Assembly: GCA_964442645.1 (NCBI GenBank) | Contig: CAYTZZ010000010.1 | Coordinates: forward strand, 12,638 to 76,637 | Source: an uncultured Bordetella sp. | Lineage (GTDB): Bacteria > Pseudomonadota > Gammaproteobacteria > Burkholderiales > Burkholderiaceae_C | Length of the DNA stretch: 64,000 nucleotides | Direction of reading: 5' to 3' | Part shown: in pieces, positions 1 through 64,000 of the stretch | Layout: each line of letters opens with the position of its first letter | How positions within the stretch are numbered: position 1 is the first letter of the stretch | Notes under the pieces: generated by a model | The model's database searches: none | The model's input: the letters and a program-made list of their open reading frames with translations, nothing else | Told to the model about the DNA's origin: nothing | Position numbers and translations under genes: made by a program

Positions 1-1
1 C

Positions 2-1375
2 TTTGTGGCGGGCGAGGTCTTCACCGATCGGGTGCGGGCCTGCTATCCCTTCGTTCGGATTCACACCGAAACTGTGCTGCGGACAGAAAAGCACGAGGGG
101 GCACACCTGAGCTACGGCTTCGTGGCGGGCCCGGGCCGGTACGAAACCACGCTGACGCGGCCCGACCTGTATGGCCGCTATTACCTGGAGCAATTCACGC
201 TGCTGCAACGCAACCATGGCGTCGAGTTGGAAATTGGGGTCAGCCACCACCCCATCCCCATTCACTTCTCCTTTGCAGAACACGACCATGTGGAGGGCGA
301 GCTCAGCGCCGAGCGGCGCCAGCTGATGCGCGATGTGTTCGACCTGCCCGACCTGGCCGCCATGGACGATGGCATTGCCAACGGTACCTGGGAGCCGCGC
401 GGCAGCGAATCGCTGCCCTTGTCGCTGTTCACCGCGCCGCGGGTGGACTACTCGCTGCATCGCCTGCGGCACTACACCGGCACCCGCCCTGATTATTTTC
501 AAAACTTTGTCTTGTTCACGAACTACCAGTTCTACATCGACGAGTTTGTGCGCCTGGGCCACGAGGCCATGGCCGACCCGCAAAGTGAGTTCATGGCTTT
601 TGTGGAGCCTGGCAATGTGGTCACCCGCCGCCAAGGCCTGCCAGCGCAGGCAGACGATGCTTTGGGCAAAGCGCCGCCCCGTCTGCCGCAGATGCCGGCC
701 TACCACCTGATGCGCAGCGACCGCACCGGCATCACCATGGTCAATATTGGCGTGGGCCCTGCGAACGCCAAGAACATCACCGACCACATTGCCGTGCTGC
801 GACCGCATGCCTGGATCATGCTGGGCCACTGCGCCGGCCTGCGCAACTCGCAGCAGCTGGGTGACTATGTGCTGGCCCACGGCTATGTGCGCGAAGACCA
901 TGTGCTGGATGAAGAGCTCCCCTTGTGGGTGCCGATTCCCGCGCTGGCCGAAATTCAGTTGGCACTGGAACAAGCCGTGGCCGATGTCACCCAGTGCAGT
1001 GGCGCCGATTTGAAGCGCATCATGCGCACCGGCACCGTGGCCAGCACCGACAACCGCAACTGGGAACTGCTGCCCGACAACACGCCCCAGCGCCGCTTCA
1101 GCCAAAGCCGTGCCGTGGCCCTGGACATGGAAAGCGCCACCATCGCTGCCAACGGCTTTCGTTTTCGCGTGCCTTATGGCACCTTGCTGTGCGTGAGCGA
1201 CAAGCCCTTGCACGGCGAAATCAAGCTGCCGGGCATGGCCAACCATTTTTACCGTGAACGTGTTGACCAACACTTGCGCATTGGCATGCGCGCCCTGGCG
1301 CTGTTGCGCAGCAAGGGCACCAGCGAACTGCACAGCCGCAAGTTGCGCAGCTTTGCAGAGGTGGCGTTCCAATGA
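2..1375 (+). CDS. amn: AMP nucleosidase (5' end lies outside the window)
   Basis: Frame is open from the window edge. Motifs YFQNFVLFTNYQFY, GITMVNIGVGPANAKNITDH, ALDMESATIAANGFRFRVPYGTLLCVSDKPLHGE are typical of AMP nucleosidase. Confidence 0.93.
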   Translation, partial: FVAGEVFTDRVRACYPFVRIHTETVLRTEKHEGAHLSYGFVAGPGRYETTLTRPDLYGRYYLEQFTLLQRNHGVELEIGVSHHPIPIHFSFAEHDHVEGELSAERRQLMRDVFDLPDLAAMDDGIANGTWEPRGSESLPLSLFTAPRVDYSLHRLRHYTGTRPDYFQNFVLFTNYQFYIDEFVRLGHEAMADPQSEFMAFVEPGNVVTRRQGLPAQADDALGKAPPRLPQMPAYHLMRSDRTGITMVNIGVGPANAKNITDHIAVLRPHAWIMLGHCAGLRNSQQLGDYVLAHGYVREDHVLDEELPLWVPIPALAEIQLALEQAVADVTQCSGADLKRIMRTGTVASTDNRNWELLPDNTPQRRFSQSRAVALDMESATIAANGFRFRVPYGTLLCVSDKPLHGEIKLPGMANHFYRERVDQHLRIGMRALALLRSKGTSELHSRKLRSFAEVAFQ

Positions 1376-2295
1376 GTGCACCCTATTTGGTGTGCGAGCA
1401 CCTGGTGAAAAGCTATGGCGATGCGCGCGTGGTGGACGATGTGTCTTTTTCCATCGCTCCGGGCGAATGCCTGGGCGTGATTGGCCCCAACGGCGCCGGC
1501 AAGACCACCACCCTGCGCATGTGCCTGGGGCTGACCGCTCCGGACAGCGGCGAAGTCCAGGCCTTTGGCCTGCACATGCCGGCCAATGCCCTGGCCATCA
1601 AGCAACGCCTTGGCGTGGTCAGCCAGTTTGACACACTGGACCCTGATTTCACCTGCGCTGAAAACCTCGAGGTGTATGGACGCTACTTCGGCCTGAGCAA
1701 GGCCACCTTGCGTGAACGTGTGGGGCCCTTGTTGTCCTTTGCCGCCCTGTCGCACAAGGCCACGGCCAAGCCCGGTGAGTTGTCGGGCGGCATGAAGCGC
1801 CGCCTCAGCCTGGCGCGGGCCTTGATCAACAACCCTGAGTTGCTGTTGCTCGACGAGCCCACCACCGGCCTGGACCCGCAAGCACGCCACCTGATGTGGG
1901 AGCGCTTACAGCAGTTGTTACAGCAAGGCAAATCCATTTTGTTGACCACCCATTTCATGGACGAAGCGGAACGCTTGTGCGACCGGCTGCTGTTGCTCGA
2001 CCATGGCAAAAAAATGGTGGAAGGCACGCCACGCGCCTTGATCGACGCCCACCTGGAACCCGACGTGGTGGAGGTCTTCGGCCCGGGTGCCTTGGCCTTG
2101 ATGCAAGCGCCGCTGGCCAGCTTGGCCCATCGTGTGGAAAGCAGTGGTGACACCGTTTTCTTCTACACCTCGGAGGCAGCGCCTTTGTTGCAAGCCTTGT
2201 CCGCCGTGCCGGGCTTGCGCACCCTGCACCGGCCCGCCAATCTGGAGGACCTGTTTTTGAAACTGACGGGTCGCCAAATTCGGGAGGATGCATGA
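1372..2295 (+). CDS. nodI: ABC exporter ATP-binding subunit, NodI-like
   Basis: Walker A GPNGAGKTT, signature LSGGMKRR, LLLLDEPTTGLDPQARH. ATGA overlap with amn; coupled to a NodJ-like permease. Confidence 0.8.
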   Translation: MSAPYLVCEHLVKSYGDARVVDDVSFSIAPGECLGVIGPNGAGKTTTLRMCLGLTAPDSGEVQAFGLHMPANALAIKQRLGVVSQFDTLDPDFTCAENLEVYGRYFGLSKATLRERVGPLLSFAALSHKATAKPGELSGGMKRRLSLARALINNPELLLLDEPTTGLDPQARHLMWERLQQLLQQGKSILLTTHFMDEAERLCDRLLLLDHGKKMVEGTPRALIDAHLEPDVVEVFGPGALALMQAPLASLAHRVESSGDTVFFYTSEAAPLLQALSAVPGLRTLHRPANLEDLFLKLTGRQIREDA

Positions 2296-3056
2296 TGCGT
2301 TGGTGGCCGGTGTTTTTGCGCAACCTGCGCGTCTGGCGGAAACTGGCCATACCGAGTTTGGTGGGCAACATTGCCGAGCCCTTGATGTGGTTGGTGGCCT
2401 TTGGCTATGGTTTGGGCGCCTTGGTGGGCGAGGTCAGCCTGGGCGAGGACAAAGTGCCCTACTTGCTGTTTTTGGCCAGTGGCTCGGTCTGTATGAGTGC
2501 CATGAATGCAGCCACCTTTGAAGCTTTGTACTCCGCGTTTTCGCGCATGCATGTGCAAAAAACCTGGGATGGCATCATGAACGCCCCGATTCGCCTGAGC
2601 GACATCGTGCTGGCGGAAATGCTGTGGGCGGCCTTCAAGTCGCTGTTGGCGGTGACGGCCATTCTGGCGGTGATGCTGGGCCTGGGCATCAGCCACAGCC
2701 CCAAGCTGCTGCTGGCTTGGCCCTTGCTGTGGGGCGTGGGCATCACCTTCAGTTGCCTGGCCTTGATCTTCAATGCACTGGCCAAAGGCTATGACTTTTT
2801 CACCTATTACTTCACGCTGTTCCTCACCCCCATGACTTTTTTAAGCGGTGTGTTTTTTCCGCGCGAGCAATTGCCGCCCCTGGTGTACGGGCTGTCCGAG
2901 TTGTTGCCACTGACCCATGCCGTCGAGTTGATTCGCCCCTTGTTCATGAACCATTGGCCCGAGCACGGGCTGTGGCATGCCGGCGTGTTGCTGGCCTATG
3001 CCGTCGTGGCCTACCGAATAGCCTTGGCGTTGACGCTCAAGCGCTTCAAACAATGA
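2292..3056 (+). CDS. nodJ: ABC-2 type exporter permease, NodJ-like
   Basis: About 6 TM segments. AATFEALYSAFSRMHVQKTWDGIMNAP and FLSGVFFP are ABC-2/NodJ motifs. ATGA overlap with nodI. Confidence 0.8.
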   Translation: MMRWWPVFLRNLRVWRKLAIPSLVGNIAEPLMWLVAFGYGLGALVGEVSLGEDKVPYLLFLASGSVCMSAMNAATFEALYSAFSRMHVQKTWDGIMNAPIRLSDIVLAEMLWAAFKSLLAVTAILAVMLGLGISHSPKLLLAWPLLWGVGITFSCLALIFNALAKGYDFFTYYFTLFLTPMTFLSGVFFPREQLPPLVYGLSELLPLTHAVELIRPLFMNHWPEHGLWHAGVLLAYAVVAYRIALALTLKRFKQ

Positions 3057-3075
3057 TGAACCGGAGTTGACCCGC

Positions 3076-4065
3076 ATGTCTGTTTCTTCTTCACACCCCG
3101 CAGCGCTGGAGCATTTGGGCCCAGGTTGGTTTGTGCTGGTCATGGGTTGGTCGGGCTTGGCCATGGCCTGGTTCCGTGCGGCGCCTCTTTTGGGTGACAA
3201 CGCGCCGCTGCTCGGCCAAGCTGCGGCCACTGTGGCGGCCGGTATTTTTCTGAGCTTGGTGGTGGCCATGGCCTTGCGGTTGTCGCGCTACCGCGCAGCG
3301 GTGCAAGCCGATCTGCGACATCCGGTGAAGCATGCTTTTGTGGCGGCGCTGCCCATTTCCTTGCTGCTGCTGGGCACCCTGACCGTGACCGCCTTAGACC
3401 CCACAGCCGCCCTCGGCCCCATCCTGTGGTGGATGGGTTCTTTGGGCGAAATGGCCGCCACCGTCTGGGTGCTGGCGCGCTGGCTGCGCGCCAAAGAGCA
3501 AGGCGGTTTGCAATGGCCTGCCGTCACGCCCGTGCTGTTCATCCCGGTCGTGGGCAATGTGATTGTGCCCCTGGCGGGCATCCCCTTGGGGCATGAGGCT
3601 TGGTCGGCAGCGCAGTTCGCGATTGGCCTGTTTTTGTGGCCCGCCTTGCTGGTGCTGTTGCTGGCACGCATGGTCATGGCCGGCCCCTTGCCCGGCCGCA
3701 TGACGGGCACTTTGTTCATCATGGCGGCCCCGCCCTCGGTGATCGGTCTGTGCTTCTTGCAGTGGGAGTTGGCACCTGCGACAGCCTGGGGCGCCTGGGG
3801 CATTGCGCTGTTTTCTATTTTGTGGGCGCTGACCCAGTTGGCGGTGCTGCGCCAACAGCCCTTCGGCATTCCGCACTGGGGCATGAGCTTTCCCTCGGCA
3901 GCGTTCGCCGCCTTGAGTTTGCGCTTGAGCCAAACCCCCGGCGGCGAGTGGCTGAGCTTGCCGGCAACCGCCCTGCTGGCCGTGGCTTCGGTGGTCATTG
4001 TGGGGCTGACCCTGTCCACCTGGCGCGGCCTGCGCCAAGGGCGCTTGCTGGTGCCGGACGCCTGA
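3076..4065 (+). CDS. SLAC1/TDT family (tellurite-resistance/C4-dicarboxylate) anion transporter
   Basis: About 10 TM segments. Motifs PGWFVLVMGWSGL, DLRHPVKHAFVAALPI, PVLFIPVVGNVI, HWGMSFP. GGAG 9 nt before the ATG at 3076. Confidence 0.8.
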   Translation: MSVSSSHPAALEHLGPGWFVLVMGWSGLAMAWFRAAPLLGDNAPLLGQAAATVAAGIFLSLVVAMALRLSRYRAAVQADLRHPVKHAFVAALPISLLLLGTLTVTALDPTAALGPILWWMGSLGEMAATVWVLARWLRAKEQGGLQWPAVTPVLFIPVVGNVIVPLAGIPLGHEAWSAAQFAIGLFLWPALLVLLLARMVMAGPLPGRMTGTLFIMAAPPSVIGLCFLQWELAPATAWGAWGIALFSILWALTQLAVLRQQPFGIPHWGMSFPSAAFAALSLRLSQTPGGEWLSLPATALLAVASVVIVGLTLSTWRGLRQGRLLVPDA

Positions 4066-4131
4066 AACCGCGATTCCCCTCACAAAAGTCAAGAATCCTT
4101 GCTTGACCGTAGGGGCAATCCGCGCGCCGGA

Positions 4132-4150
4132 ATCCCCTAAGATTGGGGAT
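4132..4150. promoter_or_regulatory. Inverted repeat ATCCCC-N7-GGGGAT upstream of glcB, candidate operator
   Basis: Perfect 6-bp dyad 37 nt upstream of the glcB ATG. Related half-sites GATTCCCCT (4072-4080) and AGGGGCAATC (4111-4120) lie nearby. Confidence 0.35.
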
Positions 4151-4187
4151 ACAGAATTTTCATTTTTCACTTTAGAAGAGCCTTGCC

Positions 4188-6395
4188 ATGACATCACGCA
4201 CCATCGTTCACCGCCTGGAGGTTGCCAGCAACCTGTACCACTTCATCGAAGACCAAGTGCTGCCCGGCACGGGCGTCAGCAGCGACAGCTTCTGGAAGGG
4301 CTTTGACGGCATCGTCGCCGACCTGGCCCCGAAGAACATGGCGCTGTTGGCGGAGCGGGACCGCATTCAATCTGAAATGGATGCCTGGCACCAGGCCCAC
4401 CCTGGCCCGATCAAAAACATGAAGGCTTACCGTGCCTTCCTCGAAAAAATTGGCTACCTCGTACCCGATCCCGGCAAGGTCAAGACCACCACCGCCAACG
4501 TCGATGCCGAGCTGGCCATTCAGGCCGGCCCGCAGTTGGTGGTGCCGATCCTGAATGCGCGCTATGCCTTGAACGCCGCCAACGCACGTTGGGGCTCCCT
4601 GTACGACGCCCTGTACGGCACCGATGTGCTGCCGGAAACCGACGGCGCGGCCAAAGGCCCGGGCTACAACCCTGTGCGCGGCGCCAAAGTGATTGAGTAC
4701 GCACGCTATGTGCTCGACCGCACCGTGCCCTTGAAGAGTGGCTCGCACATTGATTCCACCGGCTATGCCGTGGAAAACGGCGAGCTGGTGGTGACGCTCA
4801 AGAACGGCAAACGCGTGAAGCTGGCCAAGGGCTCGCAGTTTGTGGGCTTCCAGGGCCCAGCAGCCCAACCCGCCTCGGTGCTGTTCGAGCACAACGGCCT
4901 GCACCTGGACCTGCAGATCAACCGCAACACCCCGATTGGCGCGACCGACCCTGCCGGCGTTTGCGACCTGGTGGTGGAAGCCGCCTTGTCGACCATTCTG
5001 GACCTGGAAGATTCCGTGGCCGCCGTGGATGCCGACGACAAAGTCTTGGCCTACCGCAACTGGCTGGGCATTCTCAAGGGCACCTTGACGGAAGAAGTGG
5101 CCAAAGGCGGCAAAACCTTCACCCGCGGCTTGAACCTGGACCGCAACTACACCGGCGCCAAGGGCCAGCCCGTGACCCTGCATGGCCGCTCGCTCTTGTT
5201 TGTGCGCAATGTGGGCCACCTGATGACCAACCCGGCGATTTTGTACACCGGCAACGATGGCGTCACCCATGAAATTCCCGAAGGCATCATGGACGCCATG
5301 ATCACCACCACCATCGCCTTGCACGACCTGCAAGGGCATGGCGCCAACGGCATTCGCAACTCACGCACCGGCTCGGTGTACATCGTCAAGCCCAAGATGC
5401 ACGGCCCCGCCGAAGTGGCCTTTGCCGCCGAGTTGTTCACCCGCGTGGAAAAAGTGCTGGGCCTGGCCGACAGCACCGTCAAGCTGGGCATCATGGACGA
5501 AGAGCGTCGCACCAGCGTGAACCTGAAGGCTTGCATTGCCGCCGCCAAGAGCCGCGTGGCCTTCATCAACACCGGCTTCCTGGACCGCACCGGCGACGAA
5601 ATGCACACCGCCATGCTGGCCGGCCCCATGCTGCGCAAGGGCGACATGAAATCCAGCGCCTGGATTCAGGCCTATGAGCGCAACAACGTGCTGGTGGGCC
5701 TGTCCTGCGGCCTGCGCGGCCGTGCCCAGATTGGCAAGGGCATGTGGGCCATGCCCGACCTGATGGCGGCCATGATGCAGCAAAAAATCGCCCATCCCAA
5801 AGCCGGCGCCAACACCGCCTGGGTGCCCAGCCCGACAGCAGCCACCTTGCATGCCCTGCACTACCACCAGGTGAAGGTCAGCGACGTGCAAAAAGGCCTG
5901 GAGAAAACGCCCGCCGACAGCGTGCGTGACGCCCTGCTCAACGACTTGTTGCAAGTGCCTGTGGTGGCCAAGCCCAAGTGGTCTGCCGCCGACAAGCAGC
6001 AAGAGCTGGACAACAACGTGCAAGGCATTCTGGGCTACGTGGTGCGCTGGGTGGACCAGGGCGTGGGCTGCTCCAAAGTACCCGACATCCACAACGTGGG
6101 CCTGATGGAAGACCGCGCGACCTTGCGCATTTCCAGCCAGCACATTGCCAACTGGCTGCACCATGGCGTGGTGACCCCGGCCGAAGTGAAAGCCACCTTC
6201 AAGCGCATGGCCGGCGTGGTCGACAAGCAAAATGCCGGCGACCCGCTGTACCAAAAAATGTCGGGGCGCTTCAGCACTTCGGCCGCCTACCAGGCCGCAT
6301 TGGACTTGGTGTTCAAGGGCAAGGCACAGCCCAGCGGCTACACCGAGCCACTGCTGCATGCCTGGCGCCTGAAAGTCAAAGAAGCGCTGGCCTGA
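4188..6395 (+). CDS. glcB: Malate synthase G
   Basis: 735 aa. [71 protein letters not shown]. Confidence 0.97.
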
Positions 6396-6415
6396 GTCGC
6401 GCGTCGTCTTTCAGT

Positions 6416-6439
6416 AAGGCCTCTTCGGAGGCCTTTTTT
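6416..6439 (+). terminator. Intrinsic terminator after glcB
   Basis: AAGGCCTC-TTCG-GAGGCCTT followed by TTTT, 20 nt after the glcB stop. Confidence 0.85.
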
Positions 6440-6495
6440 CTACTCGGGCGTCAACACGAACGTTATGATGGACCTCCGCTTGAGGTGATTGCAGC

Positions 6496-6894
6496 ATGTC
6501 CACGCCCCCGTTTCTCCAAAATTTTGTACGCCAACTCTGGCGTGCCCTGTTCGCCGCCTTGTTGGCGGTGAGCGCGCTGGTGGGCTTGTACCTGGCCTTC
6601 ACTTACAACTTCGCCTACTCGCGTGGCGAAAGCGTGGGCTTCGTGCAGAAGCTGTCTTACAAAGGCTGGGTTTGCAAAACATGGGAAGGCGAGCAAATGC
6701 GTGCCGTGGCCACGATGCCGGCGGTGCCAGAGAAATTTACTTTCACGGTGCGTGACGCCGCCGTGGTGGACAAGATCAATGCCCACCTTGGCAAGAAGGT
6801 GGTGCTGGAGTACGCGCAGCACCGAGGCCTGCCGTCTTGTTTGGGTGACACCGAGCATTTTGTGGTCGATGTTCGTCCCGCACCGGAAGAGTGA
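6496..6894 (+). CDS. Conserved hypothetical membrane-anchored protein
   Basis: 132 aa, one N-terminal TM helix, then YSRGESVGFVQKLSYKGWVCKTWEGE and a C-terminal PSCLGDTEHFV. GAGG upstream; host-like codon usage. Confidence 0.75.
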   Translation: MSTPPFLQNFVRQLWRALFAALLAVSALVGLYLAFTYNFAYSRGESVGFVQKLSYKGWVCKTWEGEQMRAVATMPAVPEKFTFTVRDAAVVDKINAHLGKKVVLEYAQHRGLPSCLGDTEHFVVDVRPAPEE

Positions 6895-7112
6895 CGCAAA
6901 GCATGATCGACCCATGCCGATGCCCCCTGTGTGGCCAACCCAACCGTTGTGCCATGACGCAAGCTGTCGGCAGCAGCGCACAACACACACACTGCTGGTG
7001 CGTCAACGTCTCGTTTTCAGCAGAGCTGCTGGCGCGTGTGCCAGCCCAAGCAGAGCGCAAGGCTTGCATCTGTCAAGCGTGCGCCACCCGCCAGGCCATG
7101 CCTCATGAGTGA
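6891..7112 (+). CDS. Cysteine-rich CWC family protein
   Basis: 73 aa with CPLCGQPNRC, HCWC and ACICQAC. GTGA overlap with the upstream gene (alternative ATG at 6903). Confidence 0.8.
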   Translation: MTQSMIDPCRCPLCGQPNRCAMTQAVGSSAQHTHCWCVNVSFSAELLARVPAQAERKACICQACATRQAMPHE

Positions 7113-8565
7113 CCCTGGCTCGCTGGCGGCCTTGAGGCAGCGCCATGGCCCACGCCACCGCTGGCTGCTGCTGGCCACCGTGATGCTGGGCTCAATGGCC
7201 GCCATCATGTCGTCCACCATCATGAACGTGGGCATCCCCGATATGAGCCGCCAATTTGCCTTGGGGCAAGAGCGCGCGCAGTGGGTCAGTTCGGTGTTCA
7301 TGGTGGCCATGACCGTGTCCATGCTGACCACGCCCTGGCTGCTGGCACGTTTCGGCTATCGCCGCACCTACATGGGCTGCATGGGCTTGCTGATGGGGGC
7401 TGGCATCTTGGGCGGCCTGTCCAGCAACTTTGACTTCGTGCTCCTGATGCGCGTGGCCGAAGGGCTGGCCGCGGGGGTGGTGCAGCCGATTCCGGCCATC
7501 ATCATCTTGCGCGCCTTTGAAACCGAAGAGCAAGGACGTGCCAACAGCTGGTTCGGTATGGGCGTGGTGCTGGCACCGGCCATTGGCCCCAGCATTGGTG
7601 GCTTGTTGGTGGACGCCATGGGCTGGCGCTCTTTATTTTTCATGGTGGTGCCGTTTTGCCTGGTGTCGATGTGGCTGTCACAACGCTATGTGCCCACGAC
7701 AGCGCCAGGAGGGGTCAGCGCCAACCAGGGCAACCCGAGTTTGGACGTGGGCGGCCTGGTATTGGCCACGGTGGGCACGTTGTGTTTGTTGAACGGCTTG
7801 GTCAGCCTGCACAGCGGTGACTGGCAGCTGGCCAGTGGCTTGCTGGGGACGGCGGCCGCAAGCGCGTTTGGCTTTGTCGCCTGGCAGCGATGGTTGATTC
7901 GGCGCGCGCGTTTTCCGCTGATGAACCTGACGCTTTTTTCTCACCGGGCTTATGCCATGGGGACCTTGGTCGCCTTCATTTATGGCATTGCCTTGTTCGG
8001 CTCAACTTACCTGATTCCGCTGTATCTGCAATTGGGGCTGGGCTTGTCGGCGAGCCATGTGGGCACCTTGCTGATTCCAGCGGGCTTGATCCTGGCCGCC
8101 ACCATTGCGGTCGTGGGACGTTATTCCAGCACCCACCCGACCCATTTGCTGGTGAGCTTCGGCCTGGCTTTGCTGGCATCGTCTTTTGCGCTGATGGTCC
8201 TGGTTCAACTGGACACCGCCCTGTGGGTGTTGGTTGCCTTGGCTGTGTTGGGCCGTGTTGGCTTGGGCTTTGTGTTGCCCTCGCTGAACATTGGCGCCAT
8301 GCGCTCACTGCAACCCAGCTTGATCCCCCAAGGGGCCAGCACCATCAATTTTTTGCGCATGCTCGGTGGCGCGGCAGGCGTCAGTTTGTGTGGCATTTTG
8401 CTGGAATGGCGCTTGAGCGTACATGGCGACTCCCTGACGCAGCCGCACACCTCCGTGGCACGCCTGCAGGCCTTCGATGAGGTCTTTCTCCTGCTGGCGG
8501 CCTGTTGCGCCTTGGCCATGCTGGCTGCCTGGAAAATCCGCACCACCCATCCTGCACGCGCATAG
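7105..8565 (+). CDS. MFS transporter, DHA2 (14-TM) efflux family
   Basis: SSTIMNVGIPDMSRQF, LARFGYRR, MRVAEGLAAG, LAPAIGPSIGGLL (motif C). Start taken at ATG 7105, which overlaps the end of the CWC gene. Confidence 0.88.
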   Translation: MSDPGSLAALRQRHGPRHRWLLLATVMLGSMAAIMSSTIMNVGIPDMSRQFALGQERAQWVSSVFMVAMTVSMLTTPWLLARFGYRRTYMGCMGLLMGAGILGGLSSNFDFVLLMRVAEGLAAGVVQPIPAIIILRAFETEEQGRANSWFGMGVVLAPAIGPSIGGLLVDAMGWRSLFFMVVPFCLVSMWLSQRYVPTTAPGGVSANQGNPSLDVGGLVLATVGTLCLLNGLVSLHSGDWQLASGLLGTAAASAFGFVAWQRWLIRRARFPLMNLTLFSHRAYAMGTLVAFIYGIALFGSTYLIPLYLQLGLGLSASHVGTLLIPAGLILAATIAVVGRYSSTHPTHLLVSFGLALLASSFALMVLVQLDTALWVLVALAVLGRVGLGFVLPSLNIGAMRSLQPSLIPQGASTINFLRMLGGAAGVSLCGILLEWRLSVHGDSLTQPHTSVARLQAFDEVFLLLAACCALAMLAAWKIRTTHPARA

Positions 8566-8588
8566 AACCTGCGTTGAGAGGTTTCCCC

Positions 8589-9362
8589 ATGTGTCAATTG
8601 CTTGGACTGAACTGCAACAACCCCACCGATGCCACCTTCAGCTTCACCGGGTTTTCTCAGCGTGCCGGGATCACCGACCATCACGCCGATGGCTGGGGTA
8701 TCGCCTTTTTTGAGGGAGACGAGAAGGACCGGGGTCTGCGCCACTTTGTGGACCACCTGCCCGCCAGCACCTCGCCGTTTGCCGAGTTGCTGCGTCGCTA
8801 CCCCATCAAAAGTCGCAACGTGATTTCCCATATTCGCAAAGCCACACAAGGCCAGGTGGCGCTGGAGAATTGCCACCCGTTTGTGCGCGAGCTATGGGGG
8901 CGCTATTGGGTGTTCGCGCACAACGGCAACCTGGAAAATTTTGAGCCTCGGCTGCACGGCAGCTTTCGCCCCGTGGGGCAAACCGACAGTGAGCGGGCTT
9001 TTTGCTGGCTGATGCAAGAGCTGGCCAAGTCACACGCCAGCGTACCCTCGGTGGCGGAGCTGACCCTCACGCTGCAGGAACTCACGCCCGCCATTGCGCG
9101 GCATGGGACCTTCAATTATTTGCTGTCCAATGGCCAAGCCTTGTGGGCGCATGCCTCAACCCATTTGTGCTACGTTGAGCGCAAACACCCCTTTGCCAGC
9201 GCCACGCTGAGCGACCAAGACCTGAGCATCAACTTTGCCGAACATGCACAAGCCAACGATCGTGTGGCCGTGATTGTGACCACCCCTTTGACAACCAACG
9301 AGCAGTGGACCTCTTTGGCCCCCGGCGAGTTGCGGGTGTTTGTCGACGGGCAATCGGTTTAA
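8589..9362 (+). CDS. Class II glutamine amidotransferase (YafJ-like)
   Basis: Starts MCQLLG (N-terminal nucleophile Cys2). HADGWGIAFF, HIRKATQG, NCHPF, FAHNG, GQTDSERAF. Confidence 0.9.
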   Translation: MCQLLGLNCNNPTDATFSFTGFSQRAGITDHHADGWGIAFFEGDEKDRGLRHFVDHLPASTSPFAELLRRYPIKSRNVISHIRKATQGQVALENCHPFVRELWGRYWVFAHNGNLENFEPRLHGSFRPVGQTDSERAFCWLMQELAKSHASVPSVAELTLTLQELTPAIARHGTFNYLLSNGQALWAHASTHLCYVERKHPFASATLSDQDLSINFAEHAQANDRVAVIVTTPLTTNEQWTSLAPGELRVFVDGQSV

Positions 9363-10303
9363 GCGCAGGCTTGTTCCAAGGCTTGCAGGAAAAGTTGGGC
9401 CACATCGCAGCCTGCCTGGTCGGTGATTTCCTGAAAGCAGGTGGGGCTGGTGACATTCACCTCGGTGAGGCAGTCGCCAATCACGTCCAATCCAACCAGC
9501 AGCAAGCCGCGCGCAAAAAGCGTGGGGCCCAAAGCCTCTGCAATTTCGCGATCGCGTGCTGACAAGGCTTGGGCCACACCTTTGCCGCCAGCCGCCAAAT
9601 TGCCTCGCACTTCACCCCCTTGCGGAATGCGTGCCAAACAGTAAGGCACGGGTTTGCCGCCGATGACCAGCACGCGTTTGTCGCCTTGCGCGATGGCCGG
9701 AATGAACTTTTGCACCATCACGGTTTGGGCGCCGTCGCGGTTCAGGGTTTCAATGATGCCGCCCAAATTGAGCGCATCGTCTTTGACGCGAAAGATGCCC
9801 ATGCCACCCATGCCGTCCAGTGGCTTGAGGATGATGTCGCGGTGCTCGGCATGAAAGGCGCGAATGGCTTGCGCATCGCGCGTGACCAAGGTGGGGCTGA
9901 TGAAGTCGGCAAACTCCAGAATGGCCAGCTTCTCGGGATGGTCGCGCAAGGCACGCGGTTTGTTGAACACGCGCGCGCCTTCGCGCTCGGCTTGTTCCAG
10001 CAAATGGGTGGCGTAGAAATACTCGCTGTCGAACGGCGGGTCTTTGCGCATCACGATGGCGTCCATCGTGTGAAGTGCCTGGTTTTGGCGCGAGACCACT
10101 TCAAACCAATCGTCAGGCGCACCGGTAAGGCGAATTTGCCGCAAAGGGGCGCGCACCTTACCGCTGCTGACCCAGGTGATGTCTTGCGGCTCGCAGGCAT
10201 AGACCGTGTGGCCTCGGCGCTGTGCTTCGCGCATCATGGCGAAGGTGGTGTCTTTGTAGATCTTGAAGGTGTGCAGCGGATCTGCGACAAACAGCAGTTT
10301 CAT
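9359..10303 (-). CDS. gshB: Glutathione synthetase
   Basis: KDTTFAMMREAQRRG, MRKDPPFDSEY, KPLDGMGGMGIFR, RGNLAAGG, EVNVTSPT. Confidence 0.96.
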   Translation of the reverse strand: MKLLFVADPLHTFKIYKDTTFAMMREAQRRGHTVYACEPQDITWVSSGKVRAPLRQIRLTGAPDDWFEVVSRQNQALHTMDAIVMRKDPPFDSEYFYATHLLEQAEREGARVFNKPRALRDHPEKLAILEFADFISPTLVTRDAQAIRAFHAEHRDIILKPLDGMGGMGIFRVKDDALNLGGIIETLNRDGAQTVMVQKFIPAIAQGDKRVLVIGGKPVPYCLARIPQGGEVRGNLAAGGKGVAQALSARDREIAEALGPTLFARGLLLVGLDVIGDCLTEVNVTSPTCFQEITDQAGCDVAQLFLQALEQACA

Positions 10304-12172
10304 TCAGATCTCGATCTTGCTGCCCATCTCCACCACGGAGTTGCTGGGCAAGTTCAAAAAGTCGGCGGCGGCGCTGGCGTTCAGGTGCATCTGGGCGAAC
10401 AGCTTTTCGCGCCAGGTCGCCATGCCACCGCCCACGGTGGGCACAATGCTGTCGCGTGACAAGAAATAGCTGGTGCTCATGGGGTCCACCGGGCAACCGT
10501 GGCGCTTGAGTTGCGTTAGCGCGCCTGGCACATCGGGGTCGTTCTTGAAGCCGTAATTGATCACCACTTGCCAGCAATCATGGCCCAGTTGCTCAACCTG
10601 AAGCCGCTTGTCCAAGCCGACCCAAGGAATTTCATGGCTGCGCACCGTGACAAACAGATTGTGCGCATGCAGCACCTTGTTGTGCTTGAGGTTGTGCAAC
10701 ATGGCATTGGGCACGACGCCAGTTTCTGTGGTCAAAAAGACGGCCGTTCCATCCACGCGCACGGGCGGCGCGATGAAGACGGCATCCAGGAAAGATTTCA
10801 GGTCGAGCGCATCTTCACGGTGCTTTTCATTGAGCAGTTCTCGGCCATCGCGCCAGGTCAGCATGAAGGTGAGAATCACGCCGCCAATCACCAGGGGGAA
10901 CCAACCCCCTTCGGCCAGCTTCATCAGGTTGGAAGCCCAGAACGCGAAATCCACCACAAAGAAGATGCCGGTGGCCGAGATGCAAAGCCACAGGGGATAG
11001 CGCCAGCTGTACCGAATCACAAAGAAGGTCAGCACCGTGGTGATCAGCATGTCGGTGCACACCGCAATGCCGTAGGCAGCCGCCAGGTTGCTGGAGGACT
11101 TGAACATCACCACCGCCAACACAATGGCGCCAAACAAGCCCCAGTTCACAAACGGGATGTAGATTTGGCCGGTATCACGCACACTGGTGTGCTGAATTTG
11201 CAGGCGCGGCAAGAAGCCCAGCTGAATCACCTGCTTGGTGACACTGAAGGCGCCTGAAATCAGGGCTTGAGAGGCAATCACCGTGGCCGCCGTGGCCAAG
11301 ATCACCAGAGGCAACAAAGCCCAATCGGGCGCCATCATGAAGAACGGGTTCTTCACGGCATCGGGCTCATTCAACAGCAAGGCGCCCTGGCCGAAATAGT
11401 TCAGCGTCAAGGACGGCATGACGACGGCAAACCAGGCGAGGCGAATCGGCTTTTTGCCAAAATGTCCCATGTCCGCATACAAGGCCTCGCCCCCCGTGAC
11501 GCACAGCACCACCGCACCCAAGATGATGAAGGTGGTGCCCGGTTCATTGACAATGAACTTCAAAGCAAAGTGCGGGCTGATGGCCCACAAAATGGCGGGC
11601 TGCGAAGCGATGTGGTAAATGCCCAGCACGGAAATAGCCGCAAACCACACCAGGGTGATGGGGCCGAAAAATTTGCCAATGCCGCCTGTGCCGCGTTTTT
11701 GCACGGCAAACAAACCAAACAAAATGAGCAGCGTCAGGGGAATCACAAATTTCACGAAAGTGGGCGAGACCACCTCCAAGCCTTCGACGGCAGACAGCAC
11801 GGAGATGGCGGGCGTGATCACGCCGTCGCCATAAAAAAGACATGTGCCAAAAATCCCCACCAACAGCAAGACACTGCGCAAGCGCGGTCTGTCGCGCACC
11901 GAGGTAGACGCCAGCGCCAGCATCGCCACCAGGCCACCTTCGCCATTGTTGTCGGCTCGCAGCACCAAGCTCACATACTTGATGGAGACGATGGTGGTCA
12001 GGGTCCAAAAGAAAATGGAGAGGATGCCGTAAACATTGTCGGGCGTGAACGGCACGTGGCCTGAGCCAAACACCTCTTTCAGGGCGTACAGCACGCTGGT
12101 GCCGATGTCGCCATAGACAACGCCGATGGCTCCCAGCGTCAGGCCAGCCAGGGAAGATTTAGTGTGCTGCAT
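10304..12172 (-). CDS. kup: Kup potassium uptake transporter
   Basis: [61 protein letters not shown]. Confidence 0.96.
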
Positions 12173-12186
12173 GTTGTGTTTGAAAG

Positions 12187-13482
12187 TCAGTCGTAGATTT
12201 CAGCGTCGGGGTCGGTGGCTTCCAGCTCGTAGCTGGCGGCCAGCATGGCCAAGCGACCGATGACGCCATACATGTAGAAACGGTTGGGCGCACTGGCGCC
12301 GGCCTTGACCCCCGGTTGCGGGGTGTGGGCACTTTGCTCAAACGCCAAGGGCACAAAGCTGGCCCCGGGGGCATTCAAATTTTCATCGATGCCGCGCTCG
12401 GCATGCACACGGTAGAAGCCGCCCACCACATAGCGGTCCATCATGTAGACCACCGGTTCGGCCACAGCGTCGTTCATCCGCTCGTTGGTGAGCACGCCTT
12501 CTTGGATGATGACTTCGCTGACTTCCTGGCCGTCTTTGATGACGCTCATCTTGTTGCGGGTCTTGCGGTTCAACACGTCCAGGTCTTTGACGTCACGCAC
12601 GGTCATGATGCCCATGCCGTAAGTGCCGTTGTCGGCTTTCACCACCACGAAGGGCTTTTCCTGAATGCCGTACTCTTTGTACTTGCGGCGAATTTTGGTC
12701 AGCAACGCGTCCACATTGCTGCGCAGGCAATCCATGCCCGTGCCCTCGGCGAAATTGACCTCGCCGCATTTGCCAAACATCGGATTGATCAACCACGGGT
12801 CAATGCCCAGCAGCTTGCCAAAACGTTTGGCCACTTCTTCATAGCTGTCGAAGTGCTGGCTCTTGCGGCGAACGCTCCAGCCCGCATGCAGAGGCGGCAG
12901 CAGGTACTGCTCGTGCAAGTCTTCCAGAATGCCAGGGATGCCAGCACTGAGGTCGTTGTTGAGCAAAATGGTGCAGGGGTCGAAGTCTTTCAAGCCCAAG
13001 CGGCGTTTGCTGCGAATCACCGGCTCCAGGGTGACCTTGTCGCCGTTGGGCAAGTCCACCGTGAAGTTTTCCTTCAGCTCAGGATTGATCGAGCCAATGC
13101 GCACATTCAACCCGGCCATCTGAAAAATGCGCTGCAACTGCGCCACATTGGACAGATAAAAGGTGTTGCGTGTGTGGTTTTCGGGGATGACCAACAGGTT
13201 GCGGGCTTCGGGACAAATCTTTTCAATGGCCGCCATGGCGGCCTGCACCGCCAGAGGGAGCATCTCGGGGGTCAGGTTGTTCCAGCCCCCCGGATACAGG
13301 TTGGTATCGACGGGCGCCAGCTTGAAGCCCGCGTTGCGAATGTCCACCGAGCTGTAAAAAGGCGGGGTGTGCTCCATCCACTCCAGGCGAAACCAGCGCT
13401 CAATGGCGGGCATGGAATCGAGAATGCGCTGCTCGAGTTCGTTGATGGGGCCCGTCAAGGCGGTGATGAGATGGGGAACCAT
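12187..13482 (-). CDS. gshA: Glutamate--cysteine ligase (betaproteobacterial GshA type)
   Basis: [57 protein letters not shown]. Same transcription unit as gshB. Confidence 0.93.
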
Positions 13483-13566
13483 GGTGGCCTTCGCTTAAGT
13501 CGGGAGGATTCTAGGACTTTGGGGCGCTCGCCGCAGGATCAACGCCCGGACTGTTGTGCCGGCGAC

Positions 13567-14847
13567 TCAGCTGCGAATTTCGCCCTGCCCCAACACCACG
13601 TATTTGAGCGAGGTCAGCCCCTCGATGCCCACAGGCCCGCGGGCATGGAATTTGTCAGTCGAAATACCTATTTCTGCGCCGAGGCCGTATTCGAAACCAT
13701 CTGCGAAGCGAGTGCTCGCATTGACCATGACACTGGAGGAGTCAACCTCGCGCAAAAATTTCTGCGCATGCGTGTGGTCGGTGGTCAAAATGGCGTCAGT
13801 ATGGTGACTGGCGTAGTGATTGATGTGCGCAATGGCTTCATCCACGTCGGCGACCACCTTGATGCTGATGATGGGCGCCAGGTATTCCTCGTACCAATCT
13901 TGTTCGGTGGCGGCCACTGCATGGGCGCCGGGCACCGCAGACACCAGAGTCAGTGACTCGGGGCAGCAACGCATTTCCACCCCTTTGCTTGCATACACCT
14001 TCGCGATGCGGGGCAAAAACTCGGCCGCCACATTACGCGCCACCAGCAAGCCTTCGCTGGCATTGCAGGGGCTGTACTTTTGCGTCTTGGCGTTGTCGGC
14101 CACGCGCACCGCCATGTCCAGGTCGCAAGGGTCGTCGACATAGGTATGGCAGTTGCCGTCCAGGTGCTTGATGACAGGCACCTTGGCCTCACGGCTGATG
14201 CGCTCGATCAAGCCCTTGCCGCCACGCGGAATGATGACGTCGACATACTCGGGCATGGCGATCAACTGGCCCACCGCTTCGCGGTCGGTGGTGGGCACCA
14301 GCTGCACCGCATCCTGGGGCAGGCCGCTGTCCGCCAGCGCCTGGCGAACCAGTTGCGCCAAGGCCTTGTTGGACTCAATGGCTTCCGAACCGCCCCGCAA
14401 AATGCAGGCATTGCCGCTCTTGATGGACAGCGAGGCCGCCTCGATGGTGACATTGGGGCGGCTCTCGAAAATCATGCCGAAAACGCCAATGGGCACGCGC
14501 ATCTGCCCCACGCGGATGCCGCTGGGCTGCTGGCGCATGCCCAGAATTTCGCCGATCACATCGGGCATGGCGGCCAGTTGCTCACATCCCAGCGCGCAGG
14601 TTTCGATCACCTTGGGCGTGAGCTTGAGGCGGTCCACCATGGGTTCGGCCAATCCCGCTGCTCGGGCGCGGTTGAGGTCGAGCGCGTTGGCGTCTCGCAA
14701 GGCCTGGGTTTGCGCGCGCAACGACTGGGCCAGCTGGCGCAGGGCCAGGTTTTTCTGGGCCGTGGACGCTTTGGCCATGGCGGCCGAGGCCGCCTTGGCT
14801 TGGGAGCCCAGGACGCGCATCAATTCGGCGGTGTGGGTGGCATTCAT
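13567..14847 (-). CDS. proA: Gamma-glutamyl phosphate reductase
   Basis: [69 protein letters not shown] at 14847 overlaps the holA stop. Confidence 0.96.
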
Positions 14848-15911
14848 GGCGTGATTTTCGCAGACTGTGCGCAAGCGCGGCACAACATCATGGCCAGTCG
14901 GTGCAAGGCCTGCCAGCTGTCGACCGGCCAGTCGGGGGCTTTGAGGCCTTTGACCAGGCCATCCACGGTGTGGGCGGCATGCAACAGGTTGTCCAAAGCC
15001 ATGGGGGTCAGCCGCGGCAGCACGCGCTCGAACAAGCGCTCTTTCAGGCCCCAAACGCGTTGCTCACGCATGGCCATGGGCAAGGGCTGCCCCAGACTCA
15101 CGGCATCTTTGACACGCTTCAAGGCGCGAATGTCTTCGGCCAAGGTGTAGTGCACCAGCACTTCCGATTCGCCCTCTGCCTGCAAACCGTCCAGCATGCG
15201 CTGCACTCGGGGGGCATTGCCTGCCAACACGGCTTCGGACAGCTTGAACACGTCGTAACGCGCCACATTCAGCACCGCGGACTCCACCTGCTCGAAACTC
15301 AACTCGCCAGCGGGATACAGCAAGCCCAGTTTTTGGATCTCCTGGTGGGCGGCCAGCAGGTTGCCCTCCACCCGATCGGCAAAAAATTGCAGCGTGCGCT
15401 GGCCTTCTTCACCGGACAACACGCGTTGCTGTTGCTGTGACAAGCGCTGCGCAATCCACTGCGGCAGCGCCTGGCGCTCCACACTGTCGATCTGCAAGCT
15501 CACGCCTTGCCCATCCAATGCGGCAAACCAGGCGCTGGAGCGCGTCGCTTTGTCCAGTCGCGGCAAGAGCACCAGGGTGAGCACGCTGTCGTTGCCACGG
15601 GCCGTGTCCGCCAGTTGTTGCAGGGCGGCGCTGCCGTCCTTGCCGGGCTTGCCAGAAGGTATGCGGACCTCCACCATCTGGCGATCTGCAAAAAGGCTCA
15701 TCGAACCGCCTGCTGCCAAAACCTCACCCCAATCAAAATGGGCGCCGGCCACAGTGAACACGCTGCGCTCGGTGTAACCCTGTGCCCGGGCGGTCGCACG
15801 AATCAGGTCAGCCGCCTCTTGCACCAACAAGGCTTCATCGCCATGCAGGGTGTAGAGGCTGCGCAGGCCCTTGGCCAGATGAGCTTCAAGTTGAGCCGTG
15901 GCAACTTGCAT
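14844..15911 (-). CDS. holA: DNA polymerase III delta subunit
   Basis: [48 protein letters not shown]. Canonical leuS-lptE-holA order. Confidence 0.93.
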
Positions 15912-15921
15912 GGTGGGCGCC

Positions 15922-16434
15922 TCAGATGTCGCGCAAGGTCGCCAGCCTGCGCAGAATTTGGCGGACCAAATCGGATTGCATGTTGCGGTACAGCAAGTCT
16001 TCTTCGGCTTCCTTGGCCAGCGCAGCGCTTTCGCTGTAGCTGATGTCGCGCTGCTGCACCATTTCGGTGTCGGGAATTCTTTCAATGCCCTGGCGATTGC
16101 GCACTTTGAAGCGCAGGCGTATGCGCAACTGGTATTCGCGGACGGCGCCTGTGGAGGTTCGGCCCAACACCACTTTTTCGCGCAGTTCTTGCAACAACTC
16201 AAACACCAGGTCAGCGCGCTCCACTTGGCGCTGATCGGTGATCAAGCTCACACCGCCCGCGGCCGCCATCGCGCGCTGCAACTCCAGGCCCAGTTGCGAC
16301 ATCGGTGGCACGGCCAAATAAATGGACTGAAAAGCAAAGCTGGGCGGCTTGCGCAACTCGAAGCCACACCCCGCCAAAAGCAAAGCCAGGGAACCTGTCC
16401 CCAGCAAAGATCGGCGGCGCAGTGTGGCCCGCAT
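15922..16434 (-). CDS. lptE: LPS-assembly lipoprotein LptE
   Basis: Lipobox LLAGC followed by GFELR; AKEAEEDLLYRNMQSDLVRQILRRL. Lies between leuS and holA. Confidence 0.9.
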   Translation of the reverse strand: MRATLRRRSLLGTGSLALLLAGCGFELRKPPSFAFQSIYLAVPPMSQLGLELQRAMAAAGGVSLITDQRQVERADLVFELLQELREKVVLGRTSTGAVREYQLRIRLRFKVRNRQGIERIPDTEMVQQRDISYSESAALAKEAEEDLLYRNMQSDLVRQILRRLATLRDI

Positions 16435-16436
16435 GC

Positions 16437-19112
16437 TCAAAGCACCAAGTTGACCAGACGACCTGGCACCACAATGACTTTTTTGGGTGCGGCGCCCTGG
16501 GCTTGCTTTTGGAACGGCTCGCTGGCAATGGCCAGCTTTTCGATGTCGTCCTTGCTGGCGCTGGCGGGCACCTGTATCGCGCCACGCAGCTTGCCATTGA
16601 CTTGCAGCATGAGTTCGATTTCGTCGCGTTGCAGCGCTTGCTCGTCGACCTGCGGCCAAGGCGCATCCAGCAAATGGCCGACCGCTTGCTCAAAGCCCAG
16701 GTCCACCCAAATGGCATCGGTGATGTGCGGGCACACCGGGTAGAGCATGCGCATGAGCAGGGACACGCCCTCGCACAGCACAGCGCTGTCGCCGGCACTG
16801 CCATCGGGCTTGAAATCTTCCAGCACATTGAGCAACTTCATGCAGCCCGACACCACGGTGTTGTATTGCATGCGCTCGTAGTCATAGCTGACTTGCTTGA
16901 GCACCAAATGCACCTCGCGGCGCAAAGCTTGTGCCGAAGCGCCCAGCGCAGCCGAGGACAGGTCGCTGGCCGTGGCTTGGCGGATAGCCTCCTGGTGGCG
17001 TGCGGCAAAGTTCCACACCCGGCGCAAAAAGCGCGCGCTGCCCTCCACTGCCGAGTCATTCCACTCCAGCGTGGCCTCAGGTGGGGCGGTGAACATGGTG
17101 TACAGGCGTGCGGTGTCGGCACCGTATTTTTCAATCAGGTCTTGCGGGTCGACGCCGTTGTTTTTGCTCTTGCTCATGGTGCCCACGCCTTCGTAGGTCA
17201 CCAGCGTGCCGGCAGGCAGGTCGCCTTTGGCTTCCTTCAGGCGCGCGCCCGTGACTTTGCCGCTGTCATCGTGCTGGTCTTCCACTTCATGGGGCCAGAA
17301 GTATTCGATGCCGCCCTTTTCGCCTTTGCGCGAGTAAATGTGGTTCAGCACCATGCCTTGCGTGAGCAAGCGGGTGAAGGGCTCGTCGACCTTCACCAGG
17401 CCGAGGTCGCGCATCACCTTGGTCCAGAAGCGCGCGTACAAGAGGTGAAGAATGGCGTGCTCTATGCCGCCGATGTACTGGTCCATGGGCATCCAGTACT
17501 GGGCACCCTCTGCCACCATCTTGGCGTCATTGGTGGGGTCGCAGTAGCGCATGAAATACCAGGACGAATCCACAAAGGTGTCCATGGTGTCGGTTTCACG
17601 GCGCGCCGGCTTGCCGCACACCGGGCAGGTCACGCCATGGTGAAAGCCCTCGTGCTTGTTCAGCGGGTTGCCCGAGCCATCGGGAATGCAATCTTGCGGC
17701 AAGACCACGGGCAGGTCTTTTTCGGGCACCGGCACAGCGCCGTGCTCATCGCAATGGATGATGGGGATGGGGGTGCCCCAGTAACGCTGGCGAGAAATGC
17801 CCCAATCGCGCAAGCGCCATGTGGTTTTCTTTTCGCCAAGGCCTTTGGCGGCCAAGTCTGCGGCGACTGCGTTGACGCAGTCTTTGAAGGCCTTGCCGTC
17901 ATAGGGGCCGGAATGGACCGCCACGCCGGCGCCTTTTTCCGCATACCAGTCTTGCCACTGGGTAGCGTCAAAGGCGCGCGGTCCGTTGGCATCCGACACC
18001 GACACCACTTGTTGAATGGGCAACTGGTATTTGAGGGCAAACGCAAAGTCGCGCTCGTCGTGCGCGGGCACGCCCATGACGGCGCCATCGCCATAGGTCA
18101 TGAGCACATAGTTGCCCACCCACACATCGACCTTTTGGCCGGTGAGGGGGTGGGTTACCTGCAAGCCCGTGGGCATGCCCTCTTTTTCCTTGAGCGCCAA
18201 CTCGGCTTCGGTGGTGCCGCCTTTCTTGCATTCATCAACGAAGGCCGCCAGCTTGGGCTGCGACAAGGCCGCTTGGGTGGCCAAGGGGTGCTCGGGCGCC
18301 ACAGCACAAAAGGTCACGCCCATGATGGTGTCGGGGCGCGTGGTGAAGACGTACATGCGGCCATCGCCAATCAAGCCGCCTTGGGCATCGCGGATGTCGT
18401 GGGTGAAGGCAAAGCGCACGCCCTCGGTTTTGCCAATCCAGTTTTCCTGCATCAGCTTGACGCGCTCGGGCCAACCCGGCATCTTGTCGCCGGTCACAAA
18501 AGACAGCAGCTCTTCTGCGTAGTCAGTGATCTTCAGGTAGTAGCCCGGGATTTCACGCTTTTCGACCACGGCACCGGTGCGCCAGCCCTTGCCATCGATG
18601 ACCTGCTCGTTGGCCAGCACGGTTTGGTCCACCGGGTCCCAGTTGACGATTTGGGTCTTGCGGTAGGCCACGCCCTTTTCGAGCATTTTCAGAAACAGCC
18701 ACTGGTTCCATTTGTAGTAGCTGGCATCGCAGGTGGCCACTTCGCGCGACCAGTCGATCGCCAGGCCCATCGCCTGCATCTGCTTTTTCATGTAGGCAAT
18801 GTTTTCGTAGGTCCACTTGGCGGGTGGCACGCCGTTCTTCAGCGCTGCGTTTTCGGCGGGCAAGCCAAACGCGTCCCAGCCCATGGGCATGAGGACGTTG
18901 TAGCCCTTCATGCGCAGATGGCGCGTGAGCATGTCGTTGATGGTGTAGTTGCGCACGTGACCCATGTGCAGCTTGCCGCTGGGGTAGGGCAGCATGGAGC
19001 AGGCATAGAACTTCTTCTTGCTGGCGTCCTCGGTGACACGGTAGGCATCGCGTGCCGACCACGCAGTCTGCACGGCACGCTCAATCTCATTGGGGTTGAA
19101 TTTTTCTTGCAT
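16437..19112 (-). CDS. leuS: Leucyl-tRNA synthetase
   Basis: [11 protein letters not shown] (HIGH-like), [29 protein letters not shown] (KMSKS-like). Confidence 0.98.
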
Positions 19113-19177
19113 AAGGTGTCTCGTCAGAACCTCCTGCGCACATCAACCTGTGCCGAGGAAATTCTGAAATAAAGGGT

Positions 19178-19987
19178 TCAGCGAAGGCCCAGCACGTCGA
19201 ACATGTCGAACAGGCCGTGAGGTTGCTGGGCCAGGAAATGCGCGGCACGCAGGCTGCCTTGGGCATAAGTGCTGCGGCTGGAGGATTTGTGGGTCACTTC
19301 AATGCGCTCGCCGGTGCCCGCAAACAACACCGTGTGGTCGCCCACAATGTCGCCGCCGCGAATGGTGGAAAAACCAATGGTGGAGGGCTCGCGCTCGCCG
19401 GTGTGGCCCTCGCGGGCGTAGACCGCGCAGCTCTTCAGGTCACGGCCGATGGCGTCGGCAATGACCTCGCCCATTTTGAGCGCCGTGCCCGATGGCGCAT
19501 CCACCTTGTGGCGGTGGTGCGCTTCGATGATCTCAATGTCGTACCCGGTGGCCAGGGCCTTGGCTGCCATTTCGAGCAATTTGAGTGTGACATTGACGCC
19601 CACGCTCATGTTGGGCGCCATGACAATGGCGATGTCTTTGGCCGCCTCGGCAATTTGCGTTTTTTGCGCATCACTGAAGCCGGTGGTGCCAATCACCATG
19701 CGCACACCGAGCTCGCGGCAGATGGCCAAATGCGCCATCGTGCCCTCTGGGCGGGTGAAGTCAATCAGGCATTGCGCTTGCGACAGCCCGGCGCGCAAGT
19801 CAGACTGAATCTGCACCCCACTGGCATGCCCAAGAAAAGCGCTGGCGTCCTGCCCTAAGGCAGGGCTGCCTTGAATGTCCAGCGCACCGGCCAACACACA
19901 CGCCGAATCGTTGCGAACGGCCTCGATCAGCATGTGGCCCATGCGGCCACTGGCGCCAGCGATGGCAATACGAAGGGGTGAGCTCAT
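19178..19987 (-). CDS. dapB: 4-hydroxy-tetrahydrodipicolinate reductase
   Basis: [38 protein letters not shown]. Confidence 0.96.
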
Positions 19988-20002
19988 GAGAAATCTCCGG
20001 AA

Positions 20003-20545
20003 TCAGCGGACCGGACTTTCCAGCGGCGGATAGTCCATGGAAACGGGGGCGGCGGGCGCGACAGGCTCTTGTGCCTGGGAGGGTTTGAAAGGCTGCAACT
20101 CTTGGGGGGTGGCCTCAAGGCGAGGCACTTTTTTCGGGCCCGTCTTTCGGACATCGATGCCTGCGGCAAATTCGGCCTCACTGGGCATCTCATCGGCTTC
20201 CAAGCGGGACATCAAGTTGTTTTCAAAAAACACCGAGAGCTTGCGCTGCTGTGATTGCGCGCCCTGACGCTTGATGGTGAACGCGTAATCCCAGCGGTCT
20301 GCGTGAAACAAACTGGAAATCAAAGGCGTCCCCAAAATGTCCTTGACTTGCTGGCGTGTGAAGCCGGGGCGCAGGATCGAGAGCTGCTCTCTCGTCACGA
20401 CGTTGCCTTGAATGAGCTCGACCCGATAAGGCGTAAACAAGTTGGCCATTTTTTCAACGGGTTTGTCCACCGTCGAGCAGGCCACCAGCAGGCTGGCGCA
20501 AGCGGCCACGCAGCCTGTTTTAAGCGAGTGGGGGCGTGCAGTCAT
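20003..20545 (-). CDS. bamE: Outer-membrane assembly lipoprotein BamE (SmpA/OmlA)
   Basis: Lipobox LVAC; PYRVELIQGNVV, LGTPLISSLFHADRWDY. Divergent from fur, the conserved arrangement. Confidence 0.92.
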   Translation of the reverse strand: MTARPHSLKTGCVAACASLLVACSTVDKPVEKMANLFTPYRVELIQGNVVTREQLSILRPGFTRQQVKDILGTPLISSLFHADRWDYAFTIKRQGAQSQQRKLSVFFENNLMSRLEADEMPSEAEFAAGIDVRKTGPKKVPRLEATPQELQPFKPSQAQEPVAPAAPVSMDYPPLESPVR

Positions 20546-20633
20546 GGGGTTCCATTGGGCAAAGGCTATGATCTGCGAATTGTAGCGGTCAGACCCCTCT
20601 TGCGCCGCGCCTTCCTGCGACCGAAAGTGTGAC

Positions 20634-21065
20634 ATGCCCTCGATTGACGATCTCAAGAGCACAGGCCTGAAGGCCACACTGCCGCGACTGAAAATTCTGG
20701 AGATGTTTCAGCGCGGCCCGACCCGCCACATGACCGCTGAAGACGTCTACCGTCGCGTCCTGGAAGAGCGCATCGACATTGGCTTGGCCACCGTTTACCG
20801 CGTGCTGACGCAGTTTGAGCAAGCGGGCATCCTCACGCGCAACAATTTCGAGGGCGGCAAAGCCATTTATGAGCTGGATGAGGGGCAACACCATGACCAC
20901 CTGGTCTGCATGGATTGCGGTCGTGTTGAAGAGTTTTTTGACCCAGAAATCGAGTCACGCCAACAGCGCATTGCCAAAGCCAAGGGGTTTGAGTTGGTGG
21001 ACCATGCCCTGAGTTTGTACGCGCATTGCCGTCAAAAGAATTGCCCGCACCGCCCGGCAGGCTGA
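20634..21065 (+). CDS. fur: Ferric uptake regulator
   Basis: [37 protein letters not shown]. Confidence 0.96.
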
Positions 21066-21071
21066 AGCGCC

Positions 21072-22019
21072 TCAGTGCTGTTCCATGGCGCGGCGATGCC
21101 GCTCCACAAAATCGTCGTAGGTGTTGATGCCCCGCAATTGCAGAATGGAGTTGCGCACCGCGGCCTCGACCAGCACCGCGATGTTGCGGCCTGCGACCAC
21201 CTGAATCACCACTTTGCGTACCGGGATGCCCAGCACGTCTTGCGTCAAGGGCTCGTGCGGCAGGCGCTCATAGTCTCGCTCCAGCGTTTCGCGCCGCACC
21301 AGGTGCACGATCAGCTTCAGGCGCATTTTGCGGCGGACCGCCGTTTCGCCAAAGATAGCCCGAATGTCCAGCAAGCCAATGCCGCGCACTTCCAGCAGGT
21401 TTTGCAGCAGCTCAGGGCAACGCCCTTCGATGGTGGTCTGGTTGATTCGGTACAAATCGACGGCGTCATCCGCCACCAAGCCATTGCCCCGGGAAATCAG
21501 CTCCAAGCCCAGCTCACTCTTGCCCAGACCAGACTCTCCGGTGATCATCACGCCCAGGCCCAGAATGTCCATGAACACGCCATGCATCGAGGTGCGGTCG
21601 GCAAAATGCTTGGACAAGTAAGCCCGCAACAAATCGATCACAAATGCGGAAGATTCGTGGGTGGAAAACAAGGGAATCTGGGCGCGTTCACACAGCGAGA
21701 CCAAGGCGTCAGGCGGTTGCTGGCCGTCGGCGAGCACCAACACCGGCGGCTCCAAGGTCACAATGCGGGCGATGCGACGCGCACAGTCTTCAGGGGTCGC
21801 ATTGGTCAGGTAGCGAACCTCGCGCTCGCCCAGCAATTGCAAGCGGTACGGGTGTATGTAGTTGAGGTAACCGACCAAGTCGGCGCCCGAGCGGGCGGCG
21901 CGCACGGCCACTTCGTCAAAACGACGCTCGGAGGCCCCCAGCCCGGCCACCCATTCCCAGCGGAGTTTTTGGCGGAAATCTTCGAACAGAACCTCGGCAC
22001 TGACAACGGTCGGTTTCAC
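21072..22019 (-). CDS. hprK: HPr kinase/phosphorylase
   Basis: Walker [37 protein letters not shown] start at 22019 with GAGGAG upstream. Confidence 0.93.
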
Positions 22020-22047
22020 GTTCGAACTTCTCCTCGGTCGGCCGCCC

Positions 22048-22515
22048 TCAAGCGGTCTGGGCGGAATTCCAGGTGGCGATGGTGGTGTGCAAAACCTGCG
22101 CGTCGGTGCAGGCTTTGAGCTTTTCGCGCAAGGCGGAATCGCTGAGCAGTTCGGCGATTTCGGACAAAATTTCCAAGTGTTTCTGTGTCGAAGCCTCGGG
22201 CACCAGCAAAAAGATGAGCAAGGCCACGGGCGCCTCGTCAGGCGCATCGAAGCCAATCGGCTCGTGCAACTGAAACACCGCCGCCATGGGGGACTTGAGC
22301 CCTTTGATGCGCCCATGAGGAATGGCCACGCCGTGGCCCAAACCCGTGGAACCCAGACGCTCCCGGGCAAACAAGCTGTCTGCCACCAGGGCCCGGTTCA
22401 AGCCGTGCAGGCTCTCAAACAGCAGCCCGGCTTCTTCAAAAGCACGTTTTTTGCTGGTGACATCCACGCCCACAAGGACGTGGGCAGGTGGCAAGATGGC
22501 GGCAAGTCGATTCAT
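22048..22515 (-). CDS. ptsN: PTS IIA nitrogen-regulatory protein
   Basis: [19 protein letters not shown] (phospho-His motif); downstream of hpf. Confidence 0.93.
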
Positions 22516-22601
22516 GATGAGCGGCTGATTATGCACCCGCCAGCGACGCACGGGTACACCACAACATGAATAAAAAATGCTTCTTTTCGGCGTGCGCCAT
22601 G

Positions 22602-22626
22602 AAAAAAGCCGCCCGAGGGCGGCTTT
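22602..22626 (-). terminator. Intrinsic terminator after hpf
   Basis: Minus strand reads AAAGCCGCC-CTCG-GGCGGCTTT-TTT, just past the hpf stop. Confidence 0.75.
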
Positions 22627-22641
22627 CACGCGTCGCCTGGC

Positions 22642-22971
22642 TTACATCGCGCGCTTGGCGGTGGCGTGATGATGGTCTTGCAAGCGGTCTTTGTGGCGCA
22701 CCACCTGGCGGTCCAACTTGTCGACCAAATCATCCACAGCCGCATAAAGGTCTTCATGGGCGCTTTCTGCGAACATGTCGTTGCCTTTCACATGAATATT
22801 GCACTCCGCGCGCTGGCGCTTTTCCTTCTCCTTCTGTTTTTCAACGGTCAGCAGAACTTTGACATCCACCACTTGGTCAAAGTGGCGAATGACCCGGTCT
22901 AATTTTTGGGTCACATAGCTGCGCAAGGCAGGTGTGACTTCCAAATGGTGACCACTGATCGTCAGATTCAT
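22642..22971 (-). CDS. hpf: Ribosome hibernation promoting factor (HPF/RaiA)
   Basis: [47 protein letters not shown]. Confidence 0.95.
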
Positions 22972-23103
22972 AGCGCGCCTCCTTATAGCTATCGATGAGA
23001 GATGTCTGCGAGCGCCGACCGTGCTTGTTTTAGCCTGCGCCCACGGTTTCACTATGCGCCGACTGCCTCAGAAAAGCAACTCTCTACCGCACAAACTTTT
23101 TGC

Positions 23104-23133
23104 TTGGCTGCCAGCCTCTGCCAATGCCATAAT
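23104..23133 (+). promoter_or_regulatory. Candidate sigma70 promoter for the corA leader
   Basis: TTGGCT-18 nt-CATAAT with a TG extended -10 element (TGC-CATAAT). Implies a leader of about 140 nt. Confidence 0.4.
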
Positions 23134-23155
23134 GCGTGCTTCACAAACAGCGGAG

Positions 23156-23263
23156 ATGACTCCTTGGAAACCTACCCTAGTTGGTAGCTTTCGGGTCCCC
23201 CTGGCAATTGGCGCCACCCGGATTCGAAAGCTCTTGCCCCTGAACCCTTTCGAACGATGGTGA
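23156..23263 (+). CDS. Putative 35-aa Pro-rich leader peptide (uORF) upstream of corA
   Basis: MTPWKPTLVGSFRVPLAIGATRIRKLLPLNPFERW, five Pro; stop lies 18 nt before the corA ATG. SD is weak because GGAG abuts the ATG. Confidence 0.35.
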   Translation: MTPWKPTLVGSFRVPLAIGATRIRKLLPLNPFERW

Positions 23264-23281
23264 CACCCCACCACAATTGCC

Positions 23282-24268
23282 ATGCTCAATATTTTCACGC
23301 TGGCCAACGGCCGCCTGTTCCAGGAAGAAATTGAATCCCTGGAAGAACTCTCCAAATTCCAGCCGATCTGGGTGGACTTGGAAGCCCCCACCCTGGAAGA
23401 AAAGCGCTGGATCAAGCAGTACTACGGCTTGTCAATTCCCGAAGACGCGATGGACGAGGACATCGAGGAATCGGCGCGTTTCTACGAAGAAGACAACGGC
23501 GAGTTGCACATCCGCAGCGACTTTTTGATTGCCGACGAAGATGCGCCCCGCACCGTGCGTGTGGCTTTCATCTTGAACCAGCACAACCAGGACCTGAAAA
23601 GCCGTGGTGTGCTGTTTTCGATCCACGACGAAGACGTGCCGGTGTTTCGCCTGCTGCGCCTGCGTGCGCGCCGCGCGCCCGGCTTGATTGAGGACGCCAA
23701 GGAAGTCTTGCTCAAGCTGTTCGATGCCGACGCCGAGTATTCGGCCGACACCCTGGAGAACATCTACGACCAGCTGGAGCAAGCCGGCAAGATGGTGCTG
23801 TCCGGCGATGTCACCGACGCCCTGGCCGGGGAAGTGCTGGGCGCCATTGCGCGCCAGGAAGACTTGAATGGCCGCATCCGGCGCAACGTGATGGACACCC
23901 GGCGCGCGGTCAGCTTCATGATGCGCTCGCGCATGCTGAATGCCGAACAATTTGAAGAGGCCCGGCAAATTCTGCGCGACATTGAGTCGCTGGACAGTCA
24001 CACCGCGTTTTTGTTCGACAAGATCAACTTCTTGATGGACGCCACCGTGGGTTTCATCAACATCAACCAGAACAAGATCATCAAGATCTTCTCGGTGGCC
24101 AGCGTGGCCTTGCTGCCCCCGACCTTGATCGCCAGCATCTACGGCATGAACTTTCAGTTCATGCCCGAGCTCAACCAAACCTGGGGCTACCCCATGGCCC
24201 TGGCCCTGATGGTCGCCAGCGCCCTGGTGCCCATGTGGTATTTCCGAAAGCGCGGCTGGCTGAAGTAA
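23282..24268 (+). CDS. corA: Magnesium/cobalt transporter CorA
   Basis: IEESARFYE, LLPPTLIASIYGMNF (GMN selectivity motif), two C-terminal TMs, YFRKRGWL. Confidence 0.96.
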   Translation: MLNIFTLANGRLFQEEIESLEELSKFQPIWVDLEAPTLEEKRWIKQYYGLSIPEDAMDEDIEESARFYEEDNGELHIRSDFLIADEDAPRTVRVAFILNQHNQDLKSRGVLFSIHDEDVPVFRLLRLRARRAPGLIEDAKEVLLKLFDADAEYSADTLENIYDQLEQAGKMVLSGDVTDALAGEVLGAIARQEDLNGRIRRNVMDTRRAVSFMMRSRMLNAEQFEEARQILRDIESLDSHTAFLFDKINFLMDATVGFININQNKIIKIFSVASVALLPPTLIASIYGMNFQFMPELNQTWGYPMALALMVASALVPMWYFRKRGWLK

Positions 24269-24275
24269 GCCTGGC

Positions 24276-25037
24276 TCAGGGCCGCCGCGCGGCCAGGTGT
24301 TGCAACAAGGCGTTCATCACCTCGGCACTGTATCGAGCGGCAATCTCGCGAATGAACTGCAAAAAGTCGATGGTGGCATCTTCGTCCGCGCGATCGGAGA
24401 TGATGCGCACGGCGGCAAAAGGCACCTGGTAGTCATGGCAGACCTGTGCCATCGCCGCACCTTCCATTTCAACGGCCAAGGCGTCAGGCAGCCGCTGCTG
24501 CAAGTCTTGGCTTTCGGCTTGGCTGGACACGAAGCGGTCGCCGCTCACCACCAAGCCCGACAGCACACGCGCCTGCTCGAGTGGCAAACCCAGCCTGGAG
24601 GTCATGGGCAATTGCGCCAGCAAGCGCGGCAGTGCTTGCTGGGCGGCCACCTGCAGCGAAGCGGTCAAGGCCGCATCGACTGAAAATTGGGCGCGCCCAT
24701 ACAAGGGCACTTCGTAACGGGGAAAGAGCGGCGAGGCATCCAGGTCATGCTGTAAAAAGCCATTGGCCACCACCACATCGCCGATGCGCGCCTGGGGCGA
24801 CAAGCCGCCGGCCACCCCTGTGAAAACGATGCGCGACACACCGAAACGCTCAACCAAGGTGGTGGCCGTGGTGGCTGCCGCCACTTTGCCAATGCGCGAC
24901 AAAACAGCCACGACGGGCTCGCCATGCCAGGAGCCTCGCCAAAAGGTGCGGCCAGCCACTTCTTCGGGTTGCGCCTTCAGCAGCGCCAGTACCGCTGACA
25001 GCTCTTCCTGCATGGCACTGACAATGGCCGTGGTCAT
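24276..25037 (-). CDS. mtnN: 5'-methylthioadenosine/S-adenosylhomocysteine nucleosidase
   Basis: IVSAMQEE, SRIGKVAAA, FTGVAGGL, SGDRFV, AVEMEGAA, RIISDRAD. Confidence 0.9.
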   Translation of the reverse strand: MTTAIVSAMQEELSAVLALLKAQPEEVAGRTFWRGSWHGEPVVAVLSRIGKVAAATTATTLVERFGVSRIVFTGVAGGLSPQARIGDVVVANGFLQHDLDASPLFPRYEVPLYGRAQFSVDAALTASLQVAAQQALPRLLAQLPMTSRLGLPLEQARVLSGLVVSGDRFVSSQAESQDLQQRLPDALAVEMEGAAMAQVCHDYQVPFAAVRIISDRADEDATIDFLQFIREIAARYSAEVMNALLQHLAARRP

Positions 25038-25061
25038 GGCTGGCCTACTAGAAGCAATAGG

Positions 25062-26741
25062 TTATTTTTTGTCACGCAGCTCACGGCGCAGTATTTTTCC
25101 CACCGGCGTTTTGGGCAAGTCGGCGCGAAATTCGATCAGCTTGGGCAACTTGTATCCGGTGAGGTTGTTTTTGCAATGCTCACGAACTTGTGTTTCGGTC
25201 AGCGCGGGGTCTTTTTTGACCACCACCAGCTTCACCGCCTCGCCCGACTTGTCGTCAGGAACGCCGATCACAGCGCATTCGAGCACGCCCGGCAAGGAGG
25301 CCACCACGTCTTCGACCTCGTTGGGGTACACATTGAAGCCACTGACCAAAATCATGTCCTTCTTGCGGTCAACGATCTTGAAGTAGCCACGGGCATCCAT
25401 GACGCCAATGTCCCCTGACTTGAACCAGCCGTCTGGCAGCATGACCTTGGCGGTTTCATCGGGGCGTTGCCAGTAGCCGGCCATGACTTGCGGGCCTTGA
25501 ATGGCGATTTCACCCGGTTGCCCAACGGGCAGCTCGTGGCCATCGTCGTCAATGATTTTGAGGCGCGTGTTGGGCAAAGGCACGCCGATGGTGCCGCTGA
25601 ACTCGGTGCTGGTAGTGGGGTTGCAGCTGGCCGAAGGGCTGGTTTCGGACAGGCCATAGCCTTCGCAGACGGGACAGCCCGTTTTCTCCAGCCACAGCTT
25701 GGCCACGGCCGCTTGCACCGCCATGCCGCCACCCACCGACACCTTCAGGTTGGACCAGTTGACCAACCCAAAATCCGGGTGATTGGCCAGCGCGTTGAAG
25801 AGGGTGTTGACCGCCGGGAAACTGTGGAAGGTGTGCTTGGACAGCTCTTTCAACACCGCGGGAATGTCGCGCGGATTGGGAATCAGAATGTTCTTGCCCC
25901 CGGTGCGCATGGACAGCATCATGTTCACGGTGAACGCGAAGATGTGGTACAGCGGCAAGGCACACACCGAGGTGGGTTGCTCATCGGCCGGCACGCGTGC
26001 CATGGCAGGTGCGTTCCAGGCCTCGGATTGCAGCACATTGGCAATCAGGTTGCGGTGCAACAGGACCGCCCCTTTGGAGACCCCGGTGGTGCCACCGGTG
26101 TATTGCAAAACGGCCAGGTCCTCCGGCCCCAGATCTGGCTCTTGAAGTTGCGCGCCCTGGCCCAAAGACAAAGCCGTGTTGAACCGAACCGCCAGCGGAA
26201 GCTCAAAAGCGGGCACGAGTTTTTTAACGTTGCGCACCACATGGTTGACCAGCAGGCCCTTGAGCCATCCGAGCCGGTCGCCCATGGCGCACAGCACCAC
26301 GTGCTGCACAGGCGTGTTGGCCAGGCATTGCTGCAATGTGGCGGCAAAGTTTTCAATGATGACAATGGCTTTGGCGCCGGAATCCTTGAGTTGGTGTTCG
26401 AGTTCACGCGCGGTGTACAGCGGGTTGACATTGACCACCACATAGCCGGCACGCAAGATGGCCGCCACGGCCACCGGGTACTGCGGCACATTGGGCAGCA
26501 TGATGGCAATGCGGTCTCCCCGCTCCAGGCCCAGGGACTGGAAGTAAGCCGCCAAGGCCTGGCTTTGCTGGTCCAGCGCCGAATACGTCAGTTCTTTGCC
26601 GAGAAAGCTGTAGGCCACCCGATCGCCATAACGATCGAAGCTTTCCCGCATCAGCGCAACCAGGGAGGGATAGGCTTGAAGTGGCAGATCAGCCGGCACC
26701 CCCTCGGGGTAAGCGCTCAACCAAGGTCTGTCGTCTGTCAT
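25062..26741 (-). CDS. fadD: Long-chain fatty acid--CoA ligase (AMP-binding)
   Basis: QYTGGTTGVSKG, EGYGLSET, GPQVMAGYW, SGDIG, DRKKDMILVSGFNVYPNEVE, LPKTPVGKILRR. Confidence 0.9.
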   Translation of the reverse strand: MTDDRPWLSAYPEGVPADLPLQAYPSLVALMRESFDRYGDRVAYSFLGKELTYSALDQQSQALAAYFQSLGLERGDRIAIMLPNVPQYPVAVAAILRAGYVVVNVNPLYTARELEHQLKDSGAKAIVIIENFAATLQQCLANTPVQHVVLCAMGDRLGWLKGLLVNHVVRNVKKLVPAFELPLAVRFNTALSLGQGAQLQEPDLGPEDLAVLQYTGGTTGVSKGAVLLHRNLIANVLQSEAWNAPAMARVPADEQPTSVCALPLYHIFAFTVNMMLSMRTGGKNILIPNPRDIPAVLKELSKHTFHSFPAVNTLFNALANHPDFGLVNWSNLKVSVGGGMAVQAAVAKLWLEKTGCPVCEGYGLSETSPSASCNPTTSTEFSGTIGVPLPNTRLKIIDDDGHELPVGQPGEIAIQGPQVMAGYWQRPDETAKVMLPDGWFKSGDIGVMDARGYFKIVDRKKDMILVSGFNVYPNEVEDVVASLPGVLECAVIGVPDDKSGEAVKLVVVKKDPALTETQVREHCKNNLTGYKLPKLIEFRADLPKTPVGKILRRELRDKK

Positions 26742-26757
26742 GGGGCCTCCCGCCGCT

Positions 26758-28182
26758 TTATTCGATGGCTTTCACCATGTCTTCCACAACCTTTTTGGCA
26801 TCGCCAAACACCATCATGGTTTTGTCCATGTAGAACAACTCGTTGTCCAAGCCGGCATAACCGGCCGCCATGGAGCGCTTGTTCACAATGATGGTTTTGG
26901 CTTTGTAGGCCTCAAGAATGGGCATGCCATAAATCGGGCTGCCCTTGACGTGGGCCGCAGGGTTGACCACGTCGTTGGCGCCCAGGATGATGGCCACGTC
27001 GACCTGGCCGAACTCGCCATTGATGTCTTCCATTTCAAACACCTGGTCGTAGGGCACTTCGGCTTCGGCGAGCAACACGTTCATGTGGCCCGGCATGCGG
27101 CCTGCCACGGGGTGGATGGCGTATTTCACGCTGACGCCTTTTTCGGTCAGCTTGGCGGCCAACTCTTTGACGGCATGCTGCGCACGGGCCACGGCCAGGC
27201 CATAGCCTGGCACGATGACCACGGTTTCGGCGTTGCCCATGACAAAGGCGGCATCGTCGGCGCTGCCGCTCTTGACGTTGCGTTGCTGTTGCGCGCCTGC
27301 GGCAGCGGTGCCAGCCTCGCCACCAAAGCCACCCAAAATCACGTTGAAGAATGAGCGGTTCATGGCCTTGCACATGATGTAGCTCAGGATCGCCCCCGAG
27401 CTGCCCACCAACGATCCGGCAATGATCAACATGCTGTTGTTCAGCGAGAAGCCAATGCCTGCGGCGGCCCAGCCCGAGTAGCTGTTGAGCATGGACACCA
27501 CCACCGGCATGTCGGCGCCGCCGATGGGAATGATGATCAACACGCCCAGCACGAAGGACAGCGCCAGCATGACCAGGAAAGCGTCCCAGTTTTGGGTGAA
27601 CATGAACACCAGGCCCAGGCCCACGGTGGCCAGACCAACCACCAGGTTGATCATGTGCTGTCCCTGGAACACCACAGGCGCGCCCTGGAACAGACGGAAC
27701 TTGTATTTGCCCGACAGCTTGCCAAAGGCAATGACCGAGCCACTGAAGGTGATGGCACCAATGGCCGCGCCCAGGAACAGCTCCAGGCGGTTGCCGGCGG
27801 GAATCGGATCGCCTGCCTTGGCCACGATCTGGAAAGCCTGCGGCTCGACCACGGCCGCCACGGCGATGAACACCGCGGCCAAGCCAATCATGCTGTGCAT
27901 GAAGGCCACGAGCTCGGGCATTTTGGTCATTTCCACGCGCTGGGCCATGATGGCGCCGGCAGCGCCACCGACCAGCAAGCCGAACAAGACCCAACCCAGG
28001 CCCAGGGCGGAGCCCGCGAGTTGCACAATCAGGGCCGCCGTGGTGAGTACGGCCAAGGTCATGCCCACCATGCCAAACACGTTGCCGCGGATGGACGTTG
28101 TGGGGTGAGACAGGCCTTTCAAAGCCTGAATAAAGCAAACGCTGGCCACCAGGTACAGCAGCGTGACAAGGTTCATGCTCAT
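26758..28182 (-). CDS. pntB: NAD(P) transhydrogenase beta subunit
   Basis: TKMPELVAFMHSMIG, IGGADMPVVVSMLNSYSG, IHPVAGRMPGHMNVLLAEA, IGA/LGANDVVNP. Confidence 0.97.
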   Translation of the reverse strand: MSMNLVTLLYLVASVCFIQALKGLSHPTTSIRGNVFGMVGMTLAVLTTAALIVQLAGSALGLGWVLFGLLVGGAAGAIMAQRVEMTKMPELVAFMHSMIGLAAVFIAVAAVVEPQAFQIVAKAGDPIPAGNRLELFLGAAIGAITFSGSVIAFGKLSGKYKFRLFQGAPVVFQGQHMINLVVGLATVGLGLVFMFTQNWDAFLVMLALSFVLGVLIIIPIGGADMPVVVSMLNSYSGWAAAGIGFSLNNSMLIIAGSLVGSSGAILSYIMCKAMNRSFFNVILGGFGGEAGTAAAGAQQQRNVKSGSADDAAFVMGNAETVVIVPGYGLAVARAQHAVKELAAKLTEKGVSVKYAIHPVAGRMPGHMNVLLAEAEVPYDQVFEMEDINGEFGQVDVAIILGANDVVNPAAHVKGSPIYGMPILEAYKAKTIIVNKRSMAAGYAGLDNELFYMDKTMMVFGDAKKVVEDMVKAIE

Positions 28183-28502
28183 TTGGCATCTCCTTGGGCA
28201 GCAGGCGCCTTTTTCTCTTTCTTCTTGAACATCTCCAGCATGCGTCGCGTCACAAGAAAGCCACCGAACACATTCACGGCGGCCAGCGTGACCGCCAGCA
28301 CGCCCATGGTTTTACCCAGGGTGGTTTCGGTCAAGGCGGCCGCCAGCATGGCGCCCACAATGACAATGGCCGACACCGCATTGGTCACCGCCATCAAGGG
28401 GGTGTGCAAGGCGGGGGTGACGGTCCAGACCACGTGGTAGCCCACGTAGATGGCCAGCACAAAAATGATCAGGTTGGTCAGGGTAGGTGAAACGAGTTCC
28501 AT
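28179..28502 (-). CDS. pntA: NAD(P) transhydrogenase alpha subunit, C-terminal (membrane) part
   Basis: VTPALHTPLMAVTNAVS, VNVFGGFLVTRRMLEMF. Three-gene transhydrogenase arrangement. Confidence 0.95.
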   Translation of the reverse strand: MELVSPTLTNLIIFVLAIYVGYHVVWTVTPALHTPLMAVTNAVSAIVIVGAMLAAALTETTLGKTMGVLAVTLAAVNVFGGFLVTRRMLEMFKKKEKKAPAAQGDAK

Positions 28503-28504
28503 GC

Positions 28505-29620
28505 TTATTTCCTTTTCACCTCGCCAGCCTGGGTCATGAGACAGGCAGCGACGATGTCATCTTCGAGGTCAACTTTGAAAGCGCCTTCTTTGTCGATCAC
28601 CAGTTTGAGGAAATCGAGCACATTGCGCGCATAAAGGGAGCTGGCATCGGCCGCGACCAGGGCGGGCAAATTGGTTTCGCCCACCAGGGTGACGCCATGC
28701 TTGACCACGGTCTTGCCCGCCTCGGTCAGCGGGCAGTTGCCGCCTTGCGGTGCGGCCAGGTCCACGATCACCGAGCCGGCCTTCATGCTCTTGACCATCT
28801 CTTCGGTCACCAACACCGGCGCAGCACGGCCTGGAATCAAGGCGGTGGTGATCACCACGTCGGCCTGTGCCACGCGCTTGGCGACTTCGGCCTTTTGGCG
28901 CTCCAGCCAGCTCGGCGGCATGGGGCGGGCATAGCCACCCACGCCTTCGGCGGCTTCTTTTTCTTCCTGGGTTTCGTAGGGCACGTCAATGAACTTGGCG
29001 CCCAAGGACTCGACCTGCTCTTTGACGCTGGGCCGCACATCGGAGGCCTCGATCACCGCGCCCAGACGCTTGGCGGTGGCAATGGCCTGCAAGCCGGCCA
29101 CGCCGACGCCCAAAATCACCACGCGCGCGGCCTTGACGGTGCCGGCTGCGGTCATGAGCATGGGGAAAAAGCGCTGGTATTTGTCAGCCGCCATCATCAC
29201 GGCCTTGTAGCCCGCGATGTTGGCCTGGGAAGACAGCACGTCCATGCTTTGGGCGCGGGTGGTACGTGGGGCGGCCTCCAGGGCAAAGCTGGTCAGCTGG
29301 CCACGCGCCATGCGCTGCAAGCCTTCTGCATCAAAGGGGTTGAGCATGCCGACCAGTGCCGCGCCAGGCTTCATGTGGGCCATTTCCGCATCGGAAGGGG
29401 TGCGCACTTTCAGCACCAGGTCGGCACCGAAAGCGCCGGCCGCATCGGTGATGTCAGCGCCAGCAGCTTGGTAGGCCTCGTCGGTGACGCTGGCCGCCAG
29501 GCCAGCACCCGACTGGATACGCAGGGTGTGCCCCTGCGCTTTGAGTTTTTTGACCGTTTCAGGGGTGACCGCAACGCGGGTCTCACCTGCCATGGTTTCG
29601 GCGGGCACGCCAATGAGCAT
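28505..29620 (-). CDS. pntA: NAD(P) transhydrogenase alpha subunit, N-terminal (NAD-binding) part
   Basis: ETRVAVTP, RAQSMDVLSSQANIAGYKAV, LGVGVAGLQAIATAKRLGA, TALIPGRAAP. AAGGAG RBS before ATG 29620. Confidence 0.95.
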   Translation of the reverse strand: MLIGVPAETMAGETRVAVTPETVKKLKAQGHTLRIQSGAGLAASVTDEAYQAAGADITDAAGAFGADLVLKVRTPSDAEMAHMKPGAALVGMLNPFDAEGLQRMARGQLTSFALEAAPRTTRAQSMDVLSSQANIAGYKAVMMAADKYQRFFPMLMTAAGTVKAARVVILGVGVAGLQAIATAKRLGAVIEASDVRPSVKEQVESLGAKFIDVPYETQEEKEAAEGVGGYARPMPPSWLERQKAEVAKRVAQADVVITTALIPGRAAPVLVTEEMVKSMKAGSVIVDLAAPQGGNCPLTEAGKTVVKHGVTLVGETNLPALVAADASSLYARNVLDFLKLVIDKEGAFKVDLEDDIVAACLMTQAGEVKRK

Positions 29621-29758
29621 GGGTCGTCTCCTTGTCACAGGCATGGGGTTCATGCCCAGTTTGTATGAAGTAAAATTTTCTGACCTGTAGCTTACATGAG
29701 TTTTAGTTGGTTTTGATCAACGTTGCCGCAAAGCCTTGAACACTGCCAAAATCAATTC

Positions 29759-30247
29759 ATGACGATTCGTTGGAAACCCAGTGTGACAGTGGCCGCCATC
29801 ATTGAACGTGAGGGCCGCTATTTGTTGGTCGAGGAGCAAACCCCGGAAGGCTTGCGATTGAACAACCCTGCGGGGCACCTTGACCCAGGTGAATCACCTG
29901 TGCAAGGCTGCGCCCGCGAAGCCCTGGAAGAAACCACCCACCTGTTCACCCCCTCAGAATTGGTGGGGGTTTACCTGTCGCGCTTTCACCGACCGGCACG
30001 CCCAGGCCATGCCGCCGAGGACATCACCTACTTGCGTTTCGCCTTTTGCGGCAAGCTGGGCGATGTGGTGCCCGGGCGACAGTTGGACCAGGGCATTGTC
30101 CGCACCGTCTGGCTCAGCCCCCAAGAAATTCGAGACAGCGCCGAGCGCCACCGCAGCCCCCTGGTGGTGCGGTGCATGGAAGACCATTTGCGAGGCCAGC
30201 GCTATCCGCTGGAACTGATTTACACCGACCCCACCGTGATGGCTTGA
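29759..30247 (+). CDS. NUDIX hydrolase (NudJ-like)
   Basis: WKPSVTVAA, Nudix box PAGHLDPGESPVQGCAREALEET, HRSPLV. Confidence 0.88.
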   Translation: MTIRWKPSVTVAAIIEREGRYLLVEEQTPEGLRLNNPAGHLDPGESPVQGCAREALEETTHLFTPSELVGVYLSRFHRPARPGHAAEDITYLRFAFCGKLGDVVPGRQLDQGIVRTVWLSPQEIRDSAERHRSPLVVRCMEDHLRGQRYPLELIYTDPTVMA

Positions 30248-30249
30248 GC

Positions 30250-31143
30250 CTATTTTCGGTTCACCAGCACAATGCCGACCGCAACACCGGTCAAGGCAGC
30301 GATCAAGCCTGGTGTCAGGGTCTCACCCAGCCACAAGGTGCCAAACAGCAGGGCAAAAATGGGCGTCAGGAAGACAAAAACGCTGATCTTGGTGGCCGGG
30401 TAGTGGGACAGCATCCACATCCAGGTCAAATAACTGGCAAAGGCGCCCACAAAGGTTTGCAGAAACAATGACAGCCAGGCAAAACCGCTGATGTCCAGCG
30501 TGGGTTGCTCGCCCAAACCCCAAGCAACAAAGGGCAAGACCACCGCGCTGAGGGCCACTTGGTAGAACAGCACTTTTTCGGGGGAGAGGGTGGCGAGGCG
30601 GCTGGCCCGAATCACCACCGTGGTGAGCCCCCAAAAAGCGCCCGCTCCCACCGCCAGCAGGTCGCCCAGCCAAGCCATGTCGCGCCCCAAGCTCTGCGCC
30701 AAACCATCGCGCAAGGCAAAAGCCGAGGCCACAAAAGCCACCCCTAAACCCAGCCATTGCAAAGGGCGCATCCGTTCGTTCTTGAGCCACAGAGGCAACA
30801 GCAAAGCCACCCAGAACGGCGCGGTGTAAAGAAAAATGGTCAGGCGTGACGCGCTGGTGTACTTGAGCCCAAGGTACATGCAGACAAACTCGGCCGAGAA
30901 GAGCACGCCCGCCAACAGCCCTGCACGCAGCGAGCCATCGGCCTGCCACAAGGGAATGTTGCGAATGCGGCACCAAGCCCACAGCGTCAAAGCCGAGCCC
31001 ATGAAGCGCAACGCCGCTTGCGACACCGCGGGCACCTCGGGCAAAGTGGCCTTGACCAGCACCTGCTGCCAGCCCCAAAACAGGCAACACAGCAGCAGCA
31101 GCGAAATCGCCAGCCAATCCAGGTGCGTGCGTCGGGTGTTCAT
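30250..31143 (-). CDS. DMT/EamA family transporter
   Basis: 10 TM, two EamA repeats; SRLTIFLYTAPFWVAL, SVFVFLTPIFALLFG. Confidence 0.88.
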   Translation of the reverse strand: MNTRRTHLDWLAISLLLLCCLFWGWQQVLVKATLPEVPAVSQAALRFMGSALTLWAWCRIRNIPLWQADGSLRAGLLAGVLFSAEFVCMYLGLKYTSASRLTIFLYTAPFWVALLLPLWLKNERMRPLQWLGLGVAFVASAFALRDGLAQSLGRDMAWLGDLLAVGAGAFWGLTTVVIRASRLATLSPEKVLFYQVALSAVVLPFVAWGLGEQPTLDISGFAWLSLFLQTFVGAFASYLTWMWMLSHYPATKISVFVFLTPIFALLFGTLWLGETLTPGLIAALTGVAVGIVLVNRK

Positions 31144-31185
31144 GCAAGGCTTGTCATAATGGATTGTCCAAAGGATACCCTTTTC

Positions 31186-32223
31186 ATGCTGCAAGAACGA
31201 ATTGAACCCGCCTGGCTTGACGCCTTCGAGACCGTCCTGGGCCGATGCGCTGTGCAAGCCGGTGACACCGTGGCCATTCTGTGTGAAAGCCAAAGCCGGC
31301 CCATCCTGCCGGAGTTGGCGCGCTTGGCAGCGGCGCGTTTGAAAGCCAAAGCTTTTGTGCTGCAACTCACCAGCGTGCCGGCCAGCGGTACGCCGGTGAT
31401 TCGCTCCACCGGGGCCTCCACCGCCTTGCAGCAGATCGGCCCCGTGGTTCAGGCGCTGGCCAGCAGCACGCTGGTGGTGGATTGCACCGTCGAAGGACTG
31501 ATGCACGCCCCCGAATTGCCCGCCATTTTGAAGGGTGGCGCGCGGGTGATCTATGTCAGCAATGAGCACCCCGAGGCGCTGGCGCGCCTGCTGCCCGACG
31601 AGGCCACCGAGGAGCGGGTCAAAGCGCATGTCAAACGCCTGCGCGCCACGCGTCGCATGCAGGTGCGCTCAACCGCGGGCAGCGATTTGAGCATCGACCT
31701 GGAAGGCGCCGTGGTCGGCGGCAACTGGGGCTACACCACGCGCCCTGGCACCATGACCCACTGGCCGGGCGGCTTGGCGCTGGCGTTCCCCAAAGCCGGC
31801 AGCGTGAAGGGCACCTTGGTGTTGGCGCCCGGCGACGTCAACCTGACCTTCAAGCGCTATTTGGAGCGACCGGTGGTGCTGACCATCGACAACGATTACG
31901 TCACCCGCATCGAGGGTGAGGGCGTGGACGCCGAGTTGATGCGCAGCTACATCGCGGCCTGGGGCGACCGCGAAGCCTATGCGGTCAGCCACGTGGGCTA
32001 TGGCTTGAACGAGGCCGCGCGCTGGGACAGCATGGCGGGCTACGACAAGCGAGATTTCAATGGCACCGAGCTGCGCGCGTTTGCCGGCAATTTTTTGTAC
32101 AGCACCGGGGCCAACGAATTTGCCAAGCGCTACACCCTGGGGCACTTTGACCTGCCCCTGCGCGGTTGCACCCTTCAGCTGGACGGCGACACGGTGGTGG
32201 ACCAAGGCCGGCTGGTCGCATGA
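31186..32223 (+). CDS. NicX-like (2,5-dihydroxypyridine dioxygenase / peptidase M29-like fold) metalloenzyme
   Basis: Matches my recollection of NicX in THWPGG, GTLVLAPGDV, SHVGYGL, RAFAGNFLYSTG and GHFDLPLR, which retain the His/His/Asp metal ligands. Confidence 0.7.
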   Translation: MLQERIEPAWLDAFETVLGRCAVQAGDTVAILCESQSRPILPELARLAAARLKAKAFVLQLTSVPASGTPVIRSTGASTALQQIGPVVQALASSTLVVDCTVEGLMHAPELPAILKGGARVIYVSNEHPEALARLLPDEATEERVKAHVKRLRATRRMQVRSTAGSDLSIDLEGAVVGGNWGYTTRPGTMTHWPGGLALAFPKAGSVKGTLVLAPGDVNLTFKRYLERPVVLTIDNDYVTRIEGEGVDAELMRSYIAAWGDREAYAVSHVGYGLNEAARWDSMAGYDKRDFNGTELRAFAGNFLYSTGANEFAKRYTLGHFDLPLRGCTLQLDGDTVVDQGRLVA

Positions 32224-33020
32224 GCACCACCCCGCATTACTCGACCTTGGGCTCAGGGCCCACCGTTTTGATGCTGCACGGCATTGGCGGGGGCCACCTG
32301 GCGTTTGCCCCGCAACTGGAAACCCTGGCACAAGCCGGTTTTCGGGCGGTGGCTTGGGACATGCCCGGCTACGGCCACAGCGCCCCCATTGAGCCCTACA
32401 CCTTCAAAGGGCTGGCCGAGCGTTGCATCGCCCTCATCGAAAGCCTGGGATCGCCGGGAAAGGCGCCTCTGACCCTGGTGGGCCACAGCATGGGCGGCAT
32501 GGTGGCACAAGAAGTCATTGTGCGCCGACCCGACCTGGTGGGCCGCTTGGTGCTGTGTGGCACCTCCAGCTCTTTTGGCAAGCCCGATGGCGAATGGCAA
32601 CGCCAGTTCGTGCAGGAGCGCTCAGCGCCCCTGGATGCCGGCCAAACCATGGCCGATGTGGCCCGCAGCCTGGTGCCAGGCATGGCCGGCCCCGAAGCCT
32701 TGCCTGAAGGGTTGCGCTTGGCCGAGCATTGCATGTCGCTGGTCAGTCCGGGCACCTACCGCCGCGCCCTGGAGGCGCTGGTGACCTTCAACCGCCGCGA
32801 GGCCTTGCAGTTGATCGGCGTGCCAACCTTGCTGATTGCGGGTGAAAAAGACCCCAATGCACCGCCGTCGGTCATGCAAAAAATGGCTGAAAAGATTCCG
32901 GGCAGCCGCTACGCTGAAATGGCGGGCATCGGCCACTTGATGAATCTGGAGGCGCCCGACGCCTTCGATCAGTTGCTGATCGAGTTTTTGCGCGCGCCGA
33001 TGCAACACCGTCTGCACTGA
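32220..33020 (+). CDS. Alpha/beta-fold hydrolase
   Basis: LHGIGG, WDMPGYGHS, nucleophile elbow GHSMGG, IAGEKD, GHLMNLE. ATGA overlap with the upstream gene. Confidence 0.9.
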   Translation: MSTTPHYSTLGSGPTVLMLHGIGGGHLAFAPQLETLAQAGFRAVAWDMPGYGHSAPIEPYTFKGLAERCIALIESLGSPGKAPLTLVGHSMGGMVAQEVIVRRPDLVGRLVLCGTSSSFGKPDGEWQRQFVQERSAPLDAGQTMADVARSLVPGMAGPEALPEGLRLAEHCMSLVSPGTYRRALEALVTFNRREALQLIGVPTLLIAGEKDPNAPPSVMQKMAEKIPGSRYAEMAGIGHLMNLEAPDAFDQLLIEFLRAPMQHRLH

Positions 33021-33115
33021 GTTGTCCTGGTTTTCCCTCAAACCTGAGTGACAAGCAGGGTTGCCAGCGAACGATACACTGGCCCATCAGTTCTGATTTG
33101 TTTTGAGGGGACACC

Positions 33116-35428
33116 GTGAATCCACAGAATTTGCGTTTTGGCAGTGGTCAGGCCGTGCGCCGACTGGAAGATGAACAATTGCTCAAGGGCGCTGGCGTCT
33201 ACACGGATGACGTGAGCCTGCCCGGACAAACACGCCTGTGTTTCGTGCGCTCCCCCTACCCCCATGCACGCATTGTGTCGATCGACACCTCGGCCGCCAA
33301 GGCCATGCCGGGCGTGCATTTGGTGGTGACGGGCGCCGAGCTGAAGGCCCAAGGGGTCAAGCCCATGGCGCGCCCCGTCAACTTCAAACGTGCCGATGGC
33401 AGCCCGCCGGCCTCACCCGACCGCCACATCCTGGCGGCAGAGCGTGTGCGCTTTGTGGGCGAAGCGCTGGTGGCCGTGGTGGCCGACACCGAACAGCAAG
33501 CGCGCGATGCGGCCGAAGCGGTGCAGGTCGAGTTTGAAGAGTTGCCTTGCGCTGTCACCTTGGACGATGCCCTGGCCGCCGATGCCCCGCTGATTTCCGA
33601 CAGCCCTGACAACCGCGTGGCCGAAACCCGTTATGGCGATGCGAATGCGGCCACAGCCGCGTTTGCCCAAGCCGCCCATGTGGTCAAGCTGGACATCACC
33701 AACCAGCGCCTGGTGGCCCTGACGCTGGAGCCGCGCAGCGTGCTGGCCTACATTGACGAAGGCCGCGTCACGGTGCGCATGAGCACCCAGATGCCCTCGG
33801 GCATTCGCACCCAGGTCTCCGACTTGCTGGGCATTCCTGCCGACAAAGTGCGCGTCATTGTGGGCGATGTGGGCGGCGGCTTCGGCATGAAAACCGGTGC
33901 CAACGCAGAAGACATCGTGGTGGCCTACTGCGCCAACCAACTGCAACGCCCTGTCAAATGGATTGCCGAGCGCAGCGAAGACTTTCTGACCAGCGCCCAC
34001 GGCCGCGACATCGTCAGCAAGGGTGAATTGGCGCTGGACGCCAACGGCAAAATTCTGGCGCTGCGCATTCACAACCAGGCCAACGTGGGCGCCTACCCCG
34101 GCATGACGGGCGTGGCCATTCAGGTGATGATTGGCCCCTGGGTACAAACCAGCGTGTACGACATCCAACTGATCGACTTCCACTTCACGGCGGTCATGAC
34201 CAACACCGCGCCCACCGGCGCTTACCGGGGTGCGGGCCGGCCTGAAGCCATTTACAACATTGAGCGCTTGATGGACGAGGCAGCACGCCAAACCGGCATT
34301 GACCGCCTGGAACTGCGCCGTCGCAACTTCATTCAGCCAGCCCAAATGCCTTACAAAAACGCCATGGGCCAAACCTATGACACGGGCGCCTTTGAATCGG
34401 TGATGAACCAGGGCGTGAAGCAAGCGGATTGGCAAGGCTTTGAAAAGCGTGCGGCGGAATCGGCCGCGCGCGGCCGCTGGCGCGGCTTGGGCATTGCCAC
34501 CTTCCTGGAATGGACAGGTGGCAACGCCCTGGAAGAAAACGTCAACGTGCGCGTCATGGCCGATGGCGTCATCGAAGTCTTCAGTGCCGTCAACGCCATG
34601 GGCCAAGGCATTGCCACCACGCTGGCACAGCTGGTGGTGGACGTGTTCGACGTGCCGCTGGACAAAGTGCGCGTGGTGCTGGGCGACACCGATCGCGGCA
34701 ATGGCTTTGGCAGTGCCGGCTCGCGCTCGCTCTTCACCGGCGGCTCGGCCGTCAGCGTGGGCTCGGCCAAGACGCTGGAAAAAGCGCGGGAACTGGCCGC
34801 AGAAGCCCTGGAAGCTTCGGCCGCAGACCTGCAATACGAGATCGGCACTTTCAAGGTGGCCGGCACCGACCTGAAAATTTCCTTGGGCGAGATTGCCCAG
34901 CGCCAGCCGCAGCAGCGCATCGAGCTGAACTCGACCACCGCCGCCAGTGGCCCGACCTGGCCCAATGGCTGCCATGTCTGCGAAGTCGAAGTGGACCCCC
35001 ACACGGGCGAAACCCAGGTGGTGGCCTACTCATCGGTCAACGATGTGGGCCGCGTGGTCAACCCCATGATTGTGCGCGGCCAGCTCGATGGCGGCGCGGT
35101 GCAAGGCATTGGCCAGGCGCTGTGCGAGCATGTGGTTTACGACCGAGAGACCGGCCAGCCTGTCACCGGCAGCCTGATGGACTATGCCGTGCCGCATGCC
35201 GACATCATGCCCTGCATGTTCGTCACCCACATGGACGAAAACACCCCCTGCAAGAACAACGTGCTGGGGGTGAAGGGTGTGGGCGAACTCGGCACCATTG
35301 GGGCCACACCCGCCGTGGTCAATGCGGTCGCCGATGCCCTGGCCCGCAACGGCCACGCGAAACAGGCACCGCATCTGCAAATGCCACTGACCCCGCCTCG
35401 GGTGTGGTCGCTGCTGAACGGCGCCTGA
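33116..35428 (+). CDS. Xanthine dehydrogenase family molybdopterin-binding large subunit (CoxL form II-like)
   Basis: VGGGFGMK, AYRGAGRPE, GQGIATT, GSAGSRS, GQLDGGAVQGIGQAL, KGVGELG. Confidence 0.9.
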   Translation: MNPQNLRFGSGQAVRRLEDEQLLKGAGVYTDDVSLPGQTRLCFVRSPYPHARIVSIDTSAAKAMPGVHLVVTGAELKAQGVKPMARPVNFKRADGSPPASPDRHILAAERVRFVGEALVAVVADTEQQARDAAEAVQVEFEELPCAVTLDDALAADAPLISDSPDNRVAETRYGDANAATAAFAQAAHVVKLDITNQRLVALTLEPRSVLAYIDEGRVTVRMSTQMPSGIRTQVSDLLGIPADKVRVIVGDVGGGFGMKTGANAEDIVVAYCANQLQRPVKWIAERSEDFLTSAHGRDIVSKGELALDANGKILALRIHNQANVGAYPGMTGVAIQVMIGPWVQTSVYDIQLIDFHFTAVMTNTAPTGAYRGAGRPEAIYNIERLMDEAARQTGIDRLELRRRNFIQPAQMPYKNAMGQTYDTGAFESVMNQGVKQADWQGFEKRAAESAARGRWRGLGIATFLEWTGGNALEENVNVRVMADGVIEVFSAVNAMGQGIATTLAQLVVDVFDVPLDKVRVVLGDTDRGNGFGSAGSRSLFTGGSAVSVGSAKTLEKARELAAEALEASAADLQYEIGTFKVAGTDLKISLGEIAQRQPQQRIELNSTTAASGPTWPNGCHVCEVEVDPHTGETQVVAYSSVNDVGRVVNPMIVRGQLDGGAVQGIGQALCEHVVYDRETGQPVTGSLMDYAVPHADIMPCMFVTHMDENTPCKNNVLGVKGVGELGTIGATPAVVNAVADALARNGHAKQAPHLQMPLTPPRVWSLLNGA

Positions 35429-35449
35429 ACGGGTCCGGCAAGCGCCTGA

Positions 35450-38362
35450 TCAGCTCAGGTGCTTGCCGATGATGCCGGCCAGCTCAAACATCGTCACCTG
35501 GTCCTTGCCAAACACGTCCTTGAGCTTGGCGTCGGCATTGATGGCGCGCTTGTTGGCGGCGTCTTGCAGGCCCTGGGCCTTGATGTAGTCCCACAGTTTC
35601 TTGATCACCTCGGTGCGGGCCACGGCGTCAGCGCCAATGACCGCTGCCAACGCGGGGCTGGGCGTCAGGCCGGCTGAAGGCGCGCGCGGCTTTTTCTCCC
35701 GCACGGGCTTGGCTGTTTTCGCGCTGGCTTTGGTCGCTTTCTTGGCGGCTGTTTTGCCGGCGGCGGGCGCCTTGGCGGCTGCGCCTGCTGCGGTTTTGCG
35801 CGGCGGGTACTTGCTGGTGCGCGGCTCAAACTGAAACGACACTTTGCCGGCCTCGGGATCCCACGCCAAAAAGGCCTTGAAGGCGCGGCGGGTGCGCATG
35901 CTGACAAACTTGTCTAGCAAATCGGTTTTGCCGGTTTCCAGCAGCTTGCGCATCTGCTCGGGCGCCACCGGCTGCTGCAGGATGATCTTGCCGCTCTTGA
36001 AATCGCAACTAGCGGTGGCTTGCGCCAGCGTTGGCACCGCTTTTTCACAGACATAGTTGCTGCCATGCTCACGCACGCTGGCGCCGCATTTGGGGCACTT
36101 GCCCAGCGCTTCGCTGGCGCTGAAGTCGATCAACTCGCCGGTTTCCTCGGCATTCTTGTCATCGCCAAAGTCGAATTCGAGCTTCCAGTTCTGCTCTTCC
36201 TCATTGAACTTCAGCGCAATTTCGGCGGTGAACGGCCAGCCCGCCTTGGAGCGGAAGCCTTCCAACGGGCCAATTTTCTTGTGGGCCAGAAACTCTTCCA
36301 CTTCGGCCTGCTCGAACGCACGGCCGGCCGGGGTTTTGCCGAACGAGAAGCCGCAGCCCTCGCCCTGGCCATCCGCGCCTGCACAGGCGTAGCGGCGGTA
36401 GTTTTCTTTCACCTGGCCGCCGCACTTGGGACAAGGCGTGTGCAGCGTGACGTAGTCACCTGGCACGGTGTCGCGGTCATACTCTTTCGCCTTTTTGACG
36501 ATGCGCTCGGTCATGGCGGCGATTTCGCGCATGAAGGCCTCGCGGCTGAGCTTGCCCTGCTCCATCAGCGCCAGCTTGTGTTCCCACTCGCCGGTCAGGG
36601 CAGGTTTGGACAGTTCCTCCACGCCCAGGCCGCGCAGCAAGGTCATGAGCTGAAAGGCCTTGGCCGTGGGAATCATCTCGCGGCCGTCGCGCAGCATGTA
36701 TTTCTCGTTCAACAGGCCTTCAATGATGGCCGCTCGCGTGGCGGGGGTGCCCAAGCCTTTTTCCTGCATGGCTTCGCGCAGCTCATCGTCTTCCACCAGC
36801 TTGCCGGCGCCTTCCATGGCGCCCAGCAAGGTGGCTTCGGTGTAACGCGCGGGCGGGCGGGTTTTCAAGGCCTTGGGGGTGACCGACTCGGTCAAGGCCA
36901 ACTCGCCCGGCTGAACGGCGACCAGCACCTTGCCGGATTCATCGTCGTCTTGTGCCTCTTTGCCGTAAATGGCCAGCCAGCCCGGCTTGACCAAGACCTT
37001 GCCATCGGTGCGGAAATGGTGCTTTGCGCCTTGGTGGGCAACCTGGCTGATGCGGGTGGTCACCTGGTATTCCGCCGAGGGGAAGAACACGGCCATGAAG
37101 CGGCGCACCACCAGGTCATACAGCTTTTGCTCGGCCTCGGACAAACCGCTGGGCGCCTGCAGTGTTGGGATGATGGCAAAGTGATCGCTGACTTTGGCGT
37201 TGTCGAACACCCGCTTGGAGGGCCGGATGTAGTCGTTGTTCAAGGCGGTCAACGCGAACGGCGCGAGGTGGCGCAAGCCACTGTCGGCCAACATCTCGAA
37301 GGTTTGCCGCACGGTCGGCAAGTAGTCTTCCGGCAGGTGGCGCGAGTCGGTACGCGGGTAGGTCAGGGCTTTGTGCCGCTCGTACAGGCTCTGCGCCAAG
37401 GCCAGCGTGGTCTTGGCCGAAAAGCCAAAACGCCCGTTGGCCTCACGCTGCAAAGAGGTCAGGTCAAACAGGCCGGGGGCGGCCTGGGTGGTGGGTTTGC
37501 TTTCTTCGGTGACCGTGGCAGGCTGACCGCGCGCGGCGTCGGCGATCGCCTGCGCTTCGGCTTGCGACCACACGCGGTCGGCTTTCTTTTCAGCGTCGTT
37601 CTCGTCTTTTTGGTGGCTCGGGTTGATCCACTTGCCCGCGTATTCACCGGCTGCAACCTGGAAATTGGCGTGAATTTCCCAGTAGTCGCGGCTGATGAAT
37701 TTGCGAATTTGCTCCTCGCGCTCGACCACCACACTCAGCGTGGGGGTCTGCACCCGACCCACGGTGGTCAGGAAAAAGCCGCCGTCACGGGAGTTGAAGG
37801 CGGTGAAAGCGCGGGTGCCGTTGATGCCCACCAGCCAATCGGCCTCGGAGCGGCTGCGGGCGGCGTCGGCCAGGCCCTGCATCTGCTTTTCGGTGCGCAA
37901 GGCGTCAAAGCCATCGCGGATGGCCTGCGGGGTCATGGACTGCAGCCACAGGCGTTTGACCGGCTTGTCGATGGGTTTCTTGCCGCCCGCGTATTGTTCG
38001 ATCAGTCGAAAGATCAGCTCCCCCTCGCGGCCCGCGTCACAGGCATTGATCAGCGCCGTGACGTCCTTGCGCTTGACCTGCTTGACCACCGCATTCAAGC
38101 GGGACTTGGTTTTGTCCACCGGCTTGAGGTCAAAAAAGGGCGGGATCACCGGCAAATGGGCAAAGCTCCACTTGCCACGTTTCACGTCGTAAGCCTCGGG
38201 CGCCTGAATTTCCACCAAGTGACCCACCGCGCTGGTCACGACATAGCTGTCATTTTCGAAATGGTCTTCATGCTTTTCAAATTTGCCGGCCACAGGTGTG
38301 AGCGCCCGGACGATGTCCTGCGCAACCGATGGCTTCTCAGCGATGACCAGTGTCTTGCTCAT
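35450..38362 (-). CDS. topB: Type IA DNA topoisomerase III with C-terminal zinc-ribbon-like repeats, Lys/Ala-rich linker and SWIB domain
   Basis: IAEKPSVA, NACDAGREGELIF, VGRVQTPTL, active-site TYPRTDS, GLGTPATRA. C-terminal LTPSPALAAVIG...RTEVIKKLWDYIKAQGLQD...FELAGIIGKHL is a SWIB/MDM2 fold. Confidence 0.93.
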   Translation of the reverse strand: MSKTLVIAEKPSVAQDIVRALTPVAGKFEKHEDHFENDSYVVTSAVGHLVEIQAPEAYDVKRGKWSFAHLPVIPPFFDLKPVDKTKSRLNAVVKQVKRKDVTALINACDAGREGELIFRLIEQYAGGKKPIDKPVKRLWLQSMTPQAIRDGFDALRTEKQMQGLADAARSRSEADWLVGINGTRAFTAFNSRDGGFFLTTVGRVQTPTLSVVVEREEQIRKFISRDYWEIHANFQVAAGEYAGKWINPSHQKDENDAEKKADRVWSQAEAQAIADAARGQPATVTEESKPTTQAAPGLFDLTSLQREANGRFGFSAKTTLALAQSLYERHKALTYPRTDSRHLPEDYLPTVRQTFEMLADSGLRHLAPFALTALNNDYIRPSKRVFDNAKVSDHFAIIPTLQAPSGLSEAEQKLYDLVVRRFMAVFFPSAEYQVTTRISQVAHQGAKHHFRTDGKVLVKPGWLAIYGKEAQDDDESGKVLVAVQPGELALTESVTPKALKTRPPARYTEATLLGAMEGAGKLVEDDELREAMQEKGLGTPATRAAIIEGLLNEKYMLRDGREMIPTAKAFQLMTLLRGLGVEELSKPALTGEWEHKLALMEQGKLSREAFMREIAAMTERIVKKAKEYDRDTVPGDYVTLHTPCPKCGGQVKENYRRYACAGADGQGEGCGFSFGKTPAGRAFEQAEVEEFLAHKKIGPLEGFRSKAGWPFTAEIALKFNEEEQNWKLEFDFGDDKNAEETGELIDFSASEALGKCPKCGASVREHGSNYVCEKAVPTLAQATASCDFKSGKIILQQPVAPEQMRKLLETGKTDLLDKFVSMRTRRAFKAFLAWDPEAGKVSFQFEPRTSKYPPRKTAAGAAAKAPAAGKTAAKKATKASAKTAKPVREKKPRAPSAGLTPSPALAAVIGADAVARTEVIKKLWDYIKAQGLQDAANKRAINADAKLKDVFGKDQVTMFELAGIIGKHLS

Positions 38363-38413
38363 GCGTATGCATTCCTTGTTTCTTGCCAAATGTACCAACT
38401 GTCGCAAGCCCTT

Positions 38414-38443
38414 TTGAAATCAGCCCCGACCTGCTTCTACAAT
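38414..38443 (+). promoter_or_regulatory. Candidate sigma70 promoter for SET-birA
   Basis: TTGAAA-18 nt-TACAAT, 58 nt upstream of the SET start. Confidence 0.5.
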
Positions 38444-38451
38444 CTGCTTCT

Positions 38452-38480
38452 CGCGCGCGCACGCGCACGTGTGTACGTAT
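38452..38480. repeat. 29-bp perfect alternating pyrimidine-purine tract (Z-DNA-prone)
   Basis: CGCGCGCGCACGCGCACGTGTGTACGTAT in the topB/SET intergenic region. Confidence 0.85.
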
Positions 38481-38501
38481 TCAACTTAACAGAGTTTTCA
38501 C

Positions 38502-38975
38502 GTGGCTTCAAAATCCCCTGCTTCCCATCGCCGAATTCAGACCCGCCGCTCCGGCGTCCATGGCAAGGGGGTGTTTGCCGTGGCGCCCATTGCCGAGGGC
38601 GAGACCATCATCGAATACGTGGGCGAAATCATCACGTGGAAAGAAGCGCAACGGCGCCATCCGCATGACCCGAAAGACCCCAACCACACGTTTTACTTCC
38701 ACATCGATGAAGACCGTGTGATTGACGCACTGCACGGGGGCAACTCCTCGCGCTGGATCAACCACTCATGCAATCCGAACTGTGAGGCCGACGAACAGGC
38801 AGGCCGCGTCTTTATCAAGGCGCTGCGCAACATTGCCGCGGGGGAGGAACTGAGCTACGACTACGGGCTGATCATTGACGAGCGCTACACCCCCAAACTC
38901 AAAGCCGAATACCCCTGCTGGTGTGGCGCCCCAAAATGCAGAGGCACCTTGCTGGCCCCCAAACGCGGCCGCTGA
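38502..38975 (+). CDS. SET-domain protein lysine methyltransferase
   Basis: GVHGKGVFA, RWINHSCNPN, ELSYDY and post-SET CWCGAPKCRG. GTG start. Confidence 0.92.
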   Translation: MASKSPASHRRIQTRRSGVHGKGVFAVAPIAEGETIIEYVGEIITWKEAQRRHPHDPKDPNHTFYFHIDEDRVIDALHGGNSSRWINHSCNPNCEADEQAGRVFIKALRNIAAGEELSYDYGLIIDERYTPKLKAEYPCWCGAPKCRGTLLAPKRGR

Positions 38976-38981
38976 TTGCCC

Positions 38982-39797
38982 ATGCACTGGCCTGCAGAAG
39001 ACCTCTGGCTGGCGATTGCGCCCCAGGTGCCAGGCTTCTCGGTCGAGGTGCTGCCCACGATTGACTCGACCAACACCGAATTGATGCGGCGGGCCCGGGC
39101 GGGCCAGACCGACCCCGTCCTGCTGGTGGCCGAGCAGCAAACCGCAGGTCGCGGGCGCCTGGGTCGCCCATGGCAAAGCCAGGCCGGTGACTCGCTCACT
39201 TTTTCTCTGGGCATGCACCTGGCGCCGGCCGACTGGTCGGGCTTGTCCTTGGCCATTGGCTGGGCAATCACCCATGCCCTGGACCCCGAGCAGCAACTGG
39301 GCCTGGGCTTGAAATGGCCCAATGACCTGTGGGTGATGGGCGCTTCATCTGCGGGACCGCGCAAGCTGGCAGGTATCTTGGTGGAAACAGCCACAACCGC
39401 GCTGGGGCCTACAAGCCCCACCCCAGCGCGATATTGCGTCATGGGGGTGGGCATCAACCTGAAGGCGCCCGCCGCCACCGACAACCCGGTTCCGCCCATT
39501 GGCCTGCTGGAACTGGACGCCCGATGGACGCCCGCCAGCGCGCTCCAGCGTTTGGCACAGCCCCTGGTGGAGACCGTGCTGGCGTTTGAACGCCAGGGCT
39601 TTGCACCGTTTCAAGCGTCGTTCCATGCGCGCGATGTGTTGCGGGGCCAGGCGGTCACGCTCTCCGATGGCCAGCAAGGTGTGGCCCAAGGCGTGAATGC
39701 CAAAGGTGAATTGTTGTTGGCGCAGGGTGAACGCTTGGTCAAAGTGAACAGCTCCGAAGTCAGTGTGCGCCCCAGCGCTCGGAGGGCCGAGGGATGA
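38982..39797 (+). CDS. birA: Biotin--[acetyl-CoA-carboxylase] ligase (no N-terminal HTH)
   Basis: IDSTN, AEQQTAGRGRLGR, KWPNDL, KLAGILVE, GVGINL. Confidence 0.92.
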   Translation: MHWPAEDLWLAIAPQVPGFSVEVLPTIDSTNTELMRRARAGQTDPVLLVAEQQTAGRGRLGRPWQSQAGDSLTFSLGMHLAPADWSGLSLAIGWAITHALDPEQQLGLGLKWPNDLWVMGASSAGPRKLAGILVETATTALGPTSPTPARYCVMGVGINLKAPAATDNPVPPIGLLELDARWTPASALQRLAQPLVETVLAFERQGFAPFQASFHARDVLRGQAVTLSDGQQGVAQGVNAKGELLLAQGERLVKVNSSEVSVRPSARRAEG

Positions 39798-39994
39798 AGC
39801 GCCTCGGACTTTGGCTGATCCTTTTCTTGCTGCTGGCGAACGGCTTGTCCTGGCTGTGGCTGTCGGGTGCAGGCCTGCCCTGGGGTTGGGGACCGCCCTC
39901 GGCGCGCGAACCCGAACGCATGGAACAGATGGTTCGCCCAGAAGCCTTGGCGCCCCACAAGGAAAACGCCTTCCCCGACAAAGCCCCGCACTGA
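39794..39994 (+). CDS. Small membrane protein resembling the N-terminus of the SPOR-domain protein usually found after birA/coaX (possibly truncated)
   Basis: ATGA overlap with birA. LILFLLLANGL TM, then REPERMEQMVRPEAL; stops at 66 aa. Confidence 0.5.
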   Translation: MKRLGLWLILFLLLANGLSWLWLSGAGLPWGWGPPSAREPERMEQMVRPEALAPHKENAFPDKAPH

Positions 39995-40003
39995 AAAGCA
40001 CCC

Positions 40004-41614
40004 TCAGTTCGAGGGGCTGCGCAGGGTGCGGCTGAGCAAAATCACCGGCAGCAAGCCCACCAGCACCAAGGCCAACGAGGGCAGTGCCGCTTCGCCCAAG
40101 CGCTCATCGCGGGCCAATTGGTAGGCCATCACCGCCAAGGTGTCGGTGTTGAAAGGGCGCAAGACCAAGGTCGCAGGAAGCTCTTTCATCACGTCCACCA
40201 GCACCAGGAGCAGGGCTGCGGCGGTAGAGCGCTTCAACAAAGGCGCGTGAACCCGGCGCAGCAGGCCCCAACCCGACACACCCAGCATGCGGGCACTGTC
40301 GTCCAGGCTGGCGGGCACGCGGGCATAGCCACTTTGCACCGACTGCAAAGCCACCGCGACGAAACGCACCAGATAGGCCCAGACCAACCCGAGCACGGTC
40401 GCCGTCATCCAGTAGCCCACCTGGGTTTGCGGCCAGGTGGCCTGCAGCCACCCCACAGGCAGGAGCAAGCCCACCACGATGACGGCTCCGGGCACAGCGT
40501 AGCCCAAGCCCACCAATTGCACCGCCCAACGTGTGCTCCAGCCTGGCGCACGCCGGCTCTGAAACGCAAGCAGCCATGCCAGGGCCACCGCCAGCACGGC
40601 GGTGATGGCGCCCAGCTTGAGGCTGTTGAAGGCCCACCCCGGGAAACGGTCCCATGGCAATTGCACGGCCTCGTCGGATTGCAGCAAGGCATGGCCCATG
40701 ATGGCCAAGGGCAACACAAAGCCCAGCAACACCGGCATGCCACACAGCAACAAGGCCATGCCTTCGGCGGCACCGCGCAAGCGGATGGGCTGCGCTTCGC
40801 TGCTGGTGCGCGCGCTGCGGCCGCTGGCAAAGCGCATGCGCGATTGCGCGCGCTGCTCCACCCAGAGAACCACCACCACCACCAACAGCAACAAGGTGGC
40901 CAATTGGGCTGCTGCAATGCGGTTGTCCATGACCAGCCAGGCTTTGTAGATACCGGCCGTGAAGGTTTGGATGCCGAAATAACTGGACACGCCAAAATCC
41001 GCCAAGGTTTCCATCAAGGCCAAGGCCGTGCCCGCCGCAATGGCGGGTCGCGCCAGCGGTAACGCCACTTGCACGATGCGACGGCGCAAAGGCGCGCCCA
41101 GCAAGCGCGCAGCCTCCATCAAATGCGTGGCACGCTCCGCCAAGGCACTGCGCGCCAACAAATACACATAGGGGTACAAGGCCAAGGTAAACACGCAAGC
41201 TGCACCCCAGAGGCTGCGCACGTCCGGTAAGACCCGGCCTTGCCAACCCAATGCTTCGCGCAAAGCGGCTTGCGCCGGACCGCTGAACTGCAGGAAGTCG
41301 GTGTAAGCGTAAGCCACCACATAAGCGGGCATGGCCAAGGGCAGCAACAGCGCCCACTCCAACACCCGACGCCCCCGAAAATCGAACAAGGTCACCAGGG
41401 CCGCCGACACCGTGCCCATGGTGACCACGCCCAGCGAGACCCACAGGCACAGCCAAAAGCTGGTCGACACATAGTCGGGCAGGACCGTGCTGGCCATCTC
41501 ACCGAGGATGGCCTGAGACACCGCCGACCACTGACCCCAGGAGGCCAGCACCGTCAGCACGGGCAGCGCCAGCACACCCACCGCCCCCCACAATAACCCG
41601 CGCGACAGTCGCAT
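40004..41614 (-). CDS. Fe3+-type ABC transporter permease (FbpB-like)
   Basis: Two permease repeats with EAA motifs (MEAARLLGA, LDDSARMLG), LLPLAMPAYVVAY, TLADFG, MKELPATL. ATG at 41614. Confidence 0.88.
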   Translation of the reverse strand: MRLSRGLLWGAVGVLALPVLTVLASWGQWSAVSQAILGEMASTVLPDYVSTSFWLCLWVSLGVVTMGTVSAALVTLFDFRGRRVLEWALLLPLAMPAYVVAYAYTDFLQFSGPAQAALREALGWQGRVLPDVRSLWGAACVFTLALYPYVYLLARSALAERATHLMEAARLLGAPLRRRIVQVALPLARPAIAAGTALALMETLADFGVSSYFGIQTFTAGIYKAWLVMDNRIAAAQLATLLLLVVVVVLWVEQRAQSRMRFASGRSARTSSEAQPIRLRGAAEGMALLLCGMPVLLGFVLPLAIMGHALLQSDEAVQLPWDRFPGWAFNSLKLGAITAVLAVALAWLLAFQSRRAPGWSTRWAVQLVGLGYAVPGAVIVVGLLLPVGWLQATWPQTQVGYWMTATVLGLVWAYLVRFVAVALQSVQSGYARVPASLDDSARMLGVSGWGLLRRVHAPLLKRSTAAALLLVLVDVMKELPATLVLRPFNTDTLAVMAYQLARDERLGEAALPSLALVLVGLLPVILLSRTLRSPSN

Positions 41615-41710
41615 GGAATGAGTCACTTGCCTAAATTGGTTCGAAGTCAGGATTGTAGGCAGACACCCATACAACCCTGTGGCTTGTCCGTGCTCTCTAC
41701 AATCGTGCCT

Positions 41711-42859
41711 ATGTTTCTGGAAGTCACGCAATTGCAGGTGCAATACCCGGGGCGCACGCGCCCCGCGGTCGACCGCGTCACTTTGGGCTTGCGCGCGGGC
41801 GATGTCGGGGTGCTGATTGGCCCCTCCGGCTGTGGCAAAACCACCTTGTTGCGCGCCGTGGCCGGCCTCGAACACGTGACCGGGGGCGACATCCGGCTGG
41901 CCAAGTCGGTGGTCAGCAGCGCCAGCGTGCATGTGCCTGCCGAAGCGCGCCGCATTGGCATGGTGTTTCAAGATTACGCCTTGTTCCCGCATCTCAGCGT
42001 GAGTGACAACGTAGGCTTTGGCCTGCACCATTTGCCGCGCAGCTCGCGCACGCACCGCATCCAAGAGGTTTTGAAACTGGTGGGCCTGGAGCGAAGTGCG
42101 CAACGCTATCCGCATGAGCTTTCGGGGGGCCAGCAGCAACGCGTGGCCCTGGCGCGCGCGCTGGCACCGCAACCCCAGTTGCTGCTGCTGGACGAACCCT
42201 TTTCCAACCTCGATGTGGACTTGCGCGAGCGCTTGGCGCACGAGGTCCGTGCCATCCTGAAAGAGGCCCAAACCACTGCGCTCTTCGTCACCCATGACCA
42301 GATGGAGGCCTTTGCGGTGGGCGATGTGATTGGGGTGATGTCCGAGGGGCGCTTGCACCAGTGGGACGACGCTTACAACCTCTACCACCGACCCGCCACC
42401 CGATTTGTGGCGGACTTCATTGGCCACGGCGTTTTTGCGCCGGCTTCGGTCCGTCAAGTCGGCCAGCAGGTGATTGTGCAAACCCCGCTGGGTGAGTTGA
42501 CCGATGTGGCCAAAGGGCCCTTGCCCTGCCGGTTGGAAGACGGGGAATGCGATGTGCTGCTGCGCGCCGACGACATCGTGCACGATGACGATGCGCCGGT
42601 GAAGGCGCAAATCGTGCGCAAGGCGTTTCGGGGCTCTGAGTTTCTGTACACCTTGCAACTGGCCTCTGGCCAAACCGTCATGGCGCATGTGCCCAGTCAC
42701 CACGACCACAAAATTGGCGAATGGATTGGCATTCGGGCGCAAGTCGACCATGTGGTCACCTTCAACCGCGCCTGCACCTTGCAAAACCGCGAGCTTTGCC
42801 AAATGCCGTGTGCTTCGCAAAGCGAGTGCGCGCCCCTCACTTTTCAATCACCTTCTTAA
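41711..42859 (+). CDS. Fe3+/spermidine-type ABC transporter ATP-binding subunit (FbpC-like)
   Basis: GPSGCGKTT, MVFQDYALFPHL, LSGGQQQRVALARAL, LLDEPFSNLD, VTHDQMEA, C-terminal TOBE-like region. Confidence 0.88.
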   Translation: MFLEVTQLQVQYPGRTRPAVDRVTLGLRAGDVGVLIGPSGCGKTTLLRAVAGLEHVTGGDIRLAKSVVSSASVHVPAEARRIGMVFQDYALFPHLSVSDNVGFGLHHLPRSSRTHRIQEVLKLVGLERSAQRYPHELSGGQQQRVALARALAPQPQLLLLDEPFSNLDVDLRERLAHEVRAILKEAQTTALFVTHDQMEAFAVGDVIGVMSEGRLHQWDDAYNLYHRPATRFVADFIGHGVFAPASVRQVGQQVIVQTPLGELTDVAKGPLPCRLEDGECDVLLRADDIVHDDDAPVKAQIVRKAFRGSEFLYTLQLASGQTVMAHVPSHHDHKIGEWIGIRAQVDHVVTFNRACTLQNRELCQMPCASQSECAPLTFQSPS

Positions 42860-42880
42860 ACTTTGTTCGGGAGCTTTCGC

Positions 42881-43540
42881 ATGAGCCTGAAACTGTACTT
42901 TTCCCCGGGGGCCTGTTCTTTCGTGCCCCATGTGCTGCTGGAAACCAGCGGCGCGGATTACGAGCCGGTGATGGTCAAGCTGCACAAAGGCGAGCAGTAC
43001 GGTGACGAGTACAAAGCCATCAACCCACGCAGCCAAGTGCCGGTGCTGCAAGCTGAGGGACAGGTGATCACCCAAATTCCGGCCATTTGCCAGTACCTGG
43101 ACATGGCGTTTCCGCAAGCCCAGTTTTTGCCGACCGCCCCCCTGGCGCGTGCCAAAGCTTTGGAAACGCTGTCCTGGATGAACAACACCGTGCATCCGAC
43201 CTTCACCCACATCTTCATGCCTCAAAAGTACAGCGATCAGGCCGAAGTTCAGGCGCAGGTGAAGGCTTTTGCCATACCGCAGTACCGCAAGCTGGTGGGA
43301 GAGTTGCAAAGCCTGGTCCAGCAAGCCACCGAGCACGGTGGGCCGTGGTTGGCTGGCGCCCATTTCGGCCCCCTGGATGCCTATGCCCTGACACTGACCC
43401 GCTGGGCCACCCTGGCAGGCATCAACCCAGAAGACTTCCCCGCGCTGTGGGCTTTCGTTCAAAAGGTTGCCGCCCTGCCTGCTGTGCAACGCGTGATCGA
43501 ACGCGAGCGCCTGCAATTGAACCTTTACAAGGCGGCCTAA
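42881..43540 (+). CDS. Glutathione S-transferase family protein (beta-class-like)
   Basis: LYFSPGACS, INPRSQVPVL, ITQIPAICQYL, DAYALTL. Confidence 0.88.
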   Translation: MSLKLYFSPGACSFVPHVLLETSGADYEPVMVKLHKGEQYGDEYKAINPRSQVPVLQAEGQVITQIPAICQYLDMAFPQAQFLPTAPLARAKALETLSWMNNTVHPTFTHIFMPQKYSDQAEVQAQVKAFAIPQYRKLVGELQSLVQQATEHGGPWLAGAHFGPLDAYALTLTRWATLAGINPEDFPALWAFVQKVAALPAVQRVIERERLQLNLYKAA

Positions 43541-44982
43541 GTCTCGACTTTTCGCGCCGGAAACCGCACGGTGAACTTGGCGCCCGGCGGTTGGCGCGAG
43601 GGATGCGCGTCTTCCAAAATGACCGTGGCCCCGTGCTGCTGGGCGATCTGCAACACAATGGGCAAGCCCAAACCGGACCCATCAGCCTCGGTGCCCAAGG
43701 CCCGGTAAAACGGTTGAAACACCAAGTCGCGCTCGGATTCTGGAATGCCGGGGCCGGAATCTTCCACCTGGAACACAGCCACCTGGCCAAAGCGGTCGGC
43801 CAGCACGCGCGCCGTGATCACCCCTGGCGCGTCCCGAGAGGACGGCGTGTAGTTGATGGCGTTGTCGATCAGGTTGCGCACCAACTCTTTGAGCAGCGTG
43901 GGGTTGGCCTCCAGCATCACGCCTGCGCTGCCCTGTTCCAGACCCTCGTAGCCCAAATCAATGTAGCGGTCCATGGCACGGGGCAAGGAGTCTTGAATCA
44001 CGTCCATCACCAAGGCCACCAAATCACATGGCTGACGGGCAACCACAGCGCCACCGCTTTCCGCGCGCGCCAGGGCCAGCAACTGGTTGACGGTGTGGGT
44101 GGCGCGTATGCTGGCGCGGCCAATGTGCTTGAGCGACTGTTTCAACTCGTCGGCACTGGAGTCTTCGCGCTGCGCCAAATCGGCCTGCATGCGCAAGCCC
44201 GCCAGCGGCGTTTTCAATTGATGAGCGGCATCGGCGAGAAATCGTTTTTGGGTGGCGATCGAGTCTTTCAAGCGCATCAGCAAATCGTTGATGGACGACA
44301 CCAGCGGCGCCACCTCGATGGGCACCACGCGATCGTCCAAGGGACTCAGATCGTCCGGCTTGCGGCGGCGAATGCGCTCCTCCAACTGGTTCAGCGGCTG
44401 AATGCCGCGCGCCAAGGCCAGCCACACCAACAGAACCGCCAAAGGCAAGATGACAAACTGCGGCAGCATCACGCCCTTGATGATTTCTGTGGCCAGCACG
44501 GAGCGCTTTTCCAGGGTCTCGGCCACTTGCACCAGCACCGGCTTGGCGCCTGGCAAGTCCACCGTAACCCATAAGTAGGCCACCCGCACGGCCGCACCGC
44601 GAATTTCGTCGTCACGCAGCCGCACTTCGCCACTGACCGGTTTTTCTTCGTCGGGCGGCAACGGAAAGTCGCGCTCGCCGCTGACGAACTCGCCGCGTGC
44701 GCCCAACACTTGGTAGTAAATCAGGTCGGCATCGTCAGCGCGCAAAATTTCGCGCGCAGGCTGCGGCAAATTGAACAAGACCTTTTGTTGGTCGTACCGC
44801 ACCAACTGCGCCAAGGCCTGAACGTTGTATTCCAAGCCACGGTCAAAGGGCCGACTGGCAATGCCCTGCGCCACCAGCCAAGTCAACACCAGGCTGATGG
44901 GCCACAGCAACAGCAATGGCGTCAGCATCCAATCCAGGATTTCGCCGAAAAGGGAGCGCTGCTCGCGTTGAAACAGTTTCAC
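43537..44982 (-). CDS. Sensor histidine kinase (TctE-like, 2CSK_N sensor)
   Basis: Two TMs, HAMP, H-box FLADAAHQLKTPLAGL, N-box NLIDNAINY, DSGPGI, GSGLGL. Confidence 0.9.
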   Translation of the reverse strand: MKLFQREQRSLFGEILDWMLTPLLLLWPISLVLTWLVAQGIASRPFDRGLEYNVQALAQLVRYDQQKVLFNLPQPAREILRADDADLIYYQVLGARGEFVSGERDFPLPPDEEKPVSGEVRLRDDEIRGAAVRVAYLWVTVDLPGAKPVLVQVAETLEKRSVLATEIIKGVMLPQFVILPLAVLLVWLALARGIQPLNQLEERIRRRKPDDLSPLDDRVVPIEVAPLVSSINDLLMRLKDSIATQKRFLADAAHQLKTPLAGLRMQADLAQREDSSADELKQSLKHIGRASIRATHTVNQLLALARAESGGAVVARQPCDLVALVMDVIQDSLPRAMDRYIDLGYEGLEQGSAGVMLEANPTLLKELVRNLIDNAINYTPSSRDAPGVITARVLADRFGQVAVFQVEDSGPGIPESERDLVFQPFYRALGTEADGSGLGLPIVLQIAQQHGATVILEDAHPSRQPPGAKFTVRFPARKVET

Positions 44983-45009
44983 GGGAGAAAGCGCAAGAAC
45001 CGCGGGGTG

Positions 45010-45684
45010 TTACCCAGGTATTTTTTCAAGGCAGTAGCCCAAGCCACGCACGGTGGCAATTCGAATCGGGCCCTTTTCAATTTTCTTGCGCAAGCGGTGA
45101 ATGTAGACCTCGATGGCATTGTTGCTCACCTCTTCGCCCCACTCGCAGAGCCGCTCCACCAATTGGTCTTTGCTGACCAGGCGGCCGACACGCTGCAGCA
45201 AAACCTCCAGCAAGCCCAGCTCGCGCGCGGAAAGCTCGATCATCTTGCCGTCGATGGTGGCCACGCGACCGGCTTGGTCGTACACCAAAGGGCCGTGCTT
45301 GATGGACGAGGTGGTGCCGCCCATGCCTCGGCGCGTGAGGGCGCGCACGCGGGCTTCCAACTCTTGCAAGGAAAAGGGCTTGGCCATGTAGTCATCGGCG
45401 CCGTAGTCCAGCCCTTTGACACGCTCTTCCACGCTGTCTGCGGCGGTCAGAATCAAGACCGGCAGCGCACTGCCGCGTGCGCGCAAACGTTTCAACACTT
45501 CCAGCCCATGCATCTTGGGCAAGCCCAGGTCCAGAATCAGCAGGTCAAACTCATCGGTGGTCATCAAGGCGGCATCGGCTTCCGTGCCGCTGGCCACGTG
45601 GTCCACCGCCGCACCCGATGCGCGCAAGGTGCGCAGCAGGCCATCGGCCAACACTTGATCGTCTTCGGCGATGAGTATGCGCAT
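45010..45684 (-). CDS. OmpR-family response regulator (TctD-like)
   Basis: MRILIAEDD, LILDLGLPKMHG, DYMAKPF, IEVYIHRLRKK, TVRGLGY. Confidence 0.92.
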   Translation of the reverse strand: MRILIAEDDQVLADGLLRTLRASGAAVDHVASGTEADAALMTTDEFDLLILDLGLPKMHGLEVLKRLRARGSALPVLILTAADSVEERVKGLDYGADDYMAKPFSLQELEARVRALTRRGMGGTTSSIKHGPLVYDQAGRVATIDGKMIELSARELGLLEVLLQRVGRLVSKDQLVERLCEWGEEVSNNAIEVYIHRLRKKIEKGPIRIATVRGLGYCLEKIPG

Positions 45685-45742
45685 GGTGTCTCCTCGTGGT
45701 GTGATGCCTACACTTTGGAAACATTCTAGGCGCGCTGGCCCG

Positions 45743-46237
45743 TTAGCGATAGGCGCCTGCATAGGCTTCCAATCCAATGCTGATGACCGTGGCCACATCG
45801 GCCCCGACTTCCTGGCGAAATTCCGCCTCGGCTTGAGCGACCGCCCATTCGAAGGCTTTCAACCACGCCAGCCCATTGGCCGTGAAGCGAATGCTGCGCG
45901 CACGTTTGTCCAGCGGGTCGGGCTCGCGCGTCACCAAGCCCCAGGCCTCGGACTGGTCAATCAAGTCGCCCATGGCTTGTTTGCTCATGCCTGCGCTTTG
46001 TGCCAACTCGCTCAGGCGAGAGCCCTCCAAGCCCAAATGGCGTGTGATGTGAATGTGGGCCGCACTCACCTGGTTTCGCGCCGCCAAATTGGCCAGGGCC
46101 AGCGGCACTTCTTCATGGTGCGCCATGAGGTACAGCACCCGGTCGTCAAAGCGGCGCATGGCCTGGCCCAGCAGGCGGCCCAAATGCAGTTGCCGCCAAT
46201 CTTGTGCGCGTTCTGGTTCTGGTCCTGAAAGTGTCAT
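45743..46237 (-). CDS. MarR-family transcriptional regulator
   Basis: w[25 protein letters not shown] and wing [13 protein letters not shown]. Start uncertain. Confidence 0.82.
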
Positions 46238-46303
46238 CTGCCAATGGTAAGGCAAACTGACCAAAAAAACTGTTTACCAATTTCAACAGGATGCGTTAAA
46301 GTA

Positions 46304-46336
46304 CTGTTCAAGCATCCAGCCTGTGGTTTGAAACAG
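46304..46336. promoter_or_regulatory. Two tandem LexA (SOS) boxes upstream of recA
   Basis: CTGTTCAAGCATCCAG (46304-46319) and CTGTGGTTTGAAACAG (46321-46336). Both fit CTG-N10-CAG; the second also fits CTGT-N8-ACAG. Confidence 0.7.
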
Positions 46337-46378
46337 CCCTGGATCCACAGTCAACCCGTTGTTTTTAAGGAGATTCTC

Positions 46379-47434
46379 ATGGACGCACCCGTCAAAGGCC
46401 TGGCCCCCAACAGCGAAAAAGGCAAGGCCCTGCAAGCCGCCCTGGCCCAAATCGAAAAACAGTTTGGCAAAGGCACCATCATGCGCCTGGGTGAAGGCGA
46501 AGTCATTGAAGACATCCAAGTGGTCTCCACGGGCTCGCTGGGCCTGGACATTGCCCTGGGCGTGGGCGGTTTGCCGCGCGGTCGGGTGGTCGAAATTTAC
46601 GGCCCGGAATCTTCCGGCAAAACCACGCTGACCTTGCAAGTCATTGCCGAAATGCAAAAACTGGCCGGCACTTGCGCCTTTGTGGACGCTGAGCACGCCC
46701 TGGACATCCAGTACGCGCAAAAACTCGGCGTCAACCTTCAAGAGCTGCTGATTTCCCAGCCCGACACCGGCGAGCAAGCCCTGGAAATCGTGGACAGCCT
46801 GGTGCGCTCCGGCGCGGTCGACCTCATCGTCGTCGACTCGGTGGCCGCGCTGACCCCCAAGGCCGAACTCGAAGGCGAAATGGGCGACTCACTGCCCGGC
46901 CTGCAAGCCCGCCTGATGAGCCAAGCCCTGCGCAAGCTCACCGCCACCATCAAAAAAACCAATTGCATGGTGATCTTCATCAACCAAATCCGCATGAAGA
47001 TTGGCGTGATGTTTGGCAGCCCCGAAACCACCACCGGCGGCAATGCCCTGAAGTTCTACGCCTCGGTTCGCATTGACATCCGCCGCACCGGCACCATCAA
47101 AAAAGGCGACGAGGCCATTGGCAACGAGACCAAGGTCAAAGTGGTCAAAAACAAAGTGGCGCCCCCTTTCAAAACCGCAGAGTTCGACATTCTGTTTGGC
47201 GAGGGCATCAGCCGCGAGGGCGAGATCATCGACATGGGCGTGAATGCCCGCATCATTGAGAAGTCCGGCGCCTGGTATGCCTACGGCGGTGAAAAAATCG
47301 GCCAAGGTCGCGACAATGCGCGCGAATTCCTGCGCGAAAACCGCGAATTGGCCCACGAAATCGAGAACAAAGTGCGCGAATCCCTGGGCATTCCCCTGTT
47401 GCCCGAGTTCACGGCCGAAGAAAGCGACGACTGA
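46379..47434 (+). CDS. recA: Recombinase A
   Basis: [57 protein letters not shown]. Confidence 0.98.
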
Positions 47435-47442
47435 GCGCCCAC

Positions 47443-47886
47443 TTGGCCACCCGCTCCACCCCCCTCAGCCTCAAAGGGCGTGCGCTGCGACTGCTGTCGC
47501 AGCGCGAGCACGCCCGGGCTGAGTTGGTTCGCAAGCTCAGCCCCCACGAAACCACCGAGGGCGAGCTGGCCCAAGTTCTGGACGAACTGCAAGCCAAAGG
47601 CTTCATCAATGAAACGCGGGTCGTCGAGTCTGTGGTGCACCGGCGAGCGCCCAAGTTGGGCGCTGCGCGTGTGCGGCAAGAGTTGCTGGCCAAGGGCCTG
47701 TCCACTGAAGATGTGGCCCATGCCGTCCAAGCCTTGCAAGCCACGGAGTTCGAGCGTGCGCGCGAGGTCTGGTTGCGCAAATTTGGCGCCCCCGCCGAAG
47801 ATGCGGCCGGCCATGCCAAGCAAATACGTTTTTTGGTCAGCCGCGGCTTTGCACCCGAGGTGGTGCGGCGAGTGCTGAAGGCTTAA
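47443..47886 (+). CDS. recX: Recombination regulator RecX
   Basis: [29 protein letters not shown]. Directly after recA; TTG start uncertain. Confidence 0.9.
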
Positions 47887-48800
47887 AGCCCCAGCATCAA
47901 GCGCAGATTTTGCACCGCCGCGCCGCTGGCGCCTTTGCCCAGGTTATCCAGGCGTGCAATCAGCACGGCTTGCCGGTGGTTCTCGTTGGCAAAGACGCGC
48001 AACTCCAGCTTGTTGGTGTCGTTCAGGGCTGTGGCATCGAGCTTGCCATCCTCGGTGGCTGGCGGCACGCTCACCCAGCCATCGCCAGAGGCTGGGTAGT
48101 GGGCGCGCAATGCCGCTTCCAGGTCTTGCGCGCGCGGCTTTCCTGGCATCAAATCCAGATGCAGGGGCAGCTGAACCAGCATGCCCTGGCGGAAATTGCC
48201 CACCGAGGGCATGAAGATCGGGCGGCGGGTCAAGCCGGTGTAGGCCATGATTTCCGGCAAATGCTTGTGTTGCAGCCCCAGGGCATAGGCCTCGTGCAAG
48301 GGCGCGGTGCCCTGCTCATAAGCTTCGATCATGGTCCGGCCCCCACCGGAATAGCCGCTGACCGAAGGCAGGGTCAAGGGGCTGTCGGGGGCGATCAAGC
48401 CGGCATCGACCAAGGGGCGAATCAAGGCAATGGCGCCCGTGGCATAACAACCGGGGTTGGCCACGCGCTCGGCCTGGCGAACCGCTTCCCGCTGCCCCGG
48501 GGCCAACTCAGGAAACCCAAACACCCACCCCTGTGCCGTGCGGTGGGCCGTCGAGGCGTCAATGATCCGCGGGCGGGTACCCCCCAAGCTATCAACCATG
48601 GCCACGGTGTCTCGCGCAGCGTCGTCATGCAGGCAAAGCACCACCAAATCCACCGATGCGATGATCTCGCGCTTGGCCTCAGGGTCCTTGCGGCGCGCCG
48701 GCTCAATGCTGACGACCTTGACGCCCGTCAAGTTTGCCAACCGCTCCCGAATCTGTAACCCGGTGGTGCCCGCCTCGCCGTCAATGAAAACTGTTGCCAT
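47883..48800 (-). CDS. argC: N-acetyl-gamma-glutamyl-phosphate reductase (type 2)
   Basis: [55 protein letters not shown]. Confidence 0.94.
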
Positions 48801-48821
48801 GGTCGATATGCCGATAAAAAG

Positions 48822-48842
48822 CATGCCAAAACTTTTGGCATG
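48822..48842. promoter_or_regulatory. Perfect 21-bp palindrome in the argC/sucC intergenic region
   Basis: CATGCCAAAA-C-TTTTGGCATG. On the minus strand it is followed by CTTTTT, 21 nt before the argC ATG. Confidence 0.5.
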
Positions 48843-48969
48843 TTGTAAGCGTTAGAAAAGGTTGGTGCGATGCAGCATGATACATTTCACGGCGGCAAAG
48901 TCCAGGGTTGCTGTGCTGGCAGTGTGCGCAGCATGCCCCCACATTTCCACCGTTGCGAAGAGAGACCTC

Positions 48970-50130
48970 ATGAAAATTCACGAGTACCAAGGCAAGGAAA
49001 TCTTGCGAAATTTTGGTGTACCAGTACCGCGCGGCATTCCTGCGTTCACGGTGCAAGAGGCGGTGGAAGCCGCACAAAAGCTGGGCGGCCCGGTGTGGGT
49101 GGTCAAGGCCCAAATTCATGCAGGCGGCCGCGGCAAGGGTGGCGGGGTCAAAGTCGCAAAGTCCATTGAGGACGTGAAGCGCCTGGCCGGCGAAATTCTG
49201 GGCATGCAGCTCAAGACGCACCAGACTGGTCCCGAAGGCCAAAAAGTGCGCCGCCTCTACATTGAAGACGGCGCCGACATTCAAAAAGAATACTATGTGT
49301 CCGTGGTGACGGACCGTGCCAGCCAGAAGGTGGCCATCATGGCCTCCTCTGAGGGCGGCATGGACATCGAAGAAGTCGCGCACAAAACGCCCGAGAAAAT
49401 CATCAAGGTCTTTGCCGATCCCCTGGCAGGCCTGACCGATGCGCAAGCCAAAGAAATCGCCGATGGCATTGGCATTCCCGCTGGCTCCACCGCCCAAGCC
49501 GTGGATGTCTTCAAGAAGCTGTACCAGTGCTACATGGACACCGACGCCTCGCTGGTGGAAATCAACCCGCTGAACCGCGACAGCAAAGGCAACATCATCG
49601 CCTTAGACGCCAAGTTCAACTTTGACAGCAACGCCTTGTTCCGCCATCCCGAAATCGTGGCTTACCGCGACCTGGACGAAGAAGACCCGGCGGAAGTCGA
49701 AGCCTCTAAATTCGACCTGGCCTACATCAGCCTGGACGGCAACATCGGCTGCCTGGTCAATGGTGCCGGCTTGGCCATGGCCACCATGGACACCATCAAG
49801 CTGTTCGGCGCCGAGCCGGCCAACTTCCTGGACGTGGGCGGCGGTGCCACCCCCGAAAAGGTCACCGAAGCTTTCAAGATCATGCTGAAGAACCCCAAGG
49901 TCAAGGCCATTTTGGTCAACATCTTTGGCGGCATCATGCGCTGCGACACCATCGCCACCGGCGTGATCACCGCCTGCAAGGCGGTGAACCTGAGCGTGCC
50001 GCTGGTGGTGCGCATGAAGGGCACCAACGAGGAGCTGGGCAAGAAAATGCTCGCCGAATCGGGCCTGCCCATCATCAGCGCAGACACCATGGCAGAAGCG
50101 GCCCAAAAAGTCGTGGCTGCTGTCAAATAA
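48970..50130 (+). CDS. sucC: Succinyl-CoA synthetase beta subunit
   Basis: [46 protein letters not shown]. Confidence 0.97.
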
Positions 50131-50145
50131 GCCGGGGGAAAACAC

Positions 50146-51039
50146 ATGTCCATCTTCATCAACAAAAACACCAAAGTCATTACCCAGGGCATCACGGGCA
50201 AGACCGGCCAGTTCCACACCGAAAAATGCCAGGAATACGCCAACGGCAAGAACTGCTTTGTCGCTGGCGTGAACCCCAAGAAGGCTGGCGAAAAGGTTTT
50301 CGACATCCCCATTTACGCTTCGGTCAAAGAAGCGGCATCGCAAACGGGTGCCACCGTTTCCGTGATCTATGTGCCGCCTGCTGGCGCCGCTGCTGCCATC
50401 TGGGAAGCCGTGGAAGCCGACCTCGACCTGGCGATCTGCATCACCGAAGGCATTCCGGTGCGTGACATGCTAGAGGTGCGCAACCGCATGAAGGCCAAGG
50501 AAGCGGCGGGCGGCAAGAAAACCCTGCTGCTTGGCCCGAACTGCCCCGGCCTGATCACCCCCGACGAAATCAAGATCGGCATCATGCCCGGCCACATTCA
50601 CCGCAAAGGCCGCATTGGCGTGGTGTCGCGCTCCGGCACGCTGACCTATGAAGCCGTGGCACAGTTGACCGAAATCGGCTTGGGCCAGTCCAGCGCTGTG
50701 GGCATCGGGGGCGACCCGATCAACGGCCTGAAGCACATCGATGTGATGAAGGCCTTCAACGACGACCCCGAAACCGACGCCGTCATCATGATTGGCGAAA
50801 TTGGTGGCCCCGACGAAGCCGAAGCCGCCCGCTGGTGCAAGGCCAACATGAAGAAGCCCATCGTGGGCTTCATCGCAGGCGTCACCGCCCCTCCGGGCAA
50901 GCGCATGGGCCATGCCGGCGCCTTGATTTCCGGCGGCGCTGACACGGCCGACGCCAAGTTGGCCATCATGGAAGAGTGCGGCTTCAAAGTGACGCGCAAC
51001 CCCTCTGAAATGGGCAAGCTGCTCAAAGCACTGCTCTAA
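50146..51039 (+). CDS. sucD: Succinyl-CoA synthetase alpha subunit
   Basis: [32 protein letters not shown] (phospho-His). Confidence 0.97.
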
Positions 51040-51062
51040 GCACTGCCGTAAGCAAAATTACC

Positions 51063-51088
51063 AACGGGCCCGCTTTGTCGGGCCCGTT
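51063..51088. terminator. GC-rich hairpin after sucD (possible terminator or RNA-stability element)
   Basis: AACGGGCCCG-CTTTGT-CGGGCCCGTT, 10-bp stem with no clear U-tract. Confidence 0.45.
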
Positions 51089-51149
51089 ACACTTCACGGC
51101 TATTACTACAGTGCTCGACATGGGCACCATAACGCATTGGAGAGACTGA

Positions 51150-51839
51150 ATGGAAATGCTGCAAAGCACCGATTTCTGGATTGGTTTGATGAAAATCATC
51201 TGGATCAACATCATCCTGTCCGGCGACAACGCCGTGGTGATCGCGCTGGCAGCCCGATCGCTCCCGCCCCATCAGCAAAGGAAAGCCGTTCTTTTCGGCT
51301 CAGGCGCAGCCGTCGTCTTGCGCATTGTGCTGACCGTGGTGGCAGTCCAATTGCTGGCTTTGTCTTATTTGCAAATCATCGGTGGCGCGCTGCTGCTGTG
51401 GATCGGTGTTCAACTGCTGAGTGAAGAAGACGAAGGCGAAGAAGGCGAAGTCGAGCAAAAAGGCTTGATGGCCGCGGTTCGCACCATCTTGATTGCCGAC
51501 ATTGTGATGAGTCTGGACAACGTGATTGCCGTGGCCGCAGCGGCCAAAGGCTCGACCACGCTGCTGATCATTGGTTTGGCCATCAGCATTCCCTTGGTGA
51601 TTTTCGGCAGCACGCTCATGATCAAGCTGATGGAACGTTACCCGGCCATTGTGACCTTGGGCGCTGCCTTGATTGGCTGGGTGGGCGGAGAAACCATCGT
51701 CAGCGATGTGGCCCTGAAGTCCACCTTGGAAGCCAATCCCTCACTGCACTACATTGCCGCGGCCGTTGGGGCTGCCCTGGTGGTGGGCTTGGGAAGGTTT
51801 CTTCAAAAGCGTGGAAAACACGCTGAAGAAACTGTTTAA
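51150..51839 (+). CDS. TerC/YjbE family membrane protein
   Basis: IILSGDNAVVIALAA, DIVMSLDNVIAVAAAA, ISIPL. Confidence 0.9.
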   Translation: MEMLQSTDFWIGLMKIIWINIILSGDNAVVIALAARSLPPHQQRKAVLFGSGAAVVLRIVLTVVAVQLLALSYLQIIGGALLLWIGVQLLSEEDEGEEGEVEQKGLMAAVRTILIADIVMSLDNVIAVAAAAKGSTTLLIIGLAISIPLVIFGSTLMIKLMERYPAIVTLGAALIGWVGGETIVSDVALKSTLEANPSLHYIAAAVGAALVVGLGRFLQKRGKHAEETV

Positions 51840-51913
51840 ATTAACATTTAAGCATTCATCCGGGCGCGCGCTCGGTAGCATGGCCAGATATTCACTTTGA
51901 AAGGAAATCTGTC

Positions 51914-52429
51914 ATGCACACACGCGAGCGCGGCTTCACCCTCATCGAATTGATGATCGTGGTGGCCATCATCGGCATTCTGGCGTCCGTGGCCTTGCCT
52001 GCCTACCAAGACTACACCATCCGGGCGCGGGTCAGCGAAGGCCTGGCCCTGGCGGCGGCTGCCAAAAACCAGGTTGTGGATGTTCTCTCCAACGGCAACG
52101 CCGCCGGCTCGGCCGATGGCTACGCCAATGGCTACCAAGCGCCCAGCGCCACCCCCAATGTTGCCAGCATCAGCATCGCTGCGGCCAGCGGCGTCATCAG
52201 CGTCAAAACCACAGCGGTGGCCGGCAACGGCTACTTTCATCTGGTGCCTTTCACGGGCACACGCGACACGCCCACAGCCCTGCCTGTGGGTACAGCGGCC
52301 TTCACGCCGCCAAGCCAGGGCAGCATCAACTGGCGCTGCGTGGCCGAGGGCGTGAGCAGCCCTGCGGCCATTGCCCTGCCAGAGGGGAGCTTGCTGTCCA
52401 GCAAGTACGCCCCTGCCGAATGTCGTTGA
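51914..52429 (+). CDS. pilA: Type IVa pilin
   Basis: Class III signal [35 protein letters not shown]-terminal Cys pair (WRC...ECR). GAAAGGA RBS. Confidence 0.93.
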
Positions 52430-52443
52430 ACAGGCGGGCCTGA

Positions 52444-54033
52444 ATGCTGGCTTGGCTGTGCGGGATGGCCATCGCCGTTGCCTGGCTGCAGCCTTGGGCA
52501 CCGCCGCCCGCACCCTCGGTCCCCGGCTTGGTCACCGCTTGGGGTCTGACGGGCCTGCTGTTGCTGGGCCTGCAGCGCTGGCGACCTGCCGGACTAACGG
52601 CGGCCCCCGTCGCCACATGCCTCACCCTGTTGGCTTGCTTGTTGGGCTTGACCCTTTGGTCCATCGCCTGGGTTCCCTTTGTCGATCGGGCTTTGATCGG
52701 TGGCTTGTGGGGCAGCGTGTTGTGCATTTTTCTGGCTTACCTTGTGGGCAGGCAGAAAGACCTTGCGGCGCCGATCGCACAAAGCCTTTTGTGGGTGGCC
52801 TTGGTGTGCGCCATCATGGGTTTTGTGCAATACGCAGGGTGGGCACAGTCGCCTGGCAATGGATTTGACTGGCTCCATGCCAGCCCGCAACGCGATGCCT
52901 ATGCCAACCTGAGGCAGCGCAATCAATTTGGCAGTCTGATGGCCCTGGGTCTGGCGGCTTGGCTGTACCTTCAGCCAAGCCCATGGCAGCGCATCCCGCT
53001 TTTTCACTGGCTGCAACTTGGCCTGCTGAGCCTTGGAGCGGTCATCTCCTGCTCCAGGGCGGGCGCCATTGCATGGCTGGCCTTGGCCGCCCTGGCAACT
53101 GTTGCCTGCAGCAAGCATCGTGTAATGGCCCAACGCTCGGCCTGGGTGGCGCCCCTTGTGGCGGCCGGTTTGTTTGTCCTGCTCAGTGGGGCTCTGCCCA
53201 CCATGACACTTCTGGAAACCCAGGCCGCCGTCGCCCCAGCCCCCGCACCCGCCTTGACACGCGCCACCACCCAAGCCGAAGGCCTGGACATTTGCGAGAG
53301 CCGTCTGGTGCTTTGGCGCAATGTGCTGGAACTGAGCCTGCAACGCCCCTGGACTGGCTGGGGCTGGGGCGAGCTGGATTACGCCATGGCCACGCAGGCG
53401 CTCACAGGAACCCGGTTTTGCGGCATCGTGGCCCATGCGCACAACCTGCCATTGCAGTTGATGGTCGAGTGGGGTTGGCCTTTGGCCTGGGGCTTGATGG
53501 CCTGTGCAGGCATATGGTTTTGGCGACGGCGCCCCAGCCTGGCAACATCCTCCAGCGCCCTGCTCGGGTGGGCCTTGTTGTTGCCTTTGACGGTGCACAG
53601 CCTGCTGGAGTTTCCGCTTTGGTATGGCCCGTTTCAAATGAGCCTGGGTTTGGCCTTGGGCATGGTCGCCGGGCCCGCTGCAGGTTCGGTCAGTGCCAAA
53701 GCGCAAACCGCAACGCGTGGCTTGGCTGTTTTGTTGGTGGCCGGTGCTGGGTGGGGCGCGGTCGATTACCTGCGCGTGAGCCAGCCCTACTTGCCCAGCC
53801 ACCTTCGAAAGCCCCATGCGCAGGCGGCCCCTCTGGTGGAGGCTGATCAAACGTTCTGGTTTCGAAATGCCGTTGATTTCATCCAATTGACGACCACAGG
53901 TGTTCCCCAAGAGGCGCAGAAGGCCCTCGCACAGCGGTTGATGCACTACTCGCCAGAACCCGCTGTTGCAAAGCACCTCCAAGTTGAAATAACCCAGCCC
54001 CACCAAGGCTCATTGACCGCACCGCGTGAGTGA
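52444..54033 (+). CDS. PglL-type O-oligosaccharyltransferase (Wzy_C / O-antigen ligase family)
   Basis: YANLRQRNQF, CSRAG, PWTGWGWG, AHNLPLQL, HSLLEFPLWYGPF. Directly downstream of the pilin. Confidence 0.82.
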   Translation: MLAWLCGMAIAVAWLQPWAPPPAPSVPGLVTAWGLTGLLLLGLQRWRPAGLTAAPVATCLTLLACLLGLTLWSIAWVPFVDRALIGGLWGSVLCIFLAYLVGRQKDLAAPIAQSLLWVALVCAIMGFVQYAGWAQSPGNGFDWLHASPQRDAYANLRQRNQFGSLMALGLAAWLYLQPSPWQRIPLFHWLQLGLLSLGAVISCSRAGAIAWLALAALATVACSKHRVMAQRSAWVAPLVAAGLFVLLSGALPTMTLLETQAAVAPAPAPALTRATTQAEGLDICESRLVLWRNVLELSLQRPWTGWGWGELDYAMATQALTGTRFCGIVAHAHNLPLQLMVEWGWPLAWGLMACAGIWFWRRRPSLATSSSALLGWALLLPLTVHSLLEFPLWYGPFQMSLGLALGMVAGPAAGSVSAKAQTATRGLAVLLVAGAGWGAVDYLRVSQPYLPSHLRKPHAQAAPLVEADQTFWFRNAVDFIQLTTTGVPQEAQKALAQRLMHYSPEPAVAKHLQVEITQPHQGSLTAPRE

Positions 54034-54077
54034 TCACCCAAGATGCACGAACATCGGTGCCTTCTTTGGAGGCTTTG

Positions 54078-54632
54078 ATGGCTTGGCTGGACTTTCTTAA
54101 AAACGGTAACGAACTTTCTGAATTGCTGATTGAGGGCACCAACCCTTATGGCAACTGCTTGCTCAAGCAAGCCGATGTGGACCAGCTGCGTGACCACATC
54201 CCGGCCGAAGACCAAGTTCTCGCCTATGTTTTAGGGCGCGTGGTCCTGGCTGGGCGCGGCCTTTGGCTGTTGACCGACAGCAAGCTGTTGATTTCTGAAA
54301 GCGACAACGACGCGCGCGTGCACGCTTACGCACTGCAAGACATTACTGCAGCGGAATGCGTCAAGGGCAAATACGGTTACACCCTGCGCGTCACGGCCAT
54401 GGGACAACAACGCAGTGTGTACGGGGCGTCAGCTCAATTTGCAACGGTTTTTTACCGTGCGCTGGCCGAAAAAGTGCTGTGCGCGCCGGTTCACAAACCC
54501 ACGCAGTTGCATGCCAGTGATTTGGCCGAGGTGGTGCAACACTTTGGCGATGCGGCTGTTCGGCTTCAGCCTTTGAAGGCGATGAATTCGCAGGCTGTGG
54601 AGCGGATTGCGCAAATCGCGCACGCCGCTTAA
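54078..54632 (+). CDS. Hypothetical protein, possible bacterial PH-like domain
   Basis: GGAGG RBS before ATG 54078. EDQVLAYVLGRV..GLWLLTDSKLL..YALQDITAAEC..G..LRV resembles bacterial PH domains. Confidence 0.55.
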   Translation: MAWLDFLKNGNELSELLIEGTNPYGNCLLKQADVDQLRDHIPAEDQVLAYVLGRVVLAGRGLWLLTDSKLLISESDNDARVHAYALQDITAAECVKGKYGYTLRVTAMGQQRSVYGASAQFATVFYRALAEKVLCAPVHKPTQLHASDLAEVVQHFGDAAVRLQPLKAMNSQAVERIAQIAHAA

Positions 54633-54641
54633 CCTGGGGCT

Positions 54642-55118
54642 TTATGCCCCAGCCACAAAGCTGCCCGACTTGCCCCCATGCTTTTCTAGCAACTTCACGT
54701 CGGTGATGGTCATGCCTCTGTCGACGGCTTTGACCATGTCATAGATGGTCAGCAAAGCCACTTGCACGGCCGTCAAAGCTTCCATCTCCACGCCTGTGGG
54801 GCCCACTGTTTCTACGGTGGCTTGGCAAGTCACGTGAGACGCCGCGGCATCCACCTCAAAACCCAAAGCCACACGCGTGAGCGCCAATGGGTGACACAGG
54901 GGGATCAAGTCGCTGGTTTTCTTGGCAGCTTGAATGCCCGCAATGCGGGCAATGCCCAGCACATCCCCCTTCTTGGCCGTTCCACTCTCAATCAAACGCA
55001 GGGTGTCGGGCATCATTTCAATGCGCCCCGTGGCCACCGCAATGCGGTGCGTGGCAGCTTTGGCGGCCACGTCCACCATGTGGGCTTGGCCTTGGGCGTC
55101 AAAATGGGTCAGCGTCAT
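54642..55118 (-). CDS. moaC: Cyclic pyranopterin monophosphate synthase
   Basis: [54 protein letters not shown]. Confidence 0.96.
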
Positions 55119-55164
55119 GGGGAACCTTCATCGGGGGTTAACATCGAAGCTGGATCATAAGGTC

Positions 55165-56712
55165 ATGCCAATTTCCGCTGCATTCCTGTCAAAAGCCCGT
55201 TGCAAGGGGGTCATCCTCAGCTTGCTGCTGGGCATGGCGAACGCGCCGCTGCTGGCGCAAGCCCCAGCGGCGCATGCGCTGCCATCTTTAGGCGATGGCG
55301 GCGACATGCCCCTGGGTGAAGAGCGGCGGTTAGGCGACAGCATTGCGCGAGAAATTCTGCGCGATCCCGACCTGATCGAAGACCCCATTCTCAGTGACTA
55401 CATCCAGAGCATTTGGCAGCCCCTGATCCAGGCAGCGCGCCAGCGTGGTGAGCTGTCCGCAGAGTTGGAGCAACGCTTCGCCTGGGACTTGATGCTGATT
55501 CGCGACAAAAGCGTCAACGCGTTCGCTTTGCCTGGCGGGTATTTGGGCGTTCATTTGGGCCTGATCGGGGTGTCTTCCAGCCGGGATGAGTTGGCGTCGG
55601 TGCTGGCGCATGAACTCAGCCATGTGACACAGCGCCACATCGCGCGCCTGCTGTCCCAGCAAAGCAAGCAGTCGCCCCTGATGATGGGCGCCATGGTCTT
55701 GGGCTTGCTCGCGGCCAGCCGCAATCCGCAAGCGGCGAATGCCATGATTGTGGGCGGCCAAGCGGTGGCCATCCAAAATCAATTGAATTTTTCTCGCGAC
55801 ATGGAGCGAGAAGCCGATCGTGTGGGCTACGGGGTGATGACCCAAGCCGGCTTTGAGCCGCAAGGCTTTGTCAGCTTGTTTGAGAAGCTGCAGCAGGCCG
55901 CTCGGCTCAATGACAGCGGCGGCTTCCCCTACCTGCGCAGCCACCCGATGACCACCGAGCGAATTGCCGACATGCAAGCACGCCAGCAATTGCTGACGCT
56001 GGCCAGCCCGGCGCCACCCCGGCTGGCCCACCAACTGCTGTCAGCACGGGCGCGCGTTCTGGCCAACCCCGGGGTCGATGCCCAGCGTTTTTTCAGTGCG
56101 GATGCGCAGCAAGAAAACCGCTCGCCCGGGCAGCGCGCGGCGGCCTTGTATGCCGGCGTGATGGCCGATCTGCGCTTGCGCGATCACGGCCAGTTGCGCG
56201 CCCGCCTGGAAGAGCTTCGCCTGCTCACACAAGCTGACCCTGAGGCGCTACAGCAGGTCAAATGGCTGAACGCCGAGGTCGCATTGCAAACAGGCGCGCC
56301 ACTGCAGGCCATTGCGTTGCTGGGCACCCAAGGGAAAGACCGGGCCGGACGGTTTTTGCTGGCTCAGAGCCGCATTGCCACAGGCTTGCCGGCACAAGGT
56401 GCGCTGGCCGCCCAGGACTTGCTGGGTTGGACGGCCTTGCAACCGCGCGATGCCCATGGCTGGGAATTGCTGGGGCAAGCACTGGGCTTGCAAGGCGACA
56501 CACTGCGCGCCATTCGCGCCCAAGCCGAATCCTTGGCCCTGAAATTTGACTACGCCGCCGCCATTGACCGCCTGATGGCTGCGCAGGAATTGGCGCGCCA
56601 ACTGGCACGCAGCGGTCGACTGGACCGTGGCCAGGAGATGGAAGCCGCCATCATCGATTCGCGACTGCGCACGCTACAAATCGCGCGGCGGGAACAAACG
56701 CTCCAGCGCTGA
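55165..56712 (+). CDS. M48 family metalloprotease, BepA/YfgC-like
   Basis: Signal peptide, VNAFALPGG, HELSH zinc motif, FSRDMEREADRVG, YLRSHP, TPR-like tail. Start uncertain. Confidence 0.88.
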   Translation: MPISAAFLSKARCKGVILSLLLGMANAPLLAQAPAAHALPSLGDGGDMPLGEERRLGDSIAREILRDPDLIEDPILSDYIQSIWQPLIQAARQRGELSAELEQRFAWDLMLIRDKSVNAFALPGGYLGVHLGLIGVSSSRDELASVLAHELSHVTQRHIARLLSQQSKQSPLMMGAMVLGLLAASRNPQAANAMIVGGQAVAIQNQLNFSRDMEREADRVGYGVMTQAGFEPQGFVSLFEKLQQAARLNDSGGFPYLRSHPMTTERIADMQARQQLLTLASPAPPRLAHQLLSARARVLANPGVDAQRFFSADAQQENRSPGQRAAALYAGVMADLRLRDHGQLRARLEELRLLTQADPEALQQVKWLNAEVALQTGAPLQAIALLGTQGKDRAGRFLLAQSRIATGLPAQGALAAQDLLGWTALQPRDAHGWELLGQALGLQGDTLRAIRAQAESLALKFDYAAAIDRLMAAQELARQLARSGRLDRGQEMEAAIIDSRLRTLQIARREQTLQR

Positions 56713-57033
56713 GTCAATGACGATACCCATGACGGAATAAATCAGCGAGCCCAGCAAGGCGTGCCCAAAGTTGCGCACCTGAAAGCCTTCCAGCACGGCC
56801 GAGGCGGCCCAAAAAAGCGCGGCGTTGATCACAAACAGGAAGAGCCCCAAGCTGACCAAGGTGACCGGCAAAGTCAGGACCACCAAAACGGGTCGCACCA
56901 CCAGGTTAAAGAGGCCAATCACCAAAGCCGCAATCAAGGCCGCGCCAAACCCACGCACCTCCACGCCGCTGTCGATGCTGGCCAAGGCCATGAGGGCCGT
57001 GGCACAGAGTAACCATTTCAAAATCAGTTTCAT
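56674..57033 (-). CDS. Phage holin family (YvlD-like) 4-TM membrane protein
   Basis: NLVVRPVLVVLTLPVTLVSLGLFLFVINA, GF.V..FG.AL.GSLI. No phage genes nearby. Confidence 0.8.
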   Translation of the reverse strand: MKLILKWLLCATALMALASIDSGVEVRGFGAALIAALVIGLFNLVVRPVLVVLTLPVTLVSLGLFLFVINAALFWAASAVLEGFQVRNFGHALLGSLIYSVMGIVIDSALERLFPPRDL

Positions 57034-57068
57034 GTGTTCCGAGAATAGCACTGCGCCAAGACACCGCT

Positions 57069-58915
<1,847 letters not shown>

Positions 58916-58990
58916 TTAGAGGCTTCCTCTGACCATCCTGTGGCGAGCGTCGCCTGCCGATAGAATCGGCACAACTGGAACAGATATTTC

Positions 58991-59605
58991 ATGAAACTCA
59001 TCGGCGCCATCACCAGCCCTTACGTGCGAAAAGTTCGCATCGTCATGGCGGAAAAGAAACTGGACTACCAATTCGTCAGCGAAGACGTCTGGTCAGCGCA
59101 GACCACCATTTCCGAATCGAACCCCTTGGGCAAAGTGCCCTGCTTGGTCATGGAGGGCGGCGAAGCCCTGTTCGACTCGCGTGTGATCGTGGAATACCTG
59201 GATGCGCTGTCGCCGGTGGGCAAACTGATTCCCGCCACCGGTCGCGAGCGTGCCGAGGTGAAAACCTGGGAGGCTTTGTCCGATGGCTTGCTGGATGCCA
59301 GCATCCTGGCACGCCTGGAAGCCTCCTGGCCTGGTCGCAAGGAAGGTGAGCGCTCGCAAGCCTGGATCGACCGCCAAATGGGCAAAGTCAGCGACAGTTT
59401 GCTGGCCATGAGCCGAGGCCTGGGTGACCGCGGGTATTGCAGTGGCATTCATCTGACGCTGTCGGACATTGCCGTAGGCTGCGCCCTGGGTTATCTGGAC
59501 TTCCGCTTCCCCCAGATCGATTGGCGTGCCCAGCACCCCAATTTGGCGCGCTTGCAAGAAAAACTGATGCAGCGTCCCAGCTTCCAGGACACCCGCCCCG
59601 CCTGA
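58991..59605 (+). CDS. Glutathione S-transferase family protein
   Basis: TSPYVRKVRI, NPLGKVPCL, LFDSRVIVEYL, LSDIAVGCALGYLDFR. Confidence 0.9.
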   Translation: MKLIGAITSPYVRKVRIVMAEKKLDYQFVSEDVWSAQTTISESNPLGKVPCLVMEGGEALFDSRVIVEYLDALSPVGKLIPATGRERAEVKTWEALSDGLLDASILARLEASWPGRKEGERSQAWIDRQMGKVSDSLLAMSRGLGDRGYCSGIHLTLSDIAVGCALGYLDFRFPQIDWRAQHPNLARLQEKLMQRPSFQDTRPA

Positions 59606-59606
59606 G

Positions 59607-60068
59607 TCAGGACCGTGCGCGGCGCTTGAGCCAGCGCATCAAGGTGCCCAAGACGGGCAATTTTTCATAAAGCTCTTCGGCGACATCCCAATAGTCGCGG
59701 TGCACCGCAATGCGCCAACAGCCATCTGCTTGCTGTTCGTACACCAAGTGGGTGGCGCCCCGCACCGTGAACTCCGAACGGTGGGCACCCGTGCCTGTGG
59801 CAAACAAAAAATCCCAAGTCAAAAAACACTGATGGCCCTCGAGCACCCGTGTCGTCACCACAAAGCGCGGGTTCACCAGGCTGCGAAACATGTGATCGAA
59901 GATGACCTCGATGCTTGGCAAACCCTGCACCTCGTTGAAGGGGTCCTTGAAGCGGGCCTGTGCGTCATAAAGGTCTGACAGCTGCGACAGCGACTGCGGC
60001 GTCAGCGACTCAAAATAAGCCACCACTTGCTTGGTCAGCTCAGCGGGGGAATGCATGGGGGTTGTCAT
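59607..60068 (-). CDS. NTF2/SnoaL-like family protein
   Basis: YDAQARFKDPFNEVQG, FLTWDF, G.THL, IAVHRDYWD.AEELYEKLP.LG.LMRWLK. Confidence 0.85.
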   Translation of the reverse strand: MTTPMHSPAELTKQVVAYFESLTPQSLSQLSDLYDAQARFKDPFNEVQGLPSIEVIFDHMFRSLVNPRFVVTTRVLEGHQCFLTWDFLFATGTGAHRSEFTVRGATHLVYEQQADGCWRIAVHRDYWDVAEELYEKLPVLGTLMRWLKRRARS

Positions 60069-60085
60069 TCGCAATACGCCTGTGT

Positions 60086-60871
60086 TCAAAGCCCGGTTGC
60101 TTTTCGAACCGCCTGGAAATACAGGCGATAGGGCACGCAACGCAAAAATTTCAGCACCCGCGTAAAGCGCCGCGGGTAATGGATTTCGAAGTCGCCCGCC
60201 GCCCAGCCCGCCAGCATTTGCCGCGCGGCCTCCTGCGGCTGAATCAGGGCGGGCATGTGAAAGTCGTTTTGTGCGGTCAAGGGCGTTTCCACAAACCCGG
60301 GGTTCACCACGCTGACGCCAACGCCACTGGACTGCAAGTCCAGGTACAGCGCCTCGGCCAAATGAATCAAGGCTGCTTTGGTCGGACCGTAAGCCAGGCT
60401 TTGCGGCAAACCGCGATAGCCCGCCACACTGGCCACCAGGGACACATGGCCGCGTTGCTGCGACAACAAGCTGGGCAAAACAACATCCAGCAAGCGCAAG
60501 GCACCCAGATAGTTCACATCCTGGTGGCGCATCATTTGGCCCAGGTCATAGTGATCGGCACGCAGGGGCTGGTAATGTCCGGCGCAATAGATCACCCAGT
60601 CCAGCCCCTGATGGGCTTGAACTTGCTGTGCGGCGTCCTGCAAACTTTCCAACGACGTGACGTCCACCGGCACCACCCAGGCATGAGGGTACTGCTGCGC
60701 CAAGTCTTGCAAAGGTGCTTTTTGCCGGCTCGACACCGCCACCTTGGCACCGGCCTGAAGCAAGGCCTCGGCCGTGGCGCGGCCAATGCCCGACGAAGCG
60801 CCGACCACCCAGACGCTGCGACCCCGCCAGTCTTGCATGGGCGCATTCAGCGGTTTCAGCCAAGCTCGCAT
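60086..60871 (-). CDS. Short-chain dehydrogenase/reductase
   Basis: GASSGIG (Rossmann), catalytic YGPTK, VNPGFVETPLT. Confidence 0.9.
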   Translation of the reverse strand: MRAWLKPLNAPMQDWRGRSVWVVGASSGIGRATAEALLQAGAKVAVSSRQKAPLQDLAQQYPHAWVVPVDVTSLESLQDAAQQVQAHQGLDWVIYCAGHYQPLRADHYDLGQMMRHQDVNYLGALRLLDVVLPSLLSQQRGHVSLVASVAGYRGLPQSLAYGPTKAALIHLAEALYLDLQSSGVGVSVVNPGFVETPLTAQNDFHMPALIQPQEAARQMLAGWAAGDFEIHYPRRFTRVLKFLRCVPYRLYFQAVRKATGL

Positions 60872-60872
60872 G

Positions 60873-61439
60873 TCAGCCTCCTGATGATGGCAGCCCCAGC
60901 AAGGCTTGTCGCAATGCGGGTGCTGAGGTGGACTCTGACAACCAGATGCCCAAAAATTTGTGGGCCAAGGCACGATCGTCAATTTGGCCCGAGACCCTCG
61001 CGCGCTGCGCATGGTGCCAAAAACGCAAGCCCTTTTGCGGGTCGTACACGGCCGTCAAACGCTCACCTGGGCGAACATCCGACAGCACCTCTGTCAATTG
61101 CCGTTGCCACTGCTGCACAAGCGCGTCGGCCAAGGGCCCTTGCCGAAGCATCTCATGCAGGGAACGCTGCGCAATGTCTTGCGCAGAAAAATTGCGGCGG
61201 TACTGAAGGCTCAACACCAAGCGGTGCGTGGTCCAAGCCGTGCCCGCCTCGGCAGGCAACCAGAGCGAGGCCTCATAAATTTCCAAGCCCCAAAAACGGA
61301 AGATGCCTTGGCCACGCAAGGGCAGCTTCTGCCACTCCTCACCCAGCTCGCTCAGCGACAGCGGTTGCGCGCTGGCCCAAGGCGAGGCCGCAAAGCCGGT
61401 ACACGCCAGCAGACCGCCCAAGCACAAACGACGCTTCAT
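60873..61439 (-). CDS. Chalcone isomerase-like periplasmic protein
   Basis: Signal peptide, G.G.FRFWGLEIYEASLW, L.LQYRRNF, DVRPGE, FLGIWLSE.TSAPALRQALLG. Confidence 0.75.
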   Translation of the reverse strand: MKRRLCLGGLLACTGFAASPWASAQPLSLSELGEEWQKLPLRGQGIFRFWGLEIYEASLWLPAEAGTAWTTHRLVLSLQYRRNFSAQDIAQRSLHEMLRQGPLADALVQQWQRQLTEVLSDVRPGERLTAVYDPQKGLRFWHHAQRARVSGQIDDRALAHKFLGIWLSESTSAPALRQALLGLPSSGG

Positions 61440-62662
61440 GCCTTCCAGGGCTTGAGCAAGGTGTACTGAAGCACGTCGGTGTTGCGCTCCCAGAAGGCGG
61501 CCTCGCAATAGGCCAGGTAGAACTCCCAGGTGCGCATGAAGCGCTCATCAAAGCCGAGTTGCAGCACCTGCTCTCTTTCGCTCAAAAACTGCTCGCGCCA
61601 GCGCCGCAGTGTTTCCGCGTAATCATGGCCAAAAGAAAATGCGTCGCGCACCTCCAAGCCAGCCGCCTGCGCTTGCTTGACGAACTCGCGCGGGCACGGC
61701 AAGCAACCCCCTGGGAAGATGTATTGCTGGATGAAGTCGGTGCCCTGGATGTAGCGCTCAAACAGGCTGTCTTCAATGACAATGGTTTGGATGCAGGCGC
61801 TGCCACCGGGTTTGAGCAAGCGGTTCAAGGTCGCAAAATACTGCGGCCAGTAGGCTTGCCCAACAGCTTCGAGCATTTCAATGGAGCAAATGGCATCGAA
61901 AGGCTCATCGGGAATGTCGCGGTAGTCTTGCAAGCGCAAATCGGCCTTGAGCCCTTGGTCGCTCAAGCGTTGCTGAGCGTAGGCCAGTTGCGCCTTGCTC
62001 AGGGTCACACCCGTCATTTGGGCGCCAAATTCGCGCGCGCCCAACTCGGCCACGGCGCCCCAACCGCAGCCAATCTCCAGCACGCGCTGGCTGGCACCGG
62101 GCGTCACACCGGCCATGCGCAAGGCCCGCGCCATCTTGGCTTGCTGCGCTTGCACCAGGCTTTGCTGGGGGTTGCCATCAAACCAGGCCGAGGAATAGTT
62201 CATGCTCGGGTCCAGCCAGAGCTCATAGAACAGGTTGCCCAAATCGTAATGCGCATGAATGTTTTTGGCACTGTTGCTGCGGGTGTTGCGGTTCATCCAA
62301 TGGCGCACACGGTAAGCCAGGCGGCCCAGCCAATGGCCATAAATGACGTCTTCCATCTCACGCCGATTGGCCACCAGCACGCGCAGCAAATCCACCAGGT
62401 TGGGGCTGGCCCAGTCGCCCGCCATGAAGGCTTCTGCAAAGCCGATGTCGCCCGACTTCAAGGCGGCGGCGCAAGGCGACCAGTTGCGCAAAATCAACGT
62501 GCCATGCAAGCCCTCACCCGAGCCAAACTGCTGGGAGCTGCCATCGGGACATTGAATGGTGAGCGTGCCGTGACGGATGCGCTGCAACAGGCTCAGCAGT
62601 TGGCGTGCGCTCGCGGGCGTGTCATTGGGCAAAGAAAAAACGGGGGCGGTGGTGGTGTTCAT
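61436..62662 (-). CDS. cfa: Cyclopropane-fatty-acyl-phospholipid synthase-like SAM-dependent methyltransferase
   Basis: NIHAHYDLGNLFY.LWLDPSMNYS, VLEIGCGWG, SIEMLEAVG, FIQQYIFPGG.LP, RTWEFYLAYCEAAF. Confidence 0.88.
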   Translation of the reverse strand: MNTTTAPVFSLPNDTPASARQLLSLLQRIRHGTLTIQCPDGSSQQFGSGEGLHGTLILRNWSPCAAALKSGDIGFAEAFMAGDWASPNLVDLLRVLVANRREMEDVIYGHWLGRLAYRVRHWMNRNTRSNSAKNIHAHYDLGNLFYELWLDPSMNYSSAWFDGNPQQSLVQAQQAKMARALRMAGVTPGASQRVLEIGCGWGAVAELGAREFGAQMTGVTLSKAQLAYAQQRLSDQGLKADLRLQDYRDIPDEPFDAICSIEMLEAVGQAYWPQYFATLNRLLKPGGSACIQTIVIEDSLFERYIQGTDFIQQYIFPGGCLPCPREFVKQAQAAGLEVRDAFSFGHDYAETLRRWREQFLSEREQVLQLGFDERFMRTWEFYLAYCEAAFWERNTDVLQYTLLKPWKA

Positions 62663-62702
62663 GCGACGCAGGGTCCTCGCTCATGAAATGGATGTGTGGC
62701 CT

Positions 62703-63464
62703 TCAGTGCGAGACAAAGTCCGCAGGCGGAGGCGGTTTATGGAAGAAGCGCACACGCTTGAGCCACAAGGCCAGCGCGTGCAGGTGAATGCGAAACACAA
62801 CGCCCCAGGTCAACAGGGGGTAGCGCCAAAAGGCGCGCATCAATTGACCGCGCGTGAGAGGCACCAAGCTGCCACTGACACTGGTTTGAATCAAAGGCCC
62901 AGAGGCGTCGTCGTGGTCAATGCGCGCCACCGTGCGCGGGTGCCCGCCCTCGGTGCGCATGAAACGAAAACGGTATTGACCCTGCACATCGCAAAAGGGC
63001 GAGACATGAAACACCTTGGGCGCCAGCAACTCTCGCCCGTAAGCGGGTTGGTTCAGCAAATAACAGTGCCGCTCGCCAAAGGTGTTGTTCACTTCCACCA
63101 GAATGGCGCGCAGGCTGCCATCCTCGCGATGGCAGTACCAAAAGCTGACGGGCTTGAAGGTGTGGCCCAGCACCCTGGGGAAACAATGCAACCAGACCTC
63201 GCCGCGAGCGTCGGTGATGCCCTCGCGTTGCAAAAGCTCGTCCAGCCAAGCCAGCGCGCCGCCCTGGTCCGCCCCCCGGCCATCGCCATGGTCCGCATCG
63301 TGAAACGAAATCAAGCCGCGCCGGTTCACGGGCAAGGCACCACCGCCCTCGCGCAACATTTGCCGCATCGGCAACATCAAGAAGTAGGTGGCATAGGCAA
63401 ATGCATGGCGCGCAGGGCGCACGCGCGTGTGCCGAACCTGACCAAAACCGATCAGCGCACTCAT
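62703..63464 (-). CDS. DUF1365 family protein
   Basis: VRHTR.RPARHAF.Y, PRVLGHTFKPVSFWYC, EVNNTFGERH.Y, KVFHVSPF, IHLHAL.LW.K. ATG overlaps the upstream stop. Confidence 0.88.
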   Translation of the reverse strand: MSALIGFGQVRHTRVRPARHAFAYATYFLMLPMRQMLREGGGALPVNRRGLISFHDADHGDGRGADQGGALAWLDELLQREGITDARGEVWLHCFPRVLGHTFKPVSFWYCHREDGSLRAILVEVNNTFGERHCYLLNQPAYGRELLAPKVFHVSPFCDVQGQYRFRFMRTEGGHPRTVARIDHDDASGPLIQTSVSGSLVPLTRGQLMRAFWRYPLLTWGVVFRIHLHALALWLKRVRFFHKPPPPADFVSH

Positions 63465-64000
63465 GCCGCTTCGGCCTCCCGCACCTTCAGCGAAGCCAGC
63501 AAGGCCTGGGCCGCAGCGCGGCCGGCTTTCAAGCCGTCTTCGTGAAAGCCATAACCCATCCAGGCGCCGGCATACCAAGTGGCTTGGCGCCCTTGGATGT
63601 CAGGCATGCGGGTCTGGGCCCGCATAGCGGCCAGGTCAAACACGGGGTGCGCGTAATCGTACTGGCCCAGCACTTTTTGCGGGTCAATCTCGCGGATCGG
63701 ATTCAGGGAGACCAAGACGGGCTGGGCAAACGGCAAGGGCTGCAAACGGTTCAACCAATAGTGCAGGCAAACCCGCTGTGCATCCTCTTCGGGGCCAGCG
63801 CGCTCGTAATTCCATGCCGCCCAGGCCAGCTCCTTTTGCGGCATCACGCGCTCGTCCGTGTGCAACACGGCCAAGTTGCTCTGGTAGCGCACCGCGCCCA
63901 GAATTTGCTGCTCCGCCGCCGTGGGCTGCGCCAACATCTTCAAAGACTGGTCGGAATGCGTGGCCAAAATGACATGGTCAAAGCGCTCGGCGCCTTGGCG
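63461..64000 (-). CDS. FAD-dependent oxidoreductase (amine-oxidase family), C-terminal part only
   Basis: ATHSDQ, YQSN.AVLHTD...MP....WAAWNY, YWLNRLQP, YAHPVF, WYAGAWMGYGFHEDGL. Runs off the window edge. Confidence 0.88.
   Translation of the reverse strand, partial: RQGAERFDHVILATHSDQSLKMLAQPTAAEQQILGAVRYQSNLAVLHTDERVMPQKELAWAAWNYERAGPEEDAQRVCLHYWLNRLQPLPFAQPVLVSLNPIREIDPQKVLGQYDYAHPVFDLAAMRAQTRMPDIQGRQATWYAGAWMGYGFHEDGLKAGRAAAQALLASLKVREAEAA

What the first reader, a model, noticed from the sequence alone, without database searches (positions are those of the whole stretch)
23156..23263. Pro-rich uORF in the corA leader: candidate Mg2+-sensing leader peptide
Seen: a 35-codon ORF (MTPWKPTLVGSFRVPLAIGATRIRKLLPLNPFERW) lies between a sigma70-like promoter (23104-23133) and corA. 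All five Pro codons are CCT or CCC, and it also uses CTA, CGG and CGA. The corA ATG has no SD and follows a C-rich, G-poor stretch (GACACCCCACCACAATTGCC). Established: in Salmonella, mgtA is controlled by Pro codons in the MgtL leader peptide, with a link to Mg2+-dependent TrmD methylation, and the corA leader has a short ORF that modulates Rho termination. Inference: an analogous attenuator in a betaproteobacterium, which I do not know to be described. Caveat: the uORF SD is poorly spaced.
Basis: partly seen in the sequence, partly recalled or inferred. Interest (0 to 1): 0.65.

Follow-up and report, generated by a model that had tools for sequence, protein, structure and literature searches.

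The report
Seven-codon corL-like leader before corA
The flagged 35-codon frame is not conserved, but inside it lies a 7-codon mini-gene (METYPSW) with competing RNA hairpins. It is kept in front of the magnesium-channel gene corA in about 100 of 134 related genera and resembles the known corL leader of E. coli, so it is most likely a ribosome-operated switch for corA expression.

Summary
That ORF is not conserved, though: its ATG is missing even in the same-genus genome.

What is conserved lies in another frame. In 100 of 134 orthologous corA leaders of this family there is:
- GGAG (23152-55), then 8 nt, then a TTG start (23164) of a 7-codon uORF, METYPSW* (to 23187);
- consensus M-[D/E]-x-x-[P/H]-[S/P]-[R/W]-stop;
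- a start codon that is always TTG, GTG or ATG.

The uORF sits in a hairpin (23167-76/23183-92). The 3' arm of that hairpin can instead pair with 23220-31. This second stem has compensatory changes in 7 of 13 pairs (0 of 500 shuffles). A C-rich, G-poor tract follows (C>G in 98 of 100 leaders).

E. coli corL (ysgD) starts with TTG and encodes MDTPSR..., and 77 of 80 Enterobacterales species share MD[T/A]PS[R/K]. A covariance model built from this family places its best outside hits on enterobacterial corL starts.

I conclude this is a minimal corL-type leader-peptide attenuator. I found no description of one outside Gammaproteobacteria. The scan has noted similar leader-peptide switches before Mg2+ transporter genes on other DNA.

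The parts
23104..23133 (+). Sigma-70-type promoter. The -35-like element is TTGGCT (23104-09). The extended -10 is TGcCATAAT (23125-33). The inferred transcription start is about 23140.
   Evidence: Consensus scan. The TG-n-[C/G]ATAAT box is conserved: it is found in 80 of 100 leaders, 28-30 nt before the uORF start. The transcription start is inferred, not measured.
23152..23155 (+). Shine-Dalgarno GGAG of the uORF, 8 nt before the TTG. It can pair with CTCC 23160-63 in a small 4-bp hairpin.
   Evidence: GGAG lies 5-10 nt upstream of the uORF start in 78 of 100 leaders. The GGAG-N4-CUCC arrangement is visible in many rows of alignments, and in the MFE fold.
23164..23187 (+). Conserved 7-codon uORF: TTG GAA ACC TAC CCT AGT TGG TAG, reading METYPSW*. 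It is corL-like.
   Evidence: Present in 100 of 134 orthologous leaders. Start codons are TTG 68, GTG 17, ATG 15. Stop codons are TAG 51, TGA 47, TAA 2. Length is 7 codons in 82. At the amino-acid level: acidic at position 2 in 81 of 82; Pro uses all four codons; Ser is AGT/TCT/TCG; Arg is CGG/CGC/CGA/AGG. It is unique in the window's own genome. It matches the N-terminus of E. coli CorL, MDTPSR.
23167..23192 (+). Hairpin 1:2 (P1). GAAACCUACC (23167-76) pairs with GGUAGCUUUC (23183-92) around the loop CUAGUU. It encloses codons 2-7 and the stop codon.
   Evidence: MFE fold. 83.7% of cells are paired across 43 leaders, but there is little covariation within the ME class. Between the two peptide classes, GAA/UUUC changes together to GAC/GUCC.
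23187..23231 (+). Alternative stem 2:3. 23187-23198 (GCUUUCGGGUCC) pairs with 23220-23231 (GGAUUCGAAAGC). It excludes hairpin 1:2 because both use GCUUUC.
   Evidence: the count of structure pairs on A1: 91.9% paired, 7 of 13 pairs with changes on both sides, 31 compensatory cells, and 0 of 500 shuffles reach the observed values. It is more stable than the P1 state in 43 of 43 leaders, by a median of 6.7 kcal/mol, once region 3 is transcribed.
23223..23254 (+). Hairpin 3:4 of the window's lineage. UUCGAAAG (23223-30) pairs with CUUUCGAA (23247-54). It competes with stem 2:3 for region 3.
   Evidence: Direct complementarity in the sequence and the MFE fold. A comparable 3:4 pairing is seen by eye in the close relatives L006 and L024. 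It is not general in the family.
23202..23210 (+). Anti-initiation-region segment UGGCAAUUG. It is complementary to 23274-23282 (CAAUUGCCA), the bases just before and entering the corA AUG.
   Evidence: MFE fold. The predicted unpaired probability of the corA initiation region rises from 0.21 to 0.50 when a ribosome blocks uORF codons 1-4, and does not rise when the ribosome sits on codons 5-7. This holds for the window only. The family-wide median changes only from 0.35 to 0.38.
23232..23281 (+). C-rich, G-poor tract (20 C and 8 G in 50 nt). It is a candidate Rho-utilisation (rut) region and includes the SD-less approach to the corA start.
   Evidence: Window counts. In the distal half of the leader the median is C 45% and G 20%, with C>G in 98 of 100 leaders. 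Control DNA upstream shows no such bias. The genome has a rho gene.
23282..24268 (+). corA, encoding a CorA Mg2+/Co2+ channel of 328 aa. This is the regulated gene.
   Evidence: Pfam PF01544, E = 2e-54. Orthologues were found in 139 of 151 family genomes sampled. It is 47% identical to E. coli CorA.
23156..23263 (+). It is not conserved and is judged a chance frame.

Best explanation
The corA leader (about 23140-23281) is a corL-type leader-peptide attenuator.

Anatomy and proposed mechanism:
1. A constitutive extended -10 promoter makes a leader of about 140 nt.
2. The leader's first feature is a well-spaced SD and a weak TTG start for a 7-codon uORF, METYPSW*.
3. The uORF lies inside hairpin 1:2. 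The 3' arm of that hairpin (GCUUUC...) can instead form a longer, covariation-supported stem with region 3 (stem 2:3).
4. Where a ribosome sits on the uORF therefore decides which fold the nascent leader takes.
   - A ribosome held on the first codons covers region 1 and leaves region 2 free to pair with region 3.
   - A ribosome that runs to the stop codon covers region 2 as well. After release, hairpin 1:2 can re-form.
5. The fold sets corA output in two ways. Across the family, it would do so through Rho acting on the C-rich tract. In this window, it would also mask the SD-less corA start, through pairing of 23202-10 with 23274-82 together with hairpin 3:4.
6. By analogy with E. coli and Salmonella corL, efficient uORF translation would turn corA down and impaired translation (for example at low Mg2+) would turn it up.

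Shown here: the conserved uORF, the SD, the start and stop constraints, the peptide motif, the mutually exclusive helices, the C-rich tract and the similarity to corL.

Inferred: that the uORF is translated, the direction of control, Rho involvement and Mg2+ as the signal.
For: Conservation of the uORF:
- Two blocks of the 241-nt query are conserved across genera: the corA start and 23148-23193.
- 100 of 134 orthologous leaders carry the uORF, with an NTG start, an SD at 5-10 nt and an in-frame stop. It is 7 codons long in 82.
- Length variants among the canonical uORFs are 6, 8 and 9 codons.
- The amino-acid pattern M-[DE]-x-x-[PH]-[SP]-[RW] shows synonymous variation.
- Only 2 of 6499 seven-codon ORFs in the own genome fit the pattern, and only this one has an SD.

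Structure:
- Stem 2:3 has compensatory changes in 7 of 13 pairs, 0 of 500 shuffles.
- When region 2 changes UUUC to UUCC, region 3 compensates but the Glu codon in region 1 does not.
- The C-rich tract is present in 98 of 100 leaders, and rho is present.

Link to corL:
- E. coli corL = ysgD has a TTG start and encodes MDTPSRYWL....
- 77 of 80 Enterobacterales species have MD[TA]PS[RK] with a TTG start.
- Model R1, built only from this family, gives its best outside hits on enterobacterial corL SD-to-codon-7 segments (E 0.03-0.05).
- Published corL biology: a UUG start, an ORF that overlaps stem-loop A, two exclusive folds, a pyrimidine-rich rut, Rho, and corL translation inverse to corA expression (PMC5314796 and PMC11552253).

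Window-specific: blocking uORF codons 1-4 raises predicted accessibility of the corA start from 0.21 to 0.50.
Against:
- Equilibrium folding with a ribosome block changes accessibility of the corA start (median 0.35 to 0.38) and of the C-rich tract very little across the family. The output step is therefore not demonstrated.
- Hairpin 1:2 shows almost no covariation within the ME class.
- Some conservation is not explained by coding. Ser is AGT 46 times and never AGC. The third base of codon 6 is U in 77 of 82 whatever the residue. C follows the stop in 86 of 87. RNA-level constraints are therefore superimposed on the coding constraint.
- The corL-like uORF was not found before corA in 16 loci from 7 other families of the same order, nor in 27 class-level loci outside this family. 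Common descent with enterobacterial corL therefore requires many losses. The alternative is convergence.
- The R1 cross-hits are weak (about 11 bits) and the model's E-values are rough.
Confidence: 0.7

Rival explanations
1. The conserved block is a cis-acting structured RNA that senses a ligand, a metal or a protein directly, and the 7-codon ORF is incidental or only auxiliary. Examples would be a Mg2+- or other metal-responsive riboswitch, or a protein-binding hairpin.
For: - Nucleotide-level conservation goes beyond what the peptide needs: AGU is never AGC, codon 6 ends in U in 77 of 82, CGG dominates, and C follows the stop in 86 of 87.
- The stem-switch architecture has real covariation.
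- The enterobacterial corA leader was independently proposed as a 'corA motif' riboswitch candidate (PMC6429828).
Against: - The start position is A, G or T in 100 of 100 uORF-bearing leaders, and a SD sits at ribosomal spacing in 78.
- The stop is kept while switching between TAG and TGA.
- Pro uses all four codons, and Ser and Arg switch codon families.
- Region 1 fails to compensate where that would change Glu.
- The peptide motif is shared with corL, which is experimentally translated.
- No Rfam family matches. This is weak evidence, because Rfam also has nothing for the E. coli leader.
Confidence: 0.1
2. The uORF is translated, but the sensing event is stalling at its stop codon, as with Bordetella cruR or tnaC. 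A ribosome held at CGG/UGG-UAG-C would cover region 2, and the time to its release would set the fold or Rho access.
For: - The uORF is so short that the whole peptide is still inside the ribosome at termination.
- The last residues [P/H]-[S/P]-[R/W] and the stop context UAG-C / UGA-C (C at +4 in 86 of 87) are the most conserved part.
- The stop lies at the junction of the two competing helices.
- There is a betaproteobacterial precedent for stop-codon stalling that shields a rut (cruR, reviewed in PMC12360218).
Against: - 13 of 100 leaders have lost the stop at that place and read on for 12-20 codons while keeping M-[DE]-x-x-P-S-R.
- Enterobacterial CorL continues for about 11 more residues after PSR. 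The conserved core therefore does not need to be at the C-terminus.
- The C at +4 is also a fixed pair of stem 2:3.
Confidence: 0.12
3. The first reader's 35-codon Pro-rich ORF (23156-23263) is the functional leader peptide and senses Mg2+ through its five Pro codons, as MgtL does.
For: The ORF exists, and all five of its Pro codons are CCT or CCC.
Against: - GGAG abuts its ATG with no spacer.
- The ATG is absent in the same-genus genome and in most relatives.
- Only 14 of 100 leaders have any long ORF in another frame starting nearby, and these have unrelated ends.
- Its Pro positions beyond codon 6 fall in unconserved sequence.
Confidence: 0.03

Closest known systems
corL-corA leader of Salmonella enterica and E. 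coli (corL = ysgD, b4799). Sources: Kriner & Groisman 2015; NAR 2016, PMC5314796; Vezina Bedard et al. 2024, PMC11552253.
   Same: - The same regulated gene, corA.
- A constitutive promoter with control placed in the leader.
- A short uORF with an SD and a (mostly) UUG start lying inside the first stem-loop.
- Mutually exclusive helices.
- A pyrimidine/C-rich tract downstream.
- A matching peptide N-terminus: M-D-T-P-S-R in enterics against M-[D/E]-x-x-P-S-R here.
- A model built from this family hits enterobacterial corL starts.
   Different: - The uORF here is 7 codons, against 17-19 in the enterics.
- One extra residue precedes the Pro.
- The stop codon lies inside the hairpin.
- The leader is about 140 nt, against more than 200 nt.
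- The rest of the leader cannot be aligned.
- In this window corA lacks an SD, and its start can be masked by a leader segment.
- Rho dependence, Mg2+ response and the inverse coupling are shown only for the enterics.
mgtL-mgtA leader (Salmonella / E. coli)
   Same: It is a leader peptide before a Mg2+ transporter gene. The peptide has an acidic residue at position 2 and Pro early on (MEPDPTP...). It uses alternative stems and a Rho-dependent output (as summarised in PMC11552253).
   Different: MgtL relies on several Pro and acidic codons, whereas the peptide here has one acidic residue and usually one Pro. The genes differ (a P-type ATPase against the CorA channel). No sequence similarity was tested or claimed.
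'corA motif' riboswitch candidate (Stav et al. 2019, PMC6429828)
   Same: It is a conserved structured element immediately upstream of corA.
   Different: It was reported only from Gammaproteobacteria (325 representatives) and was described as an RNA motif without the uORF reading. It is not in the Rfam copy searched, since the E. coli leader gives no hit. Membership could therefore not be tested with a model.
ermC-type translational attenuation and cruR-bfrG (Bordetella) uORF control
   Same: The position of a ribosome on a very short leader ORF selects between competing helices (ermC) or shields a rut at the stop codon (cruR). The window's predicted opening of the corA start when codons 1-4 are occupied follows the ermC logic.
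   Different: No drug or Cu signal is expected here, there is no sequence relationship, and the output has not been demonstrated.

Membership tests
corL-corA leader-peptide attenuator | A short ORF with its own SD and start codon lies within the corA 5' leader | tested here: met
   The window has GGAG, 8 nt, then TTG 23164 to TAG 23187. The same arrangement is present in 100 of 134 orthologous leaders.
corL-corA leader-peptide attenuator | The conserved CorL N-terminal peptide (MD[T/A]PS[R/K] in Enterobacterales) with a UUG start | tested here: met
   The family consensus is M-[DE]-x-x-[PH]-[SP]-[RW], and TTG is the start in 68 of 100. The enterics have MD[TA]PS[RK] in 77 of 80, all with TTG. 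The match needs a one-residue indel. The window itself has W in place of R at position 7.
corL-corA leader-peptide attenuator | [quoted passage not shown] | tested here: met
   Hairpin 1:2 encloses codons 2 to the stop. Stem 2:3 shares GCUUUC with it and is supported by covariation.
corL-corA leader-peptide attenuator | A rut site and Rho-dependent termination inside the leader | tested here: inconclusive
   A C-rich, G-poor tract is present in 98 of 100 leaders, and rho is present. Composition alone does not show Rho action, and the folding model gives no clear exposure switch.
corL-corA leader-peptide attenuator | uORF translation is inversely coupled to corA expression, and the system responds to intracellular Mg2+ | not testable with these tools
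corL-corA leader-peptide attenuator | Nucleotide-level homology of the leader | tested here: inconclusive
   Model R1 places its best outside hits on enterobacterial corL SD-to-codon-7 segments, but at only about 11 bits (E 0.03-0.05, rough), and the stem part does not align.
Known Rfam RNA families (M-box, mgtA leader and others) | A match to a curated covariance model | tested here: not met
   No hit in the leader, even at E up to 10.
MgtL-type multi-proline sensor | Several Pro (and acidic) codons in the conserved leader peptide | tested here: not met
   The conserved peptide has one acidic residue and one Pro (two in some MD-class members). The five-Pro frame is not conserved.

The most novel reading that the evidence does not exclude
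The heptapeptide core M-[D/E]-x(1-2)-P-S-R is itself the sensor. On this reading it is a minimal nascent peptide that acts inside the ribosome and makes early elongation or termination sensitive to Mg2+ or to ribosome status. It would be shared by Beta- and Gammaproteobacterial corA leaders, either through ancient descent with many losses or through convergence. The 7-codon form would then show that nothing beyond these residues is needed.
Probability: 0.25. Interest if true: 0.8.

Novelty: new member of a known kind. Interest (0 to 1): 0.55.

Why it matters
corA was long regarded as constitutive. Its control by corL and Rho is documented only in Salmonella and E. coli, and the published work stresses the efficiency of corL translation rather than the peptide sequence.

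This analysis finds the same start-codon type and the same P-S-R core, reduced to a 7-codon ORF, in about 100 genera of a large betaproteobacterial family. That has three consequences:
1. It extends this control beyond the enterics.
2. It delimits the part of CorL that evolution keeps.
3. It gives a very small, mutation-friendly system in which to ask whether the peptide, the codons or only ribosome occupancy carry the signal.

It also corrects the annotation target. Anyone testing the 35-codon frame would mutate the wrong start codon.

Tried and rejected
1. Rfam scan of the leader at E up to 10 found nothing. The control scan of the E. coli corA leader was also empty, so the library holds no corA-leader model and the negative result says little.
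2. I used equilibrium folding with a ribosome footprint blocked at each uORF codon to test masking of the corA start and exposure of the C-rich tract. There was a clear effect in the window only (0.21 to 0.50). Family medians barely moved. I therefore do not claim a general translational output.
3. I looked for the uORF before corA in other families of the order (16 loci) and across the class (27 loci outside this family). None was found.
4. In an Enterobacterales-wide sample, corL appeared only where CorA is at least 81% identical to E. coli CorA, plus one distant lineage (L290, MDIPSRPSLL*).
5. I searched the own genome for other copies by BLAST and by peptide pattern. There are none. One look-alike (C54) lies antisense within a long ORF on the other strand.
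6. Kriner & Groisman 2015 (PMC4964609) is not held. I relied on the 2016 and 2024 papers for its content.
The family is referred to only as f1.
9. Using a locus as the centre for relatives failed. I worked around this with a handle.

Full report
**1.

The region reads as described. An ATG at 23156 opens a 35-codon frame that ends at TGA 23261-63. Its five Pro codons are CCT or CCC, and it contains CTA, CGG and CGA. A promoter-like TTGGCT-18-CATAAT with an upstream TG lies at 23104-23133. corA (PF01544) starts at ATG 23282 without an SD, behind a C-rich stretch. On the other strand, upstream, lie hpf, ptsN and hprK.

**2. That ORF is not the conserved unit**

A DNA search of 151 genomes of the family (one per genus) found only two conserved blocks in a 241-nt query. 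One is the first codons of corA. The other is a block of about 45 nt at 23148-23193, which is 85-96% identical across many genera.

I collected the upstream regions of 134 orthologous corA genes.
- It is absent even in the other genome of the same genus (L002).
- Only 14 of 100 leaders have any ORF of 25 codons or more starting nearby in a frame other than the conserved uORF's, and these have unrelated ends.

**3. What is conserved instead**

In another frame, GGAG (23152-55) is followed after 8 nt by TTG (23164) and the frame TTG GAA ACC TAC CCT AGT TGG TAG, which reads METYPSW*. An equivalent ORF is present in 100 of the 134 leaders.

| Feature | Counts |
|---|---|
| Start codon | TTG 68, GTG 17, ATG 15 |
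| Stop codon | TAG 51, TGA 47, TAA 2 |
| Length | exactly 7 codons in 82; others of 6, 8 and 9 codons |
| GGAG 5-10 nt upstream | 78 of 100 |

One further leader has CTG at the homologous start position.

Two peptide classes occur: ME[TSANP][YSC]PS[RWC]* and MD[SQAV][DSP][HP][PS]R*.
- Position 2 is acidic in 81 of 82.
- Pro uses all four codons.
- Ser appears as AGT, TCT and TCG.
- Arg appears as CGG, CGC, CGA and AGG.

Thirteen leaders have lost the stop and read on for 12-20 codons but keep M-[DE]-x-x-P-S-R (for example MESSPSRVLSAPD*). In nine genera the whole leader is gone and the conserved -10 box sits within 45 nt of the corA ATG.

In the window's own genome, only 2 of 6499 seven-codon ORFs fit the peptide pattern, and only this one has an SD. 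BLAST and broader pattern scans find no second copy. This is far beyond chance and has the marks of a translated frame.

**4. RNA architecture**

The uORF lies in hairpin 1:2 (23167-76 with 23183-92), which the MFE fold predicts. The 3' arm, GCUUUC, plus the next 6-7 nt (23187-98) is also complementary to 23220-31.

On an alignment of 43 ME-class leaders (A1), stem 2:3 scores as follows:
- 91.9% of cells are paired;
- 7 of 13 pairs have compensatory changes (31 cells);
- 0 of 500 shuffles reach the observed values;
- sliding the partner by one column drops pairing to 56-58%.

Hairpin 1:2 is 83.7% paired but hardly varies within this class. Two observations help here.
- Where region 2 changes UUUC to UUCC, region 3 compensates (GAAA to GGAA), but region 1 (the Glu codon GAA) does not. 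This suggests the peptide constrains region 1 more than the pairing does.
- Between the two classes, GAA/UUUC/GAAA switches as a set to GAC/GUCC/GACGG. This supports both pairings.

Once region 3 is made, the 2:3 state is more stable than the 1:2 state in 43 of 43 leaders, by a median of 6.7 kcal/mol. Hairpin 1:2 is therefore a co-transcriptional intermediate or an alternative stabilised by downstream pairings.

The segment after GCUUUC (ACUCCC or ACUCCAG in most genera) is an anti-SD. By eye, it is complementary to the uORF SD, to region 3 and to the corA SD.

In the window's lineage the corA SD has been lost. Instead, 23202-10 pairs with 23274-82 across the corA start, and region 3 can form hairpin 3:4 (23223-30 with 23247-54).

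**5. Output**

The distal half of the leader is C-rich and G-poor in 98 of 100 leaders (median C 45%, G 20%). Control DNA upstream shows no such bias. The window has 20 C and 8 G in 23232-81, and a rho gene is present. This is the composition expected of a rut site.

I also modelled a ribosome footprint at each uORF codon.
- In the window, occupancy of codons 1-4 raises the unpaired probability of the corA start region from 0.21 to 0.50. Occupancy of codons 5-7 leaves it at 0.21.
- Across the family the medians hardly move (0.35 to 0.38), and the C-rich tract behaves likewise.

The output step is therefore inferred, not shown. Rho attenuation best fits the family-wide features. Masking of the corA start is an addition in the window's lineage.

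**6. Comparison with what is known**

In Salmonella and E. coli the corA leader carries corL, a short ORF that overlaps stem-loop A.
- The leader switches between two exclusive folds that expose or hide a pyrimidine-rich rut site.
- Rho terminates in the leader.
- corL translation is inversely related to corA expression.
- In E. coli the start is UUG and the response is to intracellular Mg2+ (PMC5314796 and PMC11552253; review PMC12360218).

E. coli K-12 annotates corL as ysgD. It has a TTG start and encodes MDTPSRYWLTILSSRINS*. Among 80 Enterobacterales species, 77 have a TTG-start ORF beginning MD[T/A]PS[R/K][Y/C]W, with synonymous variation and a variable C-terminal half. A distant lineage of that order has a 10-codon version, MDIPSRPSLL*.

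The betaproteobacterial uORF thus shares the following with corL:
- the gene context;
- the start-codon type;
- the acidic second residue;
- the P-S-R core, including the AGU Ser codon.

It differs by one extra residue and by ending right after the core.

A covariance model built only from this family (R1) was run over 252 kb of corA loci from other families, orders and the enterics. Five of its seven best hits fall on the SD-to-codon-7 segment of enterobacterial corL (E 0.03-0.05, about 11 bits). The alignments need a 3-nt gap, and the stem part is unmatched.

**7. Distribution and novelty**

The uORF was not found before corA in 16 loci of seven other families of the order, nor in 27 class-level loci outside this family. 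Within Enterobacterales it is also patchy. Either an old element has been lost many times, or the same peptide core arose twice.

The 'corA motif' of Stav et al. 2019 was reported only from Gammaproteobacteria. I found no paper describing a corA leader ORF in Betaproteobacteria, although absence from the held library is not proof.

Earlier notes of this scan describe leader-peptide switches before corA or mgtE in Bacteroidota, Clostridia, Thermus and Chloroflexota, and a corL-type leader before mgtE in Stenotrophomonas. I did not check those.

**8. Rivals**

- *A pure RNA sensor.* Nucleotide constraints beyond coding favour it: AGT never AGC, U at the end of codon 6 in 77 of 82, and C after the stop in 86 of 87. 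The start, SD, stop and amino-acid signatures and the corL match disfavour it.
- *A stop-codon-stalling sensor* (cruR- or tnaC-like). It fits the conserved C-terminal residues and the UAG-C / UGA-C context. It is weakened by the extended variants and by the enterobacterial CorL, which reads on past PSR.

**9. Verdict**

The finding points at a real and strongly conserved regulatory leader, but names the wrong ORF. The best reading is a minimal corL-type leader-peptide attenuator of corA (confidence about 0.7 for the kind, lower for direction and output). It is a new member of a known kind, of moderate interest because it delimits the conserved core of CorL and offers a 7-codon test system.

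Noticed in passing
L037, L052, L057, L061, L073, L131 and others (upstream of corA): In 9 of the 34 genera without the uORF, the conserved TG-n-[C/G]ATAAT box lies within 45 nt of the corA ATG. The whole leader appears to have been deleted while the promoter was kept.
   Followed up: partly
window 23179-23187 and the homologous positions in 82 leaders: Some constraints are not explained by the peptide. Ser is AGT 46 times and never AGC, in a genome of 60% GC. The third base of codon 6 is U in 77 of 82 whatever the amino acid. The base after the stop is C in 86 of 87. Enterobacterial corL also uses AGT.
   Followed up: partly
window 23262-23284: corA of the window has no SD (…CACCACAATTGCC ATG), whereas most relatives have GGGAG or GGAG 6-9 nt before the ATG. 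The same-genus genome has AAGGA.
   Followed up: partly
L290 (G695:C4), 164 nt before corA: A distant lineage of the Enterobacterales order sample (CorA 67% identical to E. coli) has a 10-codon TTG-start corL, MDIPSRPSLL*. This is a second naturally short version.
   Followed up: partly
L007, L015, L018, L068, L075, L081 and others: A subgroup has lost the stop after codon 7 and reads through region 2 for 12-20 codons, with a recurring continuation (MESSPSR-VLSAPD*, -LLSVP..., -RLSAS...).
   Followed up: no
window 22604-22627, minus strand: A G+C-rich hairpin with a U-run (AAAGCCGCCCUCGGGCGGCUUUU) lies just after hpf. It looks like an intrinsic terminator between hpf and ptsN. It produced the weak Rfam 'P9' and 'isrK' terminator-like hits.
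   Followed up: no
G119, G075, G076, G085, G150 (family genomes): Some genomes of the family carry a second CorA-like gene, 47-49% identical, lying in an open frame of about 440-480 aa. I did not check whether it has a leader ORF.
   Followed up: no

What the first reader, a model, noticed from the sequence alone, without database searches (positions are those of the whole stretch)
23167..23254. Mutually exclusive RNA stems in the corA leader (switch architecture)
Seen: conformation A has hairpin GAAA-C-CTACC/GGTAG-C-TTTC (23167-23192) plus the 8-bp stem TTCGAAAG/CTTTCGAA (23223-23230 with 23247-23254). Conformation B pairs AGCTTTCG (23186-23193) perfectly with CGAAAGCT (23225-23232) and destroys both A stems. 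Inference: a two-state RNA switch, driven by ribosome position on the uORF or by Mg2+ directly, like the alternative stems of enterobacterial mgtA/corA leaders. It does not resemble the M-box as far as I can judge.
Basis: seen in the sequence. Interest (0 to 1): 0.62.

Follow-up and report, generated by a model that had tools for sequence, protein, structure and literature searches.

The report
CorL-like leader switch before corA
The 140 bases in front of this magnesium-channel gene (corA) hold a seven-codon mini-gene and RNA helices that exclude one another and hide or expose the corA start site. The device is conserved across the Comamonadaceae and is related in logic, and in its peptide, to the corL leader of E. 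coli.

Summary
The stems are at the stated coordinates. Comparison with about 200 relatives indicates a real two-state RNA switch.

- **Helix support:** "Conformation B" is a 12-bp helix (P2) with 7-10 compensatory pairs. The TTCGAAAG/CTTTCGAA stem of "A" and a pairing that buries the corA start site also co-evolve. The first hairpin (23167-23192) has only weak support, in its upper stem.
- **Mini-ORF:** That hairpin overlaps a conserved ORF at 23164-23187. It has SD GGAG 8 nt upstream, a start that is always UUG, GUG or AUG, the peptide M-E-x-x-P-S-R/W, and UAG abutting P2.
- **Relation to corL:** E. coli corL begins UUG, M-D-T-P-S-R, so the ORF resembles corL. The RNA folds differ, and here the predicted output is translation initiation.
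- **Distribution:** One copy per genome, always upstream of corA, in 55 of 150 sampled genera of the family. None was found in 148 genomes of other families. There is no Rfam hit and I found no paper.
- **Not tested:** The trigger (Mg2+, acting through uORF translation) is inferred only.
- **Earlier scan note:** The scan had already called a Hydrogenophaga corA leader (same family) CorL-like.

Verdict: a new variant of a known kind.

The parts
23104..23133 (+). corA promoter: TTGGCT, 18 nt, (TG)CATAAT. The inferred transcription start is about 23140.
   Evidence: The consensus scan found it. An NATAAT hexamer lies 29-38 nt (mode 32) upstream of the core in all 150 distinct relatives, and 126 of them carry TG just before it.
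23152..23163 (+). Shine-Dalgarno GGAG of the uORF (23152-23155) and the facing CUCC (23160-23163), which together form a possible weak hairpin P0.
   Evidence: GGAG is present in 136 of 150 relatives, 6-9 nt before the start codon and at 8 nt in 110. The P0 pairing is 84% paired, but its covariation is no better than shuffles.
23164..23187 (+). corL-like uORF: UUG GAA ACC UAC CCU AGU UGG UAG, reading M-E-T-Y-P-S-W-stop.
   Evidence: Translation is. The start codon is TTG 119, GTG 21, ATG 10, CTG 0, with at least 11 independent changes on the CorA tree. In one genome per genus, 50 of 50 have a start codon and the peptide reads M-[E/D]-x-x-P-S-[R/W/C], with Ser once as TCT and Arg as CGG, CGC, CGA and CGT. 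E. coli corL reads M-D-T-P-S-R.
23167..23192 (+). The upper stem is CUACC/GGUAG and the lower stem GAAA/UUUC. It overlaps uORF codons 2-8.
   Evidence: Read in the sequence. In the upper stem 3 pairs change on both sides among 49 genera. The lower stem has no compensatory change.
23187..23198 (+). Segment 2, the 5' strand of P2 (GCUUUCGGGUCC). It starts at the G of the uORF stop codon.
   Evidence: P2 is 12 contiguous pairs, of which 7 or 10 have changes on both sides. The covariation score is 0.286 against 0.159 in shuffles (0 of 500 reach it), and slid controls reach at most 0.128.
23202..23216 (+). P3 hairpin inside P2 (UGGC...GCCA). Its 5' part UGGCAAUUG (23202-23210) is the anti-start sequence.
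   Evidence: It forms a 9-bp duplex of -13.7 kcal/mol with 23274-23282. The probability of that pairing in the equilibrium ensemble is 0.94. In the window-type group the own partner beats foreign partners in 37 cases against 7, p = 1.5e-7.
23220..23231 (+). Segment 3, the 3' strand of P2 (GGAUUCGAAAGC). Alternatively it pairs with segment d.
   Evidence: for P2. For segment 3 with d, own pairings beat foreign ones in 58 against 9 and in 45 against 0 in the window-type group.
23247..23262 (+). Segment d: CUUUCGAA (23247-23254), partner of UUCGAAAG 23223-23230. GGUG 23259-23262 is a possible extension against CACC 23215-18.
   Evidence: Read. Compensatory extensions occur within the genus, for example GGACG/CGUCC against GGGCGG/CCGCCC.
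23274..23284 (+). corA translation initiation region: CAAUUGCC plus AUG. There is no clear SD in this genome. It is sequestered in state A.
   Evidence: Mean unpaired probability of the start region is 0.27 in state A and 0.49 in state B. The start region is more open in B in 118 of 148 relatives.
23282..24268 (+). corA, the Mg2+ channel gene under control.
   Evidence: ORF listed. Pfam PF01544 CorA, E = 2.1e-54.

Best explanation
This is a leader-peptide-operated translational switch for corA, found across the Comamonadaceae.

**Anatomy.** The roughly 140-nt 5' leader carries a 7-codon uORF (SD GGAG, mostly a UUG start, M-E-T-Y-P-S-R/W, UAG). Four RNA segments follow.

**The two states.**
- In state B, segments 2 and 3 form a 12-bp helix (P2). 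P2 locks away the sequence complementary to the corA start region, so corA can be translated (ON).
- In state A, segment 3 pairs with the downstream segment d. Hairpin P1 closes over the uORF. The freed anti-start sequence pairs with the corA ribosome-binding region (OFF). In most genera that sequence is ACUCCC against the SD GGGAGU; in this window it is UGGCAAUUG against CAAUUGCCA.

**Shown here.**
- The helices of both states co-evolve.
- P2 forms first on the nascent RNA.
- The full-length RNA is poised between the two states.

**Inferred.**
- A ribosome that completes the uORF must unwind P2, because the stop codon's G is the first P2 nucleotide.
- On release, the RNA re-folds into A.
- corA translation is therefore inversely coupled to uORF translation, as for corL and corA in E. 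coli and Salmonella.
- uORF translation rises with cytoplasmic Mg2+, so the channel is made when Mg2+ is scarce.
For: **Distribution.**
- The core occurs once in the genome.
- It is in 82 of 401 family genomes by pattern and in 55 of 150 genera by covariance model.
- It was found in 0 of 148 genomes of other families of the order.
- It is always 95-217 nt before corA.

**Helices.**
- P2 has 12 bp, with 7-10 pairs changed on both sides, and beats every shuffle and every slid control.
- Many of its pairs are G.U, so the structure lies on the sense RNA.
- Own-against-foreign duplex tests on 68 class representatives give anti-SD:SD p = 8e-7, inner P2 p = 1e-10 and segment 3:d p = 3e-11, with controls not significant.
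- The same holds for the window-type group.
- Concerted changes are seen, for example ACUCCC/GGGAGU to AUUCCC/GGGAAU, CUCCCAAAUA/UAUUUcGGGAG and GGAUGAU/UCAUCU against GGAUGGU/ACCAUU.

**Energetics.**
- The median G(B) - G(A) is +1.0 kcal/mol.
- The start region is more open in B in 118 of 148 relatives.
- The truncated nascent RNA folds into P2 in 145 of 148. In the full leader P2 dominates in 56 and P1's lower stem in 59.

**uORF.**
- SD, spacing and start-codon-only variation support translation.
- Its N-terminus resembles E. coli CorL.
- Polarity in the enterics: corL translation rises with Mg2+ and represses corA (PMC11552253; PMC5314796).
Against: - There are no expression, probing or ribosome data.
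- The P1 lower stem has no covariation. Where U25 became C, P2 is compensated and P1 is not, in the canonical register.
- The uORF nucleotides are conserved beyond coding needs: GAA, ACC, UAC and AGU hardly vary synonymously. An RNA-level role such as an aptamer or a protein site is therefore not excluded.
- Residue 7 flips between Arg and Trp at least 19 times, so the peptide is not strictly conserved.
- The ungapped extension of the anti-SD helix is only 51-54% paired.
- The direction of the switch (uORF translation leading to OFF) and Mg2+ as the signal rest on geometry and analogy only.
Confidence: 0.6

Rival explanations
1. It is a direct ligand- or ion-sensing riboswitch. The near-invariant core (GGAAACCUACCCNAGUYGGUAGCUUUC) together with P2 would be an aptamer for Mg2+ or another small ligand. 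That aptamer would stabilise one state, and the reading frame would be incidental or secondary.
For: - The core is more conserved than coding requires, including the loop bases A-G-U.
- The two states are nearly isoenergetic.
- The expression platform is of the classical SD-sequestering type.
Against: - The first base of the start codon changed at least 11 times, always to another start codon and never by the T-to-C transition.
- A conserved SD sits at the optimal spacing.
- The P-S-R peptide is kept with other codons, such as TCT and CGC/CGA/CGT, and in E. coli within a different RNA structure.
- Nine genera lost the stop codon yet keep an open frame of 11-16 codons.
- There is no Rfam match.
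Confidence: 0.15
2. It is a Rho-dependent transcription attenuator like the enterobacterial corA and mgtA leaders. The conformations would mainly expose or hide a rut site in the C-rich linker, and the hiding of the SD would be secondary.
For: - The linker between segment 3 and the corA SD is 42% C and 15% G over about 38 nt.
- corL and mgtL work through Rho.
- An untranslated corA mRNA would be open to Rho in any case.
Against: - The C-rich stretch is short, and part of it is needed as segment d.
- The co-evolving partner of segment 2 is the ribosome-binding region itself.
- No terminator-like site is present.
- This reading does not exclude the main explanation. It could be an added layer.
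Confidence: 0.15
3. The conserved core is a binding site for a protein or a small RNA, or a DNA operator in the hpf-corA divergent region, and the alternative stems are by-products of palindromic TTCGAA-type sequence.
For: - CTTTCG(A) occurs three times, twice direct and once inverted, and TTCGAA is a palindrome.
- The reversed-sequence control for segment 3:d is itself slightly significant in the window-type group.
Against: - The element lies downstream of a conserved -10 box, so it is transcribed.
- Its helices hold many G.U pairs that would be A.C on the other strand.
- The repeated hexamer is replaced by other mutually complementary sequences in other genera.
- The position of the hpf promoter does not depend on the element: same-genus genomes without the element keep the hpf upstream region.
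Confidence: 0.05

Closest known systems
corL-corA leader of Escherichia coli and Salmonella enterica (Kriner & Groisman, PMC5314796; Vezina Bedard et al. 2024, PMC11552253)
   Same: - It controls the same gene.
- A short uORF overlaps the first stem-loop of the leader.
- The start codon is UUG.
- The N-terminus is M-D-T-P-S-R against M-E-T-Y-P-S-R here, with the same AGU Ser codon.
- Two mutually exclusive conformations exist.
- The predicted coupling between uORF translation and corA expression is inverse.
   Different: - Here the uORF has 7 codons against 18.
- The leader is about 140 nt against about 280 nt.
- The RNA helices are not alignable: model R1 scores 4.3 bits on the E. coli leader and only over the uORF start.
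- The co-evolving output is sequestration of the corA ribosome-binding site, not a demonstrated rut site with Rho termination.
- No such uORF was found upstream of corA in 27 sampled loci from other families of the order or class. Descent and convergence therefore cannot be told apart.
mgtL-mgtA leader (Mg2+-sensing leader peptide, intrinsic ribosome destabilisation; as summarised in PMC11552253)
   Same: - A leader peptide has an acidic residue next to the start and a proline.
- The leader has alternative stems.
- It controls a Mg2+ importer.
   Different: - There is no Rfam Mg_sensor match.
- The peptide has only one acidic residue and one Pro.
- The output there is Rho-dependent.
- There the promoter is under PhoPQ, whereas here a constitutive-looking extended -10 promoter is conserved.
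ermC/cat-type translational attenuators (established knowledge)
   Same: - The logic uses four segments, 1:2 and 3:4 against 2:3.
- A short leader ORF overlaps segment 1.
- The ribosome-binding site of the regulated gene is hidden in one state.
   Different: - In erm, a drug-stalled ribosome turns the gene on.
- Here the stop codon abuts segment 2, so a completing ribosome is predicted to destroy the ON helix.
- No antibiotic link exists.
M-box (ykoK) Mg2+ riboswitch, including the M. tuberculosis M-box that controls a small uORF (PMC12810186, seen only as title and abstract)
   Same: It is an RNA element upstream of Mg2+ transport genes, and in M. tuberculosis a uORF and a translational platform are involved.
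   Different: There is no match to RF00380 even at E <= 10. The size and the conserved nucleotides are unrelated.

Membership tests
enterobacterial corL-corA leader | Short ORF inside the corA 5' leader, preceded by an SD and overlapping the first stem-loop | tested here: met
   The uORF is at 23164-23187, with GGAG 8 nt upstream, and it overlaps P1.
enterobacterial corL-corA leader | Conserved CorL N-terminus (M-D-T-P-S-R in E. coli) with a UUG start | tested here: met
   The peptide here is M-[E/D]-[T/S/A]-x-P-S-[R/W], one residue longer. UUG is the start in 119 of 150 relatives.
enterobacterial corL-corA leader | Two mutually exclusive leader conformations | tested here: met
   Covariation supports P2. 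It also supports the alternative pairings anti-start:start and segment 3:d.
enterobacterial corL-corA leader | Alignable RNA sequence and structure (stem-loops A-E) | tested here: not met
   Model R1 on the E. coli leader scores 4.3 bits, and its helices are marked as non-pairing. Rfam holds no such family to test against.
enterobacterial corL-corA leader | Rho-dependent termination governed by rut accessibility | not testable with these tools
   There is only a hint: the linker is 42% C and 15% G.
enterobacterial corL-corA leader | Response to intracellular Mg2+ | not testable with these tools
M-box riboswitch (RF00380) / mgtA Mg_sensor (RF01056) | Match to the Rfam covariance model | tested here: not met
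   cmscan of 22500-23800 at E <= 10 gave no hit in the leader.
SD-sequestering translational riboregulators (generic class) | An anti-SD or anti-start sequence that pairs with the initiation region in one state and is locked in another helix in the other state | tested here: met
   In the window the anti-start pairing has probability 0.94 at equilibrium.

The most novel reading that the evidence does not exclude
The heptapeptide M-E/D-T-(x)-P-S-R is itself the sensor. Under this reading it is a minimal nascent-peptide motif, shared by Beta- and Gammaproteobacterial corA leaders despite unrelated RNA folds. The motif would make completion of the mini-ORF depend on free Mg2+ through ribosome destabilisation or slow Pro/Ser/Arg decoding, exactly when the ribosome's leading edge meets helix P2. 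The ribosome would then act as the Mg2+ sensor with only 5-7 residues in the tunnel.
Probability: 0.25. Interest if true: 0.8.

Novelty: new variant of a known kind. Interest (0 to 1): 0.6.

Why it matters
**What is open in the enterics.** CorA is the main Mg2+ entry route of most bacteria and was long taken to be constitutive. Only in E. coli and Salmonella has a leader (corL) been shown to regulate it, and how Mg2+ is sensed there is still open (PMC11552253).

**What this element offers.**
- It is a compact version of about 140 nt with a 7-codon ORF.
- Its two states are defined by covariation.
- Its output appears to be plain hiding of the ribosome-binding site.
- It occurs in cultivable, non-pathogenic Acidovorax, Comamonas, Ramlibacter and Rhodoferax strains.

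**Natural controls and variants.**
- Seven of 30 genomes in the window's genus lack the element.
- Other genera carry variants with extended uORFs.

**The question it makes testable.** The peptide motif is shared with E. coli CorL in a different RNA context. That allows a test of whether the peptide, and not the RNA, carries the Mg2+ signal.

Tried and rejected
1. **Known RNA family.** Rfam at E <= 10 gave nothing in the leader. The only hits nearby are weak look-alikes of the hpf terminator.
2. **Repeated or mobile element.** It is a single copy in the genome and a single hit per genome in relatives.
3. **The companion note's 35-codon ATG frame (23156-23263).** Its ATG follows GGAG with no spacing and is absent from same-genus relatives. 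It was rejected in favour of the 7-codon frame.
4. **P0 (GGAG/CUCC) as a conserved hairpin.** GGAG is fixed while its partner drifts, and covariation is no better than shuffles. It is better read as an SD with an optional weak hairpin.
5. **An ungapped extension of the anti-SD helix.** It is only 51-54% paired against 30-40% in slid controls. The claim therefore rests on the own-against-foreign tests and on concerted class changes.
6. **corL-like uORFs in other families.** None was found in 11 class-level and 16 order-level corA loci. E. coli was recovered as the positive control.
8. **Intrinsic terminator in the leader.** None was found.

Full report
**Setting**

- corA (23282-24268, +; Pfam CorA, E = 2e-54) diverges from hpf (22642-22972, -).
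- A sigma-70-type promoter, TTGGCT-18-(TG)CATAAT, ends at 23133.
- An NATAAT hexamer lies 29-38 nt upstream of the conserved core in all 150 distinct relatives. The stems therefore lie in a 5' leader of about 140 nt that starts near 23140.
- The contig of Limnohabitans sp. ZLKRG32 has an almost identical leader. The window is therefore from Limnohabitans or a close relative.

**The observation**

- Every stem is at the coordinates given.
- At equilibrium A holds about 94% and B about 6%, a gap of 1.7 kcal/mol.
- RNA cut just after segment 3 folds into B with P = 0.998.
- Rfam gives no match in the leader even at E <= 10. No terminator-like site is present.

**Conservation**

- In 23 of 30 same-genus genomes the leader has a nearly invariant core, CCUUGGAAACCUACCCNAGUYGGUAGCUUUCG. 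The other seven have a short plain leader.
- The core is single-copy in the genome.
- By pattern it occurs once each in 82 of 401 family genomes, in 52 of 201 genera, with none in the reversed control.
- A scan of one genome per species found at least 120 contigs. Those with a genus-level label carry Comamonadaceae names, apart from a few MAGs labelled Bordetella. The names include Ramlibacter, Rhodoferax, Limnohabitans, Acidovorax, Paracidovorax, Comamonas, Curvibacter, Diaphorobacter and Hylemonella.
- In 164 loci the core is followed 95-217 nt later by the corA start (MLNIF...). The eight exceptions are cut off by locus ends.
- A covariance model of the 5' domain hits 55 of 150 genera of the family, once each.
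- The 21 hits whose flanks I read (20 fetched, mostly the weakest, plus L199) lie before corA, as do the pattern-found loci.
- The model hits 0 of 148 genomes from about 60 other families of the order.

**The helices**

- Anchored on the core and on GAAAGC, it is 12 contiguous pairs.
- Its positions covary, for example A-U 73 against G-C 55 at one position.
- On alignment A1 (65 class representatives) 7 of its 12 pairs change on both sides.
- The covariation score there is 0.286 against 0.159 in shuffles (0 of 500 reach it), and slid controls reach at most 0.128.
- On one genome per genus, 10 pairs of the stored structure (P2 plus the P1 upper stem) change on both sides, 7 of them in P2.
- Many pairs are G.U, so the structure is on the sense RNA.

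Hairpin P1:
- Its upper stem has three pairs with double changes among genera.
- Its lower stem (GAAA/UUUC) has none.
- Where U25 became C, P2 is compensated while P1 is mismatched in the canonical register, although a one-base register shift would restore it.
- P1's lower stem is therefore neither supported nor refuted.

**What B competes with**

- In most genera the inner half of the P2 5' strand is A(A/G)CUCCC. This is complementary to the corA SD, GGGAGU(GAGCC)AUG.
- With P1 enforced, that segment pairs with the ribosome-binding window in 98 of 148 leaders. The P2 interior does so in 28. One or both do so in 118 of 148.
- With P1 enforced, segment 3 pairs with a downstream segment d in 146 of 148.

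Own-against-foreign duplex tests on 68 class representatives:

| Pairing | Own (kcal/mol) | Foreign (kcal/mol) | p |
|---|---|---|---|
| anti-SD:SD | -9.8 | -7.3 | 8e-7 |
| inner P2 | -8.75 | -6.15 | 1e-10 |
| segment 3:d | -15.9 | -11.7 | 3e-11 |

Two negative controls were not significant.

- Concerted changes are visible. Examples are AUUCCC/GGGAAU, CUCCCAAAUA/UAUUUcGGGAG and CGCCCGUGAC/GUCACGG.
- In window-type leaders, GGAUGAU/UCAUCU contrasts with GGAUGGU/ACCAUU.
- A strict ungapped extension is only 51-54% paired.

In the window's group there is no clear SD.
- The anti-start sequence lies in the P2 interior: UGGCAAUUG 23202-10 against CAAUUGCCA 23274-82, at -13.7 kcal/mol.
- Own beats foreign in 37 cases against 7, p = 1.5e-7.
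- Segment 3:d wins in 45 against 0, but its reversed control is also weakly significant because TTCGAA is a palindrome.

**Energetics**

- Across 148 leaders the median G(B) - G(A) is +1.0 kcal/mol, and B is the more stable in 58.
- The start region is more open in B in 118.
- The nascent RNA folds into P2 in 145 of 148.
- In the full leader P2 dominates in 56 and the P1 lower stem in 59.
- This is the pattern of a kinetically set, poised switch.

**The uORF**

Immediately before the core, the sequence reads GGAG, then 8 nt, then (U/G/A)UG.
- GGAG is present in 136 of 150 relatives.
- The start codon is TTG 119, GTG 21, ATG 10 and never CTG.
- At least 11 independent changes occurred on a CorA tree, none of them the T-to-C transition.

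The frame reads UUG GAA ACC UAC CCN AGU YGG UAG, so the window gives M-E-T-Y-P-S-W. In one genome per genus, 50 of the 56 hits including the window's own genome, the frame behaves as follows:
- All 50 start with a start codon.
- 41 have 7 codons.
- 9 have lost the UAG and run 11-16 codons through the P2 5' strand.
- The consensus is M-[E/D]-x-x-P-S-[R/W/C].
- Ser is encoded once as TCT.
- Arg is encoded as CGG, CGC, CGA and CGT.
- One case (L199) has TAC to TAT plus CGG to CGA, which is both synonymous and a compensatory stem change.

Points against a purely coding reading:
- Most synonymous sites do not vary.
- Residue 7 flips between R and W at least 19 times.

The sequence therefore serves both the RNA and, probably, translation.

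**Link to corL**

That note prompted a check of E. coli.
- E. coli corL (ysgD) reads UUG GAC ACA CCC AGU AGA ..., that is M-D-T-P-S-R-Y-W....
- It shares the start codon type, an acidic residue, Thr, Pro, Ser (the same AGU codon) and Arg with the Comamonadaceae frame, with one residue fewer.
- In E. coli, CCCAGU lies in a stem strand. Here CCNAGU lies in a loop. The shared constraint therefore looks like coding.
- The RNA folds are not alignable. R1 scores 4.3 bits, and only over the uORF start.
- No such uORF was found before corA in 27 sampled loci from other families, so descent and convergence remain open.

In the enterics:
- corL translation rises with Mg2+ and represses corA through Rho.
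- Changing UUG to AUG lowers corA expression.
- Destroying the start codon raises corA expression.

**Mechanism (inferred)**

1. P2 forms first and keeps the anti-start sequence locked, so corA can be translated.
2. The G of the uORF stop codon is the first nucleotide of P2. With a leading edge about 11-15 nt ahead of the P site (established knowledge), a ribosome with Pro5 in the P site reaches P2.
3. A ribosome at the stop codon has opened most of P2.
4. Segment 3 can then take d.
5. After release, P1 re-closes and the anti-start sequence takes the corA start region, turning corA off.
6. If uORF translation is less efficient at low Mg2+, as for corL and mgtL, CorA is made when Mg2+ is scarce.

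A Rho layer is possible, since the linker is 42% C and 15% G.

**Literature**

Four full-text searches found no description of this element.

**Verdict**

- It is a new variant of the corL-type leader-peptide switch, with a different RNA architecture and a translational output.

Noticed in passing
L011, L012, L014, L017, L021, L025, L027 (upstream of corA): Seven of 30 genomes of the window's own genus lack the whole leader element. In the three that kept a recognisable promoter (L011, L012, L017) a -10 box (CATAAT) ends 27 nt before the ATG and is followed by an ordinary SD (AAGGGA). This is a natural presence/absence polymorphism.
   Followed up: partly
L213, L218, L220, L222, L226-L230: In nine genera the uORF has lost its UAG and runs 11-16 codons through the 5' strand of P2 to a UGA or UAG inside the helix. 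The SD, the start codon and the motif M-E/D-x-x-P-S-R are kept in eight of the nine; L220 reads MEPHPIG.
   Followed up: partly
L044, L056, L057, L071, L076, L102: A sub-variant has no SD before corA. Its alternative helix between segment 3 and a downstream copy is about 20-22 bp long in L044, L056 and L102 and shorter in L057 and L071. One member (L076) has an insert of more than 100 nt inside P2.
   Followed up: no
L246 (G229, same family, negative with model R1): A diverged uORF, MDSTPPSCVLSATPVTV*, with SD GGAG lies 175 nt before corA. The device is therefore more widespread in the family than the 37% of genera that the model detects.
   Followed up: no
window 22599-22680 (-): A strong intrinsic terminator, AAAGCCGCCCUCGGGCGGCUUUUUU, lies between hpf and ptsN. 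It produced only sub-threshold Rfam look-alikes (Phe_leader, P9).
   Followed up: no
Its ATG directly abuts GGAG and is missing from the other same-genus leaders.
   Followed up: yes
window 21072-22972 (-): hpf, ptsN and hprK lie together on the minus strand without rpoN upstream of them. corA occupies the place where rpoN lies in many proteobacteria (from my own knowledge, not checked).
   Followed up: no

Follow-up and report, generated by a model that had tools for sequence, protein, structure and literature searches.

The window, a stretch of DNA of 64,000 nucleotides, carries a gene for a predicted SET-domain protein lysine methyltransferase which stands head-to-head with topB, the gene of DNA topoisomerase III, and is followed at once by birA. 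This arrangement is kept at a fixed locus across a family of largely free-living bacteria, and the SET protein is almost certainly endogenous and not an effector. A nucleoid- or topology-linked role inside the cell is well supported; the features described below suggest, in addition, that the protein may be co-regulated with topB and may act on the basic tails of DNA-bound proteins. The locus is laid out as follows.

35450..38362, minus strand: topB, DNA topoisomerase III (type IA), 970 aa (Pfam, NCBIfam NF011313, PDB 1d6m)
35456..35665, minus strand: SWIB/MDM2 domain at the TopB C-terminus, residues 900-969 (PF02201, 89-94 bits)
35669..35821, minus strand: histone-H1-like Lys/Ala/Pro-rich linker from the last zinc ribbon to SWIB (sequence)
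38363..38501, no strand: control region common to topB and SET, 139 bp (spacing, conserved blocks)
38438..38443, plus strand: TACAAT, putative -10 box of the SET-birA promoter (promoter scan, conservation)
38452..38480, no strand: perfect 29-bp alternating purine/pyrimidine tract, Z-DNA-prone (longest such run in the genome)
38483..38491, minus strand: TGTTAAGTT, putative extended -10 (TGnTAnnnT) of the topB promoter, facing the SET promoter (conservation)
38502..38975, plus strand: SET + post-SET protein lysine methyltransferase (predicted), 157 aa (Pfam, PDB SET1/MLL, orthology)
38976..39797, plus strand: birA, biotin-protein ligase without the repressor HTH domain (Pfam BPL_LplA_LipB + BPL_C, TIGR00121)

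The topB open reading frame extends over 35450..38407 on the minus strand, and its likely start is the ATG at 38362 (MSKTLVIAEKP), giving 970 residues. The SET frame (38502..38975, plus strand) opens with GTG and encodes 157 residues. The sequence-only reading had described a topB ending in a SWIB domain and a complete SET plus post-SET gene diverging from it across a 139-bp spacer (38363-38501), and this description was borne out. The SET stop codon (38973-38975) lies only 0-6 nt from the birA start (TTG 38976 or ATG 38982), so that SET and birA look like one operon, a link that the earlier description did not contain.

The SET protein matches the Pfam SET model (PF00856) over profile positions 1-105 with 90.5 bits against a cut-off of 22.4, and it scores 91.3 bits in a profile search of its own genome. 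Residues 12-150 align with the SET and post-SET regions of yeast SET1/MLL (E 2e-26). The motifs HGKGVFA (GxG strand), RWINHSCNPNC ((R/F)xNHSCxPN), and EELSYDY (the ELxYDY tyrosine) are all present. In 14 sequences from across Burkholderiales and 31 sequences of the family and Burkholderiaceae, G21, G23, N87, H88, C90, and Y121 are invariant, as are C139, C141, and C146 of the post-SET CxCx4C zinc cluster (C139-W-C141-GAPK-C146), which aligns with the post-SET of SET1. The AF2 model of the protein is of low confidence (mean pLDDT only 62.7); the top Foldseek matches obtained with it are all SET domains (MLL1, TM 0.56-0.59, 37-38% identity). With its catalytic residues intact, the protein is predicted to be an active protein lysine methyltransferase.

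TopB consists of a Toprim domain, the type IA core (Topoisom_bac, E 6e-110), two C-terminal zinc-ribbon repeats (Toprim_Crpt), the Lys/Ala/Pro linker, and SWIB (E 1.3e-25, last 70 residues). Its core is nearest to E. coli topoisomerase III (1d6m, E 9e-93) rather than to topoisomerase I (1e-33). The curated TopB-SWIB family NF011313/PRK14724, “DNA topoisomerase III,” is a full-length equivalog match with 1901 bits against a cut-off of 1088, TopB residues 1-970 lying on profile positions 1-988. This family has thousands of database members named DNA topoisomerase III, for instance in Variovorax, Acidovorax, and Ramlibacter; its annotation is silent on the SWIB domain, the SET neighbour, and the spacer, and none of the papers searched contains both “topoisomerase III” and “SWIB.” The chlamydial topoisomerase I/SWIB fusion (NF004966/PRK06319) was rejected as the identity of TopB, with 194.5 bits against a cut-off of 868; the architecture is analogous to the chlamydial fusion, on a different type IA paralogue. 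The SWIB domain itself scores 89-94 bits against a PF02201 cut-off of 25, and its nearest solved chain is the SWIB of yeast UAF30 (E 6.5e-11).

The same genome encodes a stand-alone SWIB protein (G000:C27), formed by an (AKKAAP)n tail and a SWIB domain, which is identical to the SWIB of TopB at 54 of 72 positions. Within the family formed by Comamonadaceae plus the Roseateles/Rubrivivax group (hereafter the family), the fusion is confined to Comamonadaceae proper; half of the family has the topB-SET pair with an unfused TopB, which ends in a short AKK-type tail in the position of the linker. The topB | SET-birA triad predates the fusion. The SWIB domain of TopB would have been acquired later; it resembles a duplicate of the nucleoid protein made of a tail and SWIB, and its probable function is to anchor TopB, either to the nucleoid or to some partner. 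Similar basic tails are found on TopB, on the stand-alone SWIB protein, and on SET orthologues of other families, where a Lys/Ala-rich or poly-Lys tail stands at one end. Lys/Ala-rich tails occur on 13 ORFs of this genome, and such a common feature indicates no single target.

Conservation of the locus within the family is high. The SET gene is present at the fixed locus in 142 of 151 sampled genera. The sequence-only reading had proposed conserved adjacency as a check, and in two samples topB is adjacent to SET in 38 of 40 and 78 of 80 family loci, and birA follows SET directly in 38 of 40 and 77 of 80; the whole triad is kept in 38/40 and 78/80. The flanks vary more than the triad, the next most conserved neighbours being present in 27-29 of 43 loci. 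The members of the family are freshwater and soil bacteria.

In other Burkholderiales, SET is usually unlinked to topoisomerase genes, and approximately 15 of 20 SET-bearing families have none within 8 kb of it. In four further families, gyrB or topB is adjacent to SET or within 8 kb, in different geometries. One family shows dnaA-dnaN-gyrB-SET followed by a convergent topB in 6/6 sampled genomes, as far as the contigs reach; in Polynucleobacter, SET directly follows gyrB after a 2-nt gap, inside the dnaA-dnaN-gyrB operon; in two more families topB lies 5-6 kb from SET. The predicted tie between SET and topoisomerases stood family-wide and in these further families, and did not extend to the majority of SET-bearing families. 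An association of SET with SWIB was noted computationally earlier (Aravind et al. 2011, as cited in PMC6426960). Within Burkholderiales, SWIB is present in 62 of 72 SET-positive versus 45 of 179 SET-negative genomes, a difference confounded by shared ancestry; outside the order, SET and SWIB occur together in 3 genomes versus about 1.7 expected, which is no excess over chance. Burkholderiaceae keep SET and have no SWIB at all. The pairing of SET with topB does not require the SWIB fusion, since half of the family has the pair and lacks the fusion.

The spacer has a median length of 131.5 bp in 78 related loci (139 bp here). TACAAT is found at the same place in 76 of 79 loci versus 0.04 per kb genome-wide, with TTGAAA at 38414 as its putative -35 (promoter scan, 10/12 matches). 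The TGnTAnnnT motif is present in 61 of 79 loci, with a median distance of 17 nt to the SET start, versus 0.21 per kb genome-wide. In compact loci the topB ATG lies only 5-25 nt from TACAAT, which leaves no other room for a topB promoter. Both assignments, to SET-birA and to topB, are putative. Between the two facing -10 boxes lies the alternating tract, whose 29 bp are unmatched by any other alternating run in the 3.26-Mb genome, the second longest having 22 bp. Of 79 family loci, 65 have an alternating run of 16 bp or more (median 24 bp); no such run is present in the 57 SET upstream and 7 topB upstream regions of other families. The Z-prone tract is thus kept family-wide and is confined to the divergent topB/SET arrangement. 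Its sequence and length vary freely among loci, and only the purine/pyrimidine alternation is kept.

These observations fit an explanation to which roughly even chances are given as a whole. The SET protein would be a vertically inherited cytoplasmic protein lysine methyltransferase, housekeeping in Burkholderiales and no dedicated effector. SET and birA would be transcribed together from the TACAAT promoter, which would face the topB promoter across the Z-DNA-prone tract; this facing arrangement suggests that the expression of SET-birA and topB is coupled, probably in a reciprocal and supercoiling-dependent manner. The most likely targets of the enzyme are lysines in the basic, Lys/Ala-rich tails that DNA-bound proteins carry, and candidate substrates in this genome are the TopB linker, the H1-like proteins, and the small protein made of a tail and SWIB. 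A more elaborate form, a “writer plus topology” circuit, is improbable: here the facing promoters and the Z-prone tract would read the superhelical state and set the TopB:SET ratio, and SET would methylate the Lys/Ala tails of TopB, SWIB, and H1-like proteins, thereby tuning their DNA binding.

The tract might instead act as RNA. With both -10 assignments correct, the topB and SET mRNAs would begin on opposite sides of the tract, so that their 5′ leaders would both span it and be antisense to each other; folded as hairpins, or paired in a duplex that RNase III processes, such leaders would couple the two genes after transcription and independently of supercoiling. Inverted repeats are present inside the tract in several relatives. 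However, folding energies are no better than those of dinucleotide shuffles (z +1.3 to -1.3), there is no match in Rfam, and only the alternation is kept while tract sequence and length vary; this possibility is judged to be slight. Slighter still is the chance that the SET protein is a host-directed nucleomodulin, as BtSET, LegAS4/RomA, NUE, and BaSET, exported to a eukaryotic host such as a protist to methylate histones. Such a role is brought to mind by the Burkholderia orthologue, to which the window's SET is 68% identical over 145 residues and with which it has a common synteny, namely, the downstream convergent 2CSK_N histidine kinase and response regulator. Sequence and position make it the positional orthologue of the SET protein of Burkholderia (BtSET group), and BtSET of B. 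thailandensis/pseudomallei has been reported as a T3SS-secreted enzyme methylating host H3K4 (Li et al. 2013; PMC3980110, PMC7819608). The nearest solved structures are also SET1/MLL-type H3K4 methyltransferases, and the basic tails might also serve for nuclear localisation. On the other side, the protein has no signal peptide, as the sequence-only reading had stated, its N-terminus being part of the conserved SET core; the T3SS secretin (TIGR02516) has no match over the cut-off in its own genome, scored 100% complete; and the T4SS_AnkI/LegAS4 equivalog (SET plus ankyrin repeats) reaches 41 bits against a cut-off of 550, through the SET part only. The gene is apparently in an operon with the housekeeping birA, and its orthologues are not restricted to host-associated bacteria: besides the 142 of 151 genera of the family, they occur in free-living, streamlined planktonic Polynucleobacter with 1.7-Mb genomes. 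As a core gene of free-living bacteria, SET most likely has a job inside the bacterial cell, and the earlier proposal that it acts there was upheld.

A more serious contender, though held less likely than the preferred explanation, is a frozen gene order without functional coupling, in which SET is endogenous and its target is cytoplasmic and unrelated, such as a protein of translation or metabolism or one tied to BirA. On this view, the adjacency to topB or gyrB would be left over from an ancestral gene order near the origin, dnaA-dnaN-gyrB-SET-topB, and the gyrB-SET-topB of one family could be that single ancestral arrangement. Most SET-bearing families have no topoisomerase neighbour, the only operon partner of SET in this family is birA, and the histidine kinase/response regulator pair, also syntenic with Burkholderia, indicates that plain inherited synteny persists here. 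Yet the convergent SET-topB of one family and the divergent topB-SET are not interconvertible by one inversion, and the adjacency persists in both. The triad is more strongly conserved than its flanks, the DNA structural element appears in the spacer only where topB and SET diverge, and SET, TopB, and the SWIB protein have the same type of basic tail. Certain observations count against the preferred explanation of a housekeeping SET coupled to topB and acting on basic tails. The tightest link of SET is the operon with birA, which has no known nucleoid tie; the families lacking a topoisomerase neighbour, the Burkholderiaceae with SET and without SWIB, and the reported secretion of the Burkholderia orthologue are further points against it.

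Known systems resemble the locus in part. BtSET is, like the SET of the window, a minimal SET plus post-SET protein with the same genes downstream; it differs in being a reported T3SS effector, with no topB neighbour and no SWIB in Burkholderia, whereas the window's SET is a core gene linked to topB and birA in a genome with no T3SS secretin match over the cut-off. Chlamydia has a “chromatin-like” set made of a SET protein (cpnSET/NUE), the H1-like Hc1/Hc2, a small SWIB protein, and a TopA-SWIB fusion (PRK06319). SET, a type IA topoisomerase-SWIB, a small SWIB protein, and H1-like basic proteins are common to Chlamydia and this genome; unlike in Chlamydia, the topoisomerase here is III and not I, the genes are adjacent with a common control region, and the organisms are free-living. 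It has been reported that cpnSET methylates Hc1 (PMC3980110); results on Hc1 methylation in Chlamydia disagree with one another, and NUE is a secreted protein (PMC6426960). An archaeal minimal SET enzyme whose substrate is a DNA-binding protein of the same cell is a precedent for an endogenous role, although that substrate family is absent here and no link of the archaeal enzyme to a topoisomerase has been described. Small SWIB proteins bind the nucleoid both in Waddlia (PMC6426960) and in plastids (PMC7209962). In plant organelles, SWIB-4 and SWIB-6 are described as small architectural nucleoid proteins, and SWIB-4 as compacting nucleoids and complementing an E. coli hns mutant (Melonek et al. 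2012, via PMC7209962). Both resemble the (AKKAAP)n-SWIB protein of this genome, but they are eukaryote-encoded and unfused to a topoisomerase, with no known SET link.

The locus offers a genetically tractable test case, with a core SET gene, a fixed partner (topB here, gyrB elsewhere), and few candidate substrates; its control region is compact and includes a DNA element that is both unusual and conserved. To our knowledge, the characterised bacterial SET enzymes have been treated as host-directed effectors. According to a review (PMC10117894), it is not yet settled whether lysine methylation serves bacteria to regulate the proteins of their own nucleoid. The orthology described here suggests that the Burkholderia “effector” BtSET is the orthologue of a housekeeping gene present also in free-living plankton, and its primary role therefore needs to be re-examined. 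If nothing endogenous were methylated, the pairing would be a striking but functionally empty conserved gene order. If the “writer plus topology” circuit were true, free-living bacteria would possess an endogenous lysine methylation in the style of histone tails, and BtSET would be a moonlighting housekeeping enzyme.

The SET gene of the window (ORF 38502-38975, plus strand) begins with GTG and encodes 157 aa, with a SET domain that scores 90.5 bits against a Pfam cut-off of 22.4. Residues 12-150 align with the SET plus post-SET region of yeast SET1 and human MLL1 (E about 1e-26). Two alignments show no variation at the catalytic SET residues N87, H88, C90 and Y121 or at the post-SET residues C139, C141 and C146, and the complete SET plus post-SET gene recognized in the sequence-only reading is confirmed. 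An AF2 model built on a 31-row alignment has structural matches of which the best are all SET domains, and it is weak (mean pLDDT 62.7), so the structural conclusion is limited to "SET-like". It is well supported that the sequence predicts an intact endogenous lysine methyltransferase. The SET stop codon directly adjoins the birA start (TTG 38976 or ATG 38982), for which reason SET and birA look like one operon; this junction had been overlooked earlier.

On the other strand, topB occupies the ORF 35450-38407, whose most likely start is the ATG at 38362 (MSKTLVIAEKP), giving 970 aa. Pfam assigns to it a Toprim domain, a type IA topoisomerase core (E 6e-110), a pair of C-terminal zinc-ribbon repeats and, as originally read, a terminal SWIB domain formed by the last 70 residues (E 1.3e-25). 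The protein matches the NCBIfam equivalog NF011313/PRK14724 "DNA topoisomerase III" end to end (1901 bits, cut-off 1088) and fails the chlamydial topoisomerase I/SWIB model of the same collection (194 bits versus 868 needed). The core is most similar to E. coli topoisomerase III (1d6m, E 9e-93), with topoisomerase I reaching only 1e-33, and yeast UAF30 is closest to the SWIB domain. When the core was searched by tblastn against its own genome, topB itself was the sole return at E <1e-10, a result that has no bearing on topA.

In the source genome (G000), SET is present as a single gene and the SWIB domain occurs twice, the other copy belonging to a small protein on another contig:

G000:C27:32191-32763 (locus L002, 1495-2016), minus strand: stand-alone SWIB protein, (AKKAAP)n histone-H1-like tail plus SWIB

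This protein is a candidate nucleoid protein. Its SWIB domain is identical to that of TopB at 54 of 72 positions, and this identity, together with the tail, makes the fusion look like a "tail plus SWIB" copy joined to a Lys/Ala tail that TopB already possessed; the stand-alone protein is thus the likely source. SWIB on TopB is restricted to Comamonadaceae proper. TopB of the Roseateles/Methylibium group ends at the corresponding position with a short AKK-type tail and is nevertheless paired with SET; judged from these sequences, topB and SET were paired before SWIB was fused to TopB. Across 251 evenly sampled genomes of the order, long SWIB-bearing frames are confined to the Comamonadaceae/Roseateles family, and among the matches listed for long SWIB fusions all are TopB-SWIB of Comamonadaceae. 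Among the papers searched, none names both "topoisomerase III" and "SWIB".

Conservation of the locus was followed across this family, membership being read from the names returned with related loci. It comprises Comamonadaceae (Rhodoferax, Limnohabitans, Curvibacter, Variovorax, Acidovorax, Hydrogenophaga, Polaromonas, Comamonas and Ramlibacter) and, as a second part, the Roseateles/Piscinibacter/Rhizobacter/Methylibium group. Of 151 family genomes sampled at one per genus, 142 carry a SET orthologue, with identities of 59-89%. The adjacency of topB and SET, proposed from a single sequence, proved to be conserved: topB diverges from SET, which is followed by birA, in 38 of 40 loci cut from one-per-genus genomes and in 78 of 80 named loci, both exceptions among the latter being Cupriavidus, a member of a different family. 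The spacer between topB and SET measures 139 bp in the window, as had been stated, and is short throughout the family (median 131.5 bp). The pairing of SET with topB and birA via a specialised spacer is a well supported family-wide and selected trait.

The flanks are less stable than this triad. After the triad, conservation is highest for two genes beyond birA that encode a histidine kinase and a response regulator (retained in 27-29 of 43 loci); no conserved neighbour occurs on the far side of topB in the same 43 loci. In the window, an ABC transporter is inserted between birA and the kinase:

43537-44982, minus strand: 2CSK_N-type sensor histidine kinase, with an OmpR-type response regulator beyond; both convergent to SET-birA

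The kinase/regulator pair is syntenic with SET also in Burkholderia and Cupriavidus. Elsewhere in the window, a 401-aa ORF (31018-32223, plus strand) upstream of an alpha/beta hydrolase and a molybdopterin hydroxylase has no Pfam match at E <0.001.

Alignment of 59 spacers revealed three conserved features, namely, from left to right, a near-invariant TACAAT, a strictly alternating purine/pyrimidine tract of variable sequence and length, and a block, ATTCAnnnTAnCAnA, just ahead of the SET start. In the window they correspond to the following elements:

38438-38443, plus strand: TACAAT, -10-like box for SET, found in 76 of 79 loci versus 0.04 per kb genome-wide
38452-38480, between the two -10-like boxes: perfect alternating purine/pyrimidine tract, 29 bp
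38483-38491, minus strand: TGTTAAGTT (TGnTAnnnT), conserved extended -10-like box for topB

With TTGAAA 18 bp upstream, TACAAT scored 10/12 as a SET promoter in a promoter scan. The ATTCAnnnTAnCAnA block reads TGnTAnnnT on the opposite strand in 61 of 79 loci, its median distance to the SET start being 17 nt. In relatives whose locus is compact, just 5-25 nt separate TACAAT from the topB ATG, so that a topB promoter has room on the SET side only. The two boxes and this lack of room point to putative face-to-face promoters for SET and topB. In the window about 26 bp would separate their putative start sites, so that mutually antisense leaders would overlap across the tract.

The 29-bp tract exceeds every other perfect alternating run in the 3.26-Mb genome, the second longest measuring 22 bp. 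At the same place, 65 of 79 family loci carry a run of 16 bp or more (median 24, maximum 47), and such runs occur in none of 57 SET and none of 7 topB upstream regions of other families; the conserved tract exists only where topB and SET diverge. RNA structure was rejected as the main reading of the spacer, its z-scores against dinucleotide shuffles ranging from +1.3 to -1.3, and Rfam returned nothing on the spacer but a chance miRNA match inside SET. Since folding is no better than in shuffled sequence and no Rfam family applies, the conserved feature is a property of the DNA, a tendency to adopt the Z-form or to undergo a related transition that depends on supercoiling. The tract is the best evidence, albeit indirect, for coupled regulation of topB and SET.

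Outside the family the arrangement differs. SET neighbourhoods were cut out at 64 loci from about 20 other families, and in about 15 of these families no topoisomerase gene lies within 8 kb of SET. In two further families topB is 5-6 kb away from SET, and one family shows the order dnaA-dnaN-gyrB-SET followed by a convergent topB in 6 of 6 sampled genomes, as far as the contigs reach. In Polynucleobacter the order is dnaA-dnaN-gyrB-SET, with a 2-nt gap from gyrB to SET in an origin-proximal operon. Origin-region loci of the gyrB-SET families of the order are:

L024: 2990-10964
L148: 31-5614
L149: 265-5844

Apart from the histidine kinase/response regulator pair in some families, no conserved SET neighbour was found outside the family. 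Convergent and divergent topB are not interconvertible by a single inversion; hence, topoisomerase proximity arose repeatedly or survived rearrangement.

The co-occurrence of SET and SWIB, which citing papers credit to Aravind et al. (2011), stood in part. In the even sample of the order, SET is present in 72 genomes and SWIB in 107, and SWIB accompanies 62 of 72 SET-positive versus 45 of 179 SET-negative genomes. The association is strong within the order, but confounded by shared ancestry, and Burkholderiaceae, which keep SET without SWIB, break it. As a general rule of the phylum it was rejected, since outside the order a phylum-wide sample holds both together in 3 genomes, with about 1.7 expected.

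SET orthologues extend across Burkholderia, Paraburkholderia, Trinickia and Mycetohabitans. The Burkholderia orthologue in the group of BtSET is 68% identical to the SET of the window, and the convergent 2CSK_N histidine kinase and response regulator downstream are common to both, which makes the SET of the window the positional orthologue of BtSET. BtSET has been described as a T3SS-delivered H3K4 methyltransferase (PMC3980110, PMC7819608), and a host-directed effector is accordingly the reading that this kinship favors. In the source organism it is very improbable. No T3SS secretin scores over the cut-off in the genome, the protein has no signal peptide, SET shares an apparent operon with birA, and the orthologues in the origin operon belong to Polynucleobacter, which is free-living and streamlined. 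For these reasons, we would argue that a role inside the bacterial cell is ancestral and, in the source organism, the only plausible one. In a passage of a 2022 review, the modification of bacterial nucleoid proteins is called a still open question (PMC10117894).

As for substrates, many SET orthologues of other Burkholderiales families carry a Lys/Ala-rich or poly-Lys extension at one end, which the SET of the window does not have:

N-terminal: L026, L027, L030
C-terminal: L028, L032, L033, L038, L042, L147

TopB and the stand-alone SWIB protein bear the same type of tail, and the source genome also encodes a dedicated H1-like protein:

G000:C8:62648-63121: H1-like protein with (AAKKPAAKKV)n repeats

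Lys/Ala-rich tails occur in 13 ORFs of this genome, and the H1-like protein and 11 other Lys/Ala/Pro-tailed ORFs lie outside the window. As a pointer to the substrate such tails were rejected, because those 13 ORFs share them and no discrimination is obtained. The H1-like and Lys/Ala/Pro-tailed proteins are candidate substrates too numerous to be diagnostic, and methylation of the TopB linker itself is doubtful.

The main rival to a functional coupling holds that the gene order is simply inherited and that the target of SET is unrelated to topology. The many families in which SET has no topoisomerase nearby are consistent with it; the confinement of the tract to divergent topB-SET pairs argues for the coupling. 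We regard inherited order as possible though rather unlikely, and give about an even chance to the mechanism in which SET has basic, DNA-bound proteins as its targets and is linked to DNA topology. Topoisomerase III removes negative supercoils and precatenanes. In the proposed mechanism, RNA polymerase bound at either of the facing promoters would keep the other one unoccupied, and the GC-rich alternating tract would shift its conformation or melting behaviour with superhelical density, biasing the choice between topB and SET-birA. TopB may be tethered through its basic linker and SWIB domain, while SET would methylate lysines in basic tails and thus alter their binding to DNA or partners.

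What the first reader, a model, noticed from the sequence alone, without database searches (positions are those of the whole stretch)
38452..38480. Perfect 29-bp alternating pyrimidine-purine tract in the topoisomerase/SET divergent promoter: possible supercoiling sensor
Seen: CGCGCGCGCACGCGCACGTGTGTACGTAT alternates Y/R without a break and begins with (CG)4. It starts 8 nt after the TACAAT -10 of the SET promoter and lies 89 nt upstream of the topB start. I noticed no comparable tract in other intergenic regions. Established: such tracts flip to Z-DNA under negative supercoiling, divergent transcription concentrates negative supercoils between promoters, and topoisomerase genes are often supercoiling-regulated. 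Inference: a B-Z switch giving homeostatic feedback on topB and SET expression.
Basis: partly seen in the sequence, partly recalled or inferred. Interest (0 to 1): 0.65.

Follow-up and report, generated by a model that had tools for sequence, protein, structure and literature searches.

The report
Conserved Z-DNA-prone tract between facing promoters
A 29-base run of strictly alternating pyrimidine and purine lies between the likely start sites of a topoisomerase III gene and a SET methyltransferase gene; selection has kept it alternating across a whole bacterial family, so it is a strong, untested candidate for a natural Z-DNA switch in bacteria.

Summary
Positions 38452-38480 alternate Y/R perfectly for 29 bp, the longest such run in the 3.26-Mb genome (next longest 22 bp).

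- About 120 distinct topB/SET spacers carry an alternating CG/CA/TG tract at the same place. They come from the window's genus and from named Ramlibacter, Rhodoferax, Curvibacter, Limnohabitans, Polaromonas, Acidovorax, Hydrogenophaga and Giesbergeria genomes.
- Longest perfect runs span 10-61 bp; some are perfect throughout, others are blocks with a few phase breaks. Letters and length differ.
- In comparable groups the tract shows 21 transitions to 3 transversions, against 222:229 at neighbouring 4-fold sites.
- It is usually the only long alternating run in its genome.
- It is absent upstream of SET or topB in other families of the order.
- It pairs with itself no better than alternation-preserving shuffles, has no conserved RNA fold and no Rfam match.

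A conserved TGnTAnnnT on the minus strand suggests the SET and topB promoters face each other, so the tract is the overlap of their transcripts.

Z-DNA formation and feedback on expression remain untested.

This scan has reported the same element before in other genomes (e1-2663968, e1-5231798, e1-4174816).

The parts
35450..38362 (-). topB-like topoisomerase III gene with a C-terminal SWIB domain (970 aa from the ATG at 38362)
   Evidence: Pfam hits Topoisom_bac 5.9e-110, Toprim_Crpt, SWIB 1.3e-25 and Toprim. N-terminus MSKTLVIAEKPS.
38372..38377 (-). Shine-Dalgarno sequence AAGGAA of topB
   Evidence: Read directly from the sequence, 9 nt upstream of the ATG.
38414..38443 (+). Predicted SET promoter TTGAAA-18 nt-TACAAT. 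The -10 hexamer (38438-38443) is nearly invariant in relatives.
   Evidence: Consensus scan 10/12. In 88 distinct spacers T, A, A, A, T are 100% and C is 97%. The predicted start is near 38450; this is inferred, not mapped.
38452..38480 (.). 29-bp perfect pyrimidine-purine alternation: 8 CG, 2 CA, 2 TG and 2 TA steps. This is the Z-DNA-prone element.
   Evidence: Orthologous tracts.
38483..38491 (-). Predicted extended -10 promoter of topB: TGTTAAGTT on the minus strand (TG-n-TAnnnT). The predicted topB start is near 38476, inside the right end of the tract.
   Evidence: The motif is found 3 nt (perfect tracts) or about 13 nt (interrupted tracts) after the tract in 107 of 119 distinct tract-bearing spacers. 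The other 12 were missed by the scoring window; most show the motif further right. The middle positions of the hexamer vary. Short 85-90-bp spacers leave no other place for a topB promoter. Inferred, not mapped.
38506..38511 (-). Weak -35-like TTGAAG, 17 nt upstream of the predicted topB -10. It lies inside SET codons 2-4.
   Evidence: Read from the sequence. Not conserved in relatives, and dispensable for extended -10 promoters.
38502..38975 (+). SET-domain methyltransferase gene. It has a GTG start and no clear Shine-Dalgarno sequence, and is preceded by a conserved T-run.
   Evidence: Pfam SET 1.1e-25. In-frame TAA at 38487-38489. Relatives use GTG or TTG at the same place.
38976..39797 (+). 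Biotin protein ligase (birA-like) gene directly abutting SET, probably the same transcript.
   Evidence: Pfam BPL_LplA_LipB and BPL_C. It starts at the base after the SET stop.

Best explanation
The tract is a functional DNA element selected for purine-pyrimidine alternation itself. It fills the space between two promoters that face each other. P_SET (TACAAT) fires rightwards from about 38450, and P_topB (extended -10 TGTTAAGTT on the minus strand) fires leftwards from about 38476. Once polymerases have left in both directions, the tract lies behind both, where transcription-generated negative supercoils collect. The most likely mechanism is that the tract then flips from B- to Z-DNA. That would absorb about 5-6 turns and alter the first 30 bp that both polymerases must melt and transcribe. 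Initiation or escape at both promoters would thereby depend on local superhelical stress. Shown here: the tract, its uniqueness in the genome, its family-wide conservation, and selection on alternation. Inferred: the two start sites, Z-DNA formation in vivo, and any effect on expression or its direction.
For: The tract is the longest alternating run in the genome, 29 bp against a next-longest of 22. Nineteen of the 22 distinct orthologous spacers from the first 23 genus genomes hold 26-61 bp alternating runs with different letters. In a sample of 61 genomes of the genus, 40 have a run of 26 bp or more. Wherever matches were listed, they stack at one place, and where I fetched that place it is the topB/SET spacer; G060 carries long runs at two other places. 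The same element occurs in named Ramlibacter, Rhodoferax, Curvibacter, Limnohabitans, Polaromonas, Acidovorax, Giesbergeria, Hydrogenophaga, Melaminivora and Xylophilus records. In five of these genomes (2.9-6.8 Mb), runs of 24 bp or more occur only once or twice, and the longest is always at this locus. Across 111 distinct cores the mean fraction of alternating steps is 0.86, against 0.52 genome-wide. Substitutions in the tract are 21 transitions to 3 transversions over 266 columns. At 801 4-fold sites of the flanking genes in the same species they are 222 to 229 (Fisher p = 2e-4). Perfect tracts have odd lengths differing by multiples of 2, not 3, so the tract is not coding. The tract is not optimised for hairpins. 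For 52 distinct perfect tracts, RNA folding energy against alternation-preserving shuffles gives mean z of +0.32 (sense) and +0.30 (antisense), with none below -2. Folded as single-stranded DNA, the window's tract gives z = -0.3. Interrupted tracts have no consensus RNA structure. Perfect tracts give only an 8-pair central hairpin with no compensatory changes. Rfam has no match. CG is the commonest step, 386 of 834. A rough Z-DNA model ranks the tract first in the genome by onset (superhelical density -0.036) and at -0.04, second at -0.05 and third at -0.06. Relatives' cores have median onsets of -0.036 and -0.038. The tract is absent from 16 SET-upstream and 20 topB-upstream regions of other families in the order, where the two genes are not head-to-head.
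Against: The predicted onset of about -0.036 exceeds the usual estimate of unconstrained superhelicity in E. coli (about -0.025 to -0.03, from my own knowledge). Flipping would therefore need transcription-driven local stress. My energy table was recalled from memory, and the tract's lead over other sites is narrow. CA outnumbers TG on the SET-sense strand, 237 to 137; this strand bias is not predicted by a purely double-strand property. Many Rhodoferax-type tracts have several phase breaks such as GG, CC or CAGG, although the model still rates them Z-prone. Transitions are also better tolerated than transversions in RNA stems through G-U pairs, so the substitution bias alone does not exclude an RNA role. 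Ten species of the window's genus and one Curvibacter genome lack the tract. Those ten keep the gene order, and the five checked keep the TopB-SWIB fusion. The tract is therefore dispensable.
Confidence: 0.5

Rival explanations
1. The tract acts as RNA. It forms a GC-rich 5'-terminal stem-loop in the topB leader (the G/U-rich antisense reading), in the SET leader, or in both. The stem-loop stabilises the mRNA or controls translation. Alternation persists because any alternating sequence is largely self-complementary in every register.
For: Both predicted start sites abut the tract, so it would be the first about 27 nt of both mRNAs. The antisense reading folds more stably than the sense reading, for example -47.1 against -27.5 kcal/mol for L003, which fits the CA>TG strand bias. 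A central 8-pair hairpin is predicted in the topB-sense reading, and one-sided wobble changes keep its pairs. Transitions are tolerated in RNA stems. SET has no Shine-Dalgarno sequence, so its leader may matter. An earlier report of this scan favoured this reading for a 57-bp tract (e1-4174816).
Against: Real tracts fold no better than alternation-preserving shuffles: mean z about +0.3, and 0 of 52 below -2. There are no compensatory double changes. Interrupted tracts have no consensus fold. Rfam has no match. The predicted hairpin covers only about 20 of 30-37 nt, yet alternation is kept over the whole tract, including where a loop would be. Long CA-rich tracts such as L003 (13 CA against 2 TG) cannot pair fully in the sense reading.
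Confidence: 0.2
2. Alternation is needed at the DNA level but not for Z-DNA. The tract would be a preferred binding or action site for a protein that reads alternating DNA shape or flexibility. Candidates are a topoisomerase (TopB itself, giving autoregulation, or gyrase) or a nucleoid protein.
For: Selection acts on alternation rather than on letters. The tract occurs only where topB and SET are head-to-head. Some tract-less relatives carry short palindromes at the same position, which suggests the site is a regulatory slot: TGAACGTGTTCA in L021 and TTATTAC...GTGATAA in L023.
Against: No candidate reader protein was identified. A Z-alpha domain search found nothing, but its control was silent, so it is uninformative. 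Tract length varies from about 21 to 61 bp in the genus and up to 90 nt with breaks, which is unusual for a defined protein site. Sequence-specific operators normally conserve letters.
Confidence: 0.15
3. The functional feature is only the spacing or antisense overlap between two facing promoters, acting through transcriptional interference or pairing of complementary 5' ends. Alternation would be a by-product of growth by dinucleotide or hexanucleotide slippage from an alternating seed.
For: Length varies among species in steps of 2. Some tracts look like reiterated CGCGCA or CGCACA units, as in L003 and G060. The facing -10 elements persist in tract-less clades with a 26-nt non-alternating filler.
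Against: Slippage cannot explain the near absence of transversions: 0.011 per column against 0.286 at 4-fold sites. The tract is not hypervariable. The window and a 95%-identical relative have identical tracts while the adjacent 7 nt differ at 3 positions, and nine species share a 27-nt tract with only 2 variable columns. TRF sees no repeat in the window.
Confidence: 0.1
4. The tract is a chance or neutral sequence oddity with no function.
For: None beyond the fact that the tract is dispensable in some lineages.
Against: The expected number of runs of 29 bp or more is about 0.01 per genome. The same locus carries such a run in many genera. The tract changes about 6-fold more slowly than 4-fold sites.
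Confidence: 0.02

Closest known systems
Z-DNA-forming alternating purine-pyrimidine tracts ('flipons'), including engineered (CG)n/(CA)n inserts used as in vivo supercoiling probes in E. coli (Peck & Wang 1983/1985 and Rahmouni & Wells 1989, cited from my own knowledge)
   Same: An uninterrupted CG/CA/TG alternation of 29 bp (up to 61 bp in relatives). The predicted onset lies near the range reachable by transcription-driven supercoiling. The tract sits behind divergently moving polymerases.
   Different: It is natural, genome-unique and kept by purifying selection across a bacterial family. It lies between facing promoters of specific genes. [quoted passage not shown] Z formation is not shown here.
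Halobacterium bop promoter, reported to be stimulated by DNA supercoiling and a non-B-DNA structure (Yang et al. 1996 J Bacteriol 178:840; title seen in the reference list of PMC1447603; the detail of a short alternating 'RY box' is from my memory)
   Same: A prokaryotic promoter with an adjacent alternating purine-pyrimidine element linked to supercoiling sensitivity.
   Different: That case is archaeal, with a much shorter element upstream of the start site and a single promoter. No family-wide selection on alternation was shown there.
Face-to-face promoters with transcriptional interference, for example coliphage 186 pR/pL (Callen, Shearwin & Egan 2004, from my own knowledge)
   Same: Two predicted start sites point at each other, a few tens of bp apart. 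In the window the gap is about 27 bp, so polymerase footprints would overlap.
   Different: These are chromosomal housekeeping-type genes, and the inter-start DNA is a Z-prone alternating tract. The start sites here are only predicted.
Supercoiling-homeostatic promoters of topoisomerase genes: gyrA/gyrB relaxation-stimulated transcription (Menzel & Gellert 1983, listed in PMC3184054) and the supercoiling-stimulated topA promoter
   Same: A topoisomerase gene whose control region contains a supercoiling-responsive DNA feature.
   Different: Those promoters sense supercoiling through -10/discriminator melting, not through a Z-prone tract. Topoisomerase III is not known as a homeostasis enzyme.
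Repeat-controlled overlapping divergent promoters in contingency loci, for example Haemophilus influenzae hifA/hifB (TA)n (van Ham et al. 1993, from my own knowledge)
   Same: A dinucleotide-type tract shared by two oppositely oriented promoters.
   Different: There the repeat is pure, lies between -35 and -10, and is hypervariable. Here the tract is mixed, lies downstream of both -10 elements, and evolves more slowly than neutral sites.

Membership tests
Z-DNA-forming tract (flipon) | Uninterrupted purine-pyrimidine alternation of at least about 12 bp, rich in CG and CA/TG steps | tested here: met
   29 bp with 8 CG, 2 CA, 2 TG and 2 TA steps. It is the longest such run in the genome.
Z-DNA-forming tract (flipon) | Alternation, rather than sequence, is conserved among orthologues | tested here: met
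   Substitutions are 21 transitions to 3 transversions, against 222:229 at 4-fold sites.
Z-DNA-forming tract (flipon) | The B-Z transition is energetically reachable at physiological superhelical density | tested here: inconclusive
   A rough two-state model, with Z-Hunt-type energies recalled from memory, gives an onset of about -0.036. The tract ranks first to third in the genome depending on the density assumed. In vivo unconstrained superhelicity in this organism is unknown.
Z-DNA-forming tract (flipon) | Left-handed conformation demonstrated by 2D gels, chemical probing, or antibody or Z-alpha binding | not testable with these tools
   This needs bench work.
Supercoiling-homeostatic topoisomerase promoter | Transcription responds to gyrase inhibition or relaxation | not testable with these tools
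Structured 5' leader or 5'-terminal stabilising hairpin | A conserved secondary structure supported by compensatory changes or by excess stability | tested here: not met
   Mean z is about +0.3 against alternation-preserving shuffles. Interrupted tracts have no consensus structure. Of 8 predicted pairs, none shows a double change. Rfam has no match.
Structured 5' leader or 5'-terminal stabilising hairpin | The element lies at the 5' end of the transcript | tested here: inconclusive
   Start sites are predicted from -10 elements only.
Phase-variable simple-sequence contingency locus | A homogeneous short tandem repeat that is hypervariable among close relatives | tested here: not met
   TRF finds no repeat. 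The tract is identical in a 95%-identical relative and nearly invariant in nine species. It evolves more slowly than 4-fold sites.
Palindromic transcription-factor operator | Conserved letters with dyad symmetry | tested here: not met
   Letters and length vary. Self-complementarity is no greater than in alternating shuffles.
Face-to-face promoter pair | Two promoters firing towards each other with overlapping 5' transcript ends | tested here: inconclusive
   TACAAT on the plus strand and TGnTAnnnT on the minus strand are both conserved. The pattern of invariant and variable positions fits sigma-70 elements. The transcripts have not been mapped.

The most novel reading that the evidence does not exclude
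This is a natural bacterial 'flipon'. The Z-DNA-prone tract, kept alternating by purifying selection across the Comamonadaceae, would flip under the negative supercoils left by divergent transcription. The flip would gate two mutually facing promoters, one for a topoisomerase III-SWIB fusion and one for a SET methyltransferase-birA operon. It would be the first evolutionarily supported case of Z-DNA as a gene-regulatory device in bacteria.
Probability: 0.45. Interest if true: 0.85.

Novelty: new variant of a known kind. Interest (0 to 1): 0.72.

Why it matters
Whether Z-DNA has any regulatory role in bacteria is a decades-old open question. It has been addressed almost entirely with engineered inserts and genome-wide motif counts. 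This locus offers a natural test case with an evolutionary signature of selection on alternation itself, and it is genome-unique. It controls a topoisomerase gene and occurs in culturable genera (Ramlibacter, Curvibacter, Acidovorax, Limnohabitans, Hydrogenophaga). Natural tract-less relatives can serve as controls. Simple recoding experiments can separate the DNA-shape, RNA-fold and spacer explanations. The locus also bears on how the eukaryote-like SWIB and SET genes of these bacteria are co-regulated.

Tried and rejected
- **Rfam.** A scan of 38300-38620 at E up to 10 found no match.
- **RNA folds.** RNAalifold found no consensus structure for 24 interrupted cores. For 16 perfect tracts in the topB-sense reading it found only a short central hairpin without covariation.
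- **Cruciform or hairpin stability.** The tract is no more stable than alternation-preserving shuffles or dinucleotide shuffles.
- **Tandem repeats.** TRF found none.
- **Second copy of CGCGCGCGCACGCGCA.** An identical 16-mer at contig C7:75790 shares no flanks with the tract, so I treat it as coincidence.
- **m5C as a Z-stabiliser or a source of the transition bias.** The genome has no PF00145 cytosine-5 methylase, and the control genomes did give hits.
- **Z-alpha domain.** None was found, but the control gave no hits either, so the result is uninformative.
- **Link between tract loss and loss of the SWIB domain.** Rejected. Five tract-less genomes still have TopB-SWIB open frames of about 970-1010 aa.
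- **Whether the next-longest alternating runs are coding.** My stop-free-frame test does not discriminate in this GC-rich genome: it also 'covers' the tract through a shadow frame.
- **Gene tree of TopB N-terminus plus SET.** It is too poorly resolved and unrooted to say whether the tract-less state in the genus is ancestral or a loss. Only the Curvibacter genome L109 is clearly a nested loss.
- **Z-DNA ranking.** The tract's lead is narrow and depends on the parameters, so I do not lean on it.

Full report
**Observation**

Positions 38452-38480 read CGCGCGCGCACGCGCACGTGTGTACGTAT. This is 29 bases of unbroken pyrimidine-purine alternation, bounded on each side by a Y-Y step. The tract lies in a 139-bp spacer between two genes:
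- 35450-38362 on the minus strand encodes a topoisomerase III-type enzyme (Toprim, Topoisom_bac, Toprim_Crpt) with a C-terminal SWIB domain.
- 38502-38975 on the plus strand encodes a SET-domain protein. A biotin protein ligase gene follows it directly.

In the whole 3.26-Mb assembly this is the longest alternating run. The next are 22, 21 and three of 20 bp, and counts roughly halve with each added base. I extrapolate about 0.01 runs of this length per genome. TRF sees no tandem repeat. An identical 16-mer elsewhere in the genome shares no flanks.

**Conservation in the genus**

A DNA search of 24 species of the same genus found the locus in 22. The head-to-head topB/SET order is kept. Nineteen of the 22 distinct spacers recovered from the genus (the window's own included) hold an alternating run at the same place. 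Run lengths are 26-61 bp and the letters differ: 61 bp in L003, 43 bp in L013, 37 bp in L002.

A pattern search for 26 alternating bases in 61 genomes of the genus hit 40 of them. Wherever the matches were listed they stack at one place, and where I fetched that place it is the topB/SET spacer. G060 carries long runs at two other places.

Ten species of the genus keep the gene order but lack the tract. All five of them that I checked keep the TopB-SWIB fusion.

**Conservation in the family and beyond**

A scan of named genomes with the SET protein returned 80 loci, all with topB head-to-head or with one small gene between. Record titles name Ramlibacter, Rhodoferax, Curvibacter, Limnohabitans, Polaromonas, Acidovorax, Giesbergeria, Hydrogenophaga, Melaminivora and Xylophilus.

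Nearly all share one layout:
- TACAAT, then about 8 nt, usually CTCGCG;
- a GC-rich alternating tract;
- a conserved right flank.

Two styles occur. Perfect runs of 29-47 bp end in ...TGTGCATAT-TCAACTTAACAGAGTTTT. Interrupted tracts, mainly in Rhodoferax, consist of 10-28-bp alternating blocks separated by GG, CC or CAGG, and end in ...GCGCCCATACGAGTTCACCATACCAAATTTTT.

In five named genomes of 2.9-6.8 Mb, runs of 24 bp or more occur only once or twice per genome. The longest is always at this locus.

Outside the family the picture changes. Sixteen SET-upstream and 20 topB-upstream regions from other families of the order have no run longer than 12 bp, and the two genes are not head-to-head there. 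Two further genera of the family do carry the tract (L145 and L148).

**Selection acts on alternation**

Across 111 distinct cores, 86% of steps alternate, against 52% genome-wide.

I compared groups of species whose tracts have equal length and align without gaps:

| | Columns or sites | Transitions | Transversions |
|---|---|---|---|
| Tract | 266 | 21 | 3 |
| 4-fold sites of SET and the TopB N-terminus, same species | 801 | 222 | 229 |

Fisher's test gives p = 2e-4. Per column, transversions are about 25-fold rarer than at 4-fold sites and transitions about 3.5-fold rarer.

So the tract is constrained overall, and much more strongly against the changes that break alternation. Perfect tracts have odd lengths differing by multiples of two, so the tract is not coding. 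It is not hypervariable: a 95%-identical relative has the same tract while the neighbouring 7 nt differ at 3 positions. The genome has no cytosine-5 methylase to bias CG towards TG or CA.

**Hairpin and RNA alternatives**

Any alternating sequence is partly self-complementary, so I compared each of 52 distinct perfect tracts with shuffles that preserve alternation and composition.
- Mean z is +0.32 for the SET-sense RNA and +0.30 for the topB-sense RNA. None is below -2.
- The window's tract folded as DNA gives z = -0.3.
- Interrupted cores have no consensus fold.
- Perfect tracts in the topB-sense reading give only an 8-pair central hairpin with no compensatory double changes.
- Rfam has no match.

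An RNA role is not excluded. The G/U-rich topB-sense reading folds well. CA also exceeds TG on the SET-sense strand, 237 to 137, a strand bias that a purely double-strand property does not predict. But an RNA fold does not explain why alternation is kept over the entire tract.

**Promoter geometry**

Immediately right of the tract, tract-bearing spacers carry TGnTAnnnT on the minus strand. In the window it is TGTTAAGTT at 38483-38491. One search scored it in 107 of 119 distinct spacers; the other 12 were missed by the scoring window, and most show the motif further right. The TG, TA and final T are kept while the three middle positions vary. This is the pattern expected of an extended -10 promoter. 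My motif search fixed those five bases, so the evidence lies in the motif's constant position and presence, not in the 100% frequencies.

In species with 85-90-bp spacers, the SET -10 lies within 16 nt of the topB start codon. That leaves no room for a topB promoter anywhere else.

I therefore predict a SET start near 38450 going right and a topB start near 38476 going left. The promoters face each other, and the tract is the overlap of the two 5' ends. Tract-less clades keep two facing -10-like hexamers separated by about 26 nt of ordinary sequence, for example TAAAAT...CATTTTGACA.

**Z-DNA plausibility**

I used a two-state model with Z-Hunt-type dinucleotide energies recalled from memory: 5 kcal/mol per junction, 0.4 turn of unwinding per junction, and a 10-kb domain.
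- The tract has the least negative onset in the genome, at a superhelical density of about -0.036.
- It has the most favourable free energy at -0.04, ranks second at -0.05 and third at -0.06.
- Relatives' cores have median onsets of -0.036 (perfect) and -0.038 (interrupted).

The margins are small and depend on the parameters. The onset is somewhat beyond typical unconstrained superhelicity. Flipping would therefore need the local negative supercoils that build up behind two polymerases moving apart, which is where the tract lies once both have cleared it.

**Mechanism and comparison with known systems**

The best-supported reading is a DNA-level element selected for alternation, most likely a B-Z switch. 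It would couple local torsional stress to initiation or escape at both promoters. The direction of the effect cannot be inferred, and topoisomerase III is not a classical homeostasis enzyme.

The closest known things are:
- engineered (CG)n Z-DNA probes and eukaryotic promoter flipons;
- the Halobacterium bop promoter, reported to depend on supercoiling and a non-B structure (title seen);
- face-to-face promoter pairs such as phage 186 pR/pL;
- the supercoiling-responsive gyrase and topA promoters.

[quoted passage not shown] I found no paper on this locus.

**Earlier notes of this scan**

After reaching the above, I found that this scan had already reported the same element in three other genomes, with tracts of 39, 61 and 57 bp. 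Two of those reports reached the same reading: facing promoters and conserved alternation. One preferred an RNA leader. They are AI notes, not independent evidence. My tests bear directly on the disagreement.

**Verdict**

The element is real, functional and selected for alternation. Z-DNA switching is the leading mechanism but is unproven.

Noticed in passing
window 35450-39797: A topoisomerase III with a C-terminal SWIB domain lies head-to-head with a SET methyltransferase, which is directly followed by a biotin protein ligase gene. In other families of the order, SET and topB are often on the same contig but arranged differently: convergent in G030, G132 and G183, and 6-8 kb apart in G087, G193 and G181.
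   Followed up: partly
L021, L023, L058, L059 (spacers printed): Some tract-less relatives carry short AT-richer palindromes at the position of the tract. Examples are TGAACGTGTTCA in L021 and TTATTAC...GTGATAA in L023, L058 and L059. This looks like a protein operator replacing the alternating tract.
   Followed up: no
L065, L073, L094, L099, L134: In some Ramlibacter and Polaromonas genomes, a 170-219-aa gene lies between the tract and topB on the topB strand. It has a signal-peptide-like N-terminus and a WASWCPFC motif, so it looks like a TlpA-type thioredoxin. L070, L074, L075 and L085 appear to keep only a remnant of its 3' end. I did not check this against Pfam.
   Followed up: partly
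L063 (G060:C136:3535-3581) and L064 (G060:C55:1-58): One genome of the genus has two other long alternating arrays that are true tandem repeats: (CGCGCA)n of 47 bp, and (CATGCA)n of 58 bp at a contig end. The topB/SET locus was not found in this 71%-complete assembly.
   Followed up: no
window 38481-38504 and orthologous positions: SET starts with GTG or TTG and has no recognisable Shine-Dalgarno sequence. Its start is preceded by a conserved T-run (AGAGTTTT or AAATTTTT). The same bases carry the predicted topB -10 on the other strand, so this block may serve two functions.
   Followed up: no
tracts of 52 loci: There is a strand bias within the tracts. On the SET-sense strand CA steps outnumber TG steps, 237 to 137. 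TG steps cluster at the topB-proximal end. None of the explanations considered accounts for this fully.
   Followed up: partly
G044:C5 and C34; G058:C265: Contigs break at or within a few dozen bases of the tract in two draft assemblies. This may reflect poor coverage of the GC-rich alternating DNA or length heterogeneity.
   Followed up: no
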